From sequence record OR062946.1: a stretch of DNA of 64,000 nt. The stretch is one strand, 5' to 3'. The stretch is from Escherichia phage 310Ecol104PP. Below, one piece after another: positions 1 through 64,000 of the stretch (positions within the stretch are counted from its first letter, which is position 1; every line of letters starts with the position of its first letter). The notes below the pieces were generated by a model, which saw only the letters and a program-made list of their open reading frames with translations, searched no databases and had not been told where the DNA came from. The position numbers and the translations under genes are program-made.

Positions 1-114
1 AGAGTTAAAGAAACTGAATTAAAAGATACTGATGACATCTCTGTGAGAGATGCTTTGGCAGGAAAAAGAGCTGAATTAGAAGATTCAGACGATGAAGTAG
101 AAGAAAGCTTTTAA
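1..114 (+). CDS. 3' end of a plus-strand gene entering from upstream (…EDSDDEVEESF, stop 112-114); by T-even synteny possibly the uvsW/uvsW.1 C-terminus
   Basis: Open frame 1 from window edge to TAA at 112-114; convergent with uvsY block; identity is positional inference only. Confidence 0.35.
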   Translation, partial: RVKETELKDTDDISVRDALAGKRAELEDSDDEVEESF

Positions 115-169
115 ATTAAAAAAGGCCCAACCAAAAAGGAAGGGCCAAAACTATAGACTAAAGGTCACA

Positions 170-337
170 CTATAGCAAAAGTTGTGTTTCATTTAATTGT
201 TCTTCCGAACTTTCTGAAACTGGTAGTTCTTTAATGTAATTATAGCAAGGCCCAGGATGTACAGGACCTTTGTCTGTTTCAACAACCAATGCAGAATCGA
301 TTGGAGTTTTACAGACAACACAAATCTTATCTGACAT
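170..337 (-). CDS. small 55-aa protein with CxxC...C (uvsY.-2 position)
   Basis: Manual translation MSDKICVVCKTPIDS...; ATG at 335-337, stop at 170-172; below the ORF-track size cutoff. Confidence 0.45.
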   Translation of the reverse strand: MSDKICVVCKTPIDSALVVETDKGPVHPGPCYNYIKELPVSESSEEQLNETQLLL

Positions 338-365
338 GATTGTCTCCTCTGAATTATATATCTAT

Positions 366-590
366 TTATACAACTCTCATATGCATATCAATGCCCATAT
401 CTTTAGAATAAAAATATTCATCAAGATATCCGGCAAATTTTCCTTTAATATAAAGGACATCTTCACCACACGGGTGGTCGGCCAGGATACGAATATCCTG
501 ACGCTTAAGATTATACTTTTTCATTAAGAATTGAATCTCAGTTTCAAATTCTTCTTCATAATTAAAAGCATCATCAATGCTATATCTCAT
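366..590 (-). CDS. hypothetical 74-aa protein (uvsY.-1 position)
   Basis: ORF directly downstream of uvsY on the same strand, stop/start abutting. Confidence 0.5.
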   Translation of the reverse strand: MRYSIDDAFNYEEEFETEIQFLMKKYNLKRQDIRILADHPCGEDVLYIKGKFAGYLDEYFYSKDMGIDMHMRVV

Positions 591-1003
591 TATTTTCCAG
601 CCTCAAATGCTCGCATGTCTTGAATATGCTTAATAGCAAATCCACGTGATTTAATAGCATCAAGAGCTCCGCTACAAAAATCCAATAAAATTCCCCAATA
701 TTGTAATGAAGTATCAACCTTTAAAACATCCTTATCAGCTGATAGAACTGTCTTCATTTCTGATTTCTCGTAACGATCCATACTAAATTCATCACCATCT
801 CCTCGTCCCGAGTAGTAGTCTAATTTAGCTTTAAGAGCAACTTTTTTCTGTGCATCAATTCTAAGCATTTCCTTTTTAATACTTGAATGCTTATTAAGCC
901 ATTTACTATATAACATCACATTATTAGCTGCTTCATACTGTAATTTAGTCGAATCTATAAACACATCTTTCTTCAATTCTTCTTGAAGATCTTCTAATCT
1001 CAT
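590..1003 (-). CDS. uvsY: UvsY recombination mediator protein
   Basis: 137-aa ORF, the remembered UvsY length; sits immediately upstream of gene 25 as in T4. Confidence 0.9.
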   Translation of the reverse strand: MRLEDLQEELKKDVFIDSTKLQYEAANNVMLYSKWLNKHSSIKKEMLRIDAQKKVALKAKLDYYSGRGDGDEFSMDRYEKSEMKTVLSADKDVLKVDTSLQYWGILLDFCSGALDAIKSRGFAIKHIQDMRAFEAGK

Positions 1004-1043
1004 ATTGTTCTCTATTCAATTGTTATTGGATGGACTTAGATTC

Positions 1044-1072
1044 ATTATACCACGTTTTAACGTGAAGCATTA
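1044..1072 (-). promoter_or_regulatory. MotA-dependent middle promoter upstream of uvsY
   Basis: On the minus strand taaTGCTTCA (MotA box), 13 nt, then TATAAT, about 35 nt upstream of the uvsY ATG. Confidence 0.6.
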
Positions 1073-1468
1073 TACTCTATTACTAGAAGCTAACTGCAGT
1101 TTTATCTGCTCAATATCATCAGGATTATCAATGACCGAAAAGCGTATTTCTACTATCAGAGTATAATCATCATAAACTGGTATCACATTAACTGCTAATT
1201 TATCAATACGTGGCTCATAGTTTCTTACTGCGCTTTCGATGTTACGCTCAACCGTATCAGCAGTAAGAGGAGTCATATTTTCAAAAAGCTGATCTGATAA
1301 ATCACATCCAAATTCAGGGTCAAACGGTCTTGAACCTTTTCTTGTTGTAATAATTCCCAAAAGACTGTTTTTAATTGACCTTAATCCAAGCGATCTGGAA
1401 ACGTCTTTGTTCCAATCCATTTTCATTTCCGGGTCAATGTCAGAATAAAGCTTATTAATATTTGACAT
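1070..1468 (-). CDS. 25: baseplate wedge protein gp25
   Basis: 132-aa ORF, length and position match T4 gp25; abuts gene 26. Confidence 0.9.
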   Translation of the reverse strand: MSNINKLYSDIDPEMKMDWNKDVSRSLGLRSIKNSLLGIITTRKGSRPFDPEFGCDLSDQLFENMTPLTADTVERNIESAVRNYEPRIDKLAVNVIPVYDDYTLIVEIRFSVIDNPDDIEQIKLQLASSNRV

Positions 1469-2094
1469 TATAGTAACTCAAAGAACTCTTTGAGGCCTCT
1501 TATTACGTGAGCATGGGTTTTTCCACACTCTGGACACTTAATTGGAACAGCCAAATAAACAGTAGGCTTTAAAAGCATATCTTTTATAGCTACAATATCT
1601 GACTCTGTGATGATAGAATATAAATCTTCCAGTTCCTTTTCATTTAAGTCTTCAACTGGAATGCTTTCCCCGTTAGCATGAATCGTTTCTATGCATGATA
1701 CTATCATGTGGGCTATATTTTTATCATCAAAAATTTTAGGGTAATGGAACTTAATTTTAATGTCACCCAGTGTATACCAGAGGTCTTCTGGTGTATCTAT
1801 TTGTGTATGTAATAGATTTATATGGGTTGGTATTTCAGTTCCACAGGTGCACTTCCAGGAGTTTTCGTGATTAACTTCTCCAAGAGAATGTGCCCATAAA
1901 TGAATCAGCAGTAGTTCTGATTCTTGGCGGTTTAAATCTTTTGCATTTGTACAGTCTTTAATTAGCTTTTTAACGATCTCTTCTACTGAACCGTTCTTTT
2001 TAGCAGTAATAAGTTCTAGATATTCTTTAAGAGTAAATGCGCGACAGTTGATTATTTTAGAACCAACTCTCACATCAAATTTGTATTCATACAT
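1468..2094 (-). CDS. 26: baseplate hub protein gp26
   Basis: 208-aa ORF with Cys-rich C-terminal half; divergent from gene 51 as in T4. Confidence 0.85.
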
Positions 2095-2114
2095 ATTTAG
2101 CTCCTTTATTTATC

Positions 2115-2128
2115 ATATTTATAAATAG
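2115..2128. promoter_or_regulatory. bidirectional late promoter between genes 26 and 51
   Basis: atatTTATAAATAg reads TATAAATA on both strands; plus copy is followed by AAGGAG and the gene 51 ATG at 2145. Confidence 0.6.
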
Positions 2129-2144
2129 AATAAAAGGAGCATCT

Positions 2145-2894
2145 ATGGCAAACATTATTCGTTGTAAATTACCAGATGGTGTTCATCGTTTTAAACCATT
2201 TACGGTAGAAGATTATCGAGATTTTTTGTTAGTTCGAAACGATATAGAACATCGGTCACCACAAGAACAAAAAGAAATAATTGCTGATTTAATTGCTGAT
2301 TATTTTGGAGACTATCCGAAGACTTGGCAACCATTTATATTTTTGCAGGTATTTGTAGGGTCAATAGGTAAAACTAAAGTACCAGTCACATTTGTGTGTC
2401 CAAAATGTAAAAAAGAAAAGACAGTTCCATTTGAAATATATCAAAAAGAATTAAAGGAACCTGTTTTTGATGTAGCTAATGTTAAAATTAAATTAAAGTT
2501 TCCTTCTGAGTTTTATGAAAATAAAGCAAAGATGATTACTGAAAATATTCATTCTGTTCAAGTAGATGAAATGTGGTATGATTGGAAGGAAATTAGCGAG
2601 TCCAGTCAAATAGAACTCGTTGACGCCATCGAGATAGAAACATTAGAAAAAATTCTCGATGCAATGAATCCTATTAATTTAACTCTACATATGTCATGCT
2701 GTAATAAGTACATTAAAAAATACACTGATATAGTAGACGTGTTTAAGCTATTAGTTAACCCAGATGAGATATTTACTTTTTATCAAATTAATCACACACT
2801 CGTAAAAAGCAATTATAGCTTAAATTCAATAATGAAAATGATTCCTGCTGAGCGCGGATTCGTATTAAAACTGATTGAGAAGGATAAACAATAA
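2145..2894 (+). CDS. 51: baseplate hub assembly protein gp51
   Basis: 249-aa ORF, size and synteny match T4 gp51. Confidence 0.85.
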
Positions 2895-4069
2895 TGAGTA
2901 TGTTGCAACGCCCCGGATATCCAAATCTCAGCGTTAAATTATTTGATAGCTACGACGCTTGGAGTAATAATAGATTTGTTGAATTAGCTGCTACTATTAC
3001 CACATTAACTATGCGTGATTCTCTTTATGGCCGAAATGAAGGAATGCTGCAGTTTTATGATTCTAAAAACATCCATACAAAAATGGATGGAAATGAAATA
3101 ATTCAGATTTCTGTAGCTAATGCAAATGATATTAATAATGTTAAAACACGAATTTATGGATGTAAGCATTTTTCCGTGTCAGTAGATTCAAAAGGTGATA
3201 ACATCATTGCTATTGAATTGGGAACTATTCATTCTATAGAAAATCTTAAATTTGGTAGACCATTTTTCCCTGATGCAGGTGAATCTATAAAAGAAATGCT
3301 TGGTGTCATTTATCAGGATCGCACATTATTAACTCCAGCAATAAATGCTATAAATGCTTATGTTCCTGATATTCCATGGACTAGCACATTTGAAAACTAT
3401 TTGTCATATGTAAGAGAAGTTGCTCTAGCTGTAGGAAGCGACAAATTTGTATTTGTATGGCAAGACATCATGGGAGTTAACATGATGGACTATGATATGA
3501 TGATAAATCAAGAACCATATCCAATGATTGTCGGTGAGCCATCTTTAATAGGTCAATTCATCCAAGAATTAAAATACCCATTAGCATATGATTTTGTTTG
3601 GTTGACTAAATCGAATCCTCACAAACGCGACCCAATGAAAAATGCTACTATCTATGCTCATTCATTTTTAGATTCTTCATTGCCAATGATTACTACAGGA
3701 AAGGGTGAAAACTCTATTGTAGTGTCAAGGTCAGGTGCTTATTCTGAAATGACTTATAGGAATGGATATGAAGAAGCTATTCGTCTTCAAACTATGGCAC
3801 AATATGACGGTTATGCTAAATGTTCTACTGTCGGTAATTTTAACTTGACTCCTGGCGTTAAAATTATTTTTAATGATAGTAAAAACCAATTTAAAACAGA
3901 ATTTTACGTTGATGAAGTTATCCATGAATTATCCAATAATAATTCAGTAACTCATCTATATATGTTCACTAATGCAACGAAACTGGAAACAATAGACCCA
4001 GTTAAGGTTAAAAATGAATTTAAATCTGATACTACCACTGAAGAAAGTAGTTCTTCCAATAAGCAATAA
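2894..4069 (+). CDS. 27: baseplate hub protein gp27
   Basis: 391-aa ORF, size and synteny match T4 gp27. Confidence 0.9.
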
Positions 4070-4547
4070 AGAAGTTTCTATTCCTAAAATGGGTCTTAAA
4101 CATTATAACATTTTAAAGGATGTTAAAGGTCCTGATGAAAATTTAAAACTTCTTATTGATTCTATTTGTCCGAATTTGTCACCAGCAGAAGTTGATTTCG
4201 TTTCTATTCATTTATTGGAATTTAATGGAAAGATTAAATCTCGTAAAGAAATAGATGGCTATACTTATGACATTAATGATGTTTATGTATGCCAAAGATT
4301 GGAATTTCAATACCAAGGAAATACATTTTATTTTAGACCTCCTGGAAAATTTGAACAATTTTTAACGGTGAGCGATATGTTATCTAAATGCTTGCTTAAG
4401 GTCAATGATGAAGTTAAAGAAATTAATTTTCTTGAGATGCCAGCATTCGTTTTAAAATGGGCAAATGATATTTTTACAACTTTAGCAATTCCTGGCCCTA
4501 ATGGTCCAATAACCGGAATTGGCAATATTATTGGATTATTTGAATGA
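4014..4547 (+). CDS. 28: baseplate hub distal protein gp28
   Basis: 177-aa ORF overlapping the gene 27 end by 56 nt in another frame. Confidence 0.85.
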
Positions 4548-6316
4548 AAAAGCCACAAGAAATGCAAACGATGCGTAGAAAAGTTATTTCAGATAATAAA
4601 CCAACACAGGAAGCGGCTAAATCCGCTTCTAACACTTTATCTGGACTTAACGATATATCTACGAAATTGGATGATGCTCAAGCTGCTTCTGAGTTAATTG
4701 CTCAAACTGTCGAAGAAAAATCGAATGAAATAATTGGAGCAATTGACAACGTAGAAAGCGCAGTGAGTGATACTACTGCTGGTTCTGAGTTAATTGCTGA
4801 AACCGTTGAAATTGGCAATAATATTAATAAAGAAATCGGTGAATCACTCGGGAGCAAATTAGATAAATTAACAAGTTTACTAGAGCAAAAAATTCAGACA
4901 GCTGGAATTCAACAAACAGGAACTAGTTTAGCCACGGTTGAAAGCGCTATTCCTGTTAAAGTTGTTGAGGACGATACAGCTGAATCTGTGGGTCCTTTAT
5001 TACCGGCTCCTGAAGCAGTTAATAATGATCCTGATGCTGATTTTTTCCCTACCCCTCAGCCAGTCGAACCTAAACAAGAATCGCCAGAAGAAAAACAGAA
5101 AAAAGACGCATTTAACTTAAAATTATCTCAAGCTTTAGATAAATTAACAAAGACTGTTGATTTCGGATTTAAGAAATCTATTTCAATTACTGATAAAATA
5201 TCAAGCATGCTATTTAAGTATACCGTCAGTGCTGCTATTGAAGCTGCTAAAATGACTGCAATGATATTGGCTGTTGTTGTTGGAATAGATCTACTGATGG
5301 TTCACTTTAAATATTGGTCAGATAAATTTTCAAAAGCCTGGGATTTATATAGTACTGATTTTACTAAATTCTCTAGCGAAACCGGAACATGGGGTCCTTT
5401 ATTACAGAGCATCTTTGATTCTATTGATAAAATTAAACAACTTTGGGAAGCGGGAGATTGGGGTGGATTGACAACAGCTATCATAGAAGGACTTGGAAGT
5501 GTTCTTTTTAATTTAGGAGAGCTTATTCAATTAGGTATGGCTAAATTATCTGCAGCAATTCTTCGAGTCATTCCTGGTATGAAGGATACTGCTGATGAAG
5601 TAGAAGGAAGAGCATTGGAAAATTTCCAAAATTCTACTGGAGCATCTCTCAATAAAGAAGACCAAGAAAAAGTTGCAAATTATCAAGATAAACGAATGAA
5701 CGGAGACCTTGGTCCGATAGCAAAAGGATTAGATAAAATTGCTAATTGGAAAACTCGTGCATCTAATTGGATTCGCGGTGTTGATAATAAAGAAGCACTA
5801 ACTACCGACGAAGAACGTGCAGCAGAAGAAGAAAAATTAAAGCAGCTTTCACCTGAAGAAAGAAAAAATGCTTTAATGAAGGCTAATGAAGCACGTGCCG
5901 CGATGATTCGTTTTGAAAAATATGCTGATTCAGCTGATATGAGTAAAGACTCAACGGTTAAATCTGTTGAATCTGCCTATGAAGACCTTAAAAAACGGAT
6001 GGATGACCCGGATTTAAACAATTCACCGGCAGTTAAAAAAGAACTTGCTGCTAGATTTTCTAAAATTGATGCTACTTATCAAGAGCTCAAGAAAAATCAG
6101 CCTAATGCCAAACCTGAAACTTCTGCTAAATCGCCAGAAGCGAAACAGGTCCAGGTTATTGAAAAGAACAAAGCACAGCAAGCTCCTGTTCAGCAAGCAT
6201 CTCCTTCAATCAATAATACTAATAATGTTGTTAAGAAAAATACTGTCGTTCATAATATGACACCTGTAACAAGCACAACTGCTCCTGGTGTATTTGATGC
6301 GACTGGAGTTAATTAA
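4544..6316 (+). CDS. 29: baseplate hub / tail-length determining protein gp29
   Basis: 590-aa ORF with internal repeats (AASELIAQTVE.. / AGSELIAETVE..); ATGA overlap with gene 28. Confidence 0.9.
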   Translation: MKKPQEMQTMRRKVISDNKPTQEAAKSASNTLSGLNDISTKLDDAQAASELIAQTVEEKSNEIIGAIDNVESAVSDTTAGSELIAETVEIGNNINKEIGESLGSKLDKLTSLLEQKIQTAGIQQTGTSLATVESAIPVKVVEDDTAESVGPLLPAPEAVNNDPDADFFPTPQPVEPKQESPEEKQKKDAFNLKLSQALDKLTKTVDFGFKKSISITDKISSMLFKYTVSAAIEAAKMTAMILAVVVGIDLLMVHFKYWSDKFSKAWDLYSTDFTKFSSETGTWGPLLQSIFDSIDKIKQLWEAGDWGGLTTAIIEGLGSVLFNLGELIQLGMAKLSAAILRVIPGMKDTADEVEGRALENFQNSTGASLNKEDQEKVANYQDKRMNGDLGPIAKGLDKIANWKTRASNWIRGVDNKEALTTDEERAAEEEKLKQLSPEERKNALMKANEARAAMIRFEKYADSADMSKDSTVKSVESAYEDLKKRMDDPDLNNSPAVKKELAARFSKIDATYQELKKNQPNAKPETSAKSPEAKQVQVIEKNKAQQAPVQQASPSINNTNNVVKKNTVVHNMTPVTSTTAPGVFDATGVN

Positions 6317-6324
6317 GGAATAAT

Positions 6325-7419
6325 ATGGCAATTGTTAAAGAAATAACTACTGATTTAATTAAAAAGTCCGGTGAGAAAATTTCAGCCGGACAGAGCACTA
6401 AATCAGAAGTAGTAACTAAAACATACACTGCCCAGTTTCCAACTGGGCGTGCTAGTGGTAATGACACTACAGGGGACTTCCAGGTAACAGATCTATATAA
6501 GAATGGATTATTATTTACTGCATACAATATGTCATCTAGGGATTCTGGAAGTCTTAGATCGATGAGATCTAACTACTCTTCTTCATCTTCGAGTATTTTA
6601 AGTACAGCTAGAAACACTATTAGTAGTACAGTATCAAAACTATCAAATGGATTAATATCAAATAATAATTCAGGAACAATAAGTAAAGCTCCTGTGGCAA
6701 ATATTCTTTTGCCGAGATCTAAATCTGACGTTGATACATCATCACATAGATTTAATGATGTTCAAGAAAGTCTTATCAGCAGAGGCGGAGGTACTGCTAC
6801 TGGTGTGCTAAGTAATATTGCTTCAACTGCAGTATTTGGAGCACTGGAAAGTATAACACAAGGTATAATGGCTGATAATAATGAACAAATATACACTACG
6901 GCTCGAAGTATGTATGGTGGTGCTGAAAATAGAACTAAAGTGTTTACTTGGGATTTGACTCCACGTTCAACAGAAGATTTAATGGCTATTATTAATATCT
7001 ATCAATATTTTAACTATTTTTCTTATGGTGAAACTGGTAAATCTCAATATGCTGCTGAAATAAAGGGGTATTTAGATGATTGGTATCGTTCTACGTTAAT
7101 TGAACCTTTATCTCCGGAAGACGCAGCTAAAAATAAAACACTATTTGAGAAAATGACATCGAGTTTAACTAACGTTCTAGTAGTTTCAAACCCGACAATT
7201 TGGATGGTGAAAAACTTTGGTGCAACATCTAAGTTTGATGGAAAAACGGAAATATTTGGCCCATGCCAAATACAGAGCATCAGATTTGATAAAACACCTA
7301 ATGGTAACTTTAACGGATTAGCTATTGCTCCAAACCTCCCTAGTACATTTACTCTTGAGATTACTATGAGAGAAATTATTACGTTAAACCGTGCTTCTTT
7401 ATATGCGGGGACTTTTTAA
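6325..7419 (+). CDS. 48: baseplate tail-tube junction protein gp48
   Basis: 364-aa ORF, size and order 29-48-54 match T4. Confidence 0.9.
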   Translation: MAIVKEITTDLIKKSGEKISAGQSTKSEVVTKTYTAQFPTGRASGNDTTGDFQVTDLYKNGLLFTAYNMSSRDSGSLRSMRSNYSSSSSSILSTARNTISSTVSKLSNGLISNNNSGTISKAPVANILLPRSKSDVDTSSHRFNDVQESLISRGGGTATGVLSNIASTAVFGALESITQGIMADNNEQIYTTARSMYGGAENRTKVFTWDLTPRSTEDLMAIINIYQYFNYFSYGETGKSQYAAEIKGYLDDWYRSTLIEPLSPEDAAKNKTLFEKMTSSLTNVLVVSNPTIWMVKNFGATSKFDGKTEIFGPCQIQSIRFDKTPNGNFNGLAIAPNLPSTFTLEITMREIITLNRASLYAGTF

Positions 7420-8384
7420 TGTATTCTTTAGAGGAATTTAATAATCAAGCAATAAACGCAGATTTCCAACGTAATAATATGTTTAGCTGCGTTTTTGCAA
7501 CAACTCCATCAACTAAAAGCTCTTCGTTGATAAGTTCAATTAGCAACTTTTCTTATAATAACTTGGGCCTAAATTCAGATTGGTTAGGATTAACTCAAGG
7601 TGATATTAATCAGGGAATTACTACGCTAATTACAGCTGGCACACAAAAACTGATAAGAAAATCAGGGGTTAGTAAATATCTTATTGGTGCCATGAGTCAA
7701 CGTACAGTTCAAAGTTTATTAGGCTCATTTACAGTTGGTACATATTTAATTGACTTCTTTAACATGGCATATAACTCATCTGGATTGATGATATACTCTG
7801 TAAAAATGCCAGAGAATAGATTATCCTATGAAACTGACTGGAACTACAATTCTCCTAATATTCGCATAACCGGGAGAGAATTAGACCCTTTGGTTATTTC
7901 ATTTAGAATGGATTCAGAAGCTTGTAACTATCGTGCAATGCAAGACTGGGTTAACTCCGTTCAAGACCCAGTAACTGGATTACGTGCTTTGCCACAAGAT
8001 GTCGAGGCAGATATTCAGGTTAATCTTCATTCTCGTAATGGATTACCTCATACTGCGGTGATGTTCACTGGATGCATTCCAATATCAGTGAGCGCTCCTG
8101 AGTTATCATATGATGGAGATAACCAAATAACTACATTTGACGTTACTTTTGCGTATAGAGTGATGCAGGCTGGAGCAGTTGATAGGCAAGCTGCGCTTGA
8201 ATGGCTTGAATCTGCTGCTATAAATGGTATTCAAAGCGTTCTCGGAAATAGTGGAGGTGTTACTGGACTATCTAATTCGCTTTCACGACTCAGTAGATTA
8301 GGGGGAACTGCAGGAAGCATTTCAAACATTAATACTATGACAGGAATTGTCAATTCGCAAAGTAAAATATTAGGAGCAATATAA
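7419..8384 (+). CDS. 54: baseplate tail-tube initiator gp54
   Basis: 321-aa ORF, ATGA overlap with gene 48, followed by a terminator. Confidence 0.9.
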   Translation: MYSLEEFNNQAINADFQRNNMFSCVFATTPSTKSSSLISSISNFSYNNLGLNSDWLGLTQGDINQGITTLITAGTQKLIRKSGVSKYLIGAMSQRTVQSLLGSFTVGTYLIDFFNMAYNSSGLMIYSVKMPENRLSYETDWNYNSPNIRITGRELDPLVISFRMDSEACNYRAMQDWVNSVQDPVTGLRALPQDVEADIQVNLHSRNGLPHTAVMFTGCIPISVSAPELSYDGDNQITTFDVTFAYRVMQAGAVDRQAALEWLESAAINGIQSVLGNSGGVTGLSNSLSRLSRLGGTAGSISNINTMTGIVNSQSKILGAI

Positions 8385-8388
8385 CAAT

Positions 8389-8415
8389 GGGGACCTTTCG
8401 GTCCCCATATTTTTA
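8389..8415. terminator. bidirectional intrinsic terminator between gene 54 and the convergent 96-aa ORF
   Basis: GGGGACC-tttc-GGTCCCC hairpin followed by T-run. Confidence 0.6.
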
Positions 8416-8703
8416 TTTACGGAATGAAATAAAAGCAGCAACTGAAGCAACTAAACTGTCTTCAATATAAACCTCAATTTTTACCGGAGCTTCTGACTCA
8501 AATTTACCTGTTACTACACCTTGGAAAATACTTTCAGTCTGTTCTGGCTTTAAAAAATTTTCAGAAGGAAAAATTCCGAACTTTTTATCTGTTCCAAAAA
8601 TTTTGATAAATTCATCGTAAACTGCTTCATTAAAAGCATTATCAGCAGGAATAACGCCTTCAACTACAAGTTCTTGACCTAAAAAGCGCAAAGAAGATTT
8701 CAT
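8413..8703 (-). CDS. hypothetical 96-aa protein (alt.-3 position)
   Basis: ORF downstream of the Alt paralog; preceded by GAGGA Shine-Dalgarno and an early-type promoter. Confidence 0.5.
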   Translation of the reverse strand: MKSSLRFLGQELVVEGVIPADNAFNEAVYDEFIKIFGTDKKFGIFPSENFLKPEQTESIFQGVVTGKFESEAPVKIEVYIEDSLVASVAAFISFRK

Positions 8704-8734
8704 TTTGTGTTCCTCATGTTATGTCAGTAAGACT

Positions 8735-8764
8735 ACTATAACACAACACGAGGGACTTGTAAAC
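8735..8764 (-). promoter_or_regulatory. early-type promoter (GTTTAC -35, 18-nt spacer, TATAGT -10)
   Basis: Read on minus strand; near-identical copy upstream of alc at 24035-24064. Confidence 0.5.
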
Positions 8765-10821
8765 TACATCTTGAACTTTTTAGACATTCCGTTGATGTTA
8801 ATCAAAGAAGCCAAGATTTGAGAAACTTCGTTTTCCTCTTCTTTTGATTCTTCTACAAGGAATTGATTAAATCCAGCCATTGGACGAACTTCACCAGTTT
8901 CCATTAAATGGTCGCCATCATATACTGATTCTTCTAATTGTTCAGAAGGAGGAACGATTGTACCTTCGATTAGATACTTGTTATAAGCAGTTTCTTTCAT
9001 AAAGTACGTACTTACTTTATTAATCTTCAGTAAAATTCCACGCGGTAGAATAACTTCAGCTTCTGATGGAAATCCTGATAAATGACCTGGAACGATAACT
9101 TTGATTCGCTCAGCTCCTTTAATTACCATACCCACGCTAGTTTCAGCATCTTCAATGGCATATGTAGAATGACTACCCATATGCATTAAATCTTCTGCAT
9201 CAACGGAACCTTCTCCTTCGCCAGAAAATACTGCGCCGGAATCATCTAGAGCCATATAGTTTTTACCATGCTCACCGAAGATATTTGGTTTAAGTGATGT
9301 CGATACGAAGTTCTTGAAATAGAACATTTTGTTTTCAATGTTATGACGCAAAGTTTTAAAGGTAACTTCTTGTCCACGGTAAAGTGTAGTTCCTGGAGGA
9401 AGAACTGATCCTTTGGCAAAGGCAGAATCCAACGTCTCGATGTGCTTAATAGCTCGTTCCATATATTCTTCACGGGTAGAATCTGGTTTACCCAAAAGGA
9501 ACGAGTTCATTTCAACATATGAATCTGCACAATAATCTTCAATTACATCAGATTCAGCTTGGGTTAATCCTTTTGGAGTTACTTCGGTGCTTGCGTATTC
9601 ATATGCCTGGGCAGCAGATTCATTAATCAATTTATAAATGCCATTCATGACAAATTGAATAATAGCTGTCTTTTCATCTGGCGTAGCTTTAGAACCTTTA
9701 ACTAAATCATTAATAATTTTCTTAATAACATCAAAGCTATTAGAAATATTAATGTCAGCAAGATCGCTTAAAATTTTATCAGTTTTATAATCAAAGAATT
9801 CTTTATTCTTTAAATATTCTTGAGAACCTTGATATGTTATATCGCTCTGCAACTTGATAGATGGATCACGTAAACGTGCATGGGCTAATGCAATATGATT
9901 TCGGAAGTTTTCTAGTTCGTAATCGCTAGATTTAAAACGAGAAGCACTTCTCATACCACCAATAGCTCCTTTGCTGAAGTTTGAACCAATCTGAATAACG
10001 CCAGAGTTCATTGGTCCTTCTGCTTTATACACCGGAACTTTAGATTCAAACTCTTGATATTTCTTAGCAGCGAAGCTATCACCATGAAGTGAAGCATCGA
10101 CAGTAGAATATTGAGCTTGTGCTGCTAATCGACGACTAATTTTAGTTTTCTGAATAACAGCTTGATCAGTGCGCTTATCATTTTCTAAAGCAATAGAAGC
10201 AGCAACAGCGACAGCTTTAGGAACAGCATTACCTGTTTTAACGTCTACATAAACATCACCAACCTTTGATTCAACTTTTGTGAATAACTCAGTTGAAATA
10301 GGAGGTACACCTGGAATGTCTTCTAAATTGGCATTTTTACGGTAAACCATAATATATGCATATTTCTTATCATAGTCCCAGATTTCCTTTAAGAGAACAT
10401 ATCGACCTGCTCCTTTAGTACGTACTAAACGGTCAGCAATAACTTGCATTTGACGAGCTGCGCCATTTGTTTTACTCTTTAGTACGCGGAATAGGCATGC
10501 GTCGATTTTATACTGTTTCATTGTTTGAAGAGCAGTATCAAAAACAGCATTAATGACGCCAATTGGATTTCCACCCAAGTTTCTAAGCTTAACCAGCGAT
10601 AATTTCTCGTTGACACCTATCATTACGATATGCATCATTTTATCGCCCGGCTTAACGTTTTTATTTGTATCACCGCCAGAGGTGTATGTACAAAATCTAA
10701 ATCCAGGAAGCACGCTTTCTTCACCGGCTTGAATAGCAAAAATTTGAGGTATTTTATGCTTAGGATTTAAGTTAACAACCGGCGCCGAAGCGCCGTCAAA
10801 TAATTCTGTAATAAGTTCCAT
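8764..10821 (-). CDS. Alt-family ADP-ribosyltransferase paralog (685 aa)
   Basis: N-terminus MELITELFD.. nearly identical to Alt; C-terminal half has R-S-E motifs (LYRGQ, FVSTSL, EAEVILP). Confidence 0.8.
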   Translation of the reverse strand: MELITELFDGASAPVVNLNPKHKIPQIFAIQAGEESVLPGFRFCTYTSGGDTNKNVKPGDKMMHIVMIGVNEKLSLVKLRNLGGNPIGVINAVFDTALQTMKQYKIDACLFRVLKSKTNGAARQMQVIADRLVRTKGAGRYVLLKEIWDYDKKYAYIMVYRKNANLEDIPGVPPISTELFTKVESKVGDVYVDVKTGNAVPKAVAVAASIALENDKRTDQAVIQKTKISRRLAAQAQYSTVDASLHGDSFAAKKYQEFESKVPVYKAEGPMNSGVIQIGSNFSKGAIGGMRSASRFKSSDYELENFRNHIALAHARLRDPSIKLQSDITYQGSQEYLKNKEFFDYKTDKILSDLADINISNSFDVIKKIINDLVKGSKATPDEKTAIIQFVMNGIYKLINESAAQAYEYASTEVTPKGLTQAESDVIEDYCADSYVEMNSFLLGKPDSTREEYMERAIKHIETLDSAFAKGSVLPPGTTLYRGQEVTFKTLRHNIENKMFYFKNFVSTSLKPNIFGEHGKNYMALDDSGAVFSGEGEGSVDAEDLMHMGSHSTYAIEDAETSVGMVIKGAERIKVIVPGHLSGFPSEAEVILPRGILLKINKVSTYFMKETAYNKYLIEGTIVPPSEQLEESVYDGDHLMETGEVRPMAGFNQFLVEESKEEENEVSQILASLININGMSKKFKM

Positions 10822-10824
10822 GAT

Positions 10825-12921
10825 TTATCCTTGAACGAACTTGTAAGGCATGTTTGTAATATCTATGCAAGACGCAATAATTCCAAGAGATGATTCTACT
10901 TTCTGTTTAATATTTGATGAAACAAATGATGCAAAGTCAACTCTGTCTTCTATTTCAATATCACCTGTCATTGCAACTACTTCGCCGGTTTCCATTAAAT
11001 GGTCTCCGTCATAGATTACCGATTCAGTGAGTTCTTCTGTGGTCATAACTTCAGCTTGAATGAGTTTTGTATTATTAGACGTGGTTCCGTCATTATTAGA
11101 AGCATCAGTTATTTTATTAACTTTAACCATCAATCCGCGCGGTAGAATAACTTCAGCTTCTGTTGCTATTCCGAGACTTCCTGGATATACAACATTAACT
11201 TTATGAGCTCCATCAATTGCCCATCCTATTTGAACTTTAACGTATTCAGGATTTTCTTTATACGCTCTTATTTCGTTTGGATTAATAGTTATTCCTTCTT
11301 CATTTTTATCAACCGTTAATTCGTTACGAGCTTCTGGTTCTAAAAGACCAATACCAGCATGTGTAATTCCAAAACGCCCAAAAATGATAGGAGTTAAAGA
11401 AGTAGATACAAAATTTCTGAAATAGAACACTTTATTTTTAACTAGTGCTTCGTATATAGGAGCAGTCATACTTTGAGCACGATAAACTGTGATGCCTTCC
11501 GGTATGCGGTCACCATTTTCAAAAGCTGAATCTAAGTTATTTATAGCAGATTCAATTTCTTTTTCACTCATTACATCATATCGTTCTGGATTGTAACGAC
11601 CTAAAAGAAGATTATTAATGTCAGTATATCCTGAACCACAATACTCTCTAATGCCGCGCTTTTGTGATGGAGTATATTTAGAACCATCACGGGCAATAGT
11701 AATATCAATCATTGGACCTGCACCAATTCCAGAAAAACTATAAATCATTCTTTTGAGGAATTTAGTTTTTGCTGCGTTCCAGGAATTTTTAGTCATTTCT
11801 TCCCAGACTTCATCTGGCTGCCCTTTACGAGTTTTATTATGTTTATCAAGCCAATTATCTTTATATTCTTCAAAGAGTTGATTAACAGCTGCTGCGTATT
11901 TCTCTAAACATTTTATTGAAGTAGTTGGTTCATTTTTAATCGCATTAAGAATTACATCTTTAATTTTTTCAGAAACTTCATTAACCTCACTTTTTGAAAA
12001 GAATTTATAGTCATAATGAAGTTCATTCGCAGTTCCTTCGGCAATAATTTTTGCTGCCTTAGTTTTAGAAGCTAATGAATTAATTCCAAGCTTCATTTCT
12101 TCTGCTTCGGGAATTAAAGGAGCGGTAGCAGGTTTATTGAAATTAGCTGCGGTAGATTCATACTTCTGGAATAATTCACTTTCAAATCTAGAAGATTCCA
12201 ATGATTGACTTTGCGCAATTGCTCTACGGGAAATTTTAACTTTAACGATTACAGCTTGGTCAGAACGTTTATCATTTTCTTGTGCAATAGATGCTGCAAT
12301 TGCCTCATTTTTAGTTACTTGAGCTCCAGTATCTTTATTGATATAAACATCGCCGACTTTCGATTCAACTTTAGTAAAGAGCTCGGTACTAATTTCCGGA
12401 ACTCCTGGAATGTCTTCTAGTGATACATTTTTGCGATGTATAAGAATATATGCATACTTTTTATCATAATCCCAGAGTTCCTTAAGAAGGACGTATCTGC
12501 CACCTGAACGACTACGGATAAGTCTATCAGCAATAACTTGAATTTGTCGAGCTTGACCAGCGGTTTTAGACTTAAGAATACGAAGCATACAAGCATCAAT
12601 TTTATACTGACGCATTGTTTGCATTGCAACAGTAAAAACTGAATTGATATAATTAATTGGGCTTGGACCGAGACCTTTTAATTTAGCAATTGAACCTTTG
12701 GCAGTTAATGTAAAAGGAACAATATGCATCATTTTATCGCCCATCTTTAAATCGCGATTAGTATCACCTCCAGATGTATAGGTGCATAAACGAAAGCCTG
12801 GTTGTTCAATTGCATCATCAACACGAACTGAAAAAATTTGCGGTATTTTCTTCTTTGGATTTAAGTTTGTAATCGGAAGAGTAGTATCTTCGTCAAATAA
12901 TTCTGTAATAAGTTCCATCAT
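10825..12921 (-). CDS. alt: Alt ADP-ribosyltransferase, packaged into the head
   Basis: 698-aa ORF; N-terminal MELITELFDED capsid-targeting-like sequence; motifs VYRAQ, FVSTSL, EAEVILP; sits between 54 and 30. Confidence 0.9.
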   Translation of the reverse strand: MMELITELFDEDTTLPITNLNPKKKIPQIFSVRVDDAIEQPGFRLCTYTSGGDTNRDLKMGDKMMHIVPFTLTAKGSIAKLKGLGPSPINYINSVFTVAMQTMRQYKIDACMLRILKSKTAGQARQIQVIADRLIRSRSGGRYVLLKELWDYDKKYAYILIHRKNVSLEDIPGVPEISTELFTKVESKVGDVYINKDTGAQVTKNEAIAASIAQENDKRSDQAVIVKVKISRRAIAQSQSLESSRFESELFQKYESTAANFNKPATAPLIPEAEEMKLGINSLASKTKAAKIIAEGTANELHYDYKFFSKSEVNEVSEKIKDVILNAIKNEPTTSIKCLEKYAAAVNQLFEEYKDNWLDKHNKTRKGQPDEVWEEMTKNSWNAAKTKFLKRMIYSFSGIGAGPMIDITIARDGSKYTPSQKRGIREYCGSGYTDINNLLLGRYNPERYDVMSEKEIESAINNLDSAFENGDRIPEGITVYRAQSMTAPIYEALVKNKVFYFRNFVSTSLTPIIFGRFGITHAGIGLLEPEARNELTVDKNEEGITINPNEIRAYKENPEYVKVQIGWAIDGAHKVNVVYPGSLGIATEAEVILPRGLMVKVNKITDASNNDGTTSNNTKLIQAEVMTTEELTESVIYDGDHLMETGEVVAMTGDIEIEDRVDFASFVSSNIKQKVESSLGIIASCIDITNMPYKFVQG

Positions 12922-12942
12922 AGCCTCTCTAGTGTTTATTCT

Positions 12943-12950
12943 ATTTATAA
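12943..12950 (-). promoter_or_regulatory. late promoter upstream of alt
   Basis: TATAAATA on minus strand about 25 nt upstream of the alt ATG. Confidence 0.5.
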
Positions 12951-12954
12951 AATT

Positions 12955-12972
12955 AAAGGCCCGAAGGCCTTT
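12955..12972. terminator. stable hairpin (C(UUCG)G type on the minus transcript) after the ligase operon
   Basis: AAAGGCC-cgaa-GGCCTTT perfect inverted repeat. Confidence 0.5.
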
Positions 12973-13159
12973 AATAATCTATTGGTAAGAGAGTACGATA
13001 TATTTCAAACTTTGGACCTTTTTCATAAGCATCAAAAGTTTCTGTGAATTTATTATAAGCATATGCATCTATAAATTCAATCATGATTTGTGATACAGAA
13101 GTAGAAACATCTCCACCTTCTTTTTGAGCCACGACAATTGTTTCTAAGTAAGCTTTCAT
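12971..13159 (-). CDS. hypothetical 62-aa protein between ligase and alt
   Basis: ORF with ATGA-type overlap with the gene 30 stop. Confidence 0.4.
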   Translation of the reverse strand: MKAYLETIVVAQKEGGDVSTSVSQIMIEFIDAYAYNKFTETFDAYEKGPKFEIYRTLLPIDY

Positions 13160-14619
13160 AGACCAGTTACCTCATGAAAATCACCAAATACATCTTCGAA
13201 TGTATTAGCTTTAGTTTTATCTTCACGTAAACGAATCGCAATCGGAAGAAATAATTTAACGTAATCAGTGCGGCCATCGGATTTTAACCAACCGTTGCAT
13301 TCGCACTCTAGAATTTTTCCAATATAATAATTTTGGTTTTCCATAATGCGAGTACGGTCAAGTTCATGTGATTTTACACCGGCTTTATCTTTTAAGCCTG
13401 AACCAGCATTTACTTTAATTTTTCCACACTCTGATTCAAGAATAAATCCACCTGCTTTAGTAGGGTCTTTACGGTGAGGATAAATTCCTACAATTTTTAA
13501 ATCAACATCAATTACTTCTTTAAATTTATAGAGATTTTTTGAACGAGCATTTTCCCACAATCCATCGGTATTTTTGAGAATAATACCTTCAAGACCTTGG
13601 TCAATATACTTTTTATAAATTACCTTAGCTTCATCTAGGTTATTTACTACCTGGTTTTCAATTAAAATTACTTTATCATATCCTGATGTCATTTGTTCTA
13701 GTTTAGAAAAACGTACATCATATTTTAAACGAAATGCTGGAAGACCGTATATTTCTACCAACGGAACATAATCCCAGACCTGAAACTTCATGCATTGAGC
13801 TTCTTTTTCTGAAATAGTTCCCTTTAAAGATTTATTAGCGATTCCATTAGAAGTAGTACGTGATTCAGCTACTTCAGCAAACTCTTTAGCTTTACTAATT
13901 TCAGGATAAGCATCAAAAAGAAAATCTAGGCCTTCTGGCTCCTTTTTAACTTGCTCATGGTATACCAATTCGCCATCAATTAACACACCTTCTGGATGAA
14001 TCTGGCGGGCTTCAGCGGTCATTTTGATTAACTCTTCCTTAAGAAGATCTAATCCTAGATATTCATTACCAGCTCGTGATAAAAGACGGACATCATCTAA
14101 TTCATCACCTCTAACTTCAGCAAAACACCGAGCTCCATCTGCTTTTAATTGTGCAAAGGCTGGAAATTTGATATTCTTACTAATGCCTTTTTCATCATAA
14201 GAACTTGCGAGCATTTGAGGTTGTTCAGGAATTAAACCTGGCCAAACTTTGTTCGCAATAGATACTGAAGCGCCACATTCAAGATCTCGCATCATCACTC
14301 GACGCAAAACTTCAACATCATCTTTTTTACCATCGGTGATGTATCCAGTTAATTCCTCAATTGCAGCATTTCCAGTCAATTTCCGAGTAGCTAACGTGAA
14401 TTCAATGAAGTCAAGCATATCGGTAATAGTCAGCATTCCAAAACTCTGGGTAGCAATACCAGGTTTAGGCCATTTCTTTATATAATACTGTAACCCACGA
14501 GAATAAGTCAGACGATATACTCGTTTAAGCAATTCATTATCTTTATTCTTTTCAAGAATTGCTTGCTTCTGCTTAGTTGAACCAATAGATGCTATTTCGT
14601 TCAGAATTTTAAGAATCAT
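13156..14619 (-). CDS. 30: ATP-dependent DNA ligase gp30
   Basis: 487-aa ORF with KADGAR adenylation motif; length equals T4 DNA ligase. Confidence 0.95.
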   Translation of the reverse strand: MILKILNEIASIGSTKQKQAILEKNKDNELLKRVYRLTYSRGLQYYIKKWPKPGIATQSFGMLTITDMLDFIEFTLATRKLTGNAAIEELTGYITDGKKDDVEVLRRVMMRDLECGASVSIANKVWPGLIPEQPQMLASSYDEKGISKNIKFPAFAQLKADGARCFAEVRGDELDDVRLLSRAGNEYLGLDLLKEELIKMTAEARQIHPEGVLIDGELVYHEQVKKEPEGLDFLFDAYPEISKAKEFAEVAESRTTSNGIANKSLKGTISEKEAQCMKFQVWDYVPLVEIYGLPAFRLKYDVRFSKLEQMTSGYDKVILIENQVVNNLDEAKVIYKKYIDQGLEGIILKNTDGLWENARSKNLYKFKEVIDVDLKIVGIYPHRKDPTKAGGFILESECGKIKVNAGSGLKDKAGVKSHELDRTRIMENQNYYIGKILECECNGWLKSDGRTDYVKLFLPIAIRLREDKTKANTFEDVFGDFHEVTGL

Positions 14620-14885
14620 TGTTCATCCTTTAGAGTTTGGTTTACAGCTCTATTATAAATCAATTCATCATTAAGCTCAGTCAAAGACCTATGGTACGTG
14701 GTTCTAACTTTATTTCCTTGCATCCAGTGTTTGACGTAAATGAAACCTTGCTCTACACATTTTTTAAAAATTCGTTCGTCTTTTTGAGCTCGGAATTCTG
14801 GATTGCATCTAAAAAATTGATTTACGTGACCGTAATCACGTGTAGTATTACCTTCATTTTCATAAATAGTGTGAACGACAAACAT
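14616..14885 (-). CDS. hypothetical 89-aa protein (30.1 position)
   Basis: ORF overlapping the ligase start by 4 nt. Confidence 0.5.
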   Translation of the reverse strand: MFVVHTIYENEGNTTRDYGHVNQFFRCNPEFRAQKDERIFKKCVEQGFIYVKHWMQGNKVRTTYHRSLTELNDELIYNRAVNQTLKDEQ

Positions 14886-15748
14886 TAGAATGCTCCTTGG
14901 AAAATATTATCACCACTAGTAAATCTATTAAAATACCCTGCATCACCAGGCTTAGTATAACTCCACGTATGGAATGGATTCATATGATACGGGTGTGTAT
15001 AATATGGATTATATGGATGTGTATAATATGGATTATACGGATTAAATCCAGGAGTTCTCCAGGTAGTGTTCCAACGAAAAGAATCGTTTTTAACCATCTT
15101 CTCAATTACATCTTTTATAGCTTTTTCACTATCAAAACTTTCTTTATTTTCCTTCGGTGAAAAAAGCTTATTTTCTACATCATTCCATGTATAAACTCGC
15201 TGAGCGGTTTTTGGAATATTGTCACGCTCTCCTCGCGCCATCCAATAAACAGGAACATTTAATATTTCACTCGCATGATCGCAGTGGTGAGCGAGATCGT
15301 CAATATAACAAATTACGTTATATTTCTCTTTTGCCTTTTTGAACAACTCTTCTTTTGAAGAATCATGACCACACATCATTACTTCTGAGAAGGCACCAGG
15401 AAAAAGAGCATTCAAATTAAATTGACGATTCAACAGAGCGTCAATAGAATCACCCAACGCTGTAACAGCTACAAAATTATAATCTTCTTTTAATTTGTTA
15501 ATTACGCACAGGGCGTCTTTATATGGAGACAAATAACGAATAAAATCTGAACGATTGTATTTTTCAATTAACTTGACGCCAAGTTCTTCATCACAATTAA
15601 AGAGTTTACCCGGAGAAATAAATTTCTCATCTTGAATCATTTTTAAAATATGTTCTAACGGAAGATTATATTTCTGAGCAAAATAAGGAAGGCCTGATTG
15701 CCAGCTTAAACATACTCCATCAATATCAGTTAAAATAGTAGGCTTCAT
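14885..15748 (-). CDS. HAD-superfamily phosphatase-like protein with Tyr/Pro-rich C-terminal tail (30.2 position)
   Basis: N-terminal DIDGV motif typical of HAD hydrolases; tail NPYNPYYTHPYNPYYTHPY. Confidence 0.65.
   Translation of the reverse strand: MKPTILTDIDGVCLSWQSGLPYFAQKYNLPLEHILKMIQDEKFISPGKLFNCDEELGVKLIEKYNRSDFIRYLSPYKDALCVINKLKEDYNFVAVTALGDSIDALLNRQFNLNALFPGAFSEVMMCGHDSSKEELFKKAKEKYNVICYIDDLAHHCDHASEILNVPVYWMARGERDNIPKTAQRVYTWNDVENKLFSPKENKESFDSEKAIKDVIEKMVKNDSFRWNTTWRTPGFNPYNPYYTHPYNPYYTHPYHMNPFHTWSYTKPGDAGYFNRFTSGDNIFQGAF
14994..15037. repeat. 24-bp tandem duplication inside the 30.2 coding region
   Basis: tgtgtataatatggattata occurs twice with a 4-nt spacer, encoding the repeated peptide. 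Confidence 0.7.
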
Positions 15749-16209
15749 AGAGAGTCTCTTAATAGATTTAACACATCAATAAATTCAGCTTCGGTTAGTA
15801 TTGTATCATCTTTTGTTAGACCACTAGCCATGCTGTGCTTCAAAACTTTTCCTTTCGAGGCTTGTAATGCATCGCGAAAGCCCTTGTTTTGGAACGCTGC
15901 TTCAAAATATGCATTTGTGTATAATTCTTTCCATGCTTCGGAATATCTTGAAAACGGAGTTCCAAGCCAGAACAACGTGCCACGGTCCTGAGCTCTAGCA
16001 TAAGCTCGTCCAGCTTGTTGGGCGGCAAGCCCGGATAACCCAAATATACGACGCTGTTGTTCAACATTTTTCACCTTGCATCCTTGGAGGAATCCTTCGA
16101 GACCTCCAAATTGAATACCATCCATAACGAAAGGCCATTGGGCGAAATTACTTAATGCGCATGATGGCCATCTAAAATTGCTTCTTATCTCTAGCTCAGA
16201 CATTTTCAA
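15745..16209 (-). CDS. NADAR/YbiA-like protein (30.3 position)
   Basis: 154-aa ORF with ALSNFAQWPF motif recalled from NADAR (DUF1768) proteins; assignment from motif memory only. Confidence 0.5.
   Translation of the reverse strand: MKMSELEIRSNFRWPSCALSNFAQWPFVMDGIQFGGLEGFLQGCKVKNVEQQRRIFGLSGLAAQQAGRAYARAQDRGTLFWLGTPFSRYSEAWKELYTNAYFEAAFQNKGFRDALQASKGKVLKHSMASGLTKDDTILTEAEFIDVLNLLRDSL
15840..16067 (-). CDS. embedded alternative-frame ORF within 30.3 (30.3'-like)
   Basis: 75-aa same-strand ORF in a different frame; T4 is remembered to annotate a similar embedded gene. Confidence 0.25.
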   Translation of the reverse strand: MLNNSVVYLGYPGLPPNKLDELMLELRTVARCSGLELRFQDIPKHGKNYTQMHILKQRSKTRAFAMHYKPRKEKF

Positions 16210-16402
16210 TACTTATAATTTCAACATCAGCCCAATGACCATAGCAAGGAAGACGAAATTCAACTGGCCAGTTAGGGTCCTTTTCTAATATAATAGACTG
16301 AACTTGTGGCTCTTCATATTCATCGGTATACGGACCTTTATACGTTACTTTATATGTGACCTTAATGTACTGAATTCCAAAAATCTTATTAATTATATTC
16401 AT
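16196..16402 (-). CDS. hypothetical 68-aa protein (30.4 position)
   Basis: ORF in a tightly packed same-strand train. Confidence 0.5.
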   Translation of the reverse strand: MNIINKIFGIQYIKVTYKVTYKGPYTDEYEEPQVQSIILEKDPNWPVEFRLPCYGHWADVEIISIENV

Positions 16403-16596
16403 ACTAATTCCTTTAATCCGTAAATAGGAGATAATTCATCACCCATACGAAGGTCTTCATTTCCATCTACCCAGGAAACAATATAAGCCTCTTTTATTTG
16501 AATACCACTCCATTTAAATGGAGGTAGAACCTTAGAAATTAATCCAGGTATACCAACTCCCTTTAATTCAACAGTTTGACCTAAAAAGAATTTCAT
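16399..16596 (-). CDS. hypothetical 65-aa protein (30.5 position)
   Basis: ORF with ATGA overlaps to both neighbours. Confidence 0.5.
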   Translation of the reverse strand: MKFFLGQTVELKGVGIPGLISKVLPPFKWSGIQIKEAYIVSWVDGNEDLRMGDELSPIYGLKELV

Positions 16597-16883
16597 TAGA
16601 ACCTCATCTGAAAACCATGCGATTTAACATTACCGCCGCCAATATCAGAAATGTTAATTTCACGCGCAATTGAAGGGTCAATGTCAATTTCACGATTAAG
16701 TTTAGTGATAGCTAAAGTATCGCGGCCATTTACAGTACGGAACTCTAAAGGGCAGACTATATTAACATAGTTTTTAATCGATTCACTAGTAGGCTGCAAA
16801 TGAGCAGGAAGGTCTTTAGGTGCCTTAGAGAAAACCACTTCACAGAAATTTTTGCGGGTATCAAAATAAGTAGTCATAAACAT
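16596..16883 (-). CDS. hypothetical 95-aa protein (30.6 position)
   Basis: ORF in same-strand train. Confidence 0.5.
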   Translation of the reverse strand: MFMTTYFDTRKNFCEVVFSKAPKDLPAHLQPTSESIKNYVNIVCPLEFRTVNGRDTLAITKLNREIDIDPSIAREINISDIGGGNVKSHGFQMRF

Positions 16884-16899
16884 AGTATTTACCTCAGTA

Positions 16900-16915
16900 A
16901 GGGGCCGAAGCCCCT
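16900..16915. terminator. C(UUCG)G-type hairpin between 30.7 and 30.6
   Basis: aGGGGC-cgaa-GCCCCt inverted repeat. Confidence 0.45.
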
Positions 16916-16924
16916 CATTTTATT

Positions 16925-17290
16925 TTAAATATCAAATTCGTTAAGAACTACATCAAAGATTGCTTCAAGATGCTCAGGTTTAGCTCTGTTACTCAGAATA
17001 TGACGAATCCAAGTTTTAACCAGAAGCTTGCGATTAACGCCATTCCAGCAAGGATGAGTCCCTAAATCGCGTTGACGAAAATCATCATCCAATGCGATTT
17101 TAAAAGAAGAACCTTCTTTCGTGATTGAAACCGTGATGCCATTTTCAAATCGCATATAAACGTAGTTAGGAGTCATATACTGTTCAATTTCGCATACTGA
17201 TCCATTTTGATGTTTCCAAAGGCAGATAGTATCAATAGAACCTGCAATACCGTTAGAAACATATTTACGTTCAAAGTTGATGTAATTCAT
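16925..17290 (-). CDS. hypothetical 121-aa protein (30.7 position)
   Basis: ORF preceded by an early-type promoter. Confidence 0.55.
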   Translation of the reverse strand: MNYINFERKYVSNGIAGSIDTICLWKHQNGSVCEIEQYMTPNYVYMRFENGITVSITKEGSSFKIALDDDFRQRDLGTHPCWNGVNRKLLVKTWIRHILSNRAKPEHLEAIFDVVLNEFDI

Positions 17291-17327
17291 TTTTATTCTC
17301 CGAGATGTTTAATTGCGGTACAGGTAT

Positions 17328-17356
17328 ATAATATCATATCCTGTACCAAAGTAAAC
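17328..17356 (-). promoter_or_regulatory. early-type promoter upstream of 30.7
   Basis: GTTTAC, 17 nt, TATTAT on minus strand; overlaps palindrome ggtacagg...cctgtacc. Confidence 0.45.
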
Positions 17357-17360
17357 TATT

Positions 17361-17729
17361 TTATGCAACTTTAATCCAATTATCTAAATTTAATTCACCT
17401 TTGGCTTTCATTTTTTCAATCAAGAGGTCAGCGGTAATACGACCATTTTGATACCACGTAACATCTTCAGAGTAACCAGTTTCTTTATCTTCATAAGTCT
17501 CACAGCGAATTTTACCAAGAATCAAAGTTTTTAATTCGTATGTATCTCCAGTAAAAAAGTTAGTTAACATTATTTTCCAAGAGAAATCATCAGAAGGACC
17601 TTCAGGAGTCATGCAACCTACAAATTCAAATTGTTCTTTGTATAAGTGCCACTGAAGTTCTTTAGTTTCGATAGCTTTATAGCCGTCGTGGTCTTTACCT
17701 TTGATGTATGAGTTAAGATTGATTTTCAT
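17361..17729 (-). CDS. hypothetical 122-aa protein (30.8 position)
   Basis: ORF with AGGAG Shine-Dalgarno. Confidence 0.55.
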   Translation of the reverse strand: MKINLNSYIKGKDHDGYKAIETKELQWHLYKEQFEFVGCMTPEGPSDDFSWKIMLTNFFTGDTYELKTLILGKIRCETYEDKETGYSEDVTWYQNGRITADLLIEKMKAKGELNLDNWIKVA

Positions 17730-17756
17730 TTTATTCTCCTTTGTTTGTGTAAGATA

Positions 17757-17786
17757 ATACTATCACAAAGGAGCCATACTGTAAAC
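17757..17786 (-). promoter_or_regulatory. early-type promoter upstream of 30.8
   Basis: GTTTAC, 17-18 nt, TAGTAT-like -10 on minus strand. Confidence 0.4.
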
Positions 17787-17814
17787 AACTTTGTGCAATC
17801 TTTGGAAAATAAAA

Positions 17815-17836
17815 AAGGACTCCCGAAGGAGTCCTT
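17815..17836 (-). terminator. intrinsic terminator after 30.9
   Basis: 9-bp stem AAGGACTCC-cgaa-GGAGTCCTT followed on the minus transcript by a U-run. Confidence 0.6.
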
Positions 17837-17839
17837 AAC

Positions 17840-18016
17840 TTATGCTTTCTGCTTACCAAAACGAGAAGCATCATCTCGAAGAACCGCACGTGCTCGGCGC
17901 ATGATCTTCTCAACAGTTTGATTGATACGAGAGTTCGACCCACGCTTGTAACCAGCGCGTTTAGAATCACCAACTTTCTTTTCAACTGCTTTCTTTGCTT
18001 TAGCTTGTTTTGCCAT
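17840..18016 (-). CDS. small basic protein (30.9 position), start taken at MAKQAK
   Basis: Lys/Arg-rich ORF; ORF-track start 14 codons upstream lacks a ribosome-binding site. Confidence 0.45.
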   Translation of the reverse strand: MAKQAKAKKAVEKKVGDSKRAGYKRGSNSRINQTVEKIMRRARAVLRDDASRFGKQKA

Positions 18017-18210
18017 TATAAATTCTCTTTTAAATGAAAATGCAGGACTTATTGGCATTGCCTGCGCAAGCCCTCAAGGGGTACTTAGGTTTTAAATATT
18101 TACCGACAGGATAACCATAAACCTCGTCAACATTCAAGAGGTACACCGTAAAACAAAGTTCGACGGCTCCTCGATTTTAGCTCACACTAAGGCAGTGACT
18201 CTCCAATAAA

Positions 18211-18459
18211 TTACTTCAGTGTTACCACAAAGTGACGAACTGCTTTTCGTGCGGCAGAAGCCAGAGGCTTAGCATACTTAAGTTCATCTTTTTCCTGGAG
18301 CTCAGCGGCTAATGCAGTTTGAGCAGGATTCAGATGTTTGAAATAACGCAGGATTTCAAGAGCTTCGGCTTCAACATCAATAGATGCGCCATAGTTTTCG
18401 TGACCATTATTCCATGCGTTTCGTTGCAGTTCAAGAGCGTATTGTAATTGTTTAATCAT
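18211..18459 (-). CDS. rIII: lysis-inhibition accessory protein rIII
   Basis: 82-aa ORF, size and position between 30.x and gene 31 as in T4. Confidence 0.85.
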   Translation of the reverse strand: MIKQLQYALELQRNAWNNGHENYGASIDVEAEALEILRYFKHLNPAQTALAAELQEKDELKYAKPLASAARKAVRHFVVTLK

Positions 18460-18606
18460 TTAAAAATTCTCGTTAGAGATTAAAACTCGGTAGTCACGTT
18501 CTTCTGAATTTCATCTTCTTTCGACAGATCTCTCAGTTGTAGACTACCACGTAGAATTGTTCGGTTAACTTATTATTCCGACACCCAATTCATATTATTA
18601 TTTATA

Positions 18607-18942
18607 TCACTTATAAAGACACGGAATAGCTTTATAGTGACAAGTAACGAATTTTTGTTTAATTTCTTTTGGCTGCTTAAGACCCAGAGCTACAAAAGGA
18701 TGCGGAACGTTTCGAATTTGACCAACTGGAAGAGAAGTCAAATCACCAACTTCGCAGAAACCTTCAGGAACATCAGGACCAACAGAGTGAACTACACACA
18801 GTTCAGGAACTTCACCTTGGACACGTTTACCGATAATAAGTCCTGATTCTGTAACTTCTTCATCGCCGGCTTGTGCAGGTTCAGAAACTAAAATAACATA
18901 TTCACCGACAGCACGAATTGGTAGCTGTTGTACTTCAGACAT
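18607..18942 (-). CDS. 31: co-chaperonin gp31 (GroES analogue for capsid folding)
   Basis: 111-aa ORF, length and position match T4 gp31. Confidence 0.9.
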
Positions 18943-18972
18943 CGTTTTTCCTTTTTGTTAACAGATGAATTA

Positions 18973-19000
18973 ATAATAACAAATAATTCTTAAAGCATTT
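18973..19000 (-). promoter_or_regulatory. MotA-dependent middle promoter upstream of gene 31
   Basis: aaaTGCTTTA, 12 nt, TATTAT on the minus strand. Confidence 0.5.
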
Positions 19001-19307
19001 ATTTACCAATAAATTGAAGCAAATGCTCAACTTTCATACCATTAACGGAAATCAATTTGTCAATAGAAAAACCTCGCCATGCACCTAGTTCAACATCAAA
19101 TACTGGAATCATATCAGTAGATTCTTTCCGAGTAGATTCAGTCAATTTACCGGTTTGCATAGTTGGCATAAAGTCAGCATCACGAGTGCCTTTCATAGTA
19201 CGAATAGTACCATCAGACTTTTCAAAAACCACGTTTGAAATACCCATGGACAATTTAGTTTTCAAAATTTCACGAATTGCTACTTTCTGTTCAGTTGTCA
19301 ATTTCAT
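18999..19307 (-). CDS. hypothetical 102-aa protein (31.1 position)
   Basis: ORF in same-strand train. Confidence 0.5.
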   Translation of the reverse strand: MKLTTEQKVAIREILKTKLSMGISNVVFEKSDGTIRTMKGTRDADFMPTMQTGKLTESTRKESTDMIPVFDVELGAWRGFSIDKLISVNGMKVEHLLQFIGK

Positions 19308-19544
19308 TTATTTACCTATTACAGTTTTAATATGGGTTGTTCCACGTTCTTTAAGAGTGGAAAGCAATTTTTGGCATTTTTCTAGATCAGATTTCCAACT
19401 ATACGGTTTATCAATACAAACCCATTCTGACTTATAATACTGCTTCCATTTAGAGAAAAAATACTTCTTATACTCTACAGCAAATGAAATGTTCTCGTTA
19501 GAATAAGAACTAATTGCTGTGAGCTGTACCAAACGAAATTTCAT
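19308..19544 (-). CDS. hypothetical 78-aa protein (31.2 position)
   Basis: ORF abutting cd. Confidence 0.5.
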   Translation of the reverse strand: MKFRLVQLTAISSYSNENISFAVEYKKYFFSKWKQYYKSEWVCIDKPYSWKSDLEKCQKLLSTLKERGTTHIKTVIGK

Positions 19545-20125
19545 TATTCACCACAGAATTCGTTGATATTTTCCCAATTTAACTTATTCAAGTTTTTCTT
19601 AGGAACATTAAACACTTCAATACCTGCATTTCGCAGAATATCATCCCAGCCAGGTTTATTCTTATCGTATGTTTCGCAATAAACCAGCTTTTTAATTCCA
19701 GATTGAGCTATCGCTTTTGCACAATCTGGGCAAGGAGAAAGTGTTACATACATAGTAGCACCTTCAATTGAAGAACCGTTTCGTGCAGCAAACAAAATCG
19801 CATTTAGTTCAGCATGAATTTCATTTTTAGACGACCATTCAGAGTGAGCGCTACGGTGTTCTTTCGCCAAGACAAAGCGATCAGTTGAACCAAACGATAC
19901 ACATTCAGGCTTATGACCTTGAATGATAGTATGTTTAGGCTTATTCAGCAACCAGCCTTGTTCAGCAGCATAATCACAGCAATTCACACCGCCTGCAGGC
20001 GAACCATTATATCCGGTAGAAATAATACGTCCATTCTTTTCAATTACTGCTCCTACCTTCCAGGAGCAACATTTGGATTCTTGTGATACTAAATATGCAA
20101 TTTGAAGTACTGTACTCGCTTTCAT
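19544..20125 (-). CDS. cd: dCMP deaminase
   Basis: 193-aa ORF with zinc-ligand motifs HAELNAI and PCPDCAKAI. Confidence 0.9.
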   Translation of the reverse strand: MKASTVLQIAYLVSQESKCCSWKVGAVIEKNGRIISTGYNGSPAGGVNCCDYAAEQGWLLNKPKHTIIQGHKPECVSFGSTDRFVLAKEHRSAHSEWSSKNEIHAELNAILFAARNGSSIEGATMYVTLSPCPDCAKAIAQSGIKKLVYCETYDKNKPGWDDILRNAGIEVFNVPKKNLNKLNWENINEFCGE

Positions 20126-20460
20126 TTCATAATCACCAGATAAGCAGATTTAGCAGTTTCAACACGATAAATTTCGTGACGAAGTTTAGTTATACTTTTA
20201 ATAACAGAACTAATTATATTCTGCCCATCTTTAAAGCGGTTTTTCTTATCAATAAAAATTGCGCCAGTCATCTTTTTGTGAAGCTCAACTGGATACTTCG
20301 TCACAATAATAGCATCATACACAGAAGGATGAATACTATTCACTAGAGTATCATTCATTAAAGTTATTCTAATGAACTGTGCTGTTTCAGAATCAAGCGC
20401 TCTATGATCGCCAGTATCATTTTCAAGACAATTATCAATTATATCAGTTAAATTCATCAT
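20122..20460 (-). CDS. hypothetical 112-aa protein (cd.1 position)
   Basis: ORF in same-strand train. Confidence 0.5.
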   Translation of the reverse strand: MMNLTDIIDNCLENDTGDHRALDSETAQFIRITLMNDTLVNSIHPSVYDAIIVTKYPVELHKKMTGAIFIDKKNRFKDGQNIISSVIKSITKLRHEIYRVETAKSAYLVIMK

Positions 20461-20693
20461 AGTACGCCATACACCCTTTGTGCTTCAACTAATCCATCAA
20501 AATCCAGTTTGAGATGTGTTATTTGGTCACCATCACTTGGATTCACAATTACTAATACTGAACGAGGAGTTTCGGTAATAACACGAACCGATGTTTCAGG
20601 AAATCGTTCAGAAACTTTATTTACCAATTCCTGAGCAAATAGTTTAACTTTTTCTTGGAATTCTTTAACAGTAATTGGTTTTTCACTTAGCAT
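20457..20693 (-). CDS. hypothetical 78-aa protein (cd.2 position)
   Basis: ORF with GAGGA Shine-Dalgarno, downstream of an early-type promoter. Confidence 0.5.
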   Translation of the reverse strand: MLSEKPITVKEFQEKVKLFAQELVNKVSERFPETSVRVITETPRSVLVIVNPSDGDQITHLKLDFDGLVEAQRVYGVL

Positions 20694-20722
20694 TTCAATT
20701 TCCTCATTTATTTTGGTAGAGC

Positions 20723-20752
20723 TATAATATCACAACTCTACCGTAAAGTAAA
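20723..20752 (-). promoter_or_regulatory. early-type promoter upstream of cd.2
   Basis: GTTTAC, 18 nt, TATTAT on minus strand; overlaps palindrome ggtagag...ctctacc. Confidence 0.45.
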
Positions 20753-20755
20753 CTG

Positions 20756-21031
20756 TTAAATTGCCTTGAATTCTGATGTCTGTGATTCAAAGCGAATATC
20801 GCCTTTGATGACTAGCTCAGCATCAAGACCGAATACGACAATAATATGAGCAGAACCTGGATACAGCGTAATGGCAATAGAATCAACCTGGTCTGGAAGC
20901 AAAGTATTCAATACATGAGTCACTTGAGCATGAATTCGAAGCTCAGCTGCATTATCAAACTTTTCAAACATATTATTAGCGATAATTTGGCTAAACACTA
21001 CTTCTACGATTTTAGAATAAGTCGGAAACAT
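20756..21031 (-). CDS. hypothetical 91-aa protein (cd.3 position)
   Basis: ORF in same-strand train. Confidence 0.5.
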   Translation of the reverse strand: MFPTYSKIVEVVFSQIIANNMFEKFDNAAELRIHAQVTHVLNTLLPDQVDSIAITLYPGSAHIIVVFGLDAELVIKGDIRFESQTSEFKAI

Positions 21032-21033
21032 AT

Positions 21034-21234
21034 TTACCTCACATAATTTTCTTCAAGCCAATCAATAACATCCAACGCACTATCAAAAATTGAACCATCT
21101 ACTTTGTCTTCTGTTTCATAATCAAGAACATCTAAGCCTACTCTTCCGTCAACAATAGGCCATAGACAAAATAGATATTTCTTTTCTTTTTCAATTTTAT
21201 CACAAAGTCGATAAATCTTTTCTATGTTATTCAT
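21034..21234 (-). CDS. hypothetical 66-aa acidic protein (cd.4 position)
   Basis: ORF in same-strand train. Confidence 0.5.
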   Translation of the reverse strand: MNNIEKIYRLCDKIEKEKKYLFCLWPIVDGRVGLDVLDYETEDKVDGSIFDSALDVIDWLEENYVR

Positions 21235-21423
21235 AAGTTTTCCATGGTAAAGGCAGTTTAGTTTTCTTTACTGTTAGTTCAACATTAGGATTCTTTTCTC
21301 TTAATTTAAGACATTCCTCCCAAGCTCTGTATTCACTAGTGAATACACAAAATTGCCCATTACTAGTACCAACTAAACCGCTATTTACAATAACAATAGA
21401 CCAAGTTTCATGATGCCAAGCCA

Positions 21424-21424
<1 letters not shown>
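21227..21424 (-). CDS. hypothetical 65-aa protein (cd.5 position)
   Basis: ORF abutting pseT. Confidence 0.5.
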
Positions 21425-22645
<1,221 letters not shown>

Positions 22646-22649
<4 letters not shown>

Positions 22650-22876
22650 TTATTTTTCTCAACCAGTGATTGAATATAATCATGCAGGTCTTTAGATGCT
22701 TTGCCCCACTTATTTTGATATTCATTTTTGAGATTAGCACGTGATTGAGCTAATAAAACATCATTAGTTGGAGGTAAAGATTCTAACCGCTGAATCTGGC
22801 GTCCATAAATCATTGCAGCCATCTCGGATTCATAAATCAATCCTTTGAGATGTTCAAATTGATGCCATGAAATCAT
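22646..22876 (-). CDS. hypothetical 76-aa protein
   Basis: ORF with ATGA-type overlaps. Confidence 0.5.
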
Positions 22877-23172
22877 TTACATTTATCCTCTTTTAGCTCT
22901 TGACGATAATAACATATCATAGTTTTCTGATCATGCACATATCGTTTTACATCATTAAGCCAAATACGAAATTCCTGGGAATCTTCAAATGGCATACCGA
23001 CCCAAGCTTTACCATCAATAACTTTAACTTGCCAAGATAGTTTAGCTTCGTCATATGACTTTATTTGCACAGGCCAATTAGGATGAACTGTTTCTTTCTT
23101 TACTTCTAGAGGCTTTGTCGAACAACCAACTAGAAGACCAATAGATAATATTACTGCTGATAGTTTAATCAT
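22873..23172 (-). CDS. outer-membrane spanin (Rz1-like lipoprotein)
   Basis: Signal peptide plus lipobox LLVGC, Cys-containing periplasmic domain; follows the i-spanin. Confidence 0.7.
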   Translation of the reverse strand: MIKLSAVILSIGLLVGCSTKPLEVKKETVHPNWPVQIKSYDEAKLSWQVKVIDGKAWVGMPFEDSQEFRIWLNDVKRYVHDQKTMICYYRQELKEDKCK

Positions 23173-23522
23173 TTAGAAAGGTCCTGGATGTCTTCTGCGA
23201 ACTTGTTGAAGGAGTTGTTGATTTGTTTTTCAACCAATCCTGGCTTATGAGCCACCACATCCGCCTTCTTTGCATCTTTGCGCAGTTTTTCATTTTCACG
23301 CTCAATAGCAGCAATTGCCTCACGATTTTTATTATTCATCGCATCAATATAATTATACTGAATTCGCAAATTATTTAATGCTAAGGCGTTTTCATTGGCC
23401 GTTTTTGTAATTTCTACAACAGACGTTTCTAATCTTTCAATTTTACTTTTTAAAATTAAAGAAGTTCCGCCCAATGCAATTACAATTAATAACAAGCCTG
23501 CTGTCGTATTACTTAATTGCAT
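23169..23522 (-). CDS. inner-membrane spanin (Rz-like)
   Basis: N-terminal transmembrane segment GLLLIVIALGGTSLIL followed by a predicted coiled coil; 117 aa. Confidence 0.7.
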   Translation of the reverse strand: MQLSNTTAGLLLIVIALGGTSLILKSKIERLETSVVEITKTANENALALNNLRIQYNYIDAMNNKNREAIAAIERENEKLRKDAKKADVVAHKPGLVEKQINNSFNKFAEDIQDLSK

Positions 23523-24007
23523 AAAGTTTTAATAACCTCTATAATATCGTCTTGAGAAAGACCGTTAATTAAAATATGATGTTCAGCCGAAGATTTAGAA
23601 ATTTTAAAGCATGCCTCAACATCTTCTGCCATATCTGATGCGCTACGATTTGGATTACTAATTCCAAGACGATGTTTTCCCGTCAAAGGATTAACGATGA
23701 TGTAGCATTTACAGTTGTTAATATGAACATTAGGTTGAGTCTGATTAATGAACACATCACAATCATATTTCGCAAGCTGATTTTCTAAAAAGACTTTCAT
23801 CTCCTCAACTGCATCAGGAAGCATATCACGGGCTTGCTCAAGACGACGATTTCGATATTCTTTAATGGTCGTTTTCTTAGCTAAATCTTTCTTAAGATCG
23901 GTGATATATCCAACTCGACGATTTCCTTTAAATACAGAAATCCCATCTGTAGTATCACCGTATGCTTCAACGACCATCTCAGTAGTAATAAGCTGCAAAT
24001 CCATCAT
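23513..24007 (-). CDS. alc: Alc, terminator of transcription on cytosine-containing DNA
   Basis: 164-aa ORF at the T4 alc position between pseT.3 and rnlA. Confidence 0.65.
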   Translation of the reverse strand: MMDLQLITTEMVVEAYGDTTDGISVFKGNRRVGYITDLKKDLAKKTTIKEYRNRRLEQARDMLPDAVEEMKVFLENQLAKYDCDVFINQTQPNVHINNCKCYIIVNPLTGKHRLGISNPNRSASDMAEDVEACFKISKSSAEHHILINGLSQDDIIEVIKTLCN

Positions 24008-24034
24008 AAAGTCCTCATGTTATGTCAGTAAGAC

Positions 24035-24064
24035 TACTGTAACACATCACGAGGGACTTGTAAA
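24035..24064 (-). promoter_or_regulatory. early-type promoter upstream of alc
   Basis: GTTTAC, 18 nt, TACAGT; 51 of 53 nt identical to the element at 8708-8764. Confidence 0.45.
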
Positions 24065-24068
24065 CAGC

Positions 24069-25656
<1,588 letters not shown>

Positions 25657-25664
25657 AATAAAAT

Positions 25665-25678
25665 GGGCCTTGCGGCCC
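25665..25678. terminator. short hairpin between nrdB and denA
   Basis: GGGCC-ttgc-GGCCC inverted repeat. Confidence 0.35.
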
Positions 25679-25683
25679 ACTCC

Positions 25684-26853
25684 TTAAAAATATTTTTTAA
25701 AACTCATCATAACTTTATCATCAACGTCATTATCAATCTGTGCTACAAGATAAGATGACAGTTCTACTTCTTGCGGTGCAGATTGAACATTATCAGAATT
25801 AAGATATTCACGAATCCAAGGATACGGATGTTTAACCGGAGCATCAGTAATTGGGCATGGAAGACCACACTGTTTCATACGAGATACAGTTAAGTAATCA
25901 ATAAAGCTCCACATGCTATTTGTATTTAATCCAGGAACATCGCCATCTTTAAATAAATGAACTGCCCAGTCTTTTTCTTGACGGTTAACTTCCATGAAAA
26001 TATCAACTGCTTCTTGTTCACACTCTTGAGCAATTTTAACCCATTCATCACCATCAGTGCCAAGTTGAAGTTGACGAATAATATATTGGGTGCCTTTAAG
26101 GTGAAGCTGCTCATCACGTGCAATGAACTTCATAATCTTGGCATTACCTTCCATGATTTCCATGTTCTTATGGAAGTTAAAGGTACATGCGAAAGATACA
26201 TAAAAACGAATAGCTTCCAATGCGTTGATTACGTGCAGGCAGAGGTAAAGAGATTTCATTAGTGCTCGTTTAGTACATTCAACAACTTTGCCTAGCTCTT
26301 CTTTACGAAATCCTTCTGATAAAATTCCTTCATAATCTTCAACCGCATTCTGATATTCACGAGTCTTAACTAGAACGTCATCATAATAACGACCAATAGA
26401 TTCAGCACGTTTCATGATAGCTTTATCTAATACAATCTCATCAAATACCTTTGATGGATCAGTATAAAGATTTCGCATGATATGAGTATATGAACGACTG
26501 TGAATAGTTTCGCTAAAAGTCCATGTAGCAACCCATGTATCAAGGCTTGGATCTGAAATTAATGACATAAGTACAGCAGACGGTGCACGACCCTGAATGC
26601 TATCTAGAAGTGATTGATACTTCAGGTTATTAGTAAAAATATCTTGCTGATACTGAGGAAGCTTGTTAAATTGTGCAGCATCCATCATCAAGTTTACTTC
26701 TTCAGGACGCCAGAAAAATGATAATTGCTTTTCGGTTAAATCTTCAAAAACTTTATGGCGTTGAATATCATAACGCGCAATACCAAGACCTGAACCGAAG
26801 AACATAGGTTCTTTTAAAACATCAACTGGATTTGTATTAAAAACTGTGCTCAT
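25684..26853 (-). CDS. nrdB: ribonucleotide reductase small subunit, uninterrupted
   Basis: 389-aa continuous ORF with di-iron ligand motifs and SYTH tyrosyl-radical region; no intron. Confidence 0.9.
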   Translation of the reverse strand: MSTVFNTNPVDVLKEPMFFGSGLGIARYDIQRHKVFEDLTEKQLSFFWRPEEVNLMMDAAQFNKLPQYQQDIFTNNLKYQSLLDSIQGRAPSAVLMSLISDPSLDTWVATWTFSETIHSRSYTHIMRNLYTDPSKVFDEIVLDKAIMKRAESIGRYYDDVLVKTREYQNAVEDYEGILSEGFRKEELGKVVECTKRALMKSLYLCLHVINALEAIRFYVSFACTFNFHKNMEIMEGNAKIMKFIARDEQLHLKGTQYIIRQLQLGTDGDEWVKIAQECEQEAVDIFMEVNRQEKDWAVHLFKDGDVPGLNTNSMWSFIDYLTVSRMKQCGLPCPITDAPVKHPYPWIREYLNSDNVQSAPQEVELSSYLVAQIDNDVDDKVMMSFKKYF

Positions 26854-26904
26854 AAATTTTCCGCTTAGTTAATAGATAGTGACTCGTCCGTGAGTCAAAT
26901 TATA

Positions 26905-29169
26905 TCATAATTTACAGGATGAACAATCTTCAGCTTTTGGAGTTTCTATTTCATAATCATCAGTACCAGAACCATCGCGGGTATTATGATAATAGAAATT
27001 TTTTCCGCCAAAATACCAAAAATACAAAAGGTCATCAATCATTATTGACATTGGAACCTTTCCTTTTGGAAAAATCTGCGGGTCATAATATGTATTCGCT
27101 GAAGCTGATTGACATACCCATTTCAGCATAATAGCTACCTGCGTAAGATAAGGTTTATTACCTTTCTTAGCTAATTTCCACGTATAATCATAGAGGTCTA
27201 TGTTATGCTCAATATTGGGCACGACTTGATTAAAGGAACCCTCTTTTGATTCTTTAACAGAGACTGGTCCACGTGGAGGCTCGATACCGTTTGTACTGTT
27301 AGAAACTTGGGAAGATGACTCACATGGCATAAGTGCTGATAATGTGCTATTACGGATGCCAAAGAGCTTAAGGTCTTCCCGCAGCGACGACCAGTCACAA
27401 ACGTATTTTGGAGCTGCGATTTGGTCAATCTTTTTATTGTACCAGTCGATAGGTAATTCGCCTCGAGACCAACGAGTGTCTGAATAATATTCGCAAGGTC
27501 CTTTTTCTTTGGCGAGCTTAATGGATGCTTTAATGAGTCCATACTGTAATCTCTCAAATAGTTCATGTGTTAAATCGTTAGCATCTTCATAAGAAGCAAA
27601 GTTACTTGCCAGCCAAGCTGCATAGTTGGTAACACCTACGCCAAGGTTTCGACGCTTTTTAGCTTTTTCTGCTTCAGGAACTGGATATCCTTGGTAATCC
27701 AAAAGATTATCAAGAGCACGAACTTGAACTTCTGCCAATTCATTAATTTTATCTTGGTCTTGCCAGTCAAAATTATCTAGTACGAATGCAGAGAGAGTAC
27801 ACAATCCAATTTCAGCATCAGGACTATTCACATCATTTGTTGGAATAGCAATTTCACAGCACAAGTTGCTCTGACGAATAGGTGCCTTTTCACGAATAAA
27901 CGGAGTATAGTTATTCGTATTATCAATGAATTGTACATAAATCCTTGCTGTTCCTGAGCGTTCAGTCATGAGCAATTCAAATAGTTCACGGGCTTTAATA
28001 CGCTTTTTACGAATATTAGGGTCTTTTTCTGCTGCTTCGTATAATTCACGGAAACGGTCTTGGTCTTTAAAATAAGAATAATAAAGCTCGCCACCCATTT
28101 CATGCGGACTGAACAAAGTAATGTAATCGTTCTTTCCGAATCGTTCCATCATCAAATCATTCAGCTGAACACCATAATCCATATGACGAATGCGGTTTTC
28201 TTCTACGCCTTTGTTATTTTTCAAAACGAGAAGATTTTCAACTTCCAAATGCCAAATAGGATAATAAGCAGTAGCTGCGCCGCCACGAATTCCACCCTGT
28301 GAGCATGATTTAACTGCAGTCTGAAAATGTTTCCAAAAAGGAATAACACCAGTATGACGTACTTCACCCATGCCAATCTTAGAACCTTCGGCACGAATCA
28401 TACCAACGTTAATACCAATTCCAGCGCGTTTAGAGATATATTCAACAATTGAAGCAGAAGCCTTATTGATAGACTTCAGTGAATCACCTGCCTCAATAAC
28501 AACACATGAACTAAACTGTCGAGTCGGAGTACGACAACCAGCCATAATAGGAGTTGGTAATGAAATCTGTCGAGTAGATACTGCTTCATAAAAACGAATA
28601 ACATGTTTTAATCTATCAACAGGTTCATCTTGATGCAGTGCCATTCCAATAGCCATAAATGCAAACTGTGGAGTTTCATAAATTTGACCAGTGGTTTTAT
28701 CTTTAACTAAATATTTTTCTTTTAATTGCATCGCCCCGGAATAAGTAAATTCCATATCCCGTTCGTGCTTAATTTTTGATTCTAAAAATGTAATTTCTTC
28801 TGCTGAATATTTTGACAATAATTCAGGGTCGTATTTACCTGCATTTACACAGTAAGAAATATGGTCAATAAATGAACGTGGTTCATACTGCCCATAAACA
28901 TGCTTACGAAGAGCAAACATTAAACAGCGTGCAGCTACATATTGATAATCAGGTTCTTCAACCGAAATAGAATTCGCAGCAGCCTTAATGACAATAGTCT
29001 GAATATCATCAGTTGTCATTCCATCACGGAGATAAGATTTAATATTTTCATATAATTCATAAGGATCTACTGATGTTCCCTCAGCTGCCCAAGATAAAAC
29101 TTTAATAATTTTTTGTGGGTCAAAGCTCTGAGAAACACCACTACTTTTGATAACATTAATTAATTGCAT
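26905..29169 (-). CDS. nrdA: ribonucleotide reductase large subunit
   Basis: 754-aa ORF with C-terminal Cys pair (DCSSCKL); length equals T4 NrdA. Confidence 0.95.
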   Translation of the reverse strand: MQLINVIKSSGVSQSFDPQKIIKVLSWAAEGTSVDPYELYENIKSYLRDGMTTDDIQTIVIKAAANSISVEEPDYQYVAARCLMFALRKHVYGQYEPRSFIDHISYCVNAGKYDPELLSKYSAEEITFLESKIKHERDMEFTYSGAMQLKEKYLVKDKTTGQIYETPQFAFMAIGMALHQDEPVDRLKHVIRFYEAVSTRQISLPTPIMAGCRTPTRQFSSCVVIEAGDSLKSINKASASIVEYISKRAGIGINVGMIRAEGSKIGMGEVRHTGVIPFWKHFQTAVKSCSQGGIRGGAATAYYPIWHLEVENLLVLKNNKGVEENRIRHMDYGVQLNDLMMERFGKNDYITLFSPHEMGGELYYSYFKDQDRFRELYEAAEKDPNIRKKRIKARELFELLMTERSGTARIYVQFIDNTNNYTPFIREKAPIRQSNLCCEIAIPTNDVNSPDAEIGLCTLSAFVLDNFDWQDQDKINELAEVQVRALDNLLDYQGYPVPEAEKAKKRRNLGVGVTNYAAWLASNFASYEDANDLTHELFERLQYGLIKASIKLAKEKGPCEYYSDTRWSRGELPIDWYNKKIDQIAAPKYVCDWSSLREDLKLFGIRNSTLSALMPCESSSQVSNSTNGIEPPRGPVSVKESKEGSFNQVVPNIEHNIDLYDYTWKLAKKGNKPYLTQVAIMLKWVCQSASANTYYDPQIFPKGKVPMSIMIDDLLYFWYFGGKNFYYHNTRDGSGTDDYEIETPKAEDCSSCKL

Positions 29170-29486
29170 AAGTCCTCAACTTGAAAATCGTCTTTAAACA
29201 ATCGGTTAACTATATGAGCTATTATATCACCATGACACGGCTTTGGTTTACATGTGCATCCTAGCCTCATTCCACGTAAAGGCTCTAAATGTGCTTTAGT
29301 TATTTCTCCGGATTTAATTCGACGTATAAAATCTTTTTTGAATAATTCAATGGCAGCCTCCCGGCTGCCAGCATCTTTACCGACGTAATTTCCCCAAAAT
29401 GTACCGCGGTGAATATTAACATCAAAGTCGGATTTGTATTTATTCACTACCCGGCATAGACGGCCCACGCTGGAATAATTCGTCAT
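29160..29486 (-). CDS. Cys/His-containing small protein (nrdA.1 position, DUF4326-like)
   Basis: 108-aa ORF with [12 protein letters not shown] motif; overlaps the nrdA start by 10 nt. Confidence 0.5.
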
Positions 29487-29703
29487 ATTGTTTTTCCGTT
29501 AAAACAGTAATATCGTAGTAACAGTCAGAAGAAGTTTTAACTGTGGAAATTTTATTATCAAAATACTCACGAGTCATTTTATGAGTATAATATTTTTTAC
29601 CATAAATGATAATAGGCTGTTCTGGTCCTGGAACTTCTAACTCGCTTGGGTTAGGAAGTGTAAAAAGAACAACGCCAGAAGTATCTTTAAATCGTAAAAT
29701 CAT
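29440..29703 (-). CDS. hypothetical 87-aa protein (nrdA.2 position)
   Basis: ORF with ATGA overlap to the td stop. Confidence 0.45.
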
Positions 29704-30560
29704 ATTGCCATTTTCCCTTTAATTGCTGGATGCGATTCATAATTTTCAAGGATAAAATCTTTCGGTTTCATGTATTCAGTTAACCAGTAAAGCTGTGTTT
29801 CGGTGTCACAATTTCCAAACTCTATAGGCCAATCAATTTTAAGTTCACACAGTTCTTTAGGCTCACGACGTAAAATTTCTTTACATTGCTCAGTATGATT
29901 CATATAGATGTGAGTATTACCACCAGAAAATATCAAATCTCCTGGGATAAGATTACACATCTTAGCCACAATATGCGCCAAGGCAGCGTACGAGGCAATG
30001 TTGAATGGCAAGCCCAAGAAAACATCTACACTTCTTTGGTACCATTGTAAATCAAGATAACCATTACGCACATTAAACTGATAGAACATATGACAGGGCG
30101 GTAATGCCATTTGATTGATTTCAGCTGGATTCCATGCTGAAACGATTTGACGTCGATCAGTTGGTAATTTTTTAATACGATCAATAGTTTCAACTAATTG
30201 ATCCACACCACCGAAATCACGCCATTGTTTACCGTATATAGGACCAAGTTCACCACTATGATATCCTAGGTCTTTAGCCTGGTTTTCATAGTTATCGTCC
30301 CAAATAGTTTTACCTTGAATAAGACTACCATGTGTGCGAAGACGTAAATCATTAACATTGGTAGAACCGGAAATAAACCATAGAAGCTCAGCAATGCATG
30401 CATTCCAGGCGAACTTCTTAGTTGTTACTGCAGGAAAACCTTTAGTTAAATCCCAGCGTAATTTAGTACCGAACAAAGCAATTGTTCCTGTGCCTGTTCG
30501 GTCATCGGTTTCATAGCCATTTTCAAAAATGTCTTTAATTAAATCTTGGTATTGTTTCAT
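29700..30560 (-). CDS. td: thymidylate synthase, uninterrupted
   Basis: 286-aa continuous ORF with active-site PPCHMFYQF; no group I intron. Confidence 0.95.
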
Positions 30561-30604
30561 TTAGTACCTTATATAAATTATAATACATTTTATGAAGCTA
30601 ATAA

Positions 30605-30964
30605 TCAATACGGTTTAGCATCAAATTTTCTTTCGATTTCAGGAGTGAAATATAATTCTTTACCACGTTTGGAAAAACGACCAATAATATGATAATTATT
30701 CTCATCAAACGTGATATTACCAATATCCATAGCTTTCAACCAAATATCGATATTTCTATCTAGTTTTATATCAAAATTCCAATACGGAGAACTATTACCA
30801 AAAATACTACAAGCGGATTCAGTGAAACAACTGCTATAAATCTTGTCTTTAGGAACTACTAATTGATAGACGCCTTTAATAAACTGAGGACCCTGCCATT
30901 TTGGTTGTTTCGCGTCTTTTTCTAATAGAATAGGGTAATAATTAAAATTCATATTTTCCGCCAC
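30605..30964 (-). CDS. hypothetical 119-aa protein inserted between frd and td
   Basis: ORF 8 nt downstream of the frd stop and 44 nt upstream of the td ATG. Confidence 0.5.
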   Translation of the reverse strand: MAENMNFNYYPILLEKDAKQPKWQGPQFIKGVYQLVVPKDKIYSSCFTESACSIFGNSSPYWNFDIKLDRNIDIWLKAMDIGNITFDENNYHIIGRFSKRGKELYFTPEIERKFDAKPY

Positions 30965-30972
30965 GTGTTATT

Positions 30973-31802
<830 letters not shown>

Positions 31803-31813
31803 ATTATCTCCTA

Positions 31814-32146
31814 TTAAAAAGGATCAGGAACATATCCACTAGCTTTAATCATTTTAACTAATGTTACCATTCCTTTGTTAACTGCTTGTGAGATTTCATC
31901 AAAAACTTCATCATTAAAAAGTTCTAGCACACCCTTCTGAACTTTTAATTTACAGCCAACAATTTCGTCATCGCCTATAGTAAATTCATTACCGCCAATT
32001 CCACCGAAAAACTTAATTACCCCAGTTAACTGTTTTCCACGAGAATATGGGTCATGTGATAAAGTAATATGAGTCACCCCAGGTACAGTTTTAAATTGAC
32101 AGCGAATGTTTACTTGAGAAATTCCAGTTACATGAATGTCAGACAT
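31814..32146 (-). CDS. hypothetical 110-aa protein (frd.2 position)
   Basis: ORF in same-strand train. Confidence 0.5.
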   Translation of the reverse strand: MSDIHVTGISQVNIRCQFKTVPGVTHITLSHDPYSRGKQLTGVIKFFGGIGGNEFTIGDDEIVGCKLKVQKGVLELFNDEVFDEISQAVNKGMVTLVKMIKASGYVPDPF

Positions 32147-32156
32147 AATATTTTCC

Positions 32157-32399
32157 TCAAACAGACTTTTTCACAGTTTTCCAATCAGCTTTAAACTGAT
32201 CAACATCAGAATGGTAAATCCAGAATCCTGCGCTTTCTCCATCTTCATAAAGAGGACATCCATCGCATTCATCTTCCCATCCCATATCACGCAAAAGACG
32301 TTCAGCTTTTTCAACAAGTTCAGAATCTTTACCGATGATATTAAAATACCATTTACCCCTAACTTCTGAATCTTTAATGCTCTGACGTTGTAATCTCAT
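32157..32399 (-). CDS. hypothetical 80-aa protein (frd.3 position)
   Basis: ORF with AGGAG Shine-Dalgarno, downstream of an early-type promoter. Confidence 0.5.
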   Translation of the reverse strand: MRLQRQSIKDSEVRGKWYFNIIGKDSELVEKAERLLRDMGWEDECDGCPLYEDGESAGFWIYHSDVDQFKADWKTVKKSV

Positions 32400-32424
32400 T
32401 TTATTCTCCTTAGTTGATAGGGTA

Positions 32425-32454
32425 ATAGTATCACACTACTACCCTACTGTAAAC
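32425..32454 (-). promoter_or_regulatory. early-type promoter upstream of frd.3
   Basis: GTTTAC, 18 nt, TACTAT on the minus strand. Confidence 0.45.
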
Positions 32455-32816
32455 TACTTTTTGAAAGTTTTTCGCAAAAGTTCAATGATTTCATCTACAT
32501 TGTTTTCGTCAACAATGCAGTGAATTTTTGTTACGCCAGAAACCTTGTCTTCTATTTCATCTTCAGAAGTCGGTTCTTTATACTCACGAAAACAATGAAA
32601 TTCATCTTCGCAGACGTTGAAGTAAAAATGCTTTCCATTGGCGCATTCTACGTGTTTTACTACTTTAAATCCATCAGCAAAGAAAACTTCTTTAACTTCA
32701 AACCATCCGCCATTTTCTTGAATAGCTTTAACTATTAATGAATTAGAACGCGGGCGATAATTAATAAATGTATCAATAAGTCTTGGAACAAGTTCGTACT
32801 TTTTATCAATATACAT
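32454..32816 (-). CDS. hypothetical 120-aa Cys/His-containing protein
   Basis: ORF between the 83-aa ORF and frd.3. Confidence 0.5.
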   Translation of the reverse strand: MYIDKKYELVPRLIDTFINYRPRSNSLIVKAIQENGGWFEVKEVFFADGFKVVKHVECANGKHFYFNVCEDEFHCFREYKEPTSEDEIEDKVSGVTKIHCIVDENNVDEIIELLRKTFKK

Positions 32817-32836
32817 TATGTTTTCCTCATTTTAAT

Positions 32837-32854
32837 AGGGGCTTGATAGCCCCT
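32837..32854. terminator. hairpin between the 83-aa and 120-aa ORFs
   Basis: AGGGGC-ttgata-GCCCCT inverted repeat. Confidence 0.4.
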
Positions 32855-32860
32855 CGATAA

Positions 32861-33112
32861 TTACTGTTCAATCAATCCCATGTAAAATTCTGCATCTTCA
32901 GCATCCATACCATCACAGTATTCATTAGCCATAAATCGTTCAAGAACTTCTAAAGGACCTTCAATAACAATAGAAAAATTGCAATAATTGGGATCATCAT
33001 GAATACTTGTGATACTAAGTTCAGGATAACGATTACGAATAATTTCTTCAATATATTCAAAATCAACGATGTCAATATCAACTTTAGCCATATTGTTTTC
33101 CTCTTTAATCAT
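32861..33112 (-). CDS. hypothetical highly acidic 83-aa protein
   Basis: About 21 Asp/Glu versus 5 Lys/Arg; preceded by AGAGGA and an early-type promoter. Confidence 0.5.
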
Positions 33113-33134
33113 CAGCAGTATTGCCGATAGTTGT

Positions 33135-33164
33135 ATAGTACCATAAAGCTTTATGCTTGTAAAC
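33135..33164 (-). promoter_or_regulatory. early-type promoter downstream of the gene 32 terminator
   Basis: GTTTAC, 18 nt, TACTAT, with A/T-rich upstream tract. Confidence 0.45.
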
Positions 33165-33197
33165 CGTTTTGTGAAAAAATTTTTTGAAATAAAAAAA

Positions 33198-33216
33198 GGG
33201 GACCTCTAGGGTCCCC
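33198..33216 (-). terminator. intrinsic terminator of gene 32
   Basis: GGGGACC / GGTCCCC hairpin followed on the minus transcript by U7. Confidence 0.65.
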
Positions 33217-33238
33217 AATTAATTAGTAATATAATCTA

Positions 33239-34147
33239 TTAAAGGTCATTCAAAAGGTCATCCAGGTCCGTGTCATCAGCACTAGATGAACTGCCAGAGC
33301 TTGAGCTCATAAAATCATCTTCAGTTTTTGTATTGAAGTCATCAACATTGAATGCATCCAAATCATCAGCAACTTTATCAGCTTTCTTAGCAGCAGTTGC
33401 TGCGGCACCACCCATAGCAGCAGTTCCCATAACTTGACTGAACTTAGTGCTCAGTTCTTCAAACGATTTGAATTTATCTTTAGAAGTCATTTCAGAAAGG
33501 TCAACCATTTGTTCGAACAGTTCTTTCTGGAAAGATTCATCATCAATGTTTGGAATCGCAGATTGATTCAGGAATTTAGATTCGTCGTAGTTACTAAAAC
33601 CAGAAACTTGTTTAACTTTCAGTACAAAATTAGCACCTTCCCACGGACAAGTTACATCAACCGGAGTTTCACCCATTTCAACATCAACTGCAATCATTGC
33701 ATTGATTTTATCCCAGATTTTCTTACCGAAACGGTATTTAAATACTTTACCTTCATTTTCTGGAGCAGCTGGGTCTTTTACTACAAGAATGTTAGCCCAG
33801 TAAGAAGTTTTACGTTTAACAAGACCATATTCTTTATTGTCAGTGTTGTACAAATCATTTTTACTGATGTACTGACATACTGGACAAGAATCGTAATCAC
33901 CGTGGGTAGATGAACAGTTTTCAATATACCATTTACCATTTTTCTTGAAACCGTGATTTACAAGAATTGCGAATGGTGCTTGTTCATCATTTTTAGACGG
34001 AAGAAAACGAATTACTGCTTGACCGTTACCCGCATTGTCGAGTTTCAGTTTCCACTCGCCTTTATCTTCAGAAGAAAAACCACCTTTATTTCCAGCCAGT
34101 TTAGCCATTTGTGCAGCGAGTTCAGCAGTAGATTTACGTTTAAACAT
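33239..34147 (-). CDS. 32: single-stranded DNA-binding protein gp32
   Basis: 302-aa ORF with zinc-site [11 protein letters not shown] and acidic Ser/Asp-rich C-terminal tail. Confidence 0.95.
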
Positions 34148-34230
34148 TTTTATTTCCTTTTTAATTTAATTAACAGTTGGTGCTATGACGATGTATGACC
34201 TCATAGCTGGTCAGTGAGATAATTATAATC

Positions 34231-34238
34231 TATTTATA
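34231..34238 (-). promoter_or_regulatory. late-type promoter motif upstream of gene 32
   Basis: TATAAATA on the minus strand in the 59-32 intergenic spacer. Confidence 0.4.
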
Positions 34239-34246
34239 ATAAGCAA

Positions 34247-34900
34247 TTAATACTTGCAAGATTTCACAGTTTCAATGAAAACTTTTTTAGCTTCCTGTGA
34301 ATCGATATTTAAAATTTTTCTATAAGCCTTTAACTTTATAGAATAATTATTCCAGACTAAATTATCAGTCTGTTCATCATGTTTATCAATTATATTTAAA
34401 AACGAATCAAGCAAGATAAACGTCTCAAACGAAATTATATTCGATTGTAGAAGTTTAAAAATATAACTTGACTGAACCTTTGGATTATATTCAAAGATTT
34501 CTTTAAAAGCAGAAACTTCAACTTTTTTACTAAAATAATAAATGTTGCGAATATCTTCTTCAAACTTAAATTTAATTTGCTTTAAGCGTCCGATATATTC
34601 ACGATAAAACACAAGTGCATCAGCGTCAGAGATGTCACCAATCCAAGCATCTTGGTTAGCAACCAAATTGCTTATAAAGATTAAAGCAAGTTCCTTTAAT
34701 TTATATTTTTCTGATAACTTCTGGAAAAAATACTTATCCCTTCGCTTTTGATAAGCGGCATCAGACACCCGCATGCACCAATTATACTTAATAACATCAT
34801 ACTTTCCATTCATATGTTGTTTTATCATTAAGTATAATTTATAAACTGATTTACCATCAATATATCTTTCACCACCAGCAGGCATGCGGAGTTTAATCAT
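34247..34900 (-). CDS. 59: helicase loader gp59
   Basis: 217-aa ORF, length and position match T4 gp59. Confidence 0.85.
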   Translation of the reverse strand: MIKLRMPAGGERYIDGKSVYKLYLMIKQHMNGKYDVIKYNWCMRVSDAAYQKRRDKYFFQKLSEKYKLKELALIFISNLVANQDAWIGDISDADALVFYREYIGRLKQIKFKFEEDIRNIYYFSKKVEVSAFKEIFEYNPKVQSSYIFKLLQSNIISFETFILLDSFLNIIDKHDEQTDNLVWNNYSIKLKAYRKILNIDSQEAKKVFIETVKSCKY

Positions 34901-35244
34901 AGCAGAAAATCTAATGTATTAGTTTTTTCACAACGAACAACAGAAGGACGTAAAAGATTTTCGTCAATAGCTTCTGACTGAATTTTTTCAATTATACCCG
35001 AAGGAATAAATTTAGCAAATTGAGTTTCAGGAATAGAGTTTTCTTCCAAGAATGCTGTTGTAGCTTCAAGATAACTCATTCCAAACTCTTCTACCATTTT
35101 TTCAATAATAAATCCATTTTCTTGACGATCAAGAAGCTTTGCTATTTCATCCTTTTCTTTCTTAATTGAAAGTTCTTTTTCTGAAAGACCGGTCTCATCG
35201 ACCGGACGAATATCATTTAGAGAAAACTGTGTCATAAAGTTCAA
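34897..35244 (-). CDS. 33: late transcription co-activator gp33
   Basis: About 112-115 aa ORF between dsbA and 59. Confidence 0.8.
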   Translation of the reverse strand: MNFMTQFSLNDIRPVDETGLSEKELSIKKEKDEIAKLLDRQENGFIIEKMVEEFGMSYLEATTAFLEENSIPETQFAKFIPSGIIEKIQSEAIDENLLRPSVVRCEKTNTLDFLL

Positions 35245-35482
35245 CTACCTCTTCAGTTTCAGCTTCAAACACATCACGGTTATCTTTATGATACAAAGCT
35301 AATAGACGATTAAACATCTTACCATCAACGCCAAGTTCATCTTTAGCACGAATTCGAATATCTTTAATCAGTTCATTATAACCGGAAATTTTCAGTTTAT
35401 GATCAGATGCTTCTTTAATAAATTTAGCCAAGTCTTCGCCATGGATAGCTTCATCAAATTCAACCATTTCTTTTTTAGCCAT
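35213..35482 (-). CDS. dsbA: dsDNA-binding protein DsbA
   Basis: 89-aa ORF between rnh and 33. Confidence 0.75.
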   Translation of the reverse strand: MAKKEMVEFDEAIHGEDLAKFIKEASDHKLKISGYNELIKDIRIRAKDELGVDGKMFNRLLALYHKDNRDVFEAETEEVVELYDTVFSK

Positions 35483-35490
35483 TATTCACC

Positions 35491-36408
35491 TCAAAATTCA
35501 TTAATGCTATTAGTTAATTTAGAAAGACCCGCTTTTACAAAATATGAATAAATTTTGCCACGCGGTGGTAATTTATATGAATTATAGTAATTCACAATGT
35601 TTGAAGCAATATTATCAGGAATATAATCAAAATCAATTAGAACTAAATTTTCTTTATAACGATTATATTCAGATTCTGTGAGAAGCACCTTAGCTTGCTC
35701 ACGGTCATTAGCAATAGCTTCAACGATTGAAGTTTTCATTGAAGGAGTTCGTTCACCTTCAACTCTGGTAAACCAAAAGTCAGATCGTACTTTAACTGAA
35801 GCAACGTTATCCTTTTTGTCGCCTTTAAGGATTTTAGTCATACAGTCAATTTCAGCAGAACCGCTTTTAATTTTAACCCATTTCTTGTGCATCGGTGACC
35901 ATTGCTTAACATTTGGATATTTGTGAAGCTGTGTAAAGTCACCATCCGATGAAATGATTAAAATCTTGTGTCCTTCTAAAGAGAACTTTTTAACAAGAAC
36001 AGCAATGTGGTCATCCGCTTCATACTTATCAATATCCATAACAATGTATGGCATATAAGATTTCAATTCATCTATAACTTTATGGCTGGATTCAAAATAA
36101 CCTTCCCAGTCCCAAGTAGATTCTTCTCGTGCTTTTCCACGGTTTTTCTTATAATAATAAGCGAAATCACGACGCCAGTATCCAGATTTCGCGTTATCAA
36201 TACACAGTACAATTTTAGTGTATCCAAGCGTTTTTGCTTTTTTGACATTAAACTTAATTGAGTTCAATATCAAATGACGAACCATTGATAAATTAATTTT
36301 TTCTTTATCTGGGAAGTTTACCAAAGCAGTTGAAAGCGCAATTTGACTAAAGTCAATTAAGCAGATTCCTTCTTTGTAATCTTCATCCAGCATCATTTCT
36401 AAATCCAT
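35491..36408 (-). CDS. rnh: RNase H (5'-3' exonuclease, FEN family)
   Basis: 305 aa from MDLEMMLDED; acidic-cluster motif ISSDGDFTQL; divergent from gene 34. Confidence 0.9.
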   Translation of the reverse strand: MDLEMMLDEDYKEGICLIDFSQIALSTALVNFPDKEKINLSMVRHLILNSIKFNVKKAKTLGYTKIVLCIDNAKSGYWRRDFAYYYKKNRGKAREESTWDWEGYFESSHKVIDELKSYMPYIVMDIDKYEADDHIAVLVKKFSLEGHKILIISSDGDFTQLHKYPNVKQWSPMHKKWVKIKSGSAEIDCMTKILKGDKKDNVASVKVRSDFWFTRVEGERTPSMKTSIVEAIANDREQAKVLLTESEYNRYKENLVLIDFDYIPDNIASNIVNYYNSYKLPPRGKIYSYFVKAGLSKLTNSINEF

Positions 36409-36470
36409 ATGAACCTCGTTCAATTAGTGAGATTTCTATTATATACCATCCAAATCTTAAAGTAAACAAG

Positions 36471-36478
36471 TATAAATA
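36471..36478 (+). promoter_or_regulatory. late promoter of gene 34
   Basis: TATAAATA 35 nt upstream of the gene 34 ATG. Confidence 0.6.
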
Positions 36479-36512
36479 CTTATTATTGAAAACACAATAG
36501 GAGCCCGGGAGA

Positions 36513-39500
36513 ATGGCCGAGATTAAAAGAAAGTTCAGAGCAGAAGATGGTCTGGACGCAGGTGGTGATAAAATAATCAACGTAGCTTTAGCTGATCGTA
36601 CCGTAGGAACTGACGGTGTTAACGTTGATTACTTAATTCAAGAAAACACAGTTCAACAATATGATCCAACTCGTGGATATTTAAAAGATTTTGTAATCAT
36701 TTATGATAACCGCTTTTGGGCTGCTATAAATGATATTCCAAAACCAGCAGGAGCTTTTAATAGCGGACGCTGGAGAGCATTACGTACGGACGCAAACTGG
36801 ATTACGGTTTCATCTGGTTCATATCAATTAAAATCCGGTGAAGCTATTTCGGTTAATACTGCAGCTGGAAATGACATCACGTTTACTTTACCGTCTTCTC
36901 CAATTGATGGTGATACTATCGTTCTCCAAGATATTGGAGGAAAACCTGGAGTTAACCAAGTTTTAATTGTAGCTTCAGTGCAAAGTATTGTAAACTTTAG
37001 AGGTGAACAGGTACGTTCAGTACTAATGACTCATCCAAAGTCACAGCTAGTTTTATTTTTTAGTAATCGTCTGTGGCAAATGTATGTTGCTGATTATAGT
37101 AGAGAAGCTATAGTTGTAACACCAGCGAATACCTATCAAGCACAATCCAACGATTTTATCGTACGTAGATTTACTTCTGCTGCACCAATTAATGTCAAAC
37201 TTCCAAGATTTGCTAATCATGGCGATATTATTAATTTCGTTGATTTGGATAAATTAAATCCACTTTATCATACAATTGTTACTACATACGATGAAACGAC
37301 TTCAGTACAAGAAGTTGGAACTCATTCCATTGAAGGCCGTACAACGATTGACGGTTTCTTGATGTTTGATGATAATGAGAAATTGTGGAGATTGTTTGAC
37401 GGGGATAGTAAAGCGCGTTTACGCATTATAACGACTAATTCTAATATTCGTCCAAATGAAGAAGTTATGGTATTTGGTGCGAATAACGGAACAATTCAAA
37501 CAATTGAGCTTCAGCTTCCAACTAATATTTCTGTTGGTGATACTGTTAAAATTTCCATGAATTACATGAGAAAAGGACAAACAGTTAAAATCAAAGCTGC
37601 TGATGAAGATAAAATTGCTTCTTCAGTTCAATTGCTGCAATTCCCAAAACGCTCAGAATATCCACCTGAAGCTGAATGGGTTACAGTTCAAGAATTAGTT
37701 TTTAACGGTGAAACTAATTATGTTCCAGTTTTGGAGCTTGCTTACATAGAAGATTCTGATGGAAAATATTGGGTTGTACAGCAAAACGTTCCAACTGTAG
37801 AAAGAGTAGATTCTTTAAATGATTCTACTAGAGCAAGATTAGGCGTAATTGCTTTAGCTACACAAGCTCAAGCTAACGTCGATTTAGAAAATTCTCCACA
37901 AAAAGAATTAGCAATTACTCCAGAAACGTTAGCTAATCGTACTGCTACAGAAACTCGTAGAGGTATTGCAAGAATAGCAACTACTGCTCAAGTAAATCAG
38001 AACACCACATTCTCTTTTGCTGACGATATTATCGTCACTCCTAAAAAGCTGAATGAAAGAACTGCTACTGAAACTCGCAGAGGTGTCGCAGAAATTGCTA
38101 CGCAGCAAGAAACTAATACAGGTACTGATGATACTACAATCATCACTCCTAAAAAGCTTCAAGCTCGCCAAGGTTCTGAGTCATTATCTGGTATTGTAAC
38201 CTTTGTATCTACTGCAGGCGCTACTCCAGCTTCTAGCCGTGAATTAAATGGTACGAATGTTTATAATAAAAACACTAATAATTTAGTTGTTTCACCTAAA
38301 GCTTTGGATCAGTATAAAGCTACTCCAACACAACAAGGTGCAGTAATTTTAGCAGTTGAAAGTGAAGTAATTGCTGGACAAAGTCAGCAAGGATGGGCAA
38401 ATGCTGTTGTAACGCCAGAAACGTTACATAAAAAAACATCAACTGATGGAAGAATTGGTTTAATTGAAATTGCTACGCAAAGTGAAGTTAATACAGGAAC
38501 TGATTATACTCGTGCAGTCACTCCTAAAACTTTAAATGACCGTAAAGCAACTGAAAGTTTAAGTGGTATAGCTGAAATTGCTACACAGGTTGAATTCGAC
38601 GCAGGCGTCGACGATACTCGTATCTCTACACCATTAAAAATTAAAACTAGATTTAATAGTACTGATCGTACTTCTGTTGTTGCTCTATCTGGATTAGTTG
38701 AATCAGGAACTCTCTGGGACCATTATACACTTAATATTCTTGAAGCAAATGAGACACAGCGTGGTACACTTCGTGTAGCTACACAGGTCGAAGCTGCTGC
38801 AGGAACATTAGATAATGTTTTAATAACTCCTAAAAAGCTTTTAGGTACTAAATCTACCGAATCGCAAGAAGGTGTTATTAAAGTTGCAACTCAGTCTGAA
38901 ACTGTGACTGGAACGTCAGCAAATACTGCTGTATCTCCAAAAAATTTAAAATGGATTGTGCAGAGTGAACCTACTTGGGCGGCTACTACTGCGATAAGAG
39001 GTTTTGTTAAAACTTCATCTGGTTCAATTACATTCGTTGGTAATGATACAGTCGGTTCTACCCAAGATTTAGAACTGTATGAGAAAAATAGCTATGCGGT
39101 ATCACCATATGAATTAAACCGTGTATTAGCAAATTATTTGCCGTTAAAAGCAAAAGCTGCTGATACAAATTTATTGGATGGTCTAGATTCATCTCAGTTC
39201 ATTCGTAGGGATATTGCACAGACGGTTAATGGTTCACTAACCTTAACCCAACAAACGAATCTGAGTGCCCCTCTTGTATCATCTAGTACTGCTACGTTTG
39301 GTGGATCAGTTTCGGCAAATAGTACATTAACTATTTCTAACGCTGGAACAGCAACTCGTCTGATTTTTGAAAAAGGACCTCAGACTGGAACTAACCCAGC
39401 ACAGACGATGACTATCAGAGTTTGGGGAAATCAGTTTGGCGGCGGATCAGATACAACACGTTCTACTGTATTTGAAGTTGGTGATGAAACATCTAATCAC

Positions 39501-40382
39501 TTTTATTCTCAACGTAATAAAGCTGGGAATATAACGTTTAGCATTAATGGTACTGTGATGCCAATAAATGTTAACGCTTCAGGCACGTTAAATGCGAATG
39601 GTGTTGCAACATTTGGTCGTTCAGTTACAGCCAATGGTGAATTCATTAGCAAGTCTGCAAATGCTTTCAGAGCAATTAGTGGTGATTACGGATTCTTTAT
39701 TCGCAATGATGCTGCTAATACCTATTTTATGCTTACTGCATCTGGTGATCAGACTGGCGGATTTAATGGATTACGTCCTTTAGCTATTAATAATGCATCT
39801 GGTCAGGTTACGATTGGTGAAGGCTTAATCATTGCCAAAGGTGCTACTATAAATTCAGGTGGTTTAACTGTTAACTCGAGAATTCGTTCTCAGGGTACTA
39901 AAACATCTGATTTATACACCCGTGCGCCAACATCTGATACTGTAGGATTCTGGTCAATCGATATTAACGATTCAGCCACTTATAACCAGTTCCCGGGTTA
40001 TTTTAAAATGGTTGAAAAAACTAATGAAGTGACTGGACTTCCATACTTAGAGCGTGGTGAAGAAGTTAAATCTCCTGGTACATTGACTCAGTTTGGTAAT
40101 ACACTTGATTCGCTTTACCAAGATTGGATTACTTATCCAACGACACCAGAAGCGCGTACCACTCGCTGGACACGCACATGGCAGAAAACCAAAAACTCTT
40201 GGTCAAGTTTTGTTCAGGTATTTGACGGAGGTAACCCTCCTCAACCGTCTGATATCGGTGCTTTACCATCTGATAATGCTACAATGGGGAATCTTACTAT
40301 TCGTGACTTCTTACGAATTGGTAATGTTCGCATTGTTCCTGACCCAGTAAATAAAACGGTTAAATTTGAATGGGTTGAATAA
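36513..40382 (+). CDS. 34: long tail fibre proximal subunit gp34
   Basis: 1289-aa ORF with about six tandem ~40-aa repeats (…TPKKL..R.ATE..RGV.EIATQ…). Confidence 0.95.
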   Translation: MAEIKRKFRAEDGLDAGGDKIINVALADRTVGTDGVNVDYLIQENTVQQYDPTRGYLKDFVIIYDNRFWAAINDIPKPAGAFNSGRWRALRTDANWITVSSGSYQLKSGEAISVNTAAGNDITFTLPSSPIDGDTIVLQDIGGKPGVNQVLIVASVQSIVNFRGEQVRSVLMTHPKSQLVLFFSNRLWQMYVADYSREAIVVTPANTYQAQSNDFIVRRFTSAAPINVKLPRFANHGDIINFVDLDKLNPLYHTIVTTYDETTSVQEVGTHSIEGRTTIDGFLMFDDNEKLWRLFDGDSKARLRIITTNSNIRPNEEVMVFGANNGTIQTIELQLPTNISVGDTVKISMNYMRKGQTVKIKAADEDKIASSVQLLQFPKRSEYPPEAEWVTVQELVFNGETNYVPVLELAYIEDSDGKYWVVQQNVPTVERVDSLNDSTRARLGVIALATQAQANVDLENSPQKELAITPETLANRTATETRRGIARIATTAQVNQNTTFSFADDIIVTPKKLNERTATETRRGVAEIATQQETNTGTDDTTIITPKKLQARQGSESLSGIVTFVSTAGATPASSRELNGTNVYNKNTNNLVVSPKALDQYKATPTQQGAVILAVESEVIAGQSQQGWANAVVTPETLHKKTSTDGRIGLIEIATQSEVNTGTDYTRAVTPKTLNDRKATESLSGIAEIATQVEFDAGVDDTRISTPLKIKTRFNSTDRTSVVALSGLVESGTLWDHYTLNILEANETQRGTLRVATQVEAAAGTLDNVLITPKKLLGTKSTESQEGVIKVATQSETVTGTSANTAVSPKNLKWIVQSEPTWAATTAIRGFVKTSSGSITFVGNDTVGSTQDLELYEKNSYAVSPYELNRVLANYLPLKAKAADTNLLDGLDSSQFIRRDIAQTVNGSLTLTQQTNLSAPLVSSSTATFGGSVSANSTLTISNAGTATRLIFEKGPQTGTNPAQTMTIRVWGNQFGGGSDTTRSTVFEVGDETSNHFYSQRNKAGNITFSINGTVMPINVNASGTLNANGVATFGRSVTANGEFISKSANAFRAISGDYGFFIRNDAANTYFMLTASGDQTGGFNGLRPLAINNASGQVTIGEGLIIAKGATINSGGLTVNSRIRSQGTKTSDLYTRAPTSDTVGFWSIDINDSATYNQFPGYFKMVEKTNEVTGLPYLERGEEVKSPGTLTQFGNTLDSLYQDWITYPTTPEARTTRWTRTWQKTKNSWSSFVQVFDGGNPPQPSDIGALPSDNATMGNLTIRDFLRIGNVRIVPDPVNKTVKFEWVE

Positions 40383-40390
40383 GAGGTATT

Positions 40391-41509
40391 ATGGAAAAAT
40401 TTATGGCAGAGTTTGGACAAGGATATGTCCAAACGCCATTTTTATCGGAAAGCAATTCAGTAAGATACAAAATAAGTATAGCGGGTTCTTGCCCGCTTTC
40501 TACTGCAGGACCACCATATGTTAAATTTCAGGATAATCCTGTAGGAAGTCAAACATTTAGCGCAGGACTTCATTTAAGAGTTTTTGACCCTTCCACCGGA
40601 GCATTAGTTGATAGTAAGTCATATGCTTTTTCGACTTCAAATGATACTACATCAGCTGCCTTTGTTAGTTTCATGAATTCTATTTCAAGCAATAGACTTG
40701 TTGCTATATTAACTAACGGAAAGGTTAATTTTCCTCCTGAAGTAGCATCTTGGTTAAGAACCGCCGGAACGTCTGCTTTTCCATCTGACTCTGTATTGTC
40801 AAGATTCGACGTATCATATGCTGCTTTTTATACTTCTTCTAAAAGAGCTATTGCATTAGAGCATGTTAAACTGAGTAATAGAAAAAGTACAGATGATTAT
40901 CAAACTATTTTAGATGTTGTATTTGACAGTTTAGAAGACGTCGGAGCTACCGGGTTTCCAAGAAGAACGTATGAAAGCGTTGAACAATTCATGTCAGCGG
41001 TTGGTGGAACTAATAACGAAATTGCGCGTCTACCGACTTCAGCTGCTATAAGTAAATTATCTGATTATAATTTAATTCCTGGTGATGTTCTTTATCTTAA
41101 AGCTCAGTTATATGCTGATGCTGATTTACTTGCTCTTGGAACTACAAATATATCTATCCGTTTTTATAATGCATCTAACGGATATATTTCTTCAACACAG
41201 GCTGAATTTACTGGGCAAGCTGGGTCTTGGGAATTAAAGGAAGATTATGTAGTTGTTCCAGAAAACGCAGTAGGATTTACGATATATGCACAGAGAACTG
41301 CACAAGCTGGCCAAGGTGGCATGAGAAATTTAAGCTTTTCTGAAGTATCAAGAAACGGCGGTATTTCAAAACCTGCTGAATTTGGCGTCAATGGTATTCG
41401 TGTTAATTATATCTGTGAATCTGCTTCACCTCCGGATATAATGGTACTTCCTACGCAAGCATCGTCTAAAACTGGTAAAGTGTTTGGGCAAGAATTTAGA
41501 GAAGTATAA
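40391..41509 (+). CDS. 35: long tail fibre hinge gp35
   Basis: 372-aa ORF, size and order match T4. Confidence 0.9.
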   Translation: MEKFMAEFGQGYVQTPFLSESNSVRYKISIAGSCPLSTAGPPYVKFQDNPVGSQTFSAGLHLRVFDPSTGALVDSKSYAFSTSNDTTSAAFVSFMNSISSNRLVAILTNGKVNFPPEVASWLRTAGTSAFPSDSVLSRFDVSYAAFYTSSKRAIALEHVKLSNRKSTDDYQTILDVVFDSLEDVGATGFPRRTYESVEQFMSAVGGTNNEIARLPTSAAISKLSDYNLIPGDVLYLKAQLYADADLLALGTTNISIRFYNASNGYISSTQAEFTGQAGSWELKEDYVVVPENAVGFTIYAQRTAQAGQGGMRNLSFSEVSRNGGISKPAEFGVNGIRVNYICESASPPDIMVLPTQASSKTGKVFGQEFREV

Positions 41510-41514
41510 ATTGA

Positions 41515-41539
41515 GGGAGCCTTCGGGTTCCCTTTTTCT
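41515..41539 (+). terminator. intrinsic terminator after gene 35
   Basis: GGGAGCC-ttcg-GGTTCCC hairpin followed by a T-run. Confidence 0.6.
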
Positions 41540-41540
41540 T

Positions 41541-41548
41541 TATAAATA
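41541..41548 (+). promoter_or_regulatory. late promoter of genes 36-37
   Basis: TATAAATA 24 nt upstream of the gene 36 ATG. Confidence 0.6.
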
Positions 41549-41571
41549 CTATTAAAATAAAGGGGCATACA

Positions 41572-42261
41572 ATGGCTGATTTAAAAGTAGGTTCAACAAC
41601 TGGAGGCTCTGTCATTTGGCATCAAGGAAATTTTCCATTGAATCCAGCCGGTGACGATGTACTCTATAAATCATTTAAAATATATTCAGAATATAATAAA
41701 CCACAAGCTGCTGATAACGATTTCGTTTCTAAAGCTAACGGTGGCACAAAGTCTCAGGGTTTCCAAAAAGAAGTAGAATTTAGAGAAGGCGTTAAGATTT
41801 CTGCAACGTTTTCTGGCGGTTCAGACCTGAACGGGTTATATTCTGGCAATGGAGATGGAGCTTCCAGAGAAAAAGCTAACATGGATTTACGTTCATGGTA
41901 CGGCATTGGTATTTGGAACACATGTACGGGTGATGGGATCCAGGGACGCACAATCTGGTTTAATGCCAGGCGTGGTACAGTTGAAACAGTTGGCGATATT
42001 GTTTCAGACCGACAAGTTATTTCTAATGCTTCAGGACCGACCGGCCCAGCACACTTAACTCGTAAAGATTATGTTGATGGAGCAATAAATACTGTTACAG
42101 CAAATGCGAACTCTAGAGTGCTACGGTCTGGTGACACCATGACAGGTAATTTAACAGCGCCAAACTTTTTCTCGCAGAATCCTGCATCTCAACCTTCACA
42201 TGTTCCACGATTTGACCAAATCGTAATTAAGGATTCTGTACAAGATTTCGGCTATTATTAA
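41572..42261 (+). CDS. 36: long tail fibre distal connector gp36
   Basis: 229-aa ORF directly upstream of gene 37. Confidence 0.85.
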
Positions 42262-42269
42262 GAGGACTT

Positions 42270-45200
42270 ATGGCTACTTTAAAACAAATACAATTTAAAA
42301 GAAGCAAAACCGCAGGTGCACGTCCTGCTGCTTCAGTATTAGCCGAAGGTGAATTGGCTATAAACTTAAAAGATAGAACAATTTTTACTAAAGATGATTC
42401 AGGAAATATCATCGATTTAAGCATTTCTGCTGGTGGTAATATCAGTGGAAATGTAACTATTGATGGAACTTTACGCGTCAATGGACCAATAAACAATTTT
42501 GGAAATTTTTCCACAAGTGGTACTATTACGGCAAGTAATATTGTTTCTGCTACAGTATTCAGATCAACATCCGGTTCATTTTATACAAGAGCAATAAATG
42601 ATACTGCAAATGCCCATCTTTGGTTTGAAAATACAAATGGCTCAGAACGTGGCGTTTTATATTCAAAACCGCAGTCTGAAAATGAAGGCGTAATTACAAT
42701 GCGTGTTCGTCAAGGAACCGCTGCGGGAGCTCAAAATTCAGAATTTCATTTCATTTCTACTGATGGCGGTATCTTCCAGGCACGCAAATTAACTGCTTTA
42801 ACTTCTATTAGTACACCAACTATTAGTGTTAATTTAATTAATCATGATTCTAAAGCCTTTGGACAATACGATTCACAATCATTAGTTCAGTATGTTTATC
42901 CTGGAACCGGTGAAACAAATGGTGTAAACTATCTTCGTAAAGTTCGAGCTAAATCAGGTGGCACTATGTGGCATGAGCTTTGTACTGCTCAGACTGGCCA
43001 GGCTGATGAAATGTCTTGGTGGACAGGTAATACTCCATCATCTAAACAATATGGCATTCGTAATGACGGACGAATGGCAGGCCGTAATAGCCTTGCATTA
43101 GGTACATTCACTACAAATTTCCCGTCTAGTGATTATGGCAACGTCGGTGTAATGGGCGATAAATATCTTGTTCTCGGTGACACTGTAACTGGCTTGTCAT
43201 ACAAAAAAACTGGTGTATTTGATCTAGTTGGCGGTGGATATTCTGTTGCTTCTATTACTCCTGACAGTTTCCGTAGTACTCGTAAAGGTATATTTGGTCG
43301 TTCCGAGGACCAAGGCACCACATGGATTATGCCTGGCACTAATGCCGCTTTCTTGTCTGTTCAAACGCAAGCTGATAATAACAATGCTGGAGACGGCCAG
43401 ACGCATATTGGGTACAATGCTGGCGGTAAAATGAGTCATTATTTCCGCGGTAAAGGCAAAACTAATATTAATACTCAGGAAGGTGTAGACGTTAACCCGG
43501 GTATATTGAAGTTAACCACCGGCGGTGAAAGTATTAGCTTTAATGCCGCAACTGGAAGTATTAATTCTACATTAGCTTTTCGTCTTAATAAAGGCATAAT
43601 TATTGATGGACCTGATAATCAGGGATTCCAGTTTAACGCCCCGACGGCTGCAGATGGTACTAGAAGTATATACTGGAACAGTGGTACTCGCGCAGGTCAA
43701 AACAAAAGCCCTGTTACAGTTAAAGTGTGGGGTAATTCATTTAACGCATCGGGCGATCGTGCTCGTGAAACGGTTTTTGAAGTAGCTGATGGGCAAGGTT
43801 TCCATTTTTATTCTCAACGTGTAGCTCCTGCGCCTGGTTCTACCGTCGGACCTATTCAATTTCGAGTTAATGGTGGTTTATTAACTTCTGGTGGTATTAC
43901 ATCATCTGGTTCTATTGTTACTGAATCAAGTTTAGTTGCCAATAATGGCATGTCAGTAAATGGTCAGGCTAAATTTGGCGGAACAGCAAACGCACTGAGA
44001 ATTTGGAACGCTGAATACGGTGTTATTTTCCGTCGTTCTGAAAGTAACTTTTATATTATTCCAACCAATCAAAATGAAGGCGAAAGTGGAGACATTCACA
44101 GCTCTTTAAGACCTGTGAGAATAGGATTAAACGATGGCATGGTTGGGTTAGGAAGAGATTCTTTTATAGTAGATCAAAATAATGCTTTAACTACGATAAA
44201 CAGTAACTCTCGCATTAATGCCAACTTTAGAATGCAATTAGGACAAAATGCTTATATAGATATTGAGGCTTCTGATGGAGTTCGCCCAACAGGTTGTGGT
44301 TCATTTGCATCTCAGAATGACGTAAACGTCAGAGCTCCAATTTATATGAATATAGAGCGTACTGCTACTTCTGAATACATTCCTATTGTTAAACAACGGT
44401 ATGTAAAAGGTGATAGTACTTATTCTATTGGTACATTGATTTCTCAGGGAGACTTCCGCGTTCATTATCACCAGGGTACTAGTACTACCGGTACTGATTT
44501 AAGCTGGGAATTCCGTCGCAATGGTGATTTCCGCGCGGCAGGTAAAATTATTGCCGGTGCTGCTACTTTTGGCACTGATGGTAATATCACGGGCGGTTCA
44601 GGAAACTTTGCTAACCTGAATACCACATTAAATCGTAAGGTAAATTCCGGATTTGTAACATACGGTGCAACGGCCGGATGGTACAAATTCGCTACAGTAA
44701 CGATGCCACAATCTACTTCTACTGTTTCATTTACTATAACTGGTGGTAAAGGATTTAATACCGGACTGTTTACACAATGTGCTATAACAGAAATTGTTCT
44801 TCGTACTGGTAATGACCGCCCAGCAGGTTTAAACGCTGTGATGTATACCAGAACAGCTGCAGGTCTTACTGATATTGCTGTAGTTAATACCTCAGGAAAT
44901 ACATATGATATCTATGTTGAATCTGGTACTTATGCCAATCAATTAGCTTATACATGGCATACAGTTGATAATGCTACAGTAGAAGTTATCGGCGCTTTTG
45001 GTCCTACTCAAGACCCGGTAGATTCTTTGCCGGCTGATTATGTTAAAGGCCAAGTAGCTAACATGCTTAACAACCTGGTAAACACAGGTAAAGCAAAACG
45101 TTATGTAGCAGAATCTGAAATTGCTATTAATAACCAAACGGGTCTTCGTATTACGAGTAATTCTGATAGATCAGGTTCTAATTCCGTTTTATTTCGAAAT

Positions 45201-46193
45201 GACGGTGGAAGCTTCTATATTTTACTGACTGACAAAAACTCTTCAGACGGCGATAATAAAGCAACTGAAGGCGATTGGAATGGAAAACGACCGTTTTCAA
45301 TCGATATGACTGCTGGTACTGTTCGTCTTGGCGAAAATACTTCTTTTGATAAAGATATTACTATTAATGGAAACATTAATTCACGAGTTAAAGCTGCCGG
45401 ACAATGGAGTGTTAGCTTTTCTGCTATTTCAGATGTGACTCGCGACAATTCTGCATTCTTAGCGAATACGGGTGGCATTTCCAAGACAAGTCAAGCTTAT
45501 TACCCGCTATTTTCTGGATACAGTTTTTTAACTGACGCGGGTTATCGACAATCGTTTGAATTTGGATGGTTAGGTGTTTCTGGTACTTGGCGCCAAGGCA
45601 TTATTCGCATGCGTGGTGACAACGCATCGGGGCAACAGGCTCGTTGGACTTTTGATATGGATGGAACATTTTATGCTCCTATACTATCATGCGGATCTGC
45701 GAGAGCATTCGGTGTCAATACATCAAATGGTCTCGGTGGAAACAGTATAACATTTGGTGATAGCGATACCGGTATTAAGCAAAACGGCGATGGATTATTA
45801 GACATTTATGCGAATGGTGTGCAAACGTTCCGTTTCCAGAACGGTGATTTATACTCATATAAAAATATAAATGCCCCAAACGTTTATATTCGTTCTGATA
45901 TTCGCTTAAAATCTAATTTCAAACCTATCGAAAATGCACTTGATAAAGTTGAAAAACTCAATGGTGTCATTTATGATAAAGCTGAATATATCGGTGGAGA
46001 GGCAATTGAAACTGAAGCGGGTATTGTGGCTCAAACGTTACAAGACGTTTTACCAGAAGCCGTCCGTGAAACAGAAGACAGCAAGGGTAATAAAATACTC
46101 ACTGTTTCTTCTCAAGCCCAGATTGCTCTTCTGGTTGAAGCTGTGAAAACGCTTTCTTCTCGTGTAAAAGAACTTGAATCTAAACTTATGTAA
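42270..46193 (+). CDS. 37: long tail fibre distal subunit gp37 with C-terminal intramolecular-chaperone-like domain
   Basis: 1307-aa ORF; conserved N-terminus [16 protein letters not shown]; C-terminal ~110 aa resemble the peptidase S74 self-cleaving chaperone domain (SDIRLKSN…[12 protein letters not shown]…). Confidence 0.9.
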
Positions 46194-46194
46194 A

Positions 46195-46212
46195 AGAGGG
46201 CTTCGGCCCTCT
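46195..46212 (+). terminator. C(UUCG)G hairpin after gene 37
   Basis: AGAGGGC-ttcg-GCCCTCT inverted repeat. Confidence 0.5.
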
Positions 46213-46224
46213 AAGGATTTTTAA

Positions 46225-47007
46225 ATGGCAATTGTAGGTGTTCCTGGCTGGATTGGCGAATCTGCCGTGAATGAAACTGGACAACGTTGGATGGATGCTG
46301 CGATGAGAGAAGTTCGTGTTTCAGTTCCCGGTTGGATGAGCTCAATGGCTGGGCAATCTAAAGAGATTCATTATAGCATTGGTGCTAGTAACTCTTACAA
46401 TAAAGACACTCTTATTAACTGGATGAAAGCACAAGGATCTACTCCGGTAGTAATTACTATCACGGGTAATATTGTTTCCCAATCTACTGGCGTTCCTTGT
46501 CTTGACTTCCCTAGCTCGTTAACTAATGCATATGTTACGTTGATCATTAACTCCGGTGTGACTGTCTACGGTCGCGGTGGCAATGGTGGTAGTAACGCTG
46601 CTGGTGCTGCTGGTGGTAACGCAATCAATAACGCTATCGGTACACGTCTACGAATTACAAATAACGGTGCAATCGCTGGAGGTGGCGGCGGCGGTGGCGG
46701 CGGTAACAGGGGTAAACTAATATTTGGTGGTGGCGGTGGTCGCCCATTCGGTGCTGGTGGGTCTTCCTCTCATATGAGTTCCGGTGCAACTGCTGGTACT
46801 ATTTCCGCTCCTGGTAAAGGATCTGTTGGTGAGGGGTCTCTTAGTGCATATACAGGCGGTTCGGGTGGTAATGTCGGTGCTGCTGGAGGAAGATGTAATA
46901 TTCGCGGTCAAGGATCAGAATATAACGGCGGTGCGGCCGGTAAAGCTGTTACTGGTAATGCTCCAACTTGGACTAAGGTTGGTACAATATATGGTTCAAG
47001 AGTATAA
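46225..47007 (+). CDS. 38: receptor-binding adhesin gp38 (T2-type)
   Basis: 260-aa ORF with glycine-rich motifs (GGGGGGGGGN, GGGGRPFGAGG) separating variable segments. Confidence 0.8.
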   Translation: MAIVGVPGWIGESAVNETGQRWMDAAMREVRVSVPGWMSSMAGQSKEIHYSIGASNSYNKDTLINWMKAQGSTPVVITITGNIVSQSTGVPCLDFPSSLTNAYVTLIINSGVTVYGRGGNGGSNAAGAAGGNAINNAIGTRLRITNNGAIAGGGGGGGGGNRGKLIFGGGGGRPFGAGGSSSHMSSGATAGTISAPGKGSVGEGSLSAYTGGSGGNVGAAGGRCNIRGQGSEYNGGAAGKAVTGNAPTWTKVGTIYGSRV

Positions 47008-47039
47008 TTTTTGAATAAATATCCTTAAAAGGAGGGTCT

Positions 47040-47696
47040 ATGGCAGCACCTAGAATATCATTTTCGCCCTCTGATATTCTATTTGGTGTTCTAGATCGCT
47101 TGTTCAAAGATAACGCTACCGGGAAAGTTCTTGCTTCCCGGGTAGCTGTCGTAATTCTTTTATTTATGATGGCGATTGTTTGGTATAGGGGAGATAGTTT
47201 CTTTGAGTACTATAAGCAATCAAAGTATGAAACATACAGTGAAATTATTGAAAAGGAAAGAAATGCACGCTTTGAATCTGTCGCCCTGGAACAACTCCAG
47301 ATAGTTCATATATCATCTGAGGCAGACTTTAGTGCGGTGTATTCTTTCCGCCCTAAAAACTTAAACTATTTTGTTGATATTATAGCATACGAAGGAAGAT
47401 TACCTTCAACAATAACTGAAAAATCACTTGGAGGATATCCTGTTGATAAAACTATGGATGAATATATAGTTCATTTAAATGGACGTCATTATTATTCTGA
47501 CTCAAAATTTGCTTTTTTACCAACTAAAAAGCCTACTCCCGAAATAAACTACATGTACAGTTGTCCATATTTTAATTTGGATAATATCTATGCTGGAACG
47601 ATAACCATGTACTGGTATAGAAATGATCATATAAGTAATGACCGCCTTGAATCAATATGCGCTCAGGCGGCCAGAATATTAGGAAGGGCTAAATAA
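47040..47696 (+). CDS. t: holin T
   Basis: 218-aa ORF with one N-terminal transmembrane segment and large periplasmic domain. Confidence 0.9.
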   Translation: MAAPRISFSPSDILFGVLDRLFKDNATGKVLASRVAVVILLFMMAIVWYRGDSFFEYYKQSKYETYSEIIEKERNARFESVALEQLQIVHISSEADFSAVYSFRPKNLNYFVDIIAYEGRLPSTITEKSLGGYPVDKTMDEYIVHLNGRHYYSDSKFAFLPTKKPTPEINYMYSCPYFNLDNIYAGTITMYWYRNDHISNDRLESICAQAARILGRAK

Positions 47697-47969
47697 TTAT
47701 TTGTTCGTATACATCTCTAGATATCGATATACACCCTCAAAACCCTCGTTGAATTCGTCGATGAGGGTTTTCTTATCTTCTTGAGTTAATTCAGAAACAA
47801 TTTTACGGAATGAATTCTGATTTAATTTTCTACCTTCATGCGTTACTCCAATCTCATTCAGAAATGCAATAAAATTAGCACGATTTTCAACAATATCTTC
47901 TCTGGAAAATTTAATCAAAATAGACGCAACAGTAATAATTTCACGAACTGTATCAATGTTTTTATTCAT
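47697..47969 (-). CDS. asiA: anti-sigma-70 factor AsiA
   Basis: 90-aa ORF, length and position match T4 AsiA; convergent with t. Confidence 0.9.
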   Translation of the reverse strand: MNKNIDTVREIITVASILIKFSREDIVENRANFIAFLNEIGVTHEGRKLNQNSFRKIVSELTQEDKKTLIDEFNEGFEGVYRYLEMYTNK

Positions 47970-47981
47970 TAACTATACCAC

Positions 47982-48134
47982 TCAATTAGTTGACTTTGTT
48001 ATAATATCATCAGACGCTTGATTTGTAAACTGGTCTGTGTTATTTTCTTCAAAAATTTTTTCTACGAATTCCTTGAACGACTCACGTTCCTGAGCTACAT
48101 TATGCTCGATTACCTTTTCAAGATTATGACTCAT
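47982..48134 (-). CDS. possible small acidic 50-aa protein
   Basis: Manual translation MSHNLEKVIEHNVAQ…; start overlaps the arn stop; no clear ribosome-binding site checked. Confidence 0.3.
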   Translation of the reverse strand: MSHNLEKVIEHNVAQERESFKEFVEKIFEENNTDQFTNQASDDIITKSTN

Positions 48135-48409
48135 TCGAAATAATCTTCAATTTCGTAATCATGGACATAAATCATTATAGTTTTTAATACATCATCAATA
48201 CTTTTTCCTGGAGCTGGAATTACGTAAAAATATCCTGCTTTTGAGAGGTCTTTATAAGTTCCAACCAAGAAATCATTATTCTCAAGATGTAGTTCTTCAA
48301 CTAATTCATCGACAATTGAGTGGTATAAATTTGGTAGAAACTTATATAGCTTTTCTAGAATGTCAATTTTGATTGTATATTGAACCACAGATTGAGAATC
48401 AATAATCAT
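48131..48409 (-). CDS. arn: Arn-like acidic protein (anti-restriction, McrBC inhibitor in T4)
   Basis: 92-aa acidic ORF at the T4 arn position next to asiA. Confidence 0.55.
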   Translation of the reverse strand: MIIDSQSVVQYTIKIDILEKLYKFLPNLYHSIVDELVEELHLENNDFLVGTYKDLSKAGYFYVIPAPGKSIDDVLKTIMIYVHDYEIEDYFE

Positions 48410-48492
48410 AGACCTTCCCCTTATGTTTCTGTTTGCGATTAGATTCTTTAAACGCTTTCTTCTTATCTTTATGAACAGAAGCTTTATTAAAA

Positions 48493-48711
48493 TTATGTTT
48501 TGCGACTAAATTGTTCATAGTGCTGAATTACCTCTCTTAAACATTTGCATGTGAATGAAAACTTTTTAGCTACACCACATTCAAATATATGTTCTCTTAA
48601 ATCACTTGTATCAGTATATCCCATCTCAACGATAAAATGCCGTATTAGATTTTTATCTTTATCATTGAGAGAATTAAAATAATCGGATTTTGAATTAATT
48701 TCCCTGGCCAA
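48493..48711 (-). CDS. hypothetical 72-aa Cys-containing protein
   Basis: ORF in the arn-motA train. Confidence 0.45.
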   Translation of the reverse strand: MAREINSKSDYFNSLNDKDKNLIRHFIVEMGYTDTSDLREHIFECGVAKKFSFTCKCLREVIQHYEQFSRKT

Positions 48712-48991
48712 ATTGAATCACCTTCAGTTGGCGTTTTAGCTCTTTTATCATCTCTTCGTTCATCGCAATATAAAGATCGCGTAAAGCAGGCTTTAGCATT
48801 CCATTTATTGGGGAACTAAATGGACATACATAATCTTTTCCTACGAGCTTTTTAGTGAATTCCATATTACAGAACTGAAATGCAGGTTCATTGGCATAAA
48901 TTCCCCATTTAGTTGACATCATTTTATTGGCATATTCCAATGCCTGGATTTGATTCATAATTCCATCAATTTGAAACTTTTTAATATTCAT
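48695..48991 (-). CDS. hypothetical 98-aa protein
   Basis: ORF in the arn-motA train. Confidence 0.45.
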   Translation of the reverse strand: MNIKKFQIDGIMNQIQALEYANKMMSTKWGIYANEPAFQFCNMEFTKKLVGKDYVCPFSSPINGMLKPALRDLYIAMNEEMIKELKRQLKVIQFGQGN

Positions 48992-49452
48992 TAGTAAAGG
49001 TCCTCAGAGTAAAGTTCTTTTTCACTACCACCACGTTCAATGCGTACTTGTCCAGCGTAAGTTGCAATAATCATTGCTTCTTCACGTGTCCAATAATTAC
49101 TATATTGGTCAATAAACCCTTGGTCATCATCACAAACTTGCTGAGTAACTAATTGAGGTTTAACTACATCTAAAACTGCTGCCATATCTTTAGAATAATG
49201 ACGAGCACCCGGAATAATAAGAGTTCGTCCATCTTTTAATCTAAAACGGTTGGCTGCACAGACAATTCGTCGTTGATATTTTTGATTTTCGTCCCAATAT
49301 GCAGACTGCCAACAAATTTCAGGAACTTCTGCAAGAATATCTTCTTCTGTGCATTTATAACCGTGTGCTTTAAATTTTTGAACAAGACTTTCTGGAGTCT
49401 CACGAGATAAAGGAACATTCAGCATTTTTAAACGATTAATAAATGGATTCAT
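48991..49452 (-). CDS. hypothetical 153-aa protein
   Basis: ORF in the arn-motA train; no motif recognised. Confidence 0.5.
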
Positions 49453-49778
49453 TTAAACCATCCTTTAATACGTTGCCACAAAGTTTTCTGTTGAGCTTTG
49501 TTAACACCAATTGAGCGAATAACTGGTTGAGATTCCTGGAATTCTTTATAATCAGCAAGGTAAATTTCGTAAGCTGAATCTGTAAAAGAACTTATCGCCG
49601 CCATAAAATTATTGCGAATACCTACTGGAGCATCTTTACTTTCACGAATAATCATGTATTTACCAGTCTTAATCTTTACGATAGTTCCAAGATAAGCTCC
49701 ATGGTACCAGATGTCCCACCCCTCTTGAGTGGGTTCTGCACAACGACGAAGTTCATTGATAATTTCTAACTTGTTCAT
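49449..49778 (-). CDS. hypothetical 109-aa protein
   Basis: ORF immediately downstream of motA. Confidence 0.5.
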
Positions 49779-49788
49779 TATTTATTCC

Positions 49789-50424
49789 TCACAGTTCAGA
49801 TGCTACGGTGATTACAGCTTCAATGTTTTCTGCCGAGCGTTTAATGTCAAGATACACATTACCATTTTTAGCGATTTTACATGACATTCCGATATCAGTA
49901 AATTTCTGAATATGATGTTCCATCATTTTGTATCCAAAAATTCGCATATTTCCATTGTTGTTAATTTCAAAATTACGAATTCCGTGAGTGCGTTTTTCTA
50001 AAATAGCGAGATAGTTACTGCGATAAATTTCAATCTTTTTAACAACAAATCTGGTTTCATTTAAAAGTTTTAACATGAAATCTTTATCTTCTTCCATATC
50101 AGAAGTAATTTCACGAGCTTTACGAGTTGCTCGTTTTTTCAGTAGTTCTGGAGCATTTTCCTGTGCGTATAAAGTTGCTGCATTTGAAATAATATCCTGA
50201 GCTTCACCCGTAATGATTAATCCATCGCCAGATTTCTCCACCAGGCCTTTTTTAATCAATACCCCAATATTACTATTAACTATTGCGTTACCTAAATCTG
50301 GATGCACCTCACGAACTTCTGCAGCTGTAATGAAATCTTTCTTAGCAATAGTAATTAAAATCGCAGCAGTTTTTTCATTCAGAACATCGTTAGAAGCTTT
50401 GATGATGTAAGTTACTTTAGACAT
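49789..50424 (-). CDS. motA: MotA, activator of middle transcription
   Basis: 211-aa ORF, length and position match T4 MotA. Confidence 0.9.
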   Translation of the reverse strand: MSKVTYIIKASNDVLNEKTAAILITIAKKDFITAAEVREVHPDLGNAIVNSNIGVLIKKGLVEKSGDGLIITGEAQDIISNAATLYAQENAPELLKKRATRKAREITSDMEEDKDFMLKLLNETRFVVKKIEIYRSNYLAILEKRTHGIRNFEINNNGNMRIFGYKMMEHHIQKFTDIGMSCKIAKNGNVYLDIKRSAENIEAVITVASEL

Positions 50425-50464
50425 TTTCTAATCTCCGTAATTCTGTATCAGTAGTTGATAGTTG

Positions 50465-50495
50465 TATAGTACCATAGAATGCTTTGGTTGTAAAC
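50465..50495 (-). promoter_or_regulatory. early promoter of motA
   Basis: GTTTAC, 18 nt, TACTAT with A/T-rich upstream tract; sits between the upstream terminator and motA. Confidence 0.5.
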
Positions 50496-50524
50496 CGTTT
50501 TGTGAAAAAATTTTAAAATAAAAA

Positions 50525-50544
50525 GGGAGAGCCGAGGCTCTCCC
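50525..50544 (-). terminator. terminator hairpin after the gene 52 operon
   Basis: GGGAGAG-ccgagg-CTCTCCC followed on the minus transcript by a U-rich run. Confidence 0.5.
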
Positions 50545-50549
50545 TAAAA

Positions 50550-50699
50550 TTACTGCATGACTGTGATAACTGTCATGATAACACGTTGAATTCCGAACGC
50601 AAGAAGACCTCCTGCTACGGCTGGAACAACACCTAAACCCGCCAGTAAAATACCACCAGATACTAATACCGCGCTTGTAATACCTATAAATGGACTCAT
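50550..50699 (-). CDS. small hydrophobic 49-aa protein
   Basis: Manual translation MSPFIGITSAVLVSGGILLAGLGVV…; ATGA overlap with the gene 52 stop. Confidence 0.4.
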   Translation of the reverse strand: MSPFIGITSAVLVSGGILLAGLGVVPAVAGGLLAFGIQRVIMTVITVMQ

Positions 50700-52024
50700 T
50701 TGATTTCCTCTAAATCTTTGGTGTATTCAGTGACTACATCAGTAGTTTTCCAATATTCGTTTTCTTCTTTCTTAGCTTTAGCTTCTTCAGCAAGTTTCTT
50801 TGCTTCGTCGGAAGTCATATGAAAAATATTCATTCCAACTAGTTTATCAACATAAGAAGAATACATATCAATTTTAGAAAGTTCTTCGGTCAGTTCTTTG
50901 CGAGTTTTACCTTGCACAACAATTTCACCTGAAATTACTTTCTTAATGAAATGTGCCTTGGCAAAGGCTAAACGAAATGCTGATTCAGTTTCTTTGATTT
51001 TGTTATCAATTCGCTTTTGGACATAAGTTTTACGAACTTCAACGAAGTCTTTAATTAAATCAACTACGTTATCGTAAACTTGTAGCTTTCCTTTCTCATT
51101 AATGACGGTAATATTCTGGGAACGACGCTCAATCAACCCGAAGTCTTTCATAATTTTTGCATGGCGTTCTTCTTCGTTATCACTCAAAGAATATTCTTTG
51201 CGGAATTTAACTTTGAATCCAAAACCATGCTCACCACAAGCATCATCCCATGTAATGAAGCCTTTATCTTCAAGCGGGTCTAAGATTTTACTCACATAAG
51301 TTTCACGATCATACTTATACGGAATCTCAGTGATATTCATTTGAGTTCGTGAAGTAAACTTGTACGTTCCACGAATTTCATATTGACCGTCAATTTCAAC
51401 GACTTCACCACGAAATTCTGGGAATTCTACTTTCGGTTTAGTTACTTTCTTTCCTTGAAGAGCTTGCAGTACAGCTTTCTTGACAGAAGAAACACTATGA
51501 GGAAGAATGTAAGTTGCATAACCAGTTGCAATACCGGAAACGCCATTAAGAAGAACAGTAGGAATAATAGGCAAATAGAAAGCAGGCGGAATGTGTTCTT
51601 TATCTTGATGCACCGGAGCATATTCAGTATCTTTATATACGTTATAGAAATTTTTACTTACACGAGCAAAAATATAACGACTTGCCGCTGCTTTTTGAAC
51701 AGTACGAGAACCAAAGTTTCCTTGACCATCTAACAGAGGAAAGTTATTATTCCAAGTATTAGCCATCAAAGCACCTGCGTCTTGTGCAGAGTTTTCGCCA
51801 TGATGATATCCAAGGTCCGCTACACCACCTGCGATAGAAGCGAGTTTGTGAAACTTATCTTTATTTCCTCGTGCCAAATCAAGAGCTCGAGCAATAACAA
51901 ATCGTTGAACTGGCTTAAATCCATCAATCATATTTGGAATAGCACGATTTTCAACCGTGTACATAGCATAAGCCAATGCTTCATTATCAATGATACTTTT
52001 TAAATCGCGATTATTCAGTTGCAT
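50696..52024 (-). CDS. 52: DNA topoisomerase II medium subunit gp52
   Basis: 442-aa ORF, length and position match T4 gp52. Confidence 0.9.
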   Translation of the reverse strand: MQLNNRDLKSIIDNEALAYAMYTVENRAIPNMIDGFKPVQRFVIARALDLARGNKDKFHKLASIAGGVADLGYHHGENSAQDAGALMANTWNNNFPLLDGQGNFGSRTVQKAAASRYIFARVSKNFYNVYKDTEYAPVHQDKEHIPPAFYLPIIPTVLLNGVSGIATGYATYILPHSVSSVKKAVLQALQGKKVTKPKVEFPEFRGEVVEIDGQYEIRGTYKFTSRTQMNITEIPYKYDRETYVSKILDPLEDKGFITWDDACGEHGFGFKVKFRKEYSLSDNEEERHAKIMKDFGLIERRSQNITVINEKGKLQVYDNVVDLIKDFVEVRKTYVQKRIDNKIKETESAFRLAFAKAHFIKKVISGEIVVQGKTRKELTEELSKIDMYSSYVDKLVGMNIFHMTSDEAKKLAEEAKAKKEENEYWKTTDVVTEYTKDLEEIK

Positions 52025-52028
52025 AAAT

Positions 52029-52169
52029 TTACCATACTAGTGAATGTAGTGCCATAATAACATCAGAAATGAAAAGCACGACTTGAATTAATCCGAACAT
52101 TACTCCATAATATAGTGCTACCAATAAAGTAGCAAGGGCTAATGAATAGCCCAAGATTTTCTTAATCAT
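52029..52169 (-). CDS. small hydrophobic 46-aa protein (52.1 position)
   Basis: Manual translation MIKKILGYSLALATLLVALYYGV…; 4 nt upstream of the gene 52 ATG. Confidence 0.4.
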   Translation of the reverse strand: MIKKILGYSLALATLLVALYYGVMFGLIQVVLFISDVIMALHSLVW

Positions 52170-52317
52170 TAGATAACAACACAAATGTTAAATATGCACA
52201 CATACCCTGGGCTAAAGCCTGTGAAAACACACTGCTAGAATCGATACAGATAGTTAAAACACATGCTACTATCCAACAAATAAATGAAATAACTCCTAAT
52301 AATTTTGCAATATCCAT
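52162..52317 (-). CDS. ac: 51-aa membrane peptide, probable acriflavine-sensitivity protein Ac
   Basis: Manual translation MDIAKLLGVISFICWIVACVLTICID…; 51 aa, located between stp and gene 52 as in T4. Confidence 0.55.
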   Translation of the reverse strand: MDIAKLLGVISFICWIVACVLTICIDSSSVFSQALAQGMCAYLTFVLLSND

Positions 52318-52324
52318 ATTTTCC

Positions 52325-52405
52325 TCACTGGCGTCCGAAGACGCCTTTAGTTTTAAGATTGTTACGATAAAACTGCATCACATGTTCGTTGTGGAAATTA
52401 CTCAT
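52325..52405 (-). CDS. stp: Stp peptide (26 aa), activator of host anticodon nuclease PrrC
   Basis: Manual translation [26 protein letters not shown], which matches my memory of the T4 Stp peptide; TAATG overlap with ndd. Confidence 0.85.
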
Positions 52406-52863
52406 TAATATGCCTGCAAAACGAATTTAAAGTTATCAGCCAACATACGGTTCATTTCTTCAAGTGTTTGATACTCAGAATGATGATTACGAGTAAACGC
52501 CAAAGCTAACTGACCTTTACCAAATCCCGTCGTCAGAGGTTTCATCTTAGAAGCAGGTAGATAAAATACAGTGTATGGAACATTGTTATTTGCAATAGTA
52601 CGCGCAAGCTGAGACCGACGCTGACGAATATGACTTAGAACTGCGCTGAATCCTTGCTTAGAACGCTGATTACCTACATAAAATCGCGCAGACACACATT
52701 GATTACTAAATGGACGACCATCTAATTTACTTACTAAAAAGTAAAATCCAGGTTTAGATAAAATGTCTTTATGCGGAGTTCCCAAAAACCATTCACCGCC
52801 CTTGATTGTGCCAATAACAGTAGCGCCTGCATTATTCAGATCAGTAACAGTCATGTATTTCAT
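52405..52863 (-). CDS. ndd: nucleoid disruption protein Ndd
   Basis: About 152 aa from [16 protein letters not shown], adjacent to stp. Confidence 0.7.
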
Positions 52864-52923
52864 ATTAATTTCCTCTAAATTATTTTCTACTCCAAGGCCG
52901 CATGAATACACACGGCCATTAAA

Positions 52924-53139
52924 TTACTCGTCGCAGTCGACGCTCAATTCCCAAAACTCTTCTACAGTATAAGTTTCAGTATCATTTTCAATACAGAAAC
53001 GTTCATTACTGTTATTTGCTAAAGTAGCGTTAACTGTCATTTTCTCGCTGGTGCTCTTAAGAGGTGAAATGCGAATTAACTGATCACTGTTATCTAAACA
53101 GAAAATTTCACCAACTTTTACATCTTTAAAACTTTTCAT
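52924..53139 (-). CDS. hypothetical 71-aa acidic protein
   Basis: ORF in the ndd-denB interval. Confidence 0.45.
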   Translation of the reverse strand: MKSFKDVKVGEIFCLDNSDQLIRISPLKSTSEKMTVNATLANNSNERFCIENDTETYTVEEFWELSVDCDE

Positions 53140-53254
53140 AATTCACCTCAAGGAGTATAAAATCCAAATGCAGTTGTTGACCATCCCATCCAATATGGGA
53201 AATTTGCACCAATGTAAAACATAAGAATATAAAACCAAATGTTTAGTAAATTCA

Positions 53255-53473
53255 TCATTTTACGCCATTCCAAATTGTTTCAACTACGGATTTTAAACCA
53301 TTTTGATGAATATCAATTCCGACTACTGTCATCAAATAGATTCCAACTACAACTGAACCTAAGGCAAAAATCAGCATGAAAATGAATAAAGCCGGAAAAA
53401 TATTATCGAAAAACCATTCAATAAATGTAAAAGCACTGCGTTTACGCTTCATATTTTCCTCACATAAATCCAA
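53255..53473 (-). CDS. small membrane protein (about 65-72 aa)
   Basis: Hydrophobic stretch FPALFIFMLIFALGSVVVGIYLMTVVGI. Confidence 0.45.
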   Translation of the reverse strand: MDLCEENMKRKRSAFTFIEWFFDNIFPALFIFMLIFALGSVVVGIYLMTVVGIDIHQNGLKSVVETIWNGVK

Positions 53474-53573
53474 AGTAAGCGTTTAATACATCAATCATTA
53501 AAACGATTGGGAATATACTCAAAACTACTAGTATTATAACTACATTCCATATAGCTTTAACAATCTTTTTCAT
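53460..53573 (-). CDS. small membrane peptide (37 aa)
   Basis: MKKIVKAIWNVVIILVVLSIFPIVLMIDVL… preceded by GGAGG; ORF-track extension upstream is occupied by a promoter. Confidence 0.5.
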   Translation of the reverse strand: MKKIVKAIWNVVIILVVLSIFPIVLMIDVLNAYFGFM

Positions 53574-53601
53574 TTTCTGTTCCTCCGTAGTTGATAGGGT
53601 A

Positions 53602-53631
53602 ATAGTACCACGGAAGAACAGTCTTGTAAAC
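53602..53631 (-). promoter_or_regulatory. early-type promoter upstream of the 37-aa membrane peptide
   Basis: GTTTAC, 18 nt, TACTAT on the minus strand. Confidence 0.45.
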
Positions 53632-53816
53632 AACTTTTTTAAAAATATTCGTAATAAATGTGAATACCAACTACTACCGCTGAAACCTGTGCAACCCACC
53701 ACGCACAAGCAATAAGTACAGAATTCAAAATTTTCATAATAACCTCATCACAAAAGTAAATGTTAAACAAATTAATGGAATACTAATTAACCAAACAAAA
53801 CACCACCATAATGAAC

Positions 53817-54080
53817 TCATAGTTCAATCTCAATGATTTCCAGGTGTTTTTGTTTTATTGCCTTTTTAACACAATCATGGACTAAATATGACCATGAATC
53901 ATTATATTCTCCATTAACTAATCGTTGGAGATCTTCACGTGATGATAAGTAAGGTTGATCTGATTCCCATTTTGATAAAAATGCTGCAGTAAAAATATCT
54001 CCTTCACCTGTAGTTGAAGTCGTAAATGCAATAAATTCACCGGTAATTTTATGTTTAGCGTAATAAAATTTAAATTTCAT
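53817..54080 (-). CDS. hypothetical 87-aa protein
   Basis: Start taken at MKFKFYYAKHK preceded by GGAGGA; the longer ORF-track start lies upstream of its own promoter. Confidence 0.5.
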   Translation of the reverse strand: MKFKFYYAKHKITGEFIAFTTSTTGEGDIFTAAFLSKWESDQPYLSSREDLQRLVNGEYNDSWSYLVHDCVKKAIKQKHLEIIEIEL

Positions 54081-54107
54081 TTTTACTCCTCCGTAGCTGA
54101 TAGTTGT

Positions 54108-54137
54108 ATAGTACCACGGTCCTTGTGGTATGTAAAC
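54108..54137 (-). promoter_or_regulatory. early-type promoter within the denB 3' end
   Basis: GTTTAC, 18 nt, TACTAT on the minus strand. Confidence 0.45.
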
Positions 54138-54154
54138 CATTTTGTGAAATTTTT

Positions 54155-54712
54155 TTAAATGGAAAGATACCATCCGTTGTAGTTGCTTTTTCTTACAACC
54201 TTACGAAGGTCTTCTCTGTCACCGATGAACTTCGGAGTGTACTGGATGACACCTGGATGAATTTCTTTAGTGTTGAATATAATTATACAGTCAGCGACTT
54301 GATGATTTAAAATGGGCCCTAGATTTATTCCAGAACCATATGGATACTCTCCGCTGCATCCTGTTGTCACCGAAATCCAACGCGAGTCAGTTTGATGTGT
54401 CTTAACTTCTACACGAAGCCCACAGTATTTTGGATGTGCTAAAACATCCCATGCATATGTGTACGGATCATCGACATCTTCTTGGCCTTTATTGACATAT
54501 CCGCTTAGCCAATCTGCCACAAAAAACTCTGCGTACACAGCGATACGGCATCTTTCGATAACTTCTGCCTTATCCTGATTTGGGTTCTGTTTTAAAGAGT
54601 ATCTTGCAGTATCAGCAATTTTGACCTTCATTTCACCAGTCAAGTCACTGTTCGATAGGGTAAATGACGGAATCTGAAATAGTCTCTGTAACCCAGGATT
54701 CGTTTTCTGCAT
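54155..54712 (-). CDS. denB: endonuclease IV
   Basis: 185-aa ORF, the remembered DenB length, located next to rIIB. Confidence 0.65.
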   Translation of the reverse strand: MQKTNPGLQRLFQIPSFTLSNSDLTGEMKVKIADTARYSLKQNPNQDKAEVIERCRIAVYAEFFVADWLSGYVNKGQEDVDDPYTYAWDVLAHPKYCGLRVEVKTHQTDSRWISVTTGCSGEYPYGSGINLGPILNHQVADCIIIFNTKEIHPGVIQYTPKFIGDREDLRKVVRKSNYNGWYLSI

Positions 54713-54974
54713 TTAGACTTTCCTTTTTACCACTGAGATAGGCGTTATATACTTTAAGAGTGCCATAATAAATTCGGTCATTTTCATCTAAAGACTCGCG
54801 GTCAAGTTCATCGAGCTCCTTTTTATCCATGACTATAACATCATTACAGTAAAGAAACCCAAGTTTTTCGTGACCAAACTCAAATTTATTACAGTACACA
54901 ATATTAGCGTGATGATTTCCGTGCAGTTTAATCTCTTTTATGTCGGAATCACCGATATTCATACAATAAATCAT
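54645..54974 (-). CDS. hypothetical 109-aa protein overlapping the denB start
   Basis: ORF overlapping denB by 68 nt in another frame; His/Cys-containing N-terminus. Confidence 0.4.
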   Translation of the reverse strand: MIYCMNIGDSDIKEIKLHGNHHANIVYCNKFEFGHEKLGFLYCNDVIVMDKKELDELDRESLDENDRIYYGTLKVYNAYLSGKKESLNAENESWVTETISDSVIYPIEQ

Positions 54975-54991
54975 AATTTCTCTTAAAACAA

Positions 54992-55007
54992 AAGGGCCGA
55001 AGCCCTT
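54992..55007. terminator. C(UUCG)G hairpin
   Basis: AAGGGC-cgaa-GCCCTT; identical copy at 55224-55239. Confidence 0.5.
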
Positions 55008-55010
55008 ATT

Positions 55011-55205
55011 TTATTTGAATTGTGCGATTCTTTTCTCTAGACACTCAGCATAAGATTTCATTGAGATGAACTGTGAAAGCAGCAGTTCTTGCTCAACTGC
55101 ACTAACCGTTAGAAACTTTGTGCTTTCTAAAAATTTGCTCAGTGCATTAATTTTGAGCATTAATTGATCGTATTCTTCTTTTACTCGTGCTTGATAACCT
55201 AACAT
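55011..55205 (-). CDS. hypothetical 64-aa helical protein
   Basis: ORF flanked on both sides by identical hairpins. Confidence 0.45.
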   Translation of the reverse strand: MLGYQARVKEEYDQLMLKINALSKFLESTKFLTVSAVEQELLLSQFISMKSYAECLEKRIAQFK

Positions 55206-55223
55206 AATTTTCCTTAATATGAT

Positions 55224-55239
55224 AAGGGCCGAAGCCCTT
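55224..55239. terminator. C(UUCG)G hairpin overlapping the rIIB stop
   Basis: AAGGGC-cgaa-GCCCTT identical to 54992-55007. Confidence 0.5.
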
Positions 55240-56176
55240 ATTTAAATTGTTCAGTAACGTCTTCAACTACTTCGTATTGGCAGGTACGCATTTTAGCATC
55301 GTTGTAATCAATCGGAATTGATACTACATCACGTGGATGTACTTTAACTTTTACAACTCGGCTGGTTGAACTGCCAAAGTGACGAATATAAGATTTAGAA
55401 CACACATGCAGACCACGAGAACAAGTTTGTGTATCATCGTCATTCACACGAGTACGCGGCATTTTAACTACTTTACCAGGACTGTTATCAAAGGTGTTTG
55501 AGTGACAGTCAAAGTAGTTGTCACGAACTACTTTCCAAGCATAGAAGTAACCATCTTCTGTAATTTCAATATCGTTTGCTACCAAGAAATCAAAGAGTCG
55601 AGATACCGCTTTCTGGCTTGGGTTTTCCAGCAGATTTTCCAAGAACGGAAAATAAAATTCAAAGTTTTCACCTTTTTCCATCGAATCGAGAATACGATCA
55701 ACTAAACCAGACCGTAATTCGATATTTTGATAGAACAAGCTTCCGCCTTCAATTCGAACATCGCCGGAAATATATTTTTCAACAGCACGACGAACATTAA
55801 TTTTTTGTGCCGCTTCTTCCAGCTTATCTGCTACAAGCAGATTAAGAATTTCCTGGAAGTTTGAATGAGTATTAGGAGTTGCGTTATAAGTTACACCGTC
55901 AACAGTAATTGAAATGAATTTTTTAGATGCATTCCAAATAATGTCAGATTTAGCAACTGGAGCAATAACTGCATCGCTATTAACTTTAACTGTAATATCA
56001 CCACTAATAGTAACTTTAGGGCGTTTAGCTTCTTCAGCATTTTTCAAAACACGACGGATTGTGTCAACCGATACATCCTTCCAATAAGCTAATTCCTGCT
56101 GAGTGTAATTACCACTTGAATACAGTTTAACAATTTCAGCTTGTTCGTTTTTGGTCAGGCATTTAATATTGTACAT
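55238..56176 (-). CDS. rIIB: rIIB protein
   Basis: 312-aa ORF, length equals T4 rIIB; 11 nt downstream of rIIA. Confidence 0.95.
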   Translation of the reverse strand: MYNIKCLTKNEQAEIVKLYSSGNYTQQELAYWKDVSVDTIRRVLKNAEEAKRPKVTISGDITVKVNSDAVIAPVAKSDIIWNASKKFISITVDGVTYNATPNTHSNFQEILNLLVADKLEEAAQKINVRRAVEKYISGDVRIEGGSLFYQNIELRSGLVDRILDSMEKGENFEFYFPFLENLLENPSQKAVSRLFDFLVANDIEITEDGYFYAWKVVRDNYFDCHSNTFDNSPGKVVKMPRTRVNDDDTQTCSRGLHVCSKSYIRHFGSSTSRVVKVKVHPRDVVSIPIDYNDAKMRTCQYEVVEDVTEQFK

Positions 56177-56187
56177 AATTTTCCTTA

Positions 56188-58365
56188 TTAGGCCGCAAGG
56201 GCCTTCATAGTTTTGGCGATTTGGGAAACTTCATCATCACTTAAAGAGTTGCGATATCCAATGAAGTCGGAAACAATACGGAATTTCTTGGTAAACTCAG
56301 CAACCATTTTATCACTGTTTTTTGAAGCATTATTTGATAATACATCAAAAAGATTAGTTACTGTCCAGATGTCATGACCGATGGTATCTTTTCCACCATT
56401 AAAATATACGCCGCGCAATGAACTAACTATATTAGCGAGTCGTGTATATTCTTCAGAAACTTCATCTGTACTGAAGTACTTCATCATAAAATCTAGTTCA
56501 GGATACTTGATAATTTTATCAATATATCGTTGAGCTGAACTTGAATAACCTACGTACTTATCATAATCTACATCATCAAAAGCATCTACATATAAATCAC
56601 GCAGAGCTTCAAAAATACATTGGCACTGACCGAGTTCTTTTACCTTTTTCTGTAAAAGCGGACGAATAACATAAAATTCATTAATGCCAATAAGATTAGC
56701 CATACGAATCAAAATATTCATAGATGGATGACAAAGAGATGTAGTACCATCCATAGAGAAAATATCAGAACGATGCATATACGCTACATAACCAGTAATT
56801 TCATCTGCTTCTGATGTGAGCGTAAATAATTCCTCTTTTTCCCAACGCCCATCTTTAATTTCAAACTTAAACGCTGTAGCAGCTTTAGGACGAGGAGCTT
56901 TACTTTTAACTACCTTTGGAATATAACTTTTTACTAAAGCTTCAATTTCTGACAAATAATGAATGTTAACTTCATCACTTTCAAACATCGCCATAATATC
57001 AGGAAGCAAATCAATCTGCGATTCTACTTCTGGATTAATAAACAGAAGACGCTCATTGTGATGAATATTCAAAGTGTTGTTAAATTCACTATCATCTAAC
57101 GCATGTGCTAATCCACGGACAATATTAACACGATTTTTAATATTATCAATAACGATATTAATTTTTGTTGTATTAATACCAAACAGACGATAACTTGATG
57201 CAACGGCTGAAGTTTCATGACTTTGCTTAATACGTTTCAGTCGAGGGTCAAGATTTACTTCATACACAACTCCTGCATTGCATAACTTACTGTCAGGTTC
57301 AAACATGCTCTGCATCTTTTTATATGACAGATTTTTAGTCGTGAATTTGACTGAATTACTAATCATATAATCTCGAGCAGAATACCCCATCTTCATCAAT
57401 TCACGATATGTGTGACGAGGAGATGTAGATTCTTTAAATCGTTTTACATCTTCATTAAATGCTTTCTCACTGAGTTCTTTAACTCGTTCAATAATATTTT
57501 TACGAGTACGATCATCCAGTGAAAGAGCCTCGCGAGATGGAGCAATATCAAGTGAACCCATTGGAAACTTAATGTAATTCACTTCATTGCGAATGCTTAG
57601 CCAGCTACGATCTCTAATAACGCCATCGATAGGATAAACAATACCGCCATAGATAGCATATAATCCACCACGATCAGGCCAGTATCTTTCTGGATTTACG
57701 CCATAATAATCATCAAAATCCGGAAAATAATCAATTTCGCGGTCAAGACCATTAATGATAGCCAAATCTTTGAATGGTCGCATGATATAAGAAACTTCGT
57801 AAGCAAAGTTTCTAAAGTCTTTTTCTTCAACTGGAACTACGATTTCAATACCAGTTTTATCATCTGGACCCATTTCTTTTACGAATGTAGGTTTAATCTG
57901 TGGGCCATCACCATCCATGTAAGCTACATAACCACGAATTTCACCTTTATGATACGAAGTAATACTAAACGTATCAGTATAACTAAACGGAGATTTAGAA
58001 CCTAAACCAAATCCGCCAATGAAATCGTTAGATTCAGCTTTAGATGAACTGAAGTATGAATTATACAGTCCAGGAGAATTATCATCACCTTGAATATCAA
58101 AATCGCTCATACCCGGACCAAAATCTCGGCAAACAAATCGCGGATCTAATCGTCCTGGAACTTGAATGATAAATTTTTCAGGATTTCCATTGAGAGCATG
58201 GGCATCAATCATGTTGGTAATCAATTCACGGACTACTGCGCGAATCTTGTTTGTATACAAATCAGATGACAGAATTTTAAATACTTTAGGAGATGCTGTG
58301 ATGCTAAATGCTTTTGATTTAGAACCATTGCCAAGAATTGTTTCTTTTTCAGTGGTGATAATCAT
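56188..58365 (-). CDS. rIIA: rIIA protein
   Basis: 725-aa ORF, length equals T4 rIIA; ATPase-like N-terminal region. Confidence 0.95.
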
Positions 58366-58375
58366 AATTTCCTCA

Positions 58376-58579
58376 TTAATTCATATTGCGTTTAATAACT
58401 TCAGCAACTTCTAGTAGTTCATCTTTAGTTGCGGTGTCGGATTGAATTTTATCTCTAATATCCTTAAAGCGGTTTTTAAATTCTTCGGCTTCTCCCATAT
58501 CGAAAAAGCGTTGAATGATTCTATATTCTCGATGAACTGCTTTATCAAAAAGCTCTAAATTTACTTTATATGATTTCAT
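58376..58579 (-). CDS. hypothetical 67-aa protein (rIIA.1 position), start at MKSYK
   Basis: GAGGA Shine-Dalgarno before the internal Met; ORF-track N-terminal extension covers a promoter-like element. Confidence 0.45.
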
Positions 58580-58604
58580 TTCAATATCCTCATTTGCCCA
58601 ATTA

Positions 58605-58639
58605 ATTATACCACATCCTTGTGGTATGGTAAAGTAAAC
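58605..58639 (-). promoter_or_regulatory. candidate early promoter upstream of rIIA.1
   Basis: TTTACC, 17 nt, TATAAT on the minus strand, with GTTTAC immediately upstream. Confidence 0.35.
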
Positions 58640-60459
58640 TACTGGCTCATCCATTCTTTACGAAGGTCAGCATTATCTCCCATGAGCATTTCAAAAAGCT
58701 CTTTCCAGTTCTCAGGAAGTTTAACAACATCATATACTGGGTTTTGAATCATCTCACGATATTCAGATTTTTCCAAAGAGCCAAGTCCCTTAATATAACG
58801 GATGCTATGTTTAGGTAGAGCATCCTTGGCACTCTCATATTCAGCGACTGTATAAAACCATTCTTGTTTTTTACCGACCTGAGCGATGATTACAGGAGTT
58901 TTGACAAAGCGAATTCGTCCTTGCTCAAACAATTCTGGCCAATTACTAAAAAATCCGAGCAGAGAAGGATAAATGCTTCCTAGACCATCATGGTCAGCAT
59001 CGGTCATAATAGCAATATTATGATAATTCAAGTTTTCAGCCTTTTCACCAAGAACTAATCCAGTGATTGCGCAAATGTCAAACAGTTCTTTGTTTTTAAG
59101 CATATCGGCATATGACATACCCCAGCTATTAAGAACTTTACCACGTAATGGATAACCACCATGAAGTTCTTTATCACGAACATCAATAAGATATCCGATA
59201 GCAGAATCACCCTCAGTCAAGAAAAGAGTAGTATCAGCATCTTTACCACAAAGATTCGCTTTAATATGTTTATGAACCTTAGCTTTAGAAGCCTTTTTAG
59301 CTGCTTTAGTTTCTGCTGCTTTTTCTGCCGCCAATTTACGAGCCAAAGCAGCTTCAATAATCGGCATCAAAATTGCTTCATTATTTAGAATAGCACGTGA
59401 AATCTTTTTAGCATCAAGTTGAATATGACTACGAATTTCGCCAAATGGAGAAGTCAAACGCTCTTTAGTTTGAGAATCAAATCGCATGTTTTTCATATCA
59501 CGAACAAACATGACGATAGTCAAACATTCTTTAACGCGTGCTTTAGTTACATCAATTTTGAACTTACGTTTGATTTGTGGAATAAGGTCTTCACAAATAT
59601 CATCCATAACACAGTCAATGTGATGGCCACCATTCTTAGTGTGAATGTTATTCACGTAAGTTAATTGACGAAATCCATCCGGTGAACGACCAACCGCAAT
59701 AGAACAATTTTCTTGTTCTTGAACAATAGCATGCTCATCATACTGTCGTGCATATTTCTTAAAATTGCCCTGAACTTTTTTACCATTAAAGGTAAATTGA
59801 ATATCAGGATAAACAACAGCAAGTGTCTGGAGACGATCCAGTGTAATGTCAAGATAAACTTGGGACAGCTCATTAGTTTCAAATGACATAAAATCAGGAA
59901 TGAAAGTAACACGAGTTCCTTTCCATTTTCCAGGAATATCTTCCCATGATTTATTTTCCATGCCATTTGAGCAACGAACTACAATATTATTTTGACCATC
60001 GCCAGTTTCACCGACAAACATCACAGAAAAAATGTTAGTTAAACTAGAACCAACACCATTCATACCACCGGTGACACGTTCTTTATCATCACCAAAGTTA
60101 CCACCCGCTTTTGGAATAGTCCAAGCAGCAACTGGACCAGGAATTTCTTCACCGGTAGGTGTTTTAACCATCGCTTGTGGAATACCGCGACCGTTATCTT
60201 CAACTGTTACTTGATTGTTTTTAATAGTAACATTAATTTTATTTGCGAATTTAAACTTAGTACGAATACCTTCATCTACTGAGTTATCGATAATTTCATC
60301 AATAAGCTTAACAAGACCAGGTACATACTGAACACTTTCCCATTTACCAAACAGAAAGCGCTCATGCATTTCATTAGCAGAAGAGCCAATATACATGCCG
60401 CTACGCTTTTTGATATGTTCAATATCGCTCAGAATTTTAATTTCATTCTTAATCATCAC
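58639..60459 (-). CDS. 39: DNA topoisomerase II large subunit gp39, contiguous (includes the region split off as gene 60 in T4)
   Basis: 606-aa ORF with GHKL ATPase motif VEDNGRGIP and Toprim motifs LTEGDSA and MTDADHDG. Confidence 0.9.
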   Translation of the reverse strand: MMIKNEIKILSDIEHIKKRSGMYIGSSANEMHERFLFGKWESVQYVPGLVKLIDEIIDNSVDEGIRTKFKFANKINVTIKNNQVTVEDNGRGIPQAMVKTPTGEEIPGPVAAWTIPKAGGNFGDDKERVTGGMNGVGSSLTNIFSVMFVGETGDGQNNIVVRCSNGMENKSWEDIPGKWKGTRVTFIPDFMSFETNELSQVYLDITLDRLQTLAVVYPDIQFTFNGKKVQGNFKKYARQYDEHAIVQEQENCSIAVGRSPDGFRQLTYVNNIHTKNGGHHIDCVMDDICEDLIPQIKRKFKIDVTKARVKECLTIVMFVRDMKNMRFDSQTKERLTSPFGEIRSHIQLDAKKISRAILNNEAILMPIIEAALARKLAAEKAAETKAAKKASKAKVHKHIKANLCGKDADTTLFLTEGDSAIGYLIDVRDKELHGGYPLRGKVLNSWGMSYADMLKNKELFDICAITGLVLGEKAENLNYHNIAIMTDADHDGLGSIYPSLLGFFSNWPELFEQGRIRFVKTPVIIAQVGKKQEWFYTVAEYESAKDALPKHSIRYIKGLGSLEKSEYREMIQNPVYDVVKLPENWKELFEMLMGDNADLRKEWMSQ

Positions 60460-60508
60460 TTATCCTCGTTTGGTTTCGGGAATATTATACTCCGGTAATC
60501 ATAAAGCT

Positions 60509-60526
60509 AAAGGCCCGAAGGCCTTT
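60509..60526. terminator. C(UUCG)G hairpin upstream of gene 39
   Basis: AAAGGCC-cgaa-GGCCTTT, same sequence as the hairpin at 12955-12972. Confidence 0.5.
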
Positions 60527-60795
60527 TATTTAAAACGGATAGTCGAATCCTTGAAGAATAGACCAGAACATACTGTTCCTTCTACTTTCTGCCCAGTAGG
60601 TCCAACAGCACGAAATCCAGTGTGTTGGAAATCATTTTCAGAGCAACCGAACCAGTTATATCCAGTGATTTCAATATTAGTAAAACCGCTTGAAGATAAA
60701 ACTTTGGTTGCATTATCAGCATCAGTACATCCTACTAAAGATACTGCTAATACTAATGCTGCGATAGAACGATTAACATATTTCATAATTTTCAC
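60526..60795 (-). CDS. predicted lipoprotein (89 aa)
   Basis: Signal peptide with lipobox LVGC. Confidence 0.55.
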   Translation of the reverse strand: MKIMKYVNRSIAALVLAVSLVGCTDADNATKVLSSSGFTNIEITGYNWFGCSENDFQHTGFRAVGPTGQKVEGTVCSGLFFKDSTIRFK

Positions 60796-61163
60796 TTAAA
60801 TTTAATGGCTTGAAGGAGACTAATAATTCTTAAACGGCTTCTTTCATCTTTAACTGTAAAAGAAAGAGGGTCGCCAGATTTCATAGTAATAGTGCATTCA
60901 AAATCAAAATCTTCTGTGACTTCTTCGAAGAAGTCAAATTCTTCATCATAAATTAGAACACTACTTTGCAGACTGTGGAGAGTTTTTCCAGCATTTCCAG
61001 ATGCTGTACCAATCATTGTAACATTATGACCTTTCATATCTTCAACGATAAATTCGTTTGTCAATATTACAGCATTAATAGAACTATTCCTATTACTAAC
61101 AGAAAGTAGAAATTTCTGTTCTTCACCTTCACGAATACGATATTTCTTACCAATTTTAAACAT
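60792..61163 (-). CDS. hypothetical 123-aa protein
   Basis: ORF with ATGA overlap to the lipoprotein gene. Confidence 0.45.
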   Translation of the reverse strand: MFKIGKKYRIREGEEQKFLLSVSNRNSSINAVILTNEFIVEDMKGHNVTMIGTASGNAGKTLHSLQSSVLIYDEEFDFFEEVTEDFDFECTITMKSGDPLSFTVKDERSRLRIISLLQAIKFK

Positions 61164-61165
61164 AA

Positions 61166-61342
61166 TTACCCTTTAAGTAAGTCGTAAAAACCACCATTCA
61201 CATGCTTAGGAGCAGAAGGCCGACGAGTAGACAGACGATGACATTTAGGGCAAACATCATTTTCTCGTTCAGAAATCTTTTTAATTTTTTCATATTCATG
61301 CCCGCAATCTTCGGATTGGCATTTATAATCATACATTGGCAT
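61166..61342 (-). CDS. zinc-ribbon protein (58 aa, FmdB-like)
   Basis: Manual translation MPMYDYKCQSEDCGHEYEKIKKISERENDVCPKCHRL…; CxxC…CPxC; below the ORF-track cutoff. Confidence 0.5.
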   Translation of the reverse strand: MPMYDYKCQSEDCGHEYEKIKKISERENDVCPKCHRLSTRRPSAPKHVNGGFYDLLKG

Positions 61343-61344
61343 AA

Positions 61345-61770
61345 TTATTCCTTAAAATGTGCTTTCAACATCTGATACAAGGACCATGCATGTTCATTAT
61401 TTTCAATAGTAACTTTCATGACCGGGAATTCTGTGAAATCTTCTATTTGTTCTTGCTCTTTCTCTTCCTGCTCTTGCTCTTCGGCTGCCTGGTATGGATT
61501 TTCCACTTCATCAAAGAACACAGCTTCGCTCGTTGAAAGCCAGATAAAATCTTCATCCAAAATATCTTTACCAGAAGATAACGCCAATTTTCCACTAGAT
61601 GTCACAAGTTTAGTAGGACGACCAAGATAGTCAATATCTGTAACTCTAAAAGGTTCCATACCAAGACGACGTGCATAAATTCCGTTTTCAGTATGGTCCT
61701 TGATAAAATCTTCTTGAGCTTGTTTATTTTTAAATTGATACCATTTATTAACTTCAAATTTAATAGCCAT
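61345..61770 (-). CDS. hypothetical 141-aa protein with acidic Glu/Gln-rich linker (possibly goF by size and position)
   Basis: ORF; naming is positional memory only. Confidence 0.4.
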
Positions 61771-61985
61771 TAATAAGTTTCCTTCCAGTAAGTTGTGCCA
61801 TCTTCAGTAATTTCACGAAATACACCGTAAATTGGTTGTTTATCACCAACCTTTTCATACACATAAACCGAAGTCAAGTGAGTAAACTTAACGGTATGTT
61901 CTTTTTGAACTACTACCAAATCTGGATCGAATAGTACATCTTCAAATTCGTCATTAGTGCAATTCTGAACAATTTTACGTTTCAT
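61770..61985 (-). CDS. hypothetical 71-aa protein (possibly cef by size and position)
   Basis: ORF; naming is positional memory only. Confidence 0.35.
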
Positions 61986-61998
61986 TACAATTTCCTCA

Positions 61999-62280
61999 TT
62001 AATTGAACAGTGGAGCGATGCGTTTCAGAAGAGTAGCAGCACCTTTAGCGAATTTTACATCATGAAAAACAGTTTCTTCTTCCGTTACAACACGAGCTTT
62101 AATGTTTTCACAATCCCAATTTTTGCGAACAATCTTCAAAAGCTGCAGTAAATCTTTACATTCAGCAATATCGATAACACATCCACGAGAATCTTCCATT
62201 ATCGCACGATAACCGTAAGCCATACCATAATCATTGAAAGATTGCTCGATGATAATTAAATTTTCCATTTTATTCTCCAA
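61999..62280 (-). CDS. hypothetical 93-aa protein
   Basis: ORF preceded by a 13-bp inverted repeat and promoter-like sequence. Confidence 0.45.
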   Translation of the reverse strand: MENKMENLIIIEQSFNDYGMAYGYRAIMEDSRGCVIDIAECKDLLQLLKIVRKNWDCENIKARVVTEEETVFHDVKFAKGAATLLKRIAPLFN

Positions 62281-62365
62281 GTTGTTTTCTGTATCAGTAG
62301 TTGATATTGATATAGTACCATAATCAACTACTGATGTATATAGTTTTATGAAAAAATTTTAAACT

Positions 62366-62857
62366 TTATGCATAGCGAGCTTTGCTATAGTGTTTAATCC
62401 AACTTTCAGGAATGACTTTGTATGTTCCTAAAAATACCGCGTTGTATAACTTAACGCCATCTTCTACCCATTGATCAGTAATGTATGCACACATAGCGCG
62501 AGTACGGTTAACAACACCTTCCTCACCTTCAGTAAATTCAAACTCATAAGGAGCAACGAACTTAATAGCCTGACCGAGTTTCCACTTAAAGTCTACACCT
62601 ACATGCGAAGTATCAATCGTTTCAATTCCTTTAGCAGGAACAGCTTTCAAAAACGCAGATTCAAGAAATTTCGCACGAACATAGCCAAACTGAGGTTTAG
62701 ACTTTCCATCTTTAGGAATGATACGCACTTTTACTTCAGAATCTTCATCTTTAACACCGTGTTTAAGCTGAATGCTTACAACTTCGACCAATTTTCCTGC
62801 CGCTTTAGAGCGGGATTTATCAGATACACGAGCTAATTCACCAATATTAATAATCAT
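62366..62857 (-). CDS. hypothetical 163-aa protein (possibly MotB), paralog of the next ORF
   Basis: C-terminal motif ITDQWVEDGVKLYNAVFLGTYKVIP shared with the 145-aa ORF. Confidence 0.45.
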   Translation of the reverse strand: MIINIGELARVSDKSRSKAAGKLVEVVSIQLKHGVKDEDSEVKVRIIPKDGKSKPQFGYVRAKFLESAFLKAVPAKGIETIDTSHVGVDFKWKLGQAIKFVAPYEFEFTEGEEGVVNRTRAMCAYITDQWVEDGVKLYNAVFLGTYKVIPESWIKHYSKARYA

Positions 62858-62930
62858 AGTTATCTCTCACTTGTTAAAAAGATTTTATACTCCACGGGAC
62901 CATTATACTCTGGTCCCAAGAGTTTGTAAA

Positions 62931-63368
62931 CTAGCTTACACGAACATTAATCACTGCGCTGCGAGGAACTACAGAGTACTCTCCAGCATGAACTACGTTC
63001 AGAAGTTCAACACCATCTTCAATCCACTGATCAGTCACCCATCCACCCACAGGATTCGCGAATGGACGACGAATATAAACTGCCTTACACAGTAGATCAG
63101 TTGGATCTTCAGGTTTTTCAATTTCTGTCAATAGACTAAAATCTTTTTCATAAATAATAAGCGGTGATACCATTCCATAATAGTTTCTAATTTCAATATA
63201 CATCATACCGATAAGAATTCCGCTATTAACACTAATAACAGTAAAAGGATATCCGCCAGTTAAACCAAGAAGTTCACAAAACTTATTATGAGCTGTATTA
63301 GACAGTACCGAAAAATTCTTAATTTCATCAAATTTTTTCAATTGATAAACAGCATTATTTTTAATCAT
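62931..63368 (-). CDS. hypothetical 145-aa protein, paralog of the preceding ORF
   Basis: C-terminal motif VTDQWIEDGVELLNVVHAGEYSVVP. Confidence 0.45.
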   Translation of the reverse strand: MIKNNAVYQLKKFDEIKNFSVLSNTAHNKFCELLGLTGGYPFTVISVNSGILIGMMYIEIRNYYGMVSPLIIYEKDFSLLTEIEKPEDPTDLLCKAVYIRRPFANPVGGWVTDQWIEDGVELLNVVHAGEYSVVPRSAVINVRVS

Positions 63369-63378
63369 AATTTTCTCT

Positions 63379-63921
63379 TTAATCTAAGGTAATAAAGCCT
63401 TTTAATTCGGCATGTGACTTGCGGAACATTACTTGATGCCCACCAATGATAACTTTATCTTCAGGTACTTCGTATACAGCGAGATAAAATCCTTTAGAAG
63501 CTAATTCTTCACGCTCTTCTCGTGTGAACCATCTCATCATATCATATTCACTAGCAAAAGCAAAATGATAAAGAGCTATAAACCATCCTGGAATATAGTA
63601 ATCTACGCCTACATATTCTTCTTTCTCAAAATTAGTATTAATTGCTATATTAGCATTTTTAACTAATAGTTTGTCTTCGTGCGGAAGAGGAATTCTTTTA
63701 TTATCATTACTATGATGCATAAAATTAGGTCTGTCATAACCTACGTGTAATAACCACTCTTCGCTCCATGAATCCATTATACTCCTGTACGGCGTTATTT
63801 GAACACAAAGATCTCGACGTATTGTTATAGCATCTTCATAATTAAGAATACTAAATGATGATTCAACACGATAAATTTTCATTTTATTATCCTCAGTAGC
63901 TATGGTGTTATAATACCACAA
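63379..63921 (-). CDS. hypothetical 180-aa protein
   Basis: ORF with good coding appearance; no motif recognised. Confidence 0.45.
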   Translation of the reverse strand: MWYYNTIATEDNKMKIYRVESSFSILNYEDAITIRRDLCVQITPYRSIMDSWSEEWLLHVGYDRPNFMHHSNDNKRIPLPHEDKLLVKNANIAINTNFEKEEYVGVDYYIPGWFIALYHFAFASEYDMMRWFTREEREELASKGFYLAVYEVPEDKVIIGGHQVMFRKSHAELKGFITLD

Positions 63922-64000
63922 CTAACCGAGGAAGTAAACAACTTTTTATCGTTTTGTTGGAAGAGATAGAGGATCGCACTCTTCCTCTGACGGAGCATCT

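Follow-up and report, generated by a model that had tools for sequence, protein, structure and literature searches.

Positions 60526-63921 of Escherichia phage 310Ecol104PP, all on the minus strand, almost certainly correspond to the T4 39.1-motB.2 interval, as judged by sequence. This block is already known: it consists of named T4 genes, which are dispensable and lie beside the topoisomerase gene in T4-type phages. Within it, the small conserved lipoprotein gp39.1 is the sole product still without a known job. The block is very likely a conserved but mosaic early accessory block of T-even phages, extending from dexA to gene 39, and its products would be small host-takeover factors, each dispensable. 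A first-pass annotation of this DNA had missed that these are named T4 genes, and that MotB and gp39.2 have experimentally studied activities. Its sequence-level observations stand, whereas its functional readings are not supported in the form in which they were given.

Results

The window, which is the whole 64-kb stretch of DNA that was analyzed, is identified by its sequence as Tequatrovirus. Escherichia phage AugustSocin shows 99.6% identity to the block over 3.6 kb, and at least 80% of the block is covered by 390 phage records. All ORFs named in the first-pass annotation were found on the minus strand with unchanged coordinates (Table 1). The same interval also holds goF, cef, an 89/93-aa ORF, and motB.2, which that annotation did not contain. 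The block shows gene-for-gene synteny with T4, T4T, T6, and T2, and the order between dexA and topoisomerase gene 39 is motB.2, motB.1, motB, the 89-aa ORF, cef, goF, 39.2, the 123-aa ORF, and 39.1. Compared with T4T (resequenced T4, HM137666), the genes keep their order, strand, and place between dexA and gene 39, the encoded proteins are near-identical to those of T4, and the lengths agree (86 aa for 39.1 and 58 aa for 39.2), except for motB.1, which encodes 143 aa in T4T and 145 aa here. 310Ecol104PP differs from T4 in retaining the 123-aa ORF005c-like gene and the 89-aa T2_9-like gene, both lost from T4 by deletion, and in carrying gene 39 in the unsplit 39+60 form. In the RefSeq T4 record (NC_000866.4), single-base indels truncate 39.1, 39.2, and motB.1.

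Table 1. Features of the 39.1-motB.2 interval in 310Ecol104PP, by position in the window
Feature	Position	Strand	Description	Match or remark
Promoter-like element of gene 39	60484-60507		GCTTTA ... TATAAT	Just downstream of the post-39.1 hairpin
GC-rich hairpin	60509..60526	-	AAAGGCC-TTCG-GGCCTTT, then T-rich tail; predicted fold	Directly past the 39.1 stop codon
39.1	60526..60786	-	86-aa prolipoprotein (predicted)	phrog_902, E 2e-37
123-aa ORF	60792..61163	-	RB69ORF005c/RB32ORF005c-like	phrog_622, E 2e-28
39.2 (nwgI)	61166..61342	-	58-aa FmdB-type zinc ribbon	Pfam PF09723 and TIGR02605
goF	61345..61770	-	141 aa; predicted LSm-like N-terminal domain and acidic linker	phrog_622, E 2.5e-39
cef	61770..61985	-	71 aa; modifier of suppressor tRNAs	Pfam T4_Cef PF24050, 119.7 bits; phrog_1354
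89-aa ORF	61999..62268	-	93 aa if from TTG 62280	phrog_3720, E 1e-46
Spacer hairpin	62293..62335	-	Perfect 13-bp stem; no T-run after it	Between motB and the 89-aa ORF
motB	62366..62857	-	163 aa, basic, pI 9.2	Module at residues 121-154 (62396-62497)
Early-promoter-type element	62902..62931	-	GTTTAC-N17-TATAAT	Upstream of motB, overlapping the motB.1 stop codon
motB.1	62931..63368	-	145 aa, acidic, pI 5.35	Module at residues 106-139 (62952-63053)
motB.2	63379..63882	-	167 aa from ATG; 180 aa from TTG 63921	phrog_1106, E 2e-56
Promoter-like element	63910-63939		GTTTAC...TATTAT	Upstream of the motB.2 ATG

Early-type promoters that precede motB.2 and motB appear to drive leftward transcription of the block, which appears to end at the hairpin past 39.1, just ahead of gene 39's own promoter. 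The element upstream of motB, which is identical in T4, matches the T4 early-promoter consensus at 11/12 positions, and its exact pattern occurs twice in the window versus 0.02 occurrences expected. The early timing of the block is assigned from these promoter-like sequences together with what is known of T4. The hairpin that directly follows 39.1 is also identical in T4 and probably terminates the early unit, although a simple terminator scan did not flag it. The right end of the block had earlier been placed at 63921. This position is a TTG within a promoter-like element; motB.2 really starts downstream of it, at the ATG at 63882, where a ribosome-binding site is visible. The MotB.2 product is near-identical to T4 MotB.2. 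The hairpin in the spacer between motB and the 89-aa ORF has a fold energy of z = -4.7, with 0/200 shuffles folding as well; it is identical in T4 and has no match in Rfam. The 89-aa ORF itself is the counterpart of T2 ORF T2_9 (98% identical), and an internal deletion in T4 leaves just the ends of this gene. Cef has three residue differences from T4 Cef and, by annotation, would affect phage tRNA suppressor function.

An 89-aa lipoprotein with the lipobox LVGC had been proposed at the left end of the block, and the present analysis bears this out. The 89-aa form (60526-60795) begins at 60795 with a GTG overlapping the upstream ORF's stop codon; in AugustSocin, T4T, T2, and T6 the annotated start is instead the ATG at position 60786, which gives 86 aa. 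The predicted signal peptide spans residues 1-19. Its n-region, MKYVNR, contains K2 and R6, in line with the criterion of a K or R within the first seven residues, and is followed by the uncharged hydrophobic stretch SIAALVLAVS and then LVGC, with Cys20 (codon 60727-60729) as the candidate lipidation site. The segment MKYVNRSIAALVLAVSLVGC, followed by T, conforms to the PROSITE PS51257-type rule. The mature form would have 67 aa with two further conserved cysteines. Conservation of these features was surveyed in 51 sequences, the query and its homologues, using the pattern [LVI..][ASTVI..][GAS]C with the cysteine at position 15-35 and an uncharged hydrophobic stretch before it. The pattern is preserved in 49 of the 51, with varying letters (LVGC, LAGC, LSGC, VAGC, and others). 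Thr at +2 is found in 46/51, as are two mature cysteines (46/51). Pfam LPAM_1 matches 11 family members, and the UniRef cluster is named 'Lipoprotein'. An AF2 model (pLDDT 75) contains one helix and a four-stranded sheet. gp39.1 is thus a convincing lipoprotein, and we infer that it is lipidated.

The gene is widespread. It occurs in ~1070 phage records that span many genera of large myoviruses, with hosts in Escherichia, Klebsiella, Enterobacter, Serratia, Yersinia, and Edwardsiella. The protein is 96.5-97.7% identical to those of T2 and T6 and near-identical in T4T. No Pfam, NCBIfam, or PHROG link to Llp or Cor and no PDB sequence match was detected.

The 58-aa zinc ribbon reported earlier also stands, because both models score above cut-off: 45.7 bits versus 34.4 for Pfam Zn_ribbon_8 (PF09723) and 44.9 bits versus 31.3 for TIGR02605. 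Its CPxC motif is present (C31-P-K-C34), but the first cysteine pair is C8-x4-C13, not the CxxC that had been described. By sequence, this protein is gp39.2/NwgI, the orthologue of T4 39.2. Its gene occupies the interval between goF and 39.1, the same place as in T4T, T6, and T2, and the protein has 79% identity to T6 gp39.2 and 93% to RB69 ORF006. Like FmdB-type CxxC_CxxC_SSSS ribbons, it has four cysteines, two knuckles, and an N-terminal YxYxC motif; unlike them, it has a Cx4C first knuckle and a conserved, phage-subfamily-specific C-terminal tail, SAPKHVNGGFYDLLKG. The T4 protein, also 58 aa, is described in PMC5153855, citing Ang and Georgopoulos 2012, as a modulator of GroEL, and gp39.2/NwgI would shift GroEL towards its open form, as published for T4. 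Some annotations label gp39.2 a 'transcriptional regulator'; the one functional study, as cited in PMC5153855, points to GroEL instead.

The 123-aa ORF named in the first-pass annotation is present and has 47 near-identical homologues in T4-like phages. It occurs in T6, T2, and RB69 and is missing from T4 through a clean deletion. Its layout comprises a beta-rich N-terminal domain, an acidic linker, and a small beta-beta-alpha unit at the C-terminus whose last residues are FK[KE]. It shares phrog_622 with goF and also matches phrog_13003 'goF' (E 3e-8) and phrog_2333, the MotB.1 family (E 6e-4). Its score against Pfam FRD2 is 15.6 bits (E 0.027), under the cut-off of 29, and its family profile gives a full-length, collinear match to T4 Frd.2 with E 0.004, a value obtained among eight targets only. 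Neither pairwise BLASTP nor shallow hhalign gave a significant match to goF. In the AF2 model (pLDDT 38), beta strands are found in the N-terminal half, but the model is unusable for fold comparison with the five-stranded, bent SH3/LSm-like sheet that characterizes the GoF/Frd.2/MotB.1 family. The goF product is near-identical to T4 GoF, also matches phrog_13003, and is annotated as goF in relatives. Kim et al. 2025 (PMC12152347) described a GoF/MotB.1/Frd.2 family of LSm-like fold, with goF and the MotB.1 N-terminal half as published members; the LSm-like N-domain of GoF and MotB.1 is a prediction of that work. The 123-aa protein, which was not named there because T4 lacks the gene, has the same layout of N-domain, linker, and C-terminal unit. 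It is probably a member of this family, with membership assigned by profile matches only. GoF, the 123-aa protein, and MotB.1 would then constitute one family of LSm-like N-domains. A possible RNA-related role is a published prediction for GoF and MotB.1; for the 123-aa protein, both this role and its place in the family are suggested here.

MotB matches Pfam motB (PF17613) over its full length (334.8 bits, model positions 1-162) and is near-identical to T4 MotB. MotB.1 matches the same model only at residues 104-139 (32.7 bits, cut-off 25); it belongs to phrog_2333 (E 9e-68) and matches phrog_1671 (MotB) with E 2.7e-15 over residues 79-141. The shared module has the motif TDQW[VI]EDGV-L-N-V--G-Y-V-P-S, with 16/29 identical residues (AYITDQWVEDGVKLYNAVFLGTYKVIPES versus GWVTDQWIEDGVELLNVVHAGEYSVVPRS). 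The alignment of the two proteins is significant by BLASTP (E 5e-10) and by profile-profile hhalign (97.6% probability, E 4e-12, 34 columns). When the nine ORFs were compared with a six-frame translation of the window, MotB-MotB.1 was the only cross-match (E ~1e-7).

Discussion

MotB and MotB.1 had been described as a paralogous pair whose divergent N-termini suggest specificity switching. The shared C-terminal motif is well supported, but full-length paralogy is not. Because the similarity is confined to ~34 residues, the two proteins are better described as sharing a module than as full-length paralogues. On sequence grounds, the pair is a case of domain shuffling, with a ~34-residue module on unrelated N-terminal domains, and not of whole-gene duplication and divergence. 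The relationship itself was published in 2021 (PMC7827196), a study that suggests one of the two genes arose by duplication of the other. True whole-gene paralogy, in which the N-termini diverged for different targets and the C-terminus remained a common effector, would fit the adjacency of the genes and their significant common motif, and T6 bears the same MotB-type C-terminus on a third N-terminal domain, an arrangement that fits this scheme and domain shuffling alike. We nonetheless consider it doubtful. Homology is detectable only over ~34 columns, the N-terminal domains fall into different published predicted fold classes (KOW-like in MotB, PMC7827196; LSm-like in MotB.1, PMC12152347), and the N-domain of MotB.1 falls in a group with GoF, Frd.2, and the 123-aa ORF, not with MotB. 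T4 MotB binds DNA and changes how H-NS binds to it (PMC6070864, PMC7827196); a shared DNA-binding role is unlikely because MotB and MotB.1 are oppositely charged. T4 motB.1 knock-outs, moreover, have no phenotype (PMC12152347). Module sharing also agrees with Patterson-West et al. 2018/2021 (PMC6070864, PMC7827196), in whose terms the 163-aa protein is full-length MotB and the 145-aa protein is 'Category 2' (MotB.1) with a conserved C-terminal core. The shared segment is ~34 residues here versus residues 69-149 for the 'OB-fold CTD' predicted in that work; otherwise nothing material differs.

For gp39.1, the localization that we judge somewhat better supported than its alternatives, and the most likely mechanism, begins with export by Sec, followed by lipidation at Cys20 and cleavage by signal peptidase II. 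The two other conserved cysteines would form a periplasmic disulfide, and the protein, probably in the outer membrane, would bind a conserved Enterobacterales envelope component rather than the phage's own variable receptor. Envelope modification, as suggested in the first-pass annotation, may be its role, given an early-block, probably outer-membrane lipoprotein, but that annotation's example of superinfection exclusion fits poorly in the Llp/Cor form. Such a protein, made early and sorted to the outer membrane, would plug the phage's own receptor and thereby block adsorption or injection. T2, T4, and T6 use different primary receptors, yet gp39.1 is 96-98% identical among them, which disfavors receptor blocking; given its conservation in T2, T6, and T4T, the protein does not vary along with the receptor used. 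In T4, exclusion is already ascribed to Imm and Sp. Phages of Klebsiella, Serratia, Enterobacter, and Edwardsiella also conserve the gene, and RB69 lacks it at the 39.1 locus. Like T5 Llp and lambdoid Cor, gp39.1 is a small phage lipoprotein with a probable disulfide, predicted outer-membrane sorting, and a gene in an early-type transcription unit, and it is comparable in size and type to T5 Llp, which, according to a preprint, is a small FhuA-binding lipoprotein in the outer-membrane inner leaflet (bioRxiv 10.64898/2026.03.26.714494). Unlike Llp and Cor, however, it shows no detected sequence or fold relationship to them, and a search with its model gave no significant match to Llp or any other solved chain (Foldseek E >= 1.2). 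We therefore regard a receptor-plugging role of the T5 Llp or phi80 Cor type as quite improbable. Slightly less so, but still unlikely, is a role as an inhibitor in the periplasm or an immunity-type lipoprotein that binds and neutralizes a conserved envelope enzyme or toxin and protects the infected-cell envelope until lysis; its target might, with the same reservation, be a peptidase, a murein hydrolase, an incoming lysozyme, or a bacteriocin.

The route of export and lipidation outlined above leaves room for a broader and tentative proposal, which we hold to be a little more plausible than either of these two roles. gp39.1 may represent a widespread, uncharacterized class of outer-membrane lipoproteins that remodel or protect a conserved Enterobacterales envelope machine during infection, a class overlooked partly because RefSeq T4 gives the gene without its signal peptide. 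If this is true, the class could act in receptor-independent exclusion, against bacteriocins, or by inhibiting a periplasmic enzyme.

Gene content and layout of the block

Megablast matches positions 60400-64000 to 665 phage records, the best of them Escherichia phage AugustSocin (Tequatrovirus), which is 99.6% identical across the full length. When the ORF list is set beside the AugustSocin and T4 annotations, the real genes all lie on the minus strand and correspond one-to-one with the T4 interval from dexA to topoisomerase gene 39, apart from the 123-aa and 89-aa genes, which T4 lacks. Plus-strand ORFs of 134, 121, and 107 aa in the region were judged to be antisense artefacts because conserved genes fill the minus strand and GC skew stays uniformly negative throughout, as fits minus-strand coding. 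The block, a textbook case of the T4 hyperplastic early regions, is already known; all its genes are named or assigned to a PHROG, and published functions exist for two. What the first-pass annotation had observed here was borne out, save for minor corrections of start codons and of a Cys pattern.

Features of the region from gene 39 to motB.2 (window positions)
Feature	Position	Strand	Description
motB.2	63379-63882	-	167 aa
motB.1	62931-63368	-	145 aa; phrog_2333
motB	62366-62857	-	163 aa; Pfam motB
unnamed ORF	61999-62268	-	89 aa
cef	61770-61985	-	71 aa
goF	61345-61770	-	141 aa
39.2	61166-61342	-	58 aa
unnamed ORF	60792-61163	-	123 aa
39.1	60526-60786	-	86 aa
gene 39	58639-60459		unsplit 39+60 form, 606 aa
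GTTTAC-N17-TATAAT	62902-62931		upstream of motB; putative T4 early-promoter-type site
promoter-like site with TATTAT			upstream of motB.2 ATG; putative, similar to the motB site
GC-rich hairpin, then promoter-like element			hairpin directly 3' of 39.1, element for gene 39; putative

The block is a presence/absence mosaic. T4 lost the 123-aa and 89-aa genes (window 60792-61163 and 61999-62280) through clean deletions, located near 5595-5702 and 6482-6653 of NC_000866.4, and the scar of the 89-aa gene retains its first 4 and last ~58 bases. Both motB.1 and motB.2 are missing from T2, as is the 89-aa ORF from T6, and RB69 has no 39.1 at this locus. The T4 split of the topoisomerase gene into 39 and 60, with mobA, 60.1, and a 50-nt translational bypass, is absent from the gene 39 locus of the window.

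The window holds two occurrences of the early-promoter-type pattern, with 0.02 expected; the second exact GTTTAC-N16-18-TATAAT match is at 36438-36467 (-). The promoter-like sites of motB and motB.2, the 39.1 hairpin, and the gene 39 element are all identical in T4. Between motB and the 89-aa ORF, the spacer forms a hairpin with a perfect 13-bp stem (62293-62335, -), also identical in T4, with a fold-energy z of -4.7 and no T-run after it. Rfam identifies no RNA family in 60300-64000, this hairpin included; it might act in RNA processing or stability, or belong to a promoter.

gp39.1 is a predicted lipoprotein

Read from ATG 60786, gp39.1 begins MKYVNRSIAALVLAVSLVGC and continues TDADN, so that a charged n-region is followed by a hydrophobic core free of charges and by the lipobox LVGC with Cys20. 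A homologue search returned 50 sequences with identities of 46-97%; their source contigs include some of phage size, about 165-233 kb. When these sequences are aligned, the lipobox Cys and the Thr after it hardly vary, and two more Cys are conserved. A scripted PROSITE-type rule recognizes 49 of 51 gp39.1 sequences, in agreement with the lipoprotein call of the first-pass annotation, and does so through 19 different lipobox tetrapeptides; such variety marks selection that acts on the signal and not on the sequence. The E. coli +2 rule is an established basis for predicting Lol-dependent outer-membrane sorting. Because Thr occupies +2 in 46 of the 51 sequences, such sorting is predicted for gp39.1. 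The mature part carries exactly two Cys in 46/51, which suggests a periplasmic disulfide. These data point to a real, conserved, and uncharacterized lipoprotein.

Pfam LPAM_1 matches 11 family members, and NCBIfam yields no informative match. The single NCBIfam hit, to NF008096 (bifunctional murein DD-endopeptidase/LD-carboxypeptidase), was rejected because it covers the signal peptide only and scores 13.5 bits where the cut-off is 186. In the AF2 model (pLDDT 75), the signal helix is accompanied by a single amphipathic helix and an antiparallel sheet of four strands; Foldseek against the PDB gives nothing below E 1.2, and its BFVD neighbors are other uncharacterized phage proteins only. Among the papers searched on gp39.1, motB.2, and T-even exclusion lipoproteins, none deals with these genes or gives gp39.1 a function. 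By tblastn, 39.1 is found in 1070 phage records, comprising phages of Escherichia, Klebsiella, Shigella, Enterobacter, Serratia, Yersinia, Citrobacter, Cronobacter, Salmonella, and Edwardsiella and one Stenotrophomonas phage.

A phage-encoded lipoprotein had been taken as a hint of superinfection exclusion, and in the broad sense such a role is possible. T2, T4, and T6 use different receptors. gp39.1 is 97.7% identical in T2 and 96.5% identical in T6, and that of T4T is almost the same. This near-identity among phages with different receptors, the conservation of 39.1 across host genera, and its absence at the RB69 locus disfavor exclusion by receptor blocking and suggest a conserved envelope component as the more likely target over a variable receptor.

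The RefSeq T4 genome carries truncated forms

In NC_000866.4, the RefSeq T4 record, the 39.1 product has 65 aa and lacks a signal peptide, that of 39.2 has 45 aa, and that of motB.1 has 119 aa. Alignment with the window reveals a single extra base in each of the three genes (5398-5839 and 7291-7650), which cuts off the signal peptide and lipobox of 39.1 and ends MotB.1 inside TDQWIEDGV. In the resequenced T4T (HM137666), gp39.1 is 86 aa long and has the lipobox LIGC, gp39.2 has 58 aa, and MotB.1 has 143 aa and keeps the whole motif; T4 'wild' (KJ477684) differs from T4T by one base over this stretch. Loss of the lipobox in T4, as the RefSeq alignment would have it, is rejected in view of these intact genes. 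The MotB.1 monomer mass has been quoted as 13.8 kDa (PMC12152347), which is the mass of the 119-aa form, so the plasmid experiments of that study probably used truncated MotB.1. From this common reference, gp39.1 cannot be recognized as a lipoprotein, and gp39.2 and MotB.1 do not appear at full length; work designed from it risks truncated proteins.

gp39.2 is the orthologue of a T4 peptide linked to GroEL

With both Pfam Zn_ribbon_8 and TIGR02605, the 58-aa ORF scores above the curated cut-off. The proposed zinc ribbon is thus upheld, with its first Cys pair corrected from CxxC to Cx4C (C8-x4-C13 ... C31-P-K-C34). It is the orthologue of T4 39.2. According to Georgopoulos (PMC5153855, with Ang and Georgopoulos 2012 cited for these results), the product of T4 39.2 is a peptide of 58 residues that moves GroEL towards its open conformation, and a 39.2 deletion fails to grow on certain groEL mutants. 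That account gives no backing to the common label 'FmdB-like transcriptional regulator'.

MotB and MotB.1 share a C-terminal module

MotB matches Pfam motB over its full length (334.8 bits), and residues 104-139 of MotB.1 match the same model above its cut-off. The two proteins are identical at 16 of 29 residues (BLASTP, E 5e-10), and when the nine ORFs were searched against the six-frame window, theirs was the only cross-match. Using small family alignments, hhalign pairs MotB 121-154 with MotB.1 106-139 over 34 columns at 97.6% probability, and nothing aligns outside this segment. The shared C-terminal motif of the suggested paralogous pair is therefore significant, but the similarity does not extend to the whole genes.

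The relationship is already published: the two proteins have a common conserved C-terminal domain and different N-terminal domains, and their homologues have been sorted into categories by N-terminus (PMC7827196). A predicted LSm-like barrel puts the N-terminal domain of MotB.1 in one group with GoF and Frd.2 (PMC12152347). In T6 (MH550421, 3523-4065), the motB.1 position holds a 180-aa protein with an unrelated third N-terminal half and C-terminal ~70 residues like those of MotB.1 (62% identity to window residues 71-142), which shows N-domain swapping on a MotB-type module. MotB is basic (pI 9.2) and MotB.1 acidic (pI 5.35). Specificity switching by a diverged pair had been proposed; because nothing else aligns, T6 has a third N-terminus, and the charges are opposite, the pair is best described as a mobile C-terminal module on interchangeable N-domains and not as a diverged whole-gene duplicate.

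In the RB69 record NC_004928 (5370-5570), the 29-aa 'ORF012c' is the out-of-frame C-terminal end of motB.1; among MotB-related proteins it has been given a category of its own (PMC7827196). The MotB-type motif is spread over three reading frames in this record, implying two indels.

The 123-aa ORF and the GoF/Frd.2/MotB.1 family

The 123-aa ORF matches phrog_622, the PHROG of goF, at E 2e-28 (goF itself, 2.5e-39), a 'goF' PHROG at 3e-8, and the MotB.1 PHROG at 6e-4; Pfam FRD2 scores below its cut-off (E 0.027). A profile of the 123-aa family aligns T4 Frd.2 end to end. BLASTP gives no significant match between the ORF and goF or MotB.1, or between goF and MotB.1, and hhalign of the shallow 123-aa alignment against goF gives nothing significant. 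Three proteins have a layout in common, in which an acidic linker joins a beta-rich N-half to a strand-helix unit at the C-terminus that ends in FK[KE]. HMMER against 1.84 billion representatives returned five matches at E up to 0.001, three of them full-length, with only two relatives below 50% identity among these, so the family is narrow. The AF2 model, built from 13 sequences that are 91% identical, has a pLDDT of 38. The ORF is present in T6, in T2 (truncated, 105 aa), and in RB69 as ORF005c (42% identity). Its membership in the GoF/Frd.2/MotB.1 family, judged from these profile matches, is likely but unproven. If true, the block would hold two interlocking sets, one joined by an N-domain (123-aa ORF, GoF, and MotB.1) and one by the C-module (MotB and MotB.1).

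Significance of the block

The block matters little for genome annotation. Within it, gp39.1 is among the most widely conserved small proteins and is without an assigned function, which makes it a reasonable candidate for the study of envelope effects.
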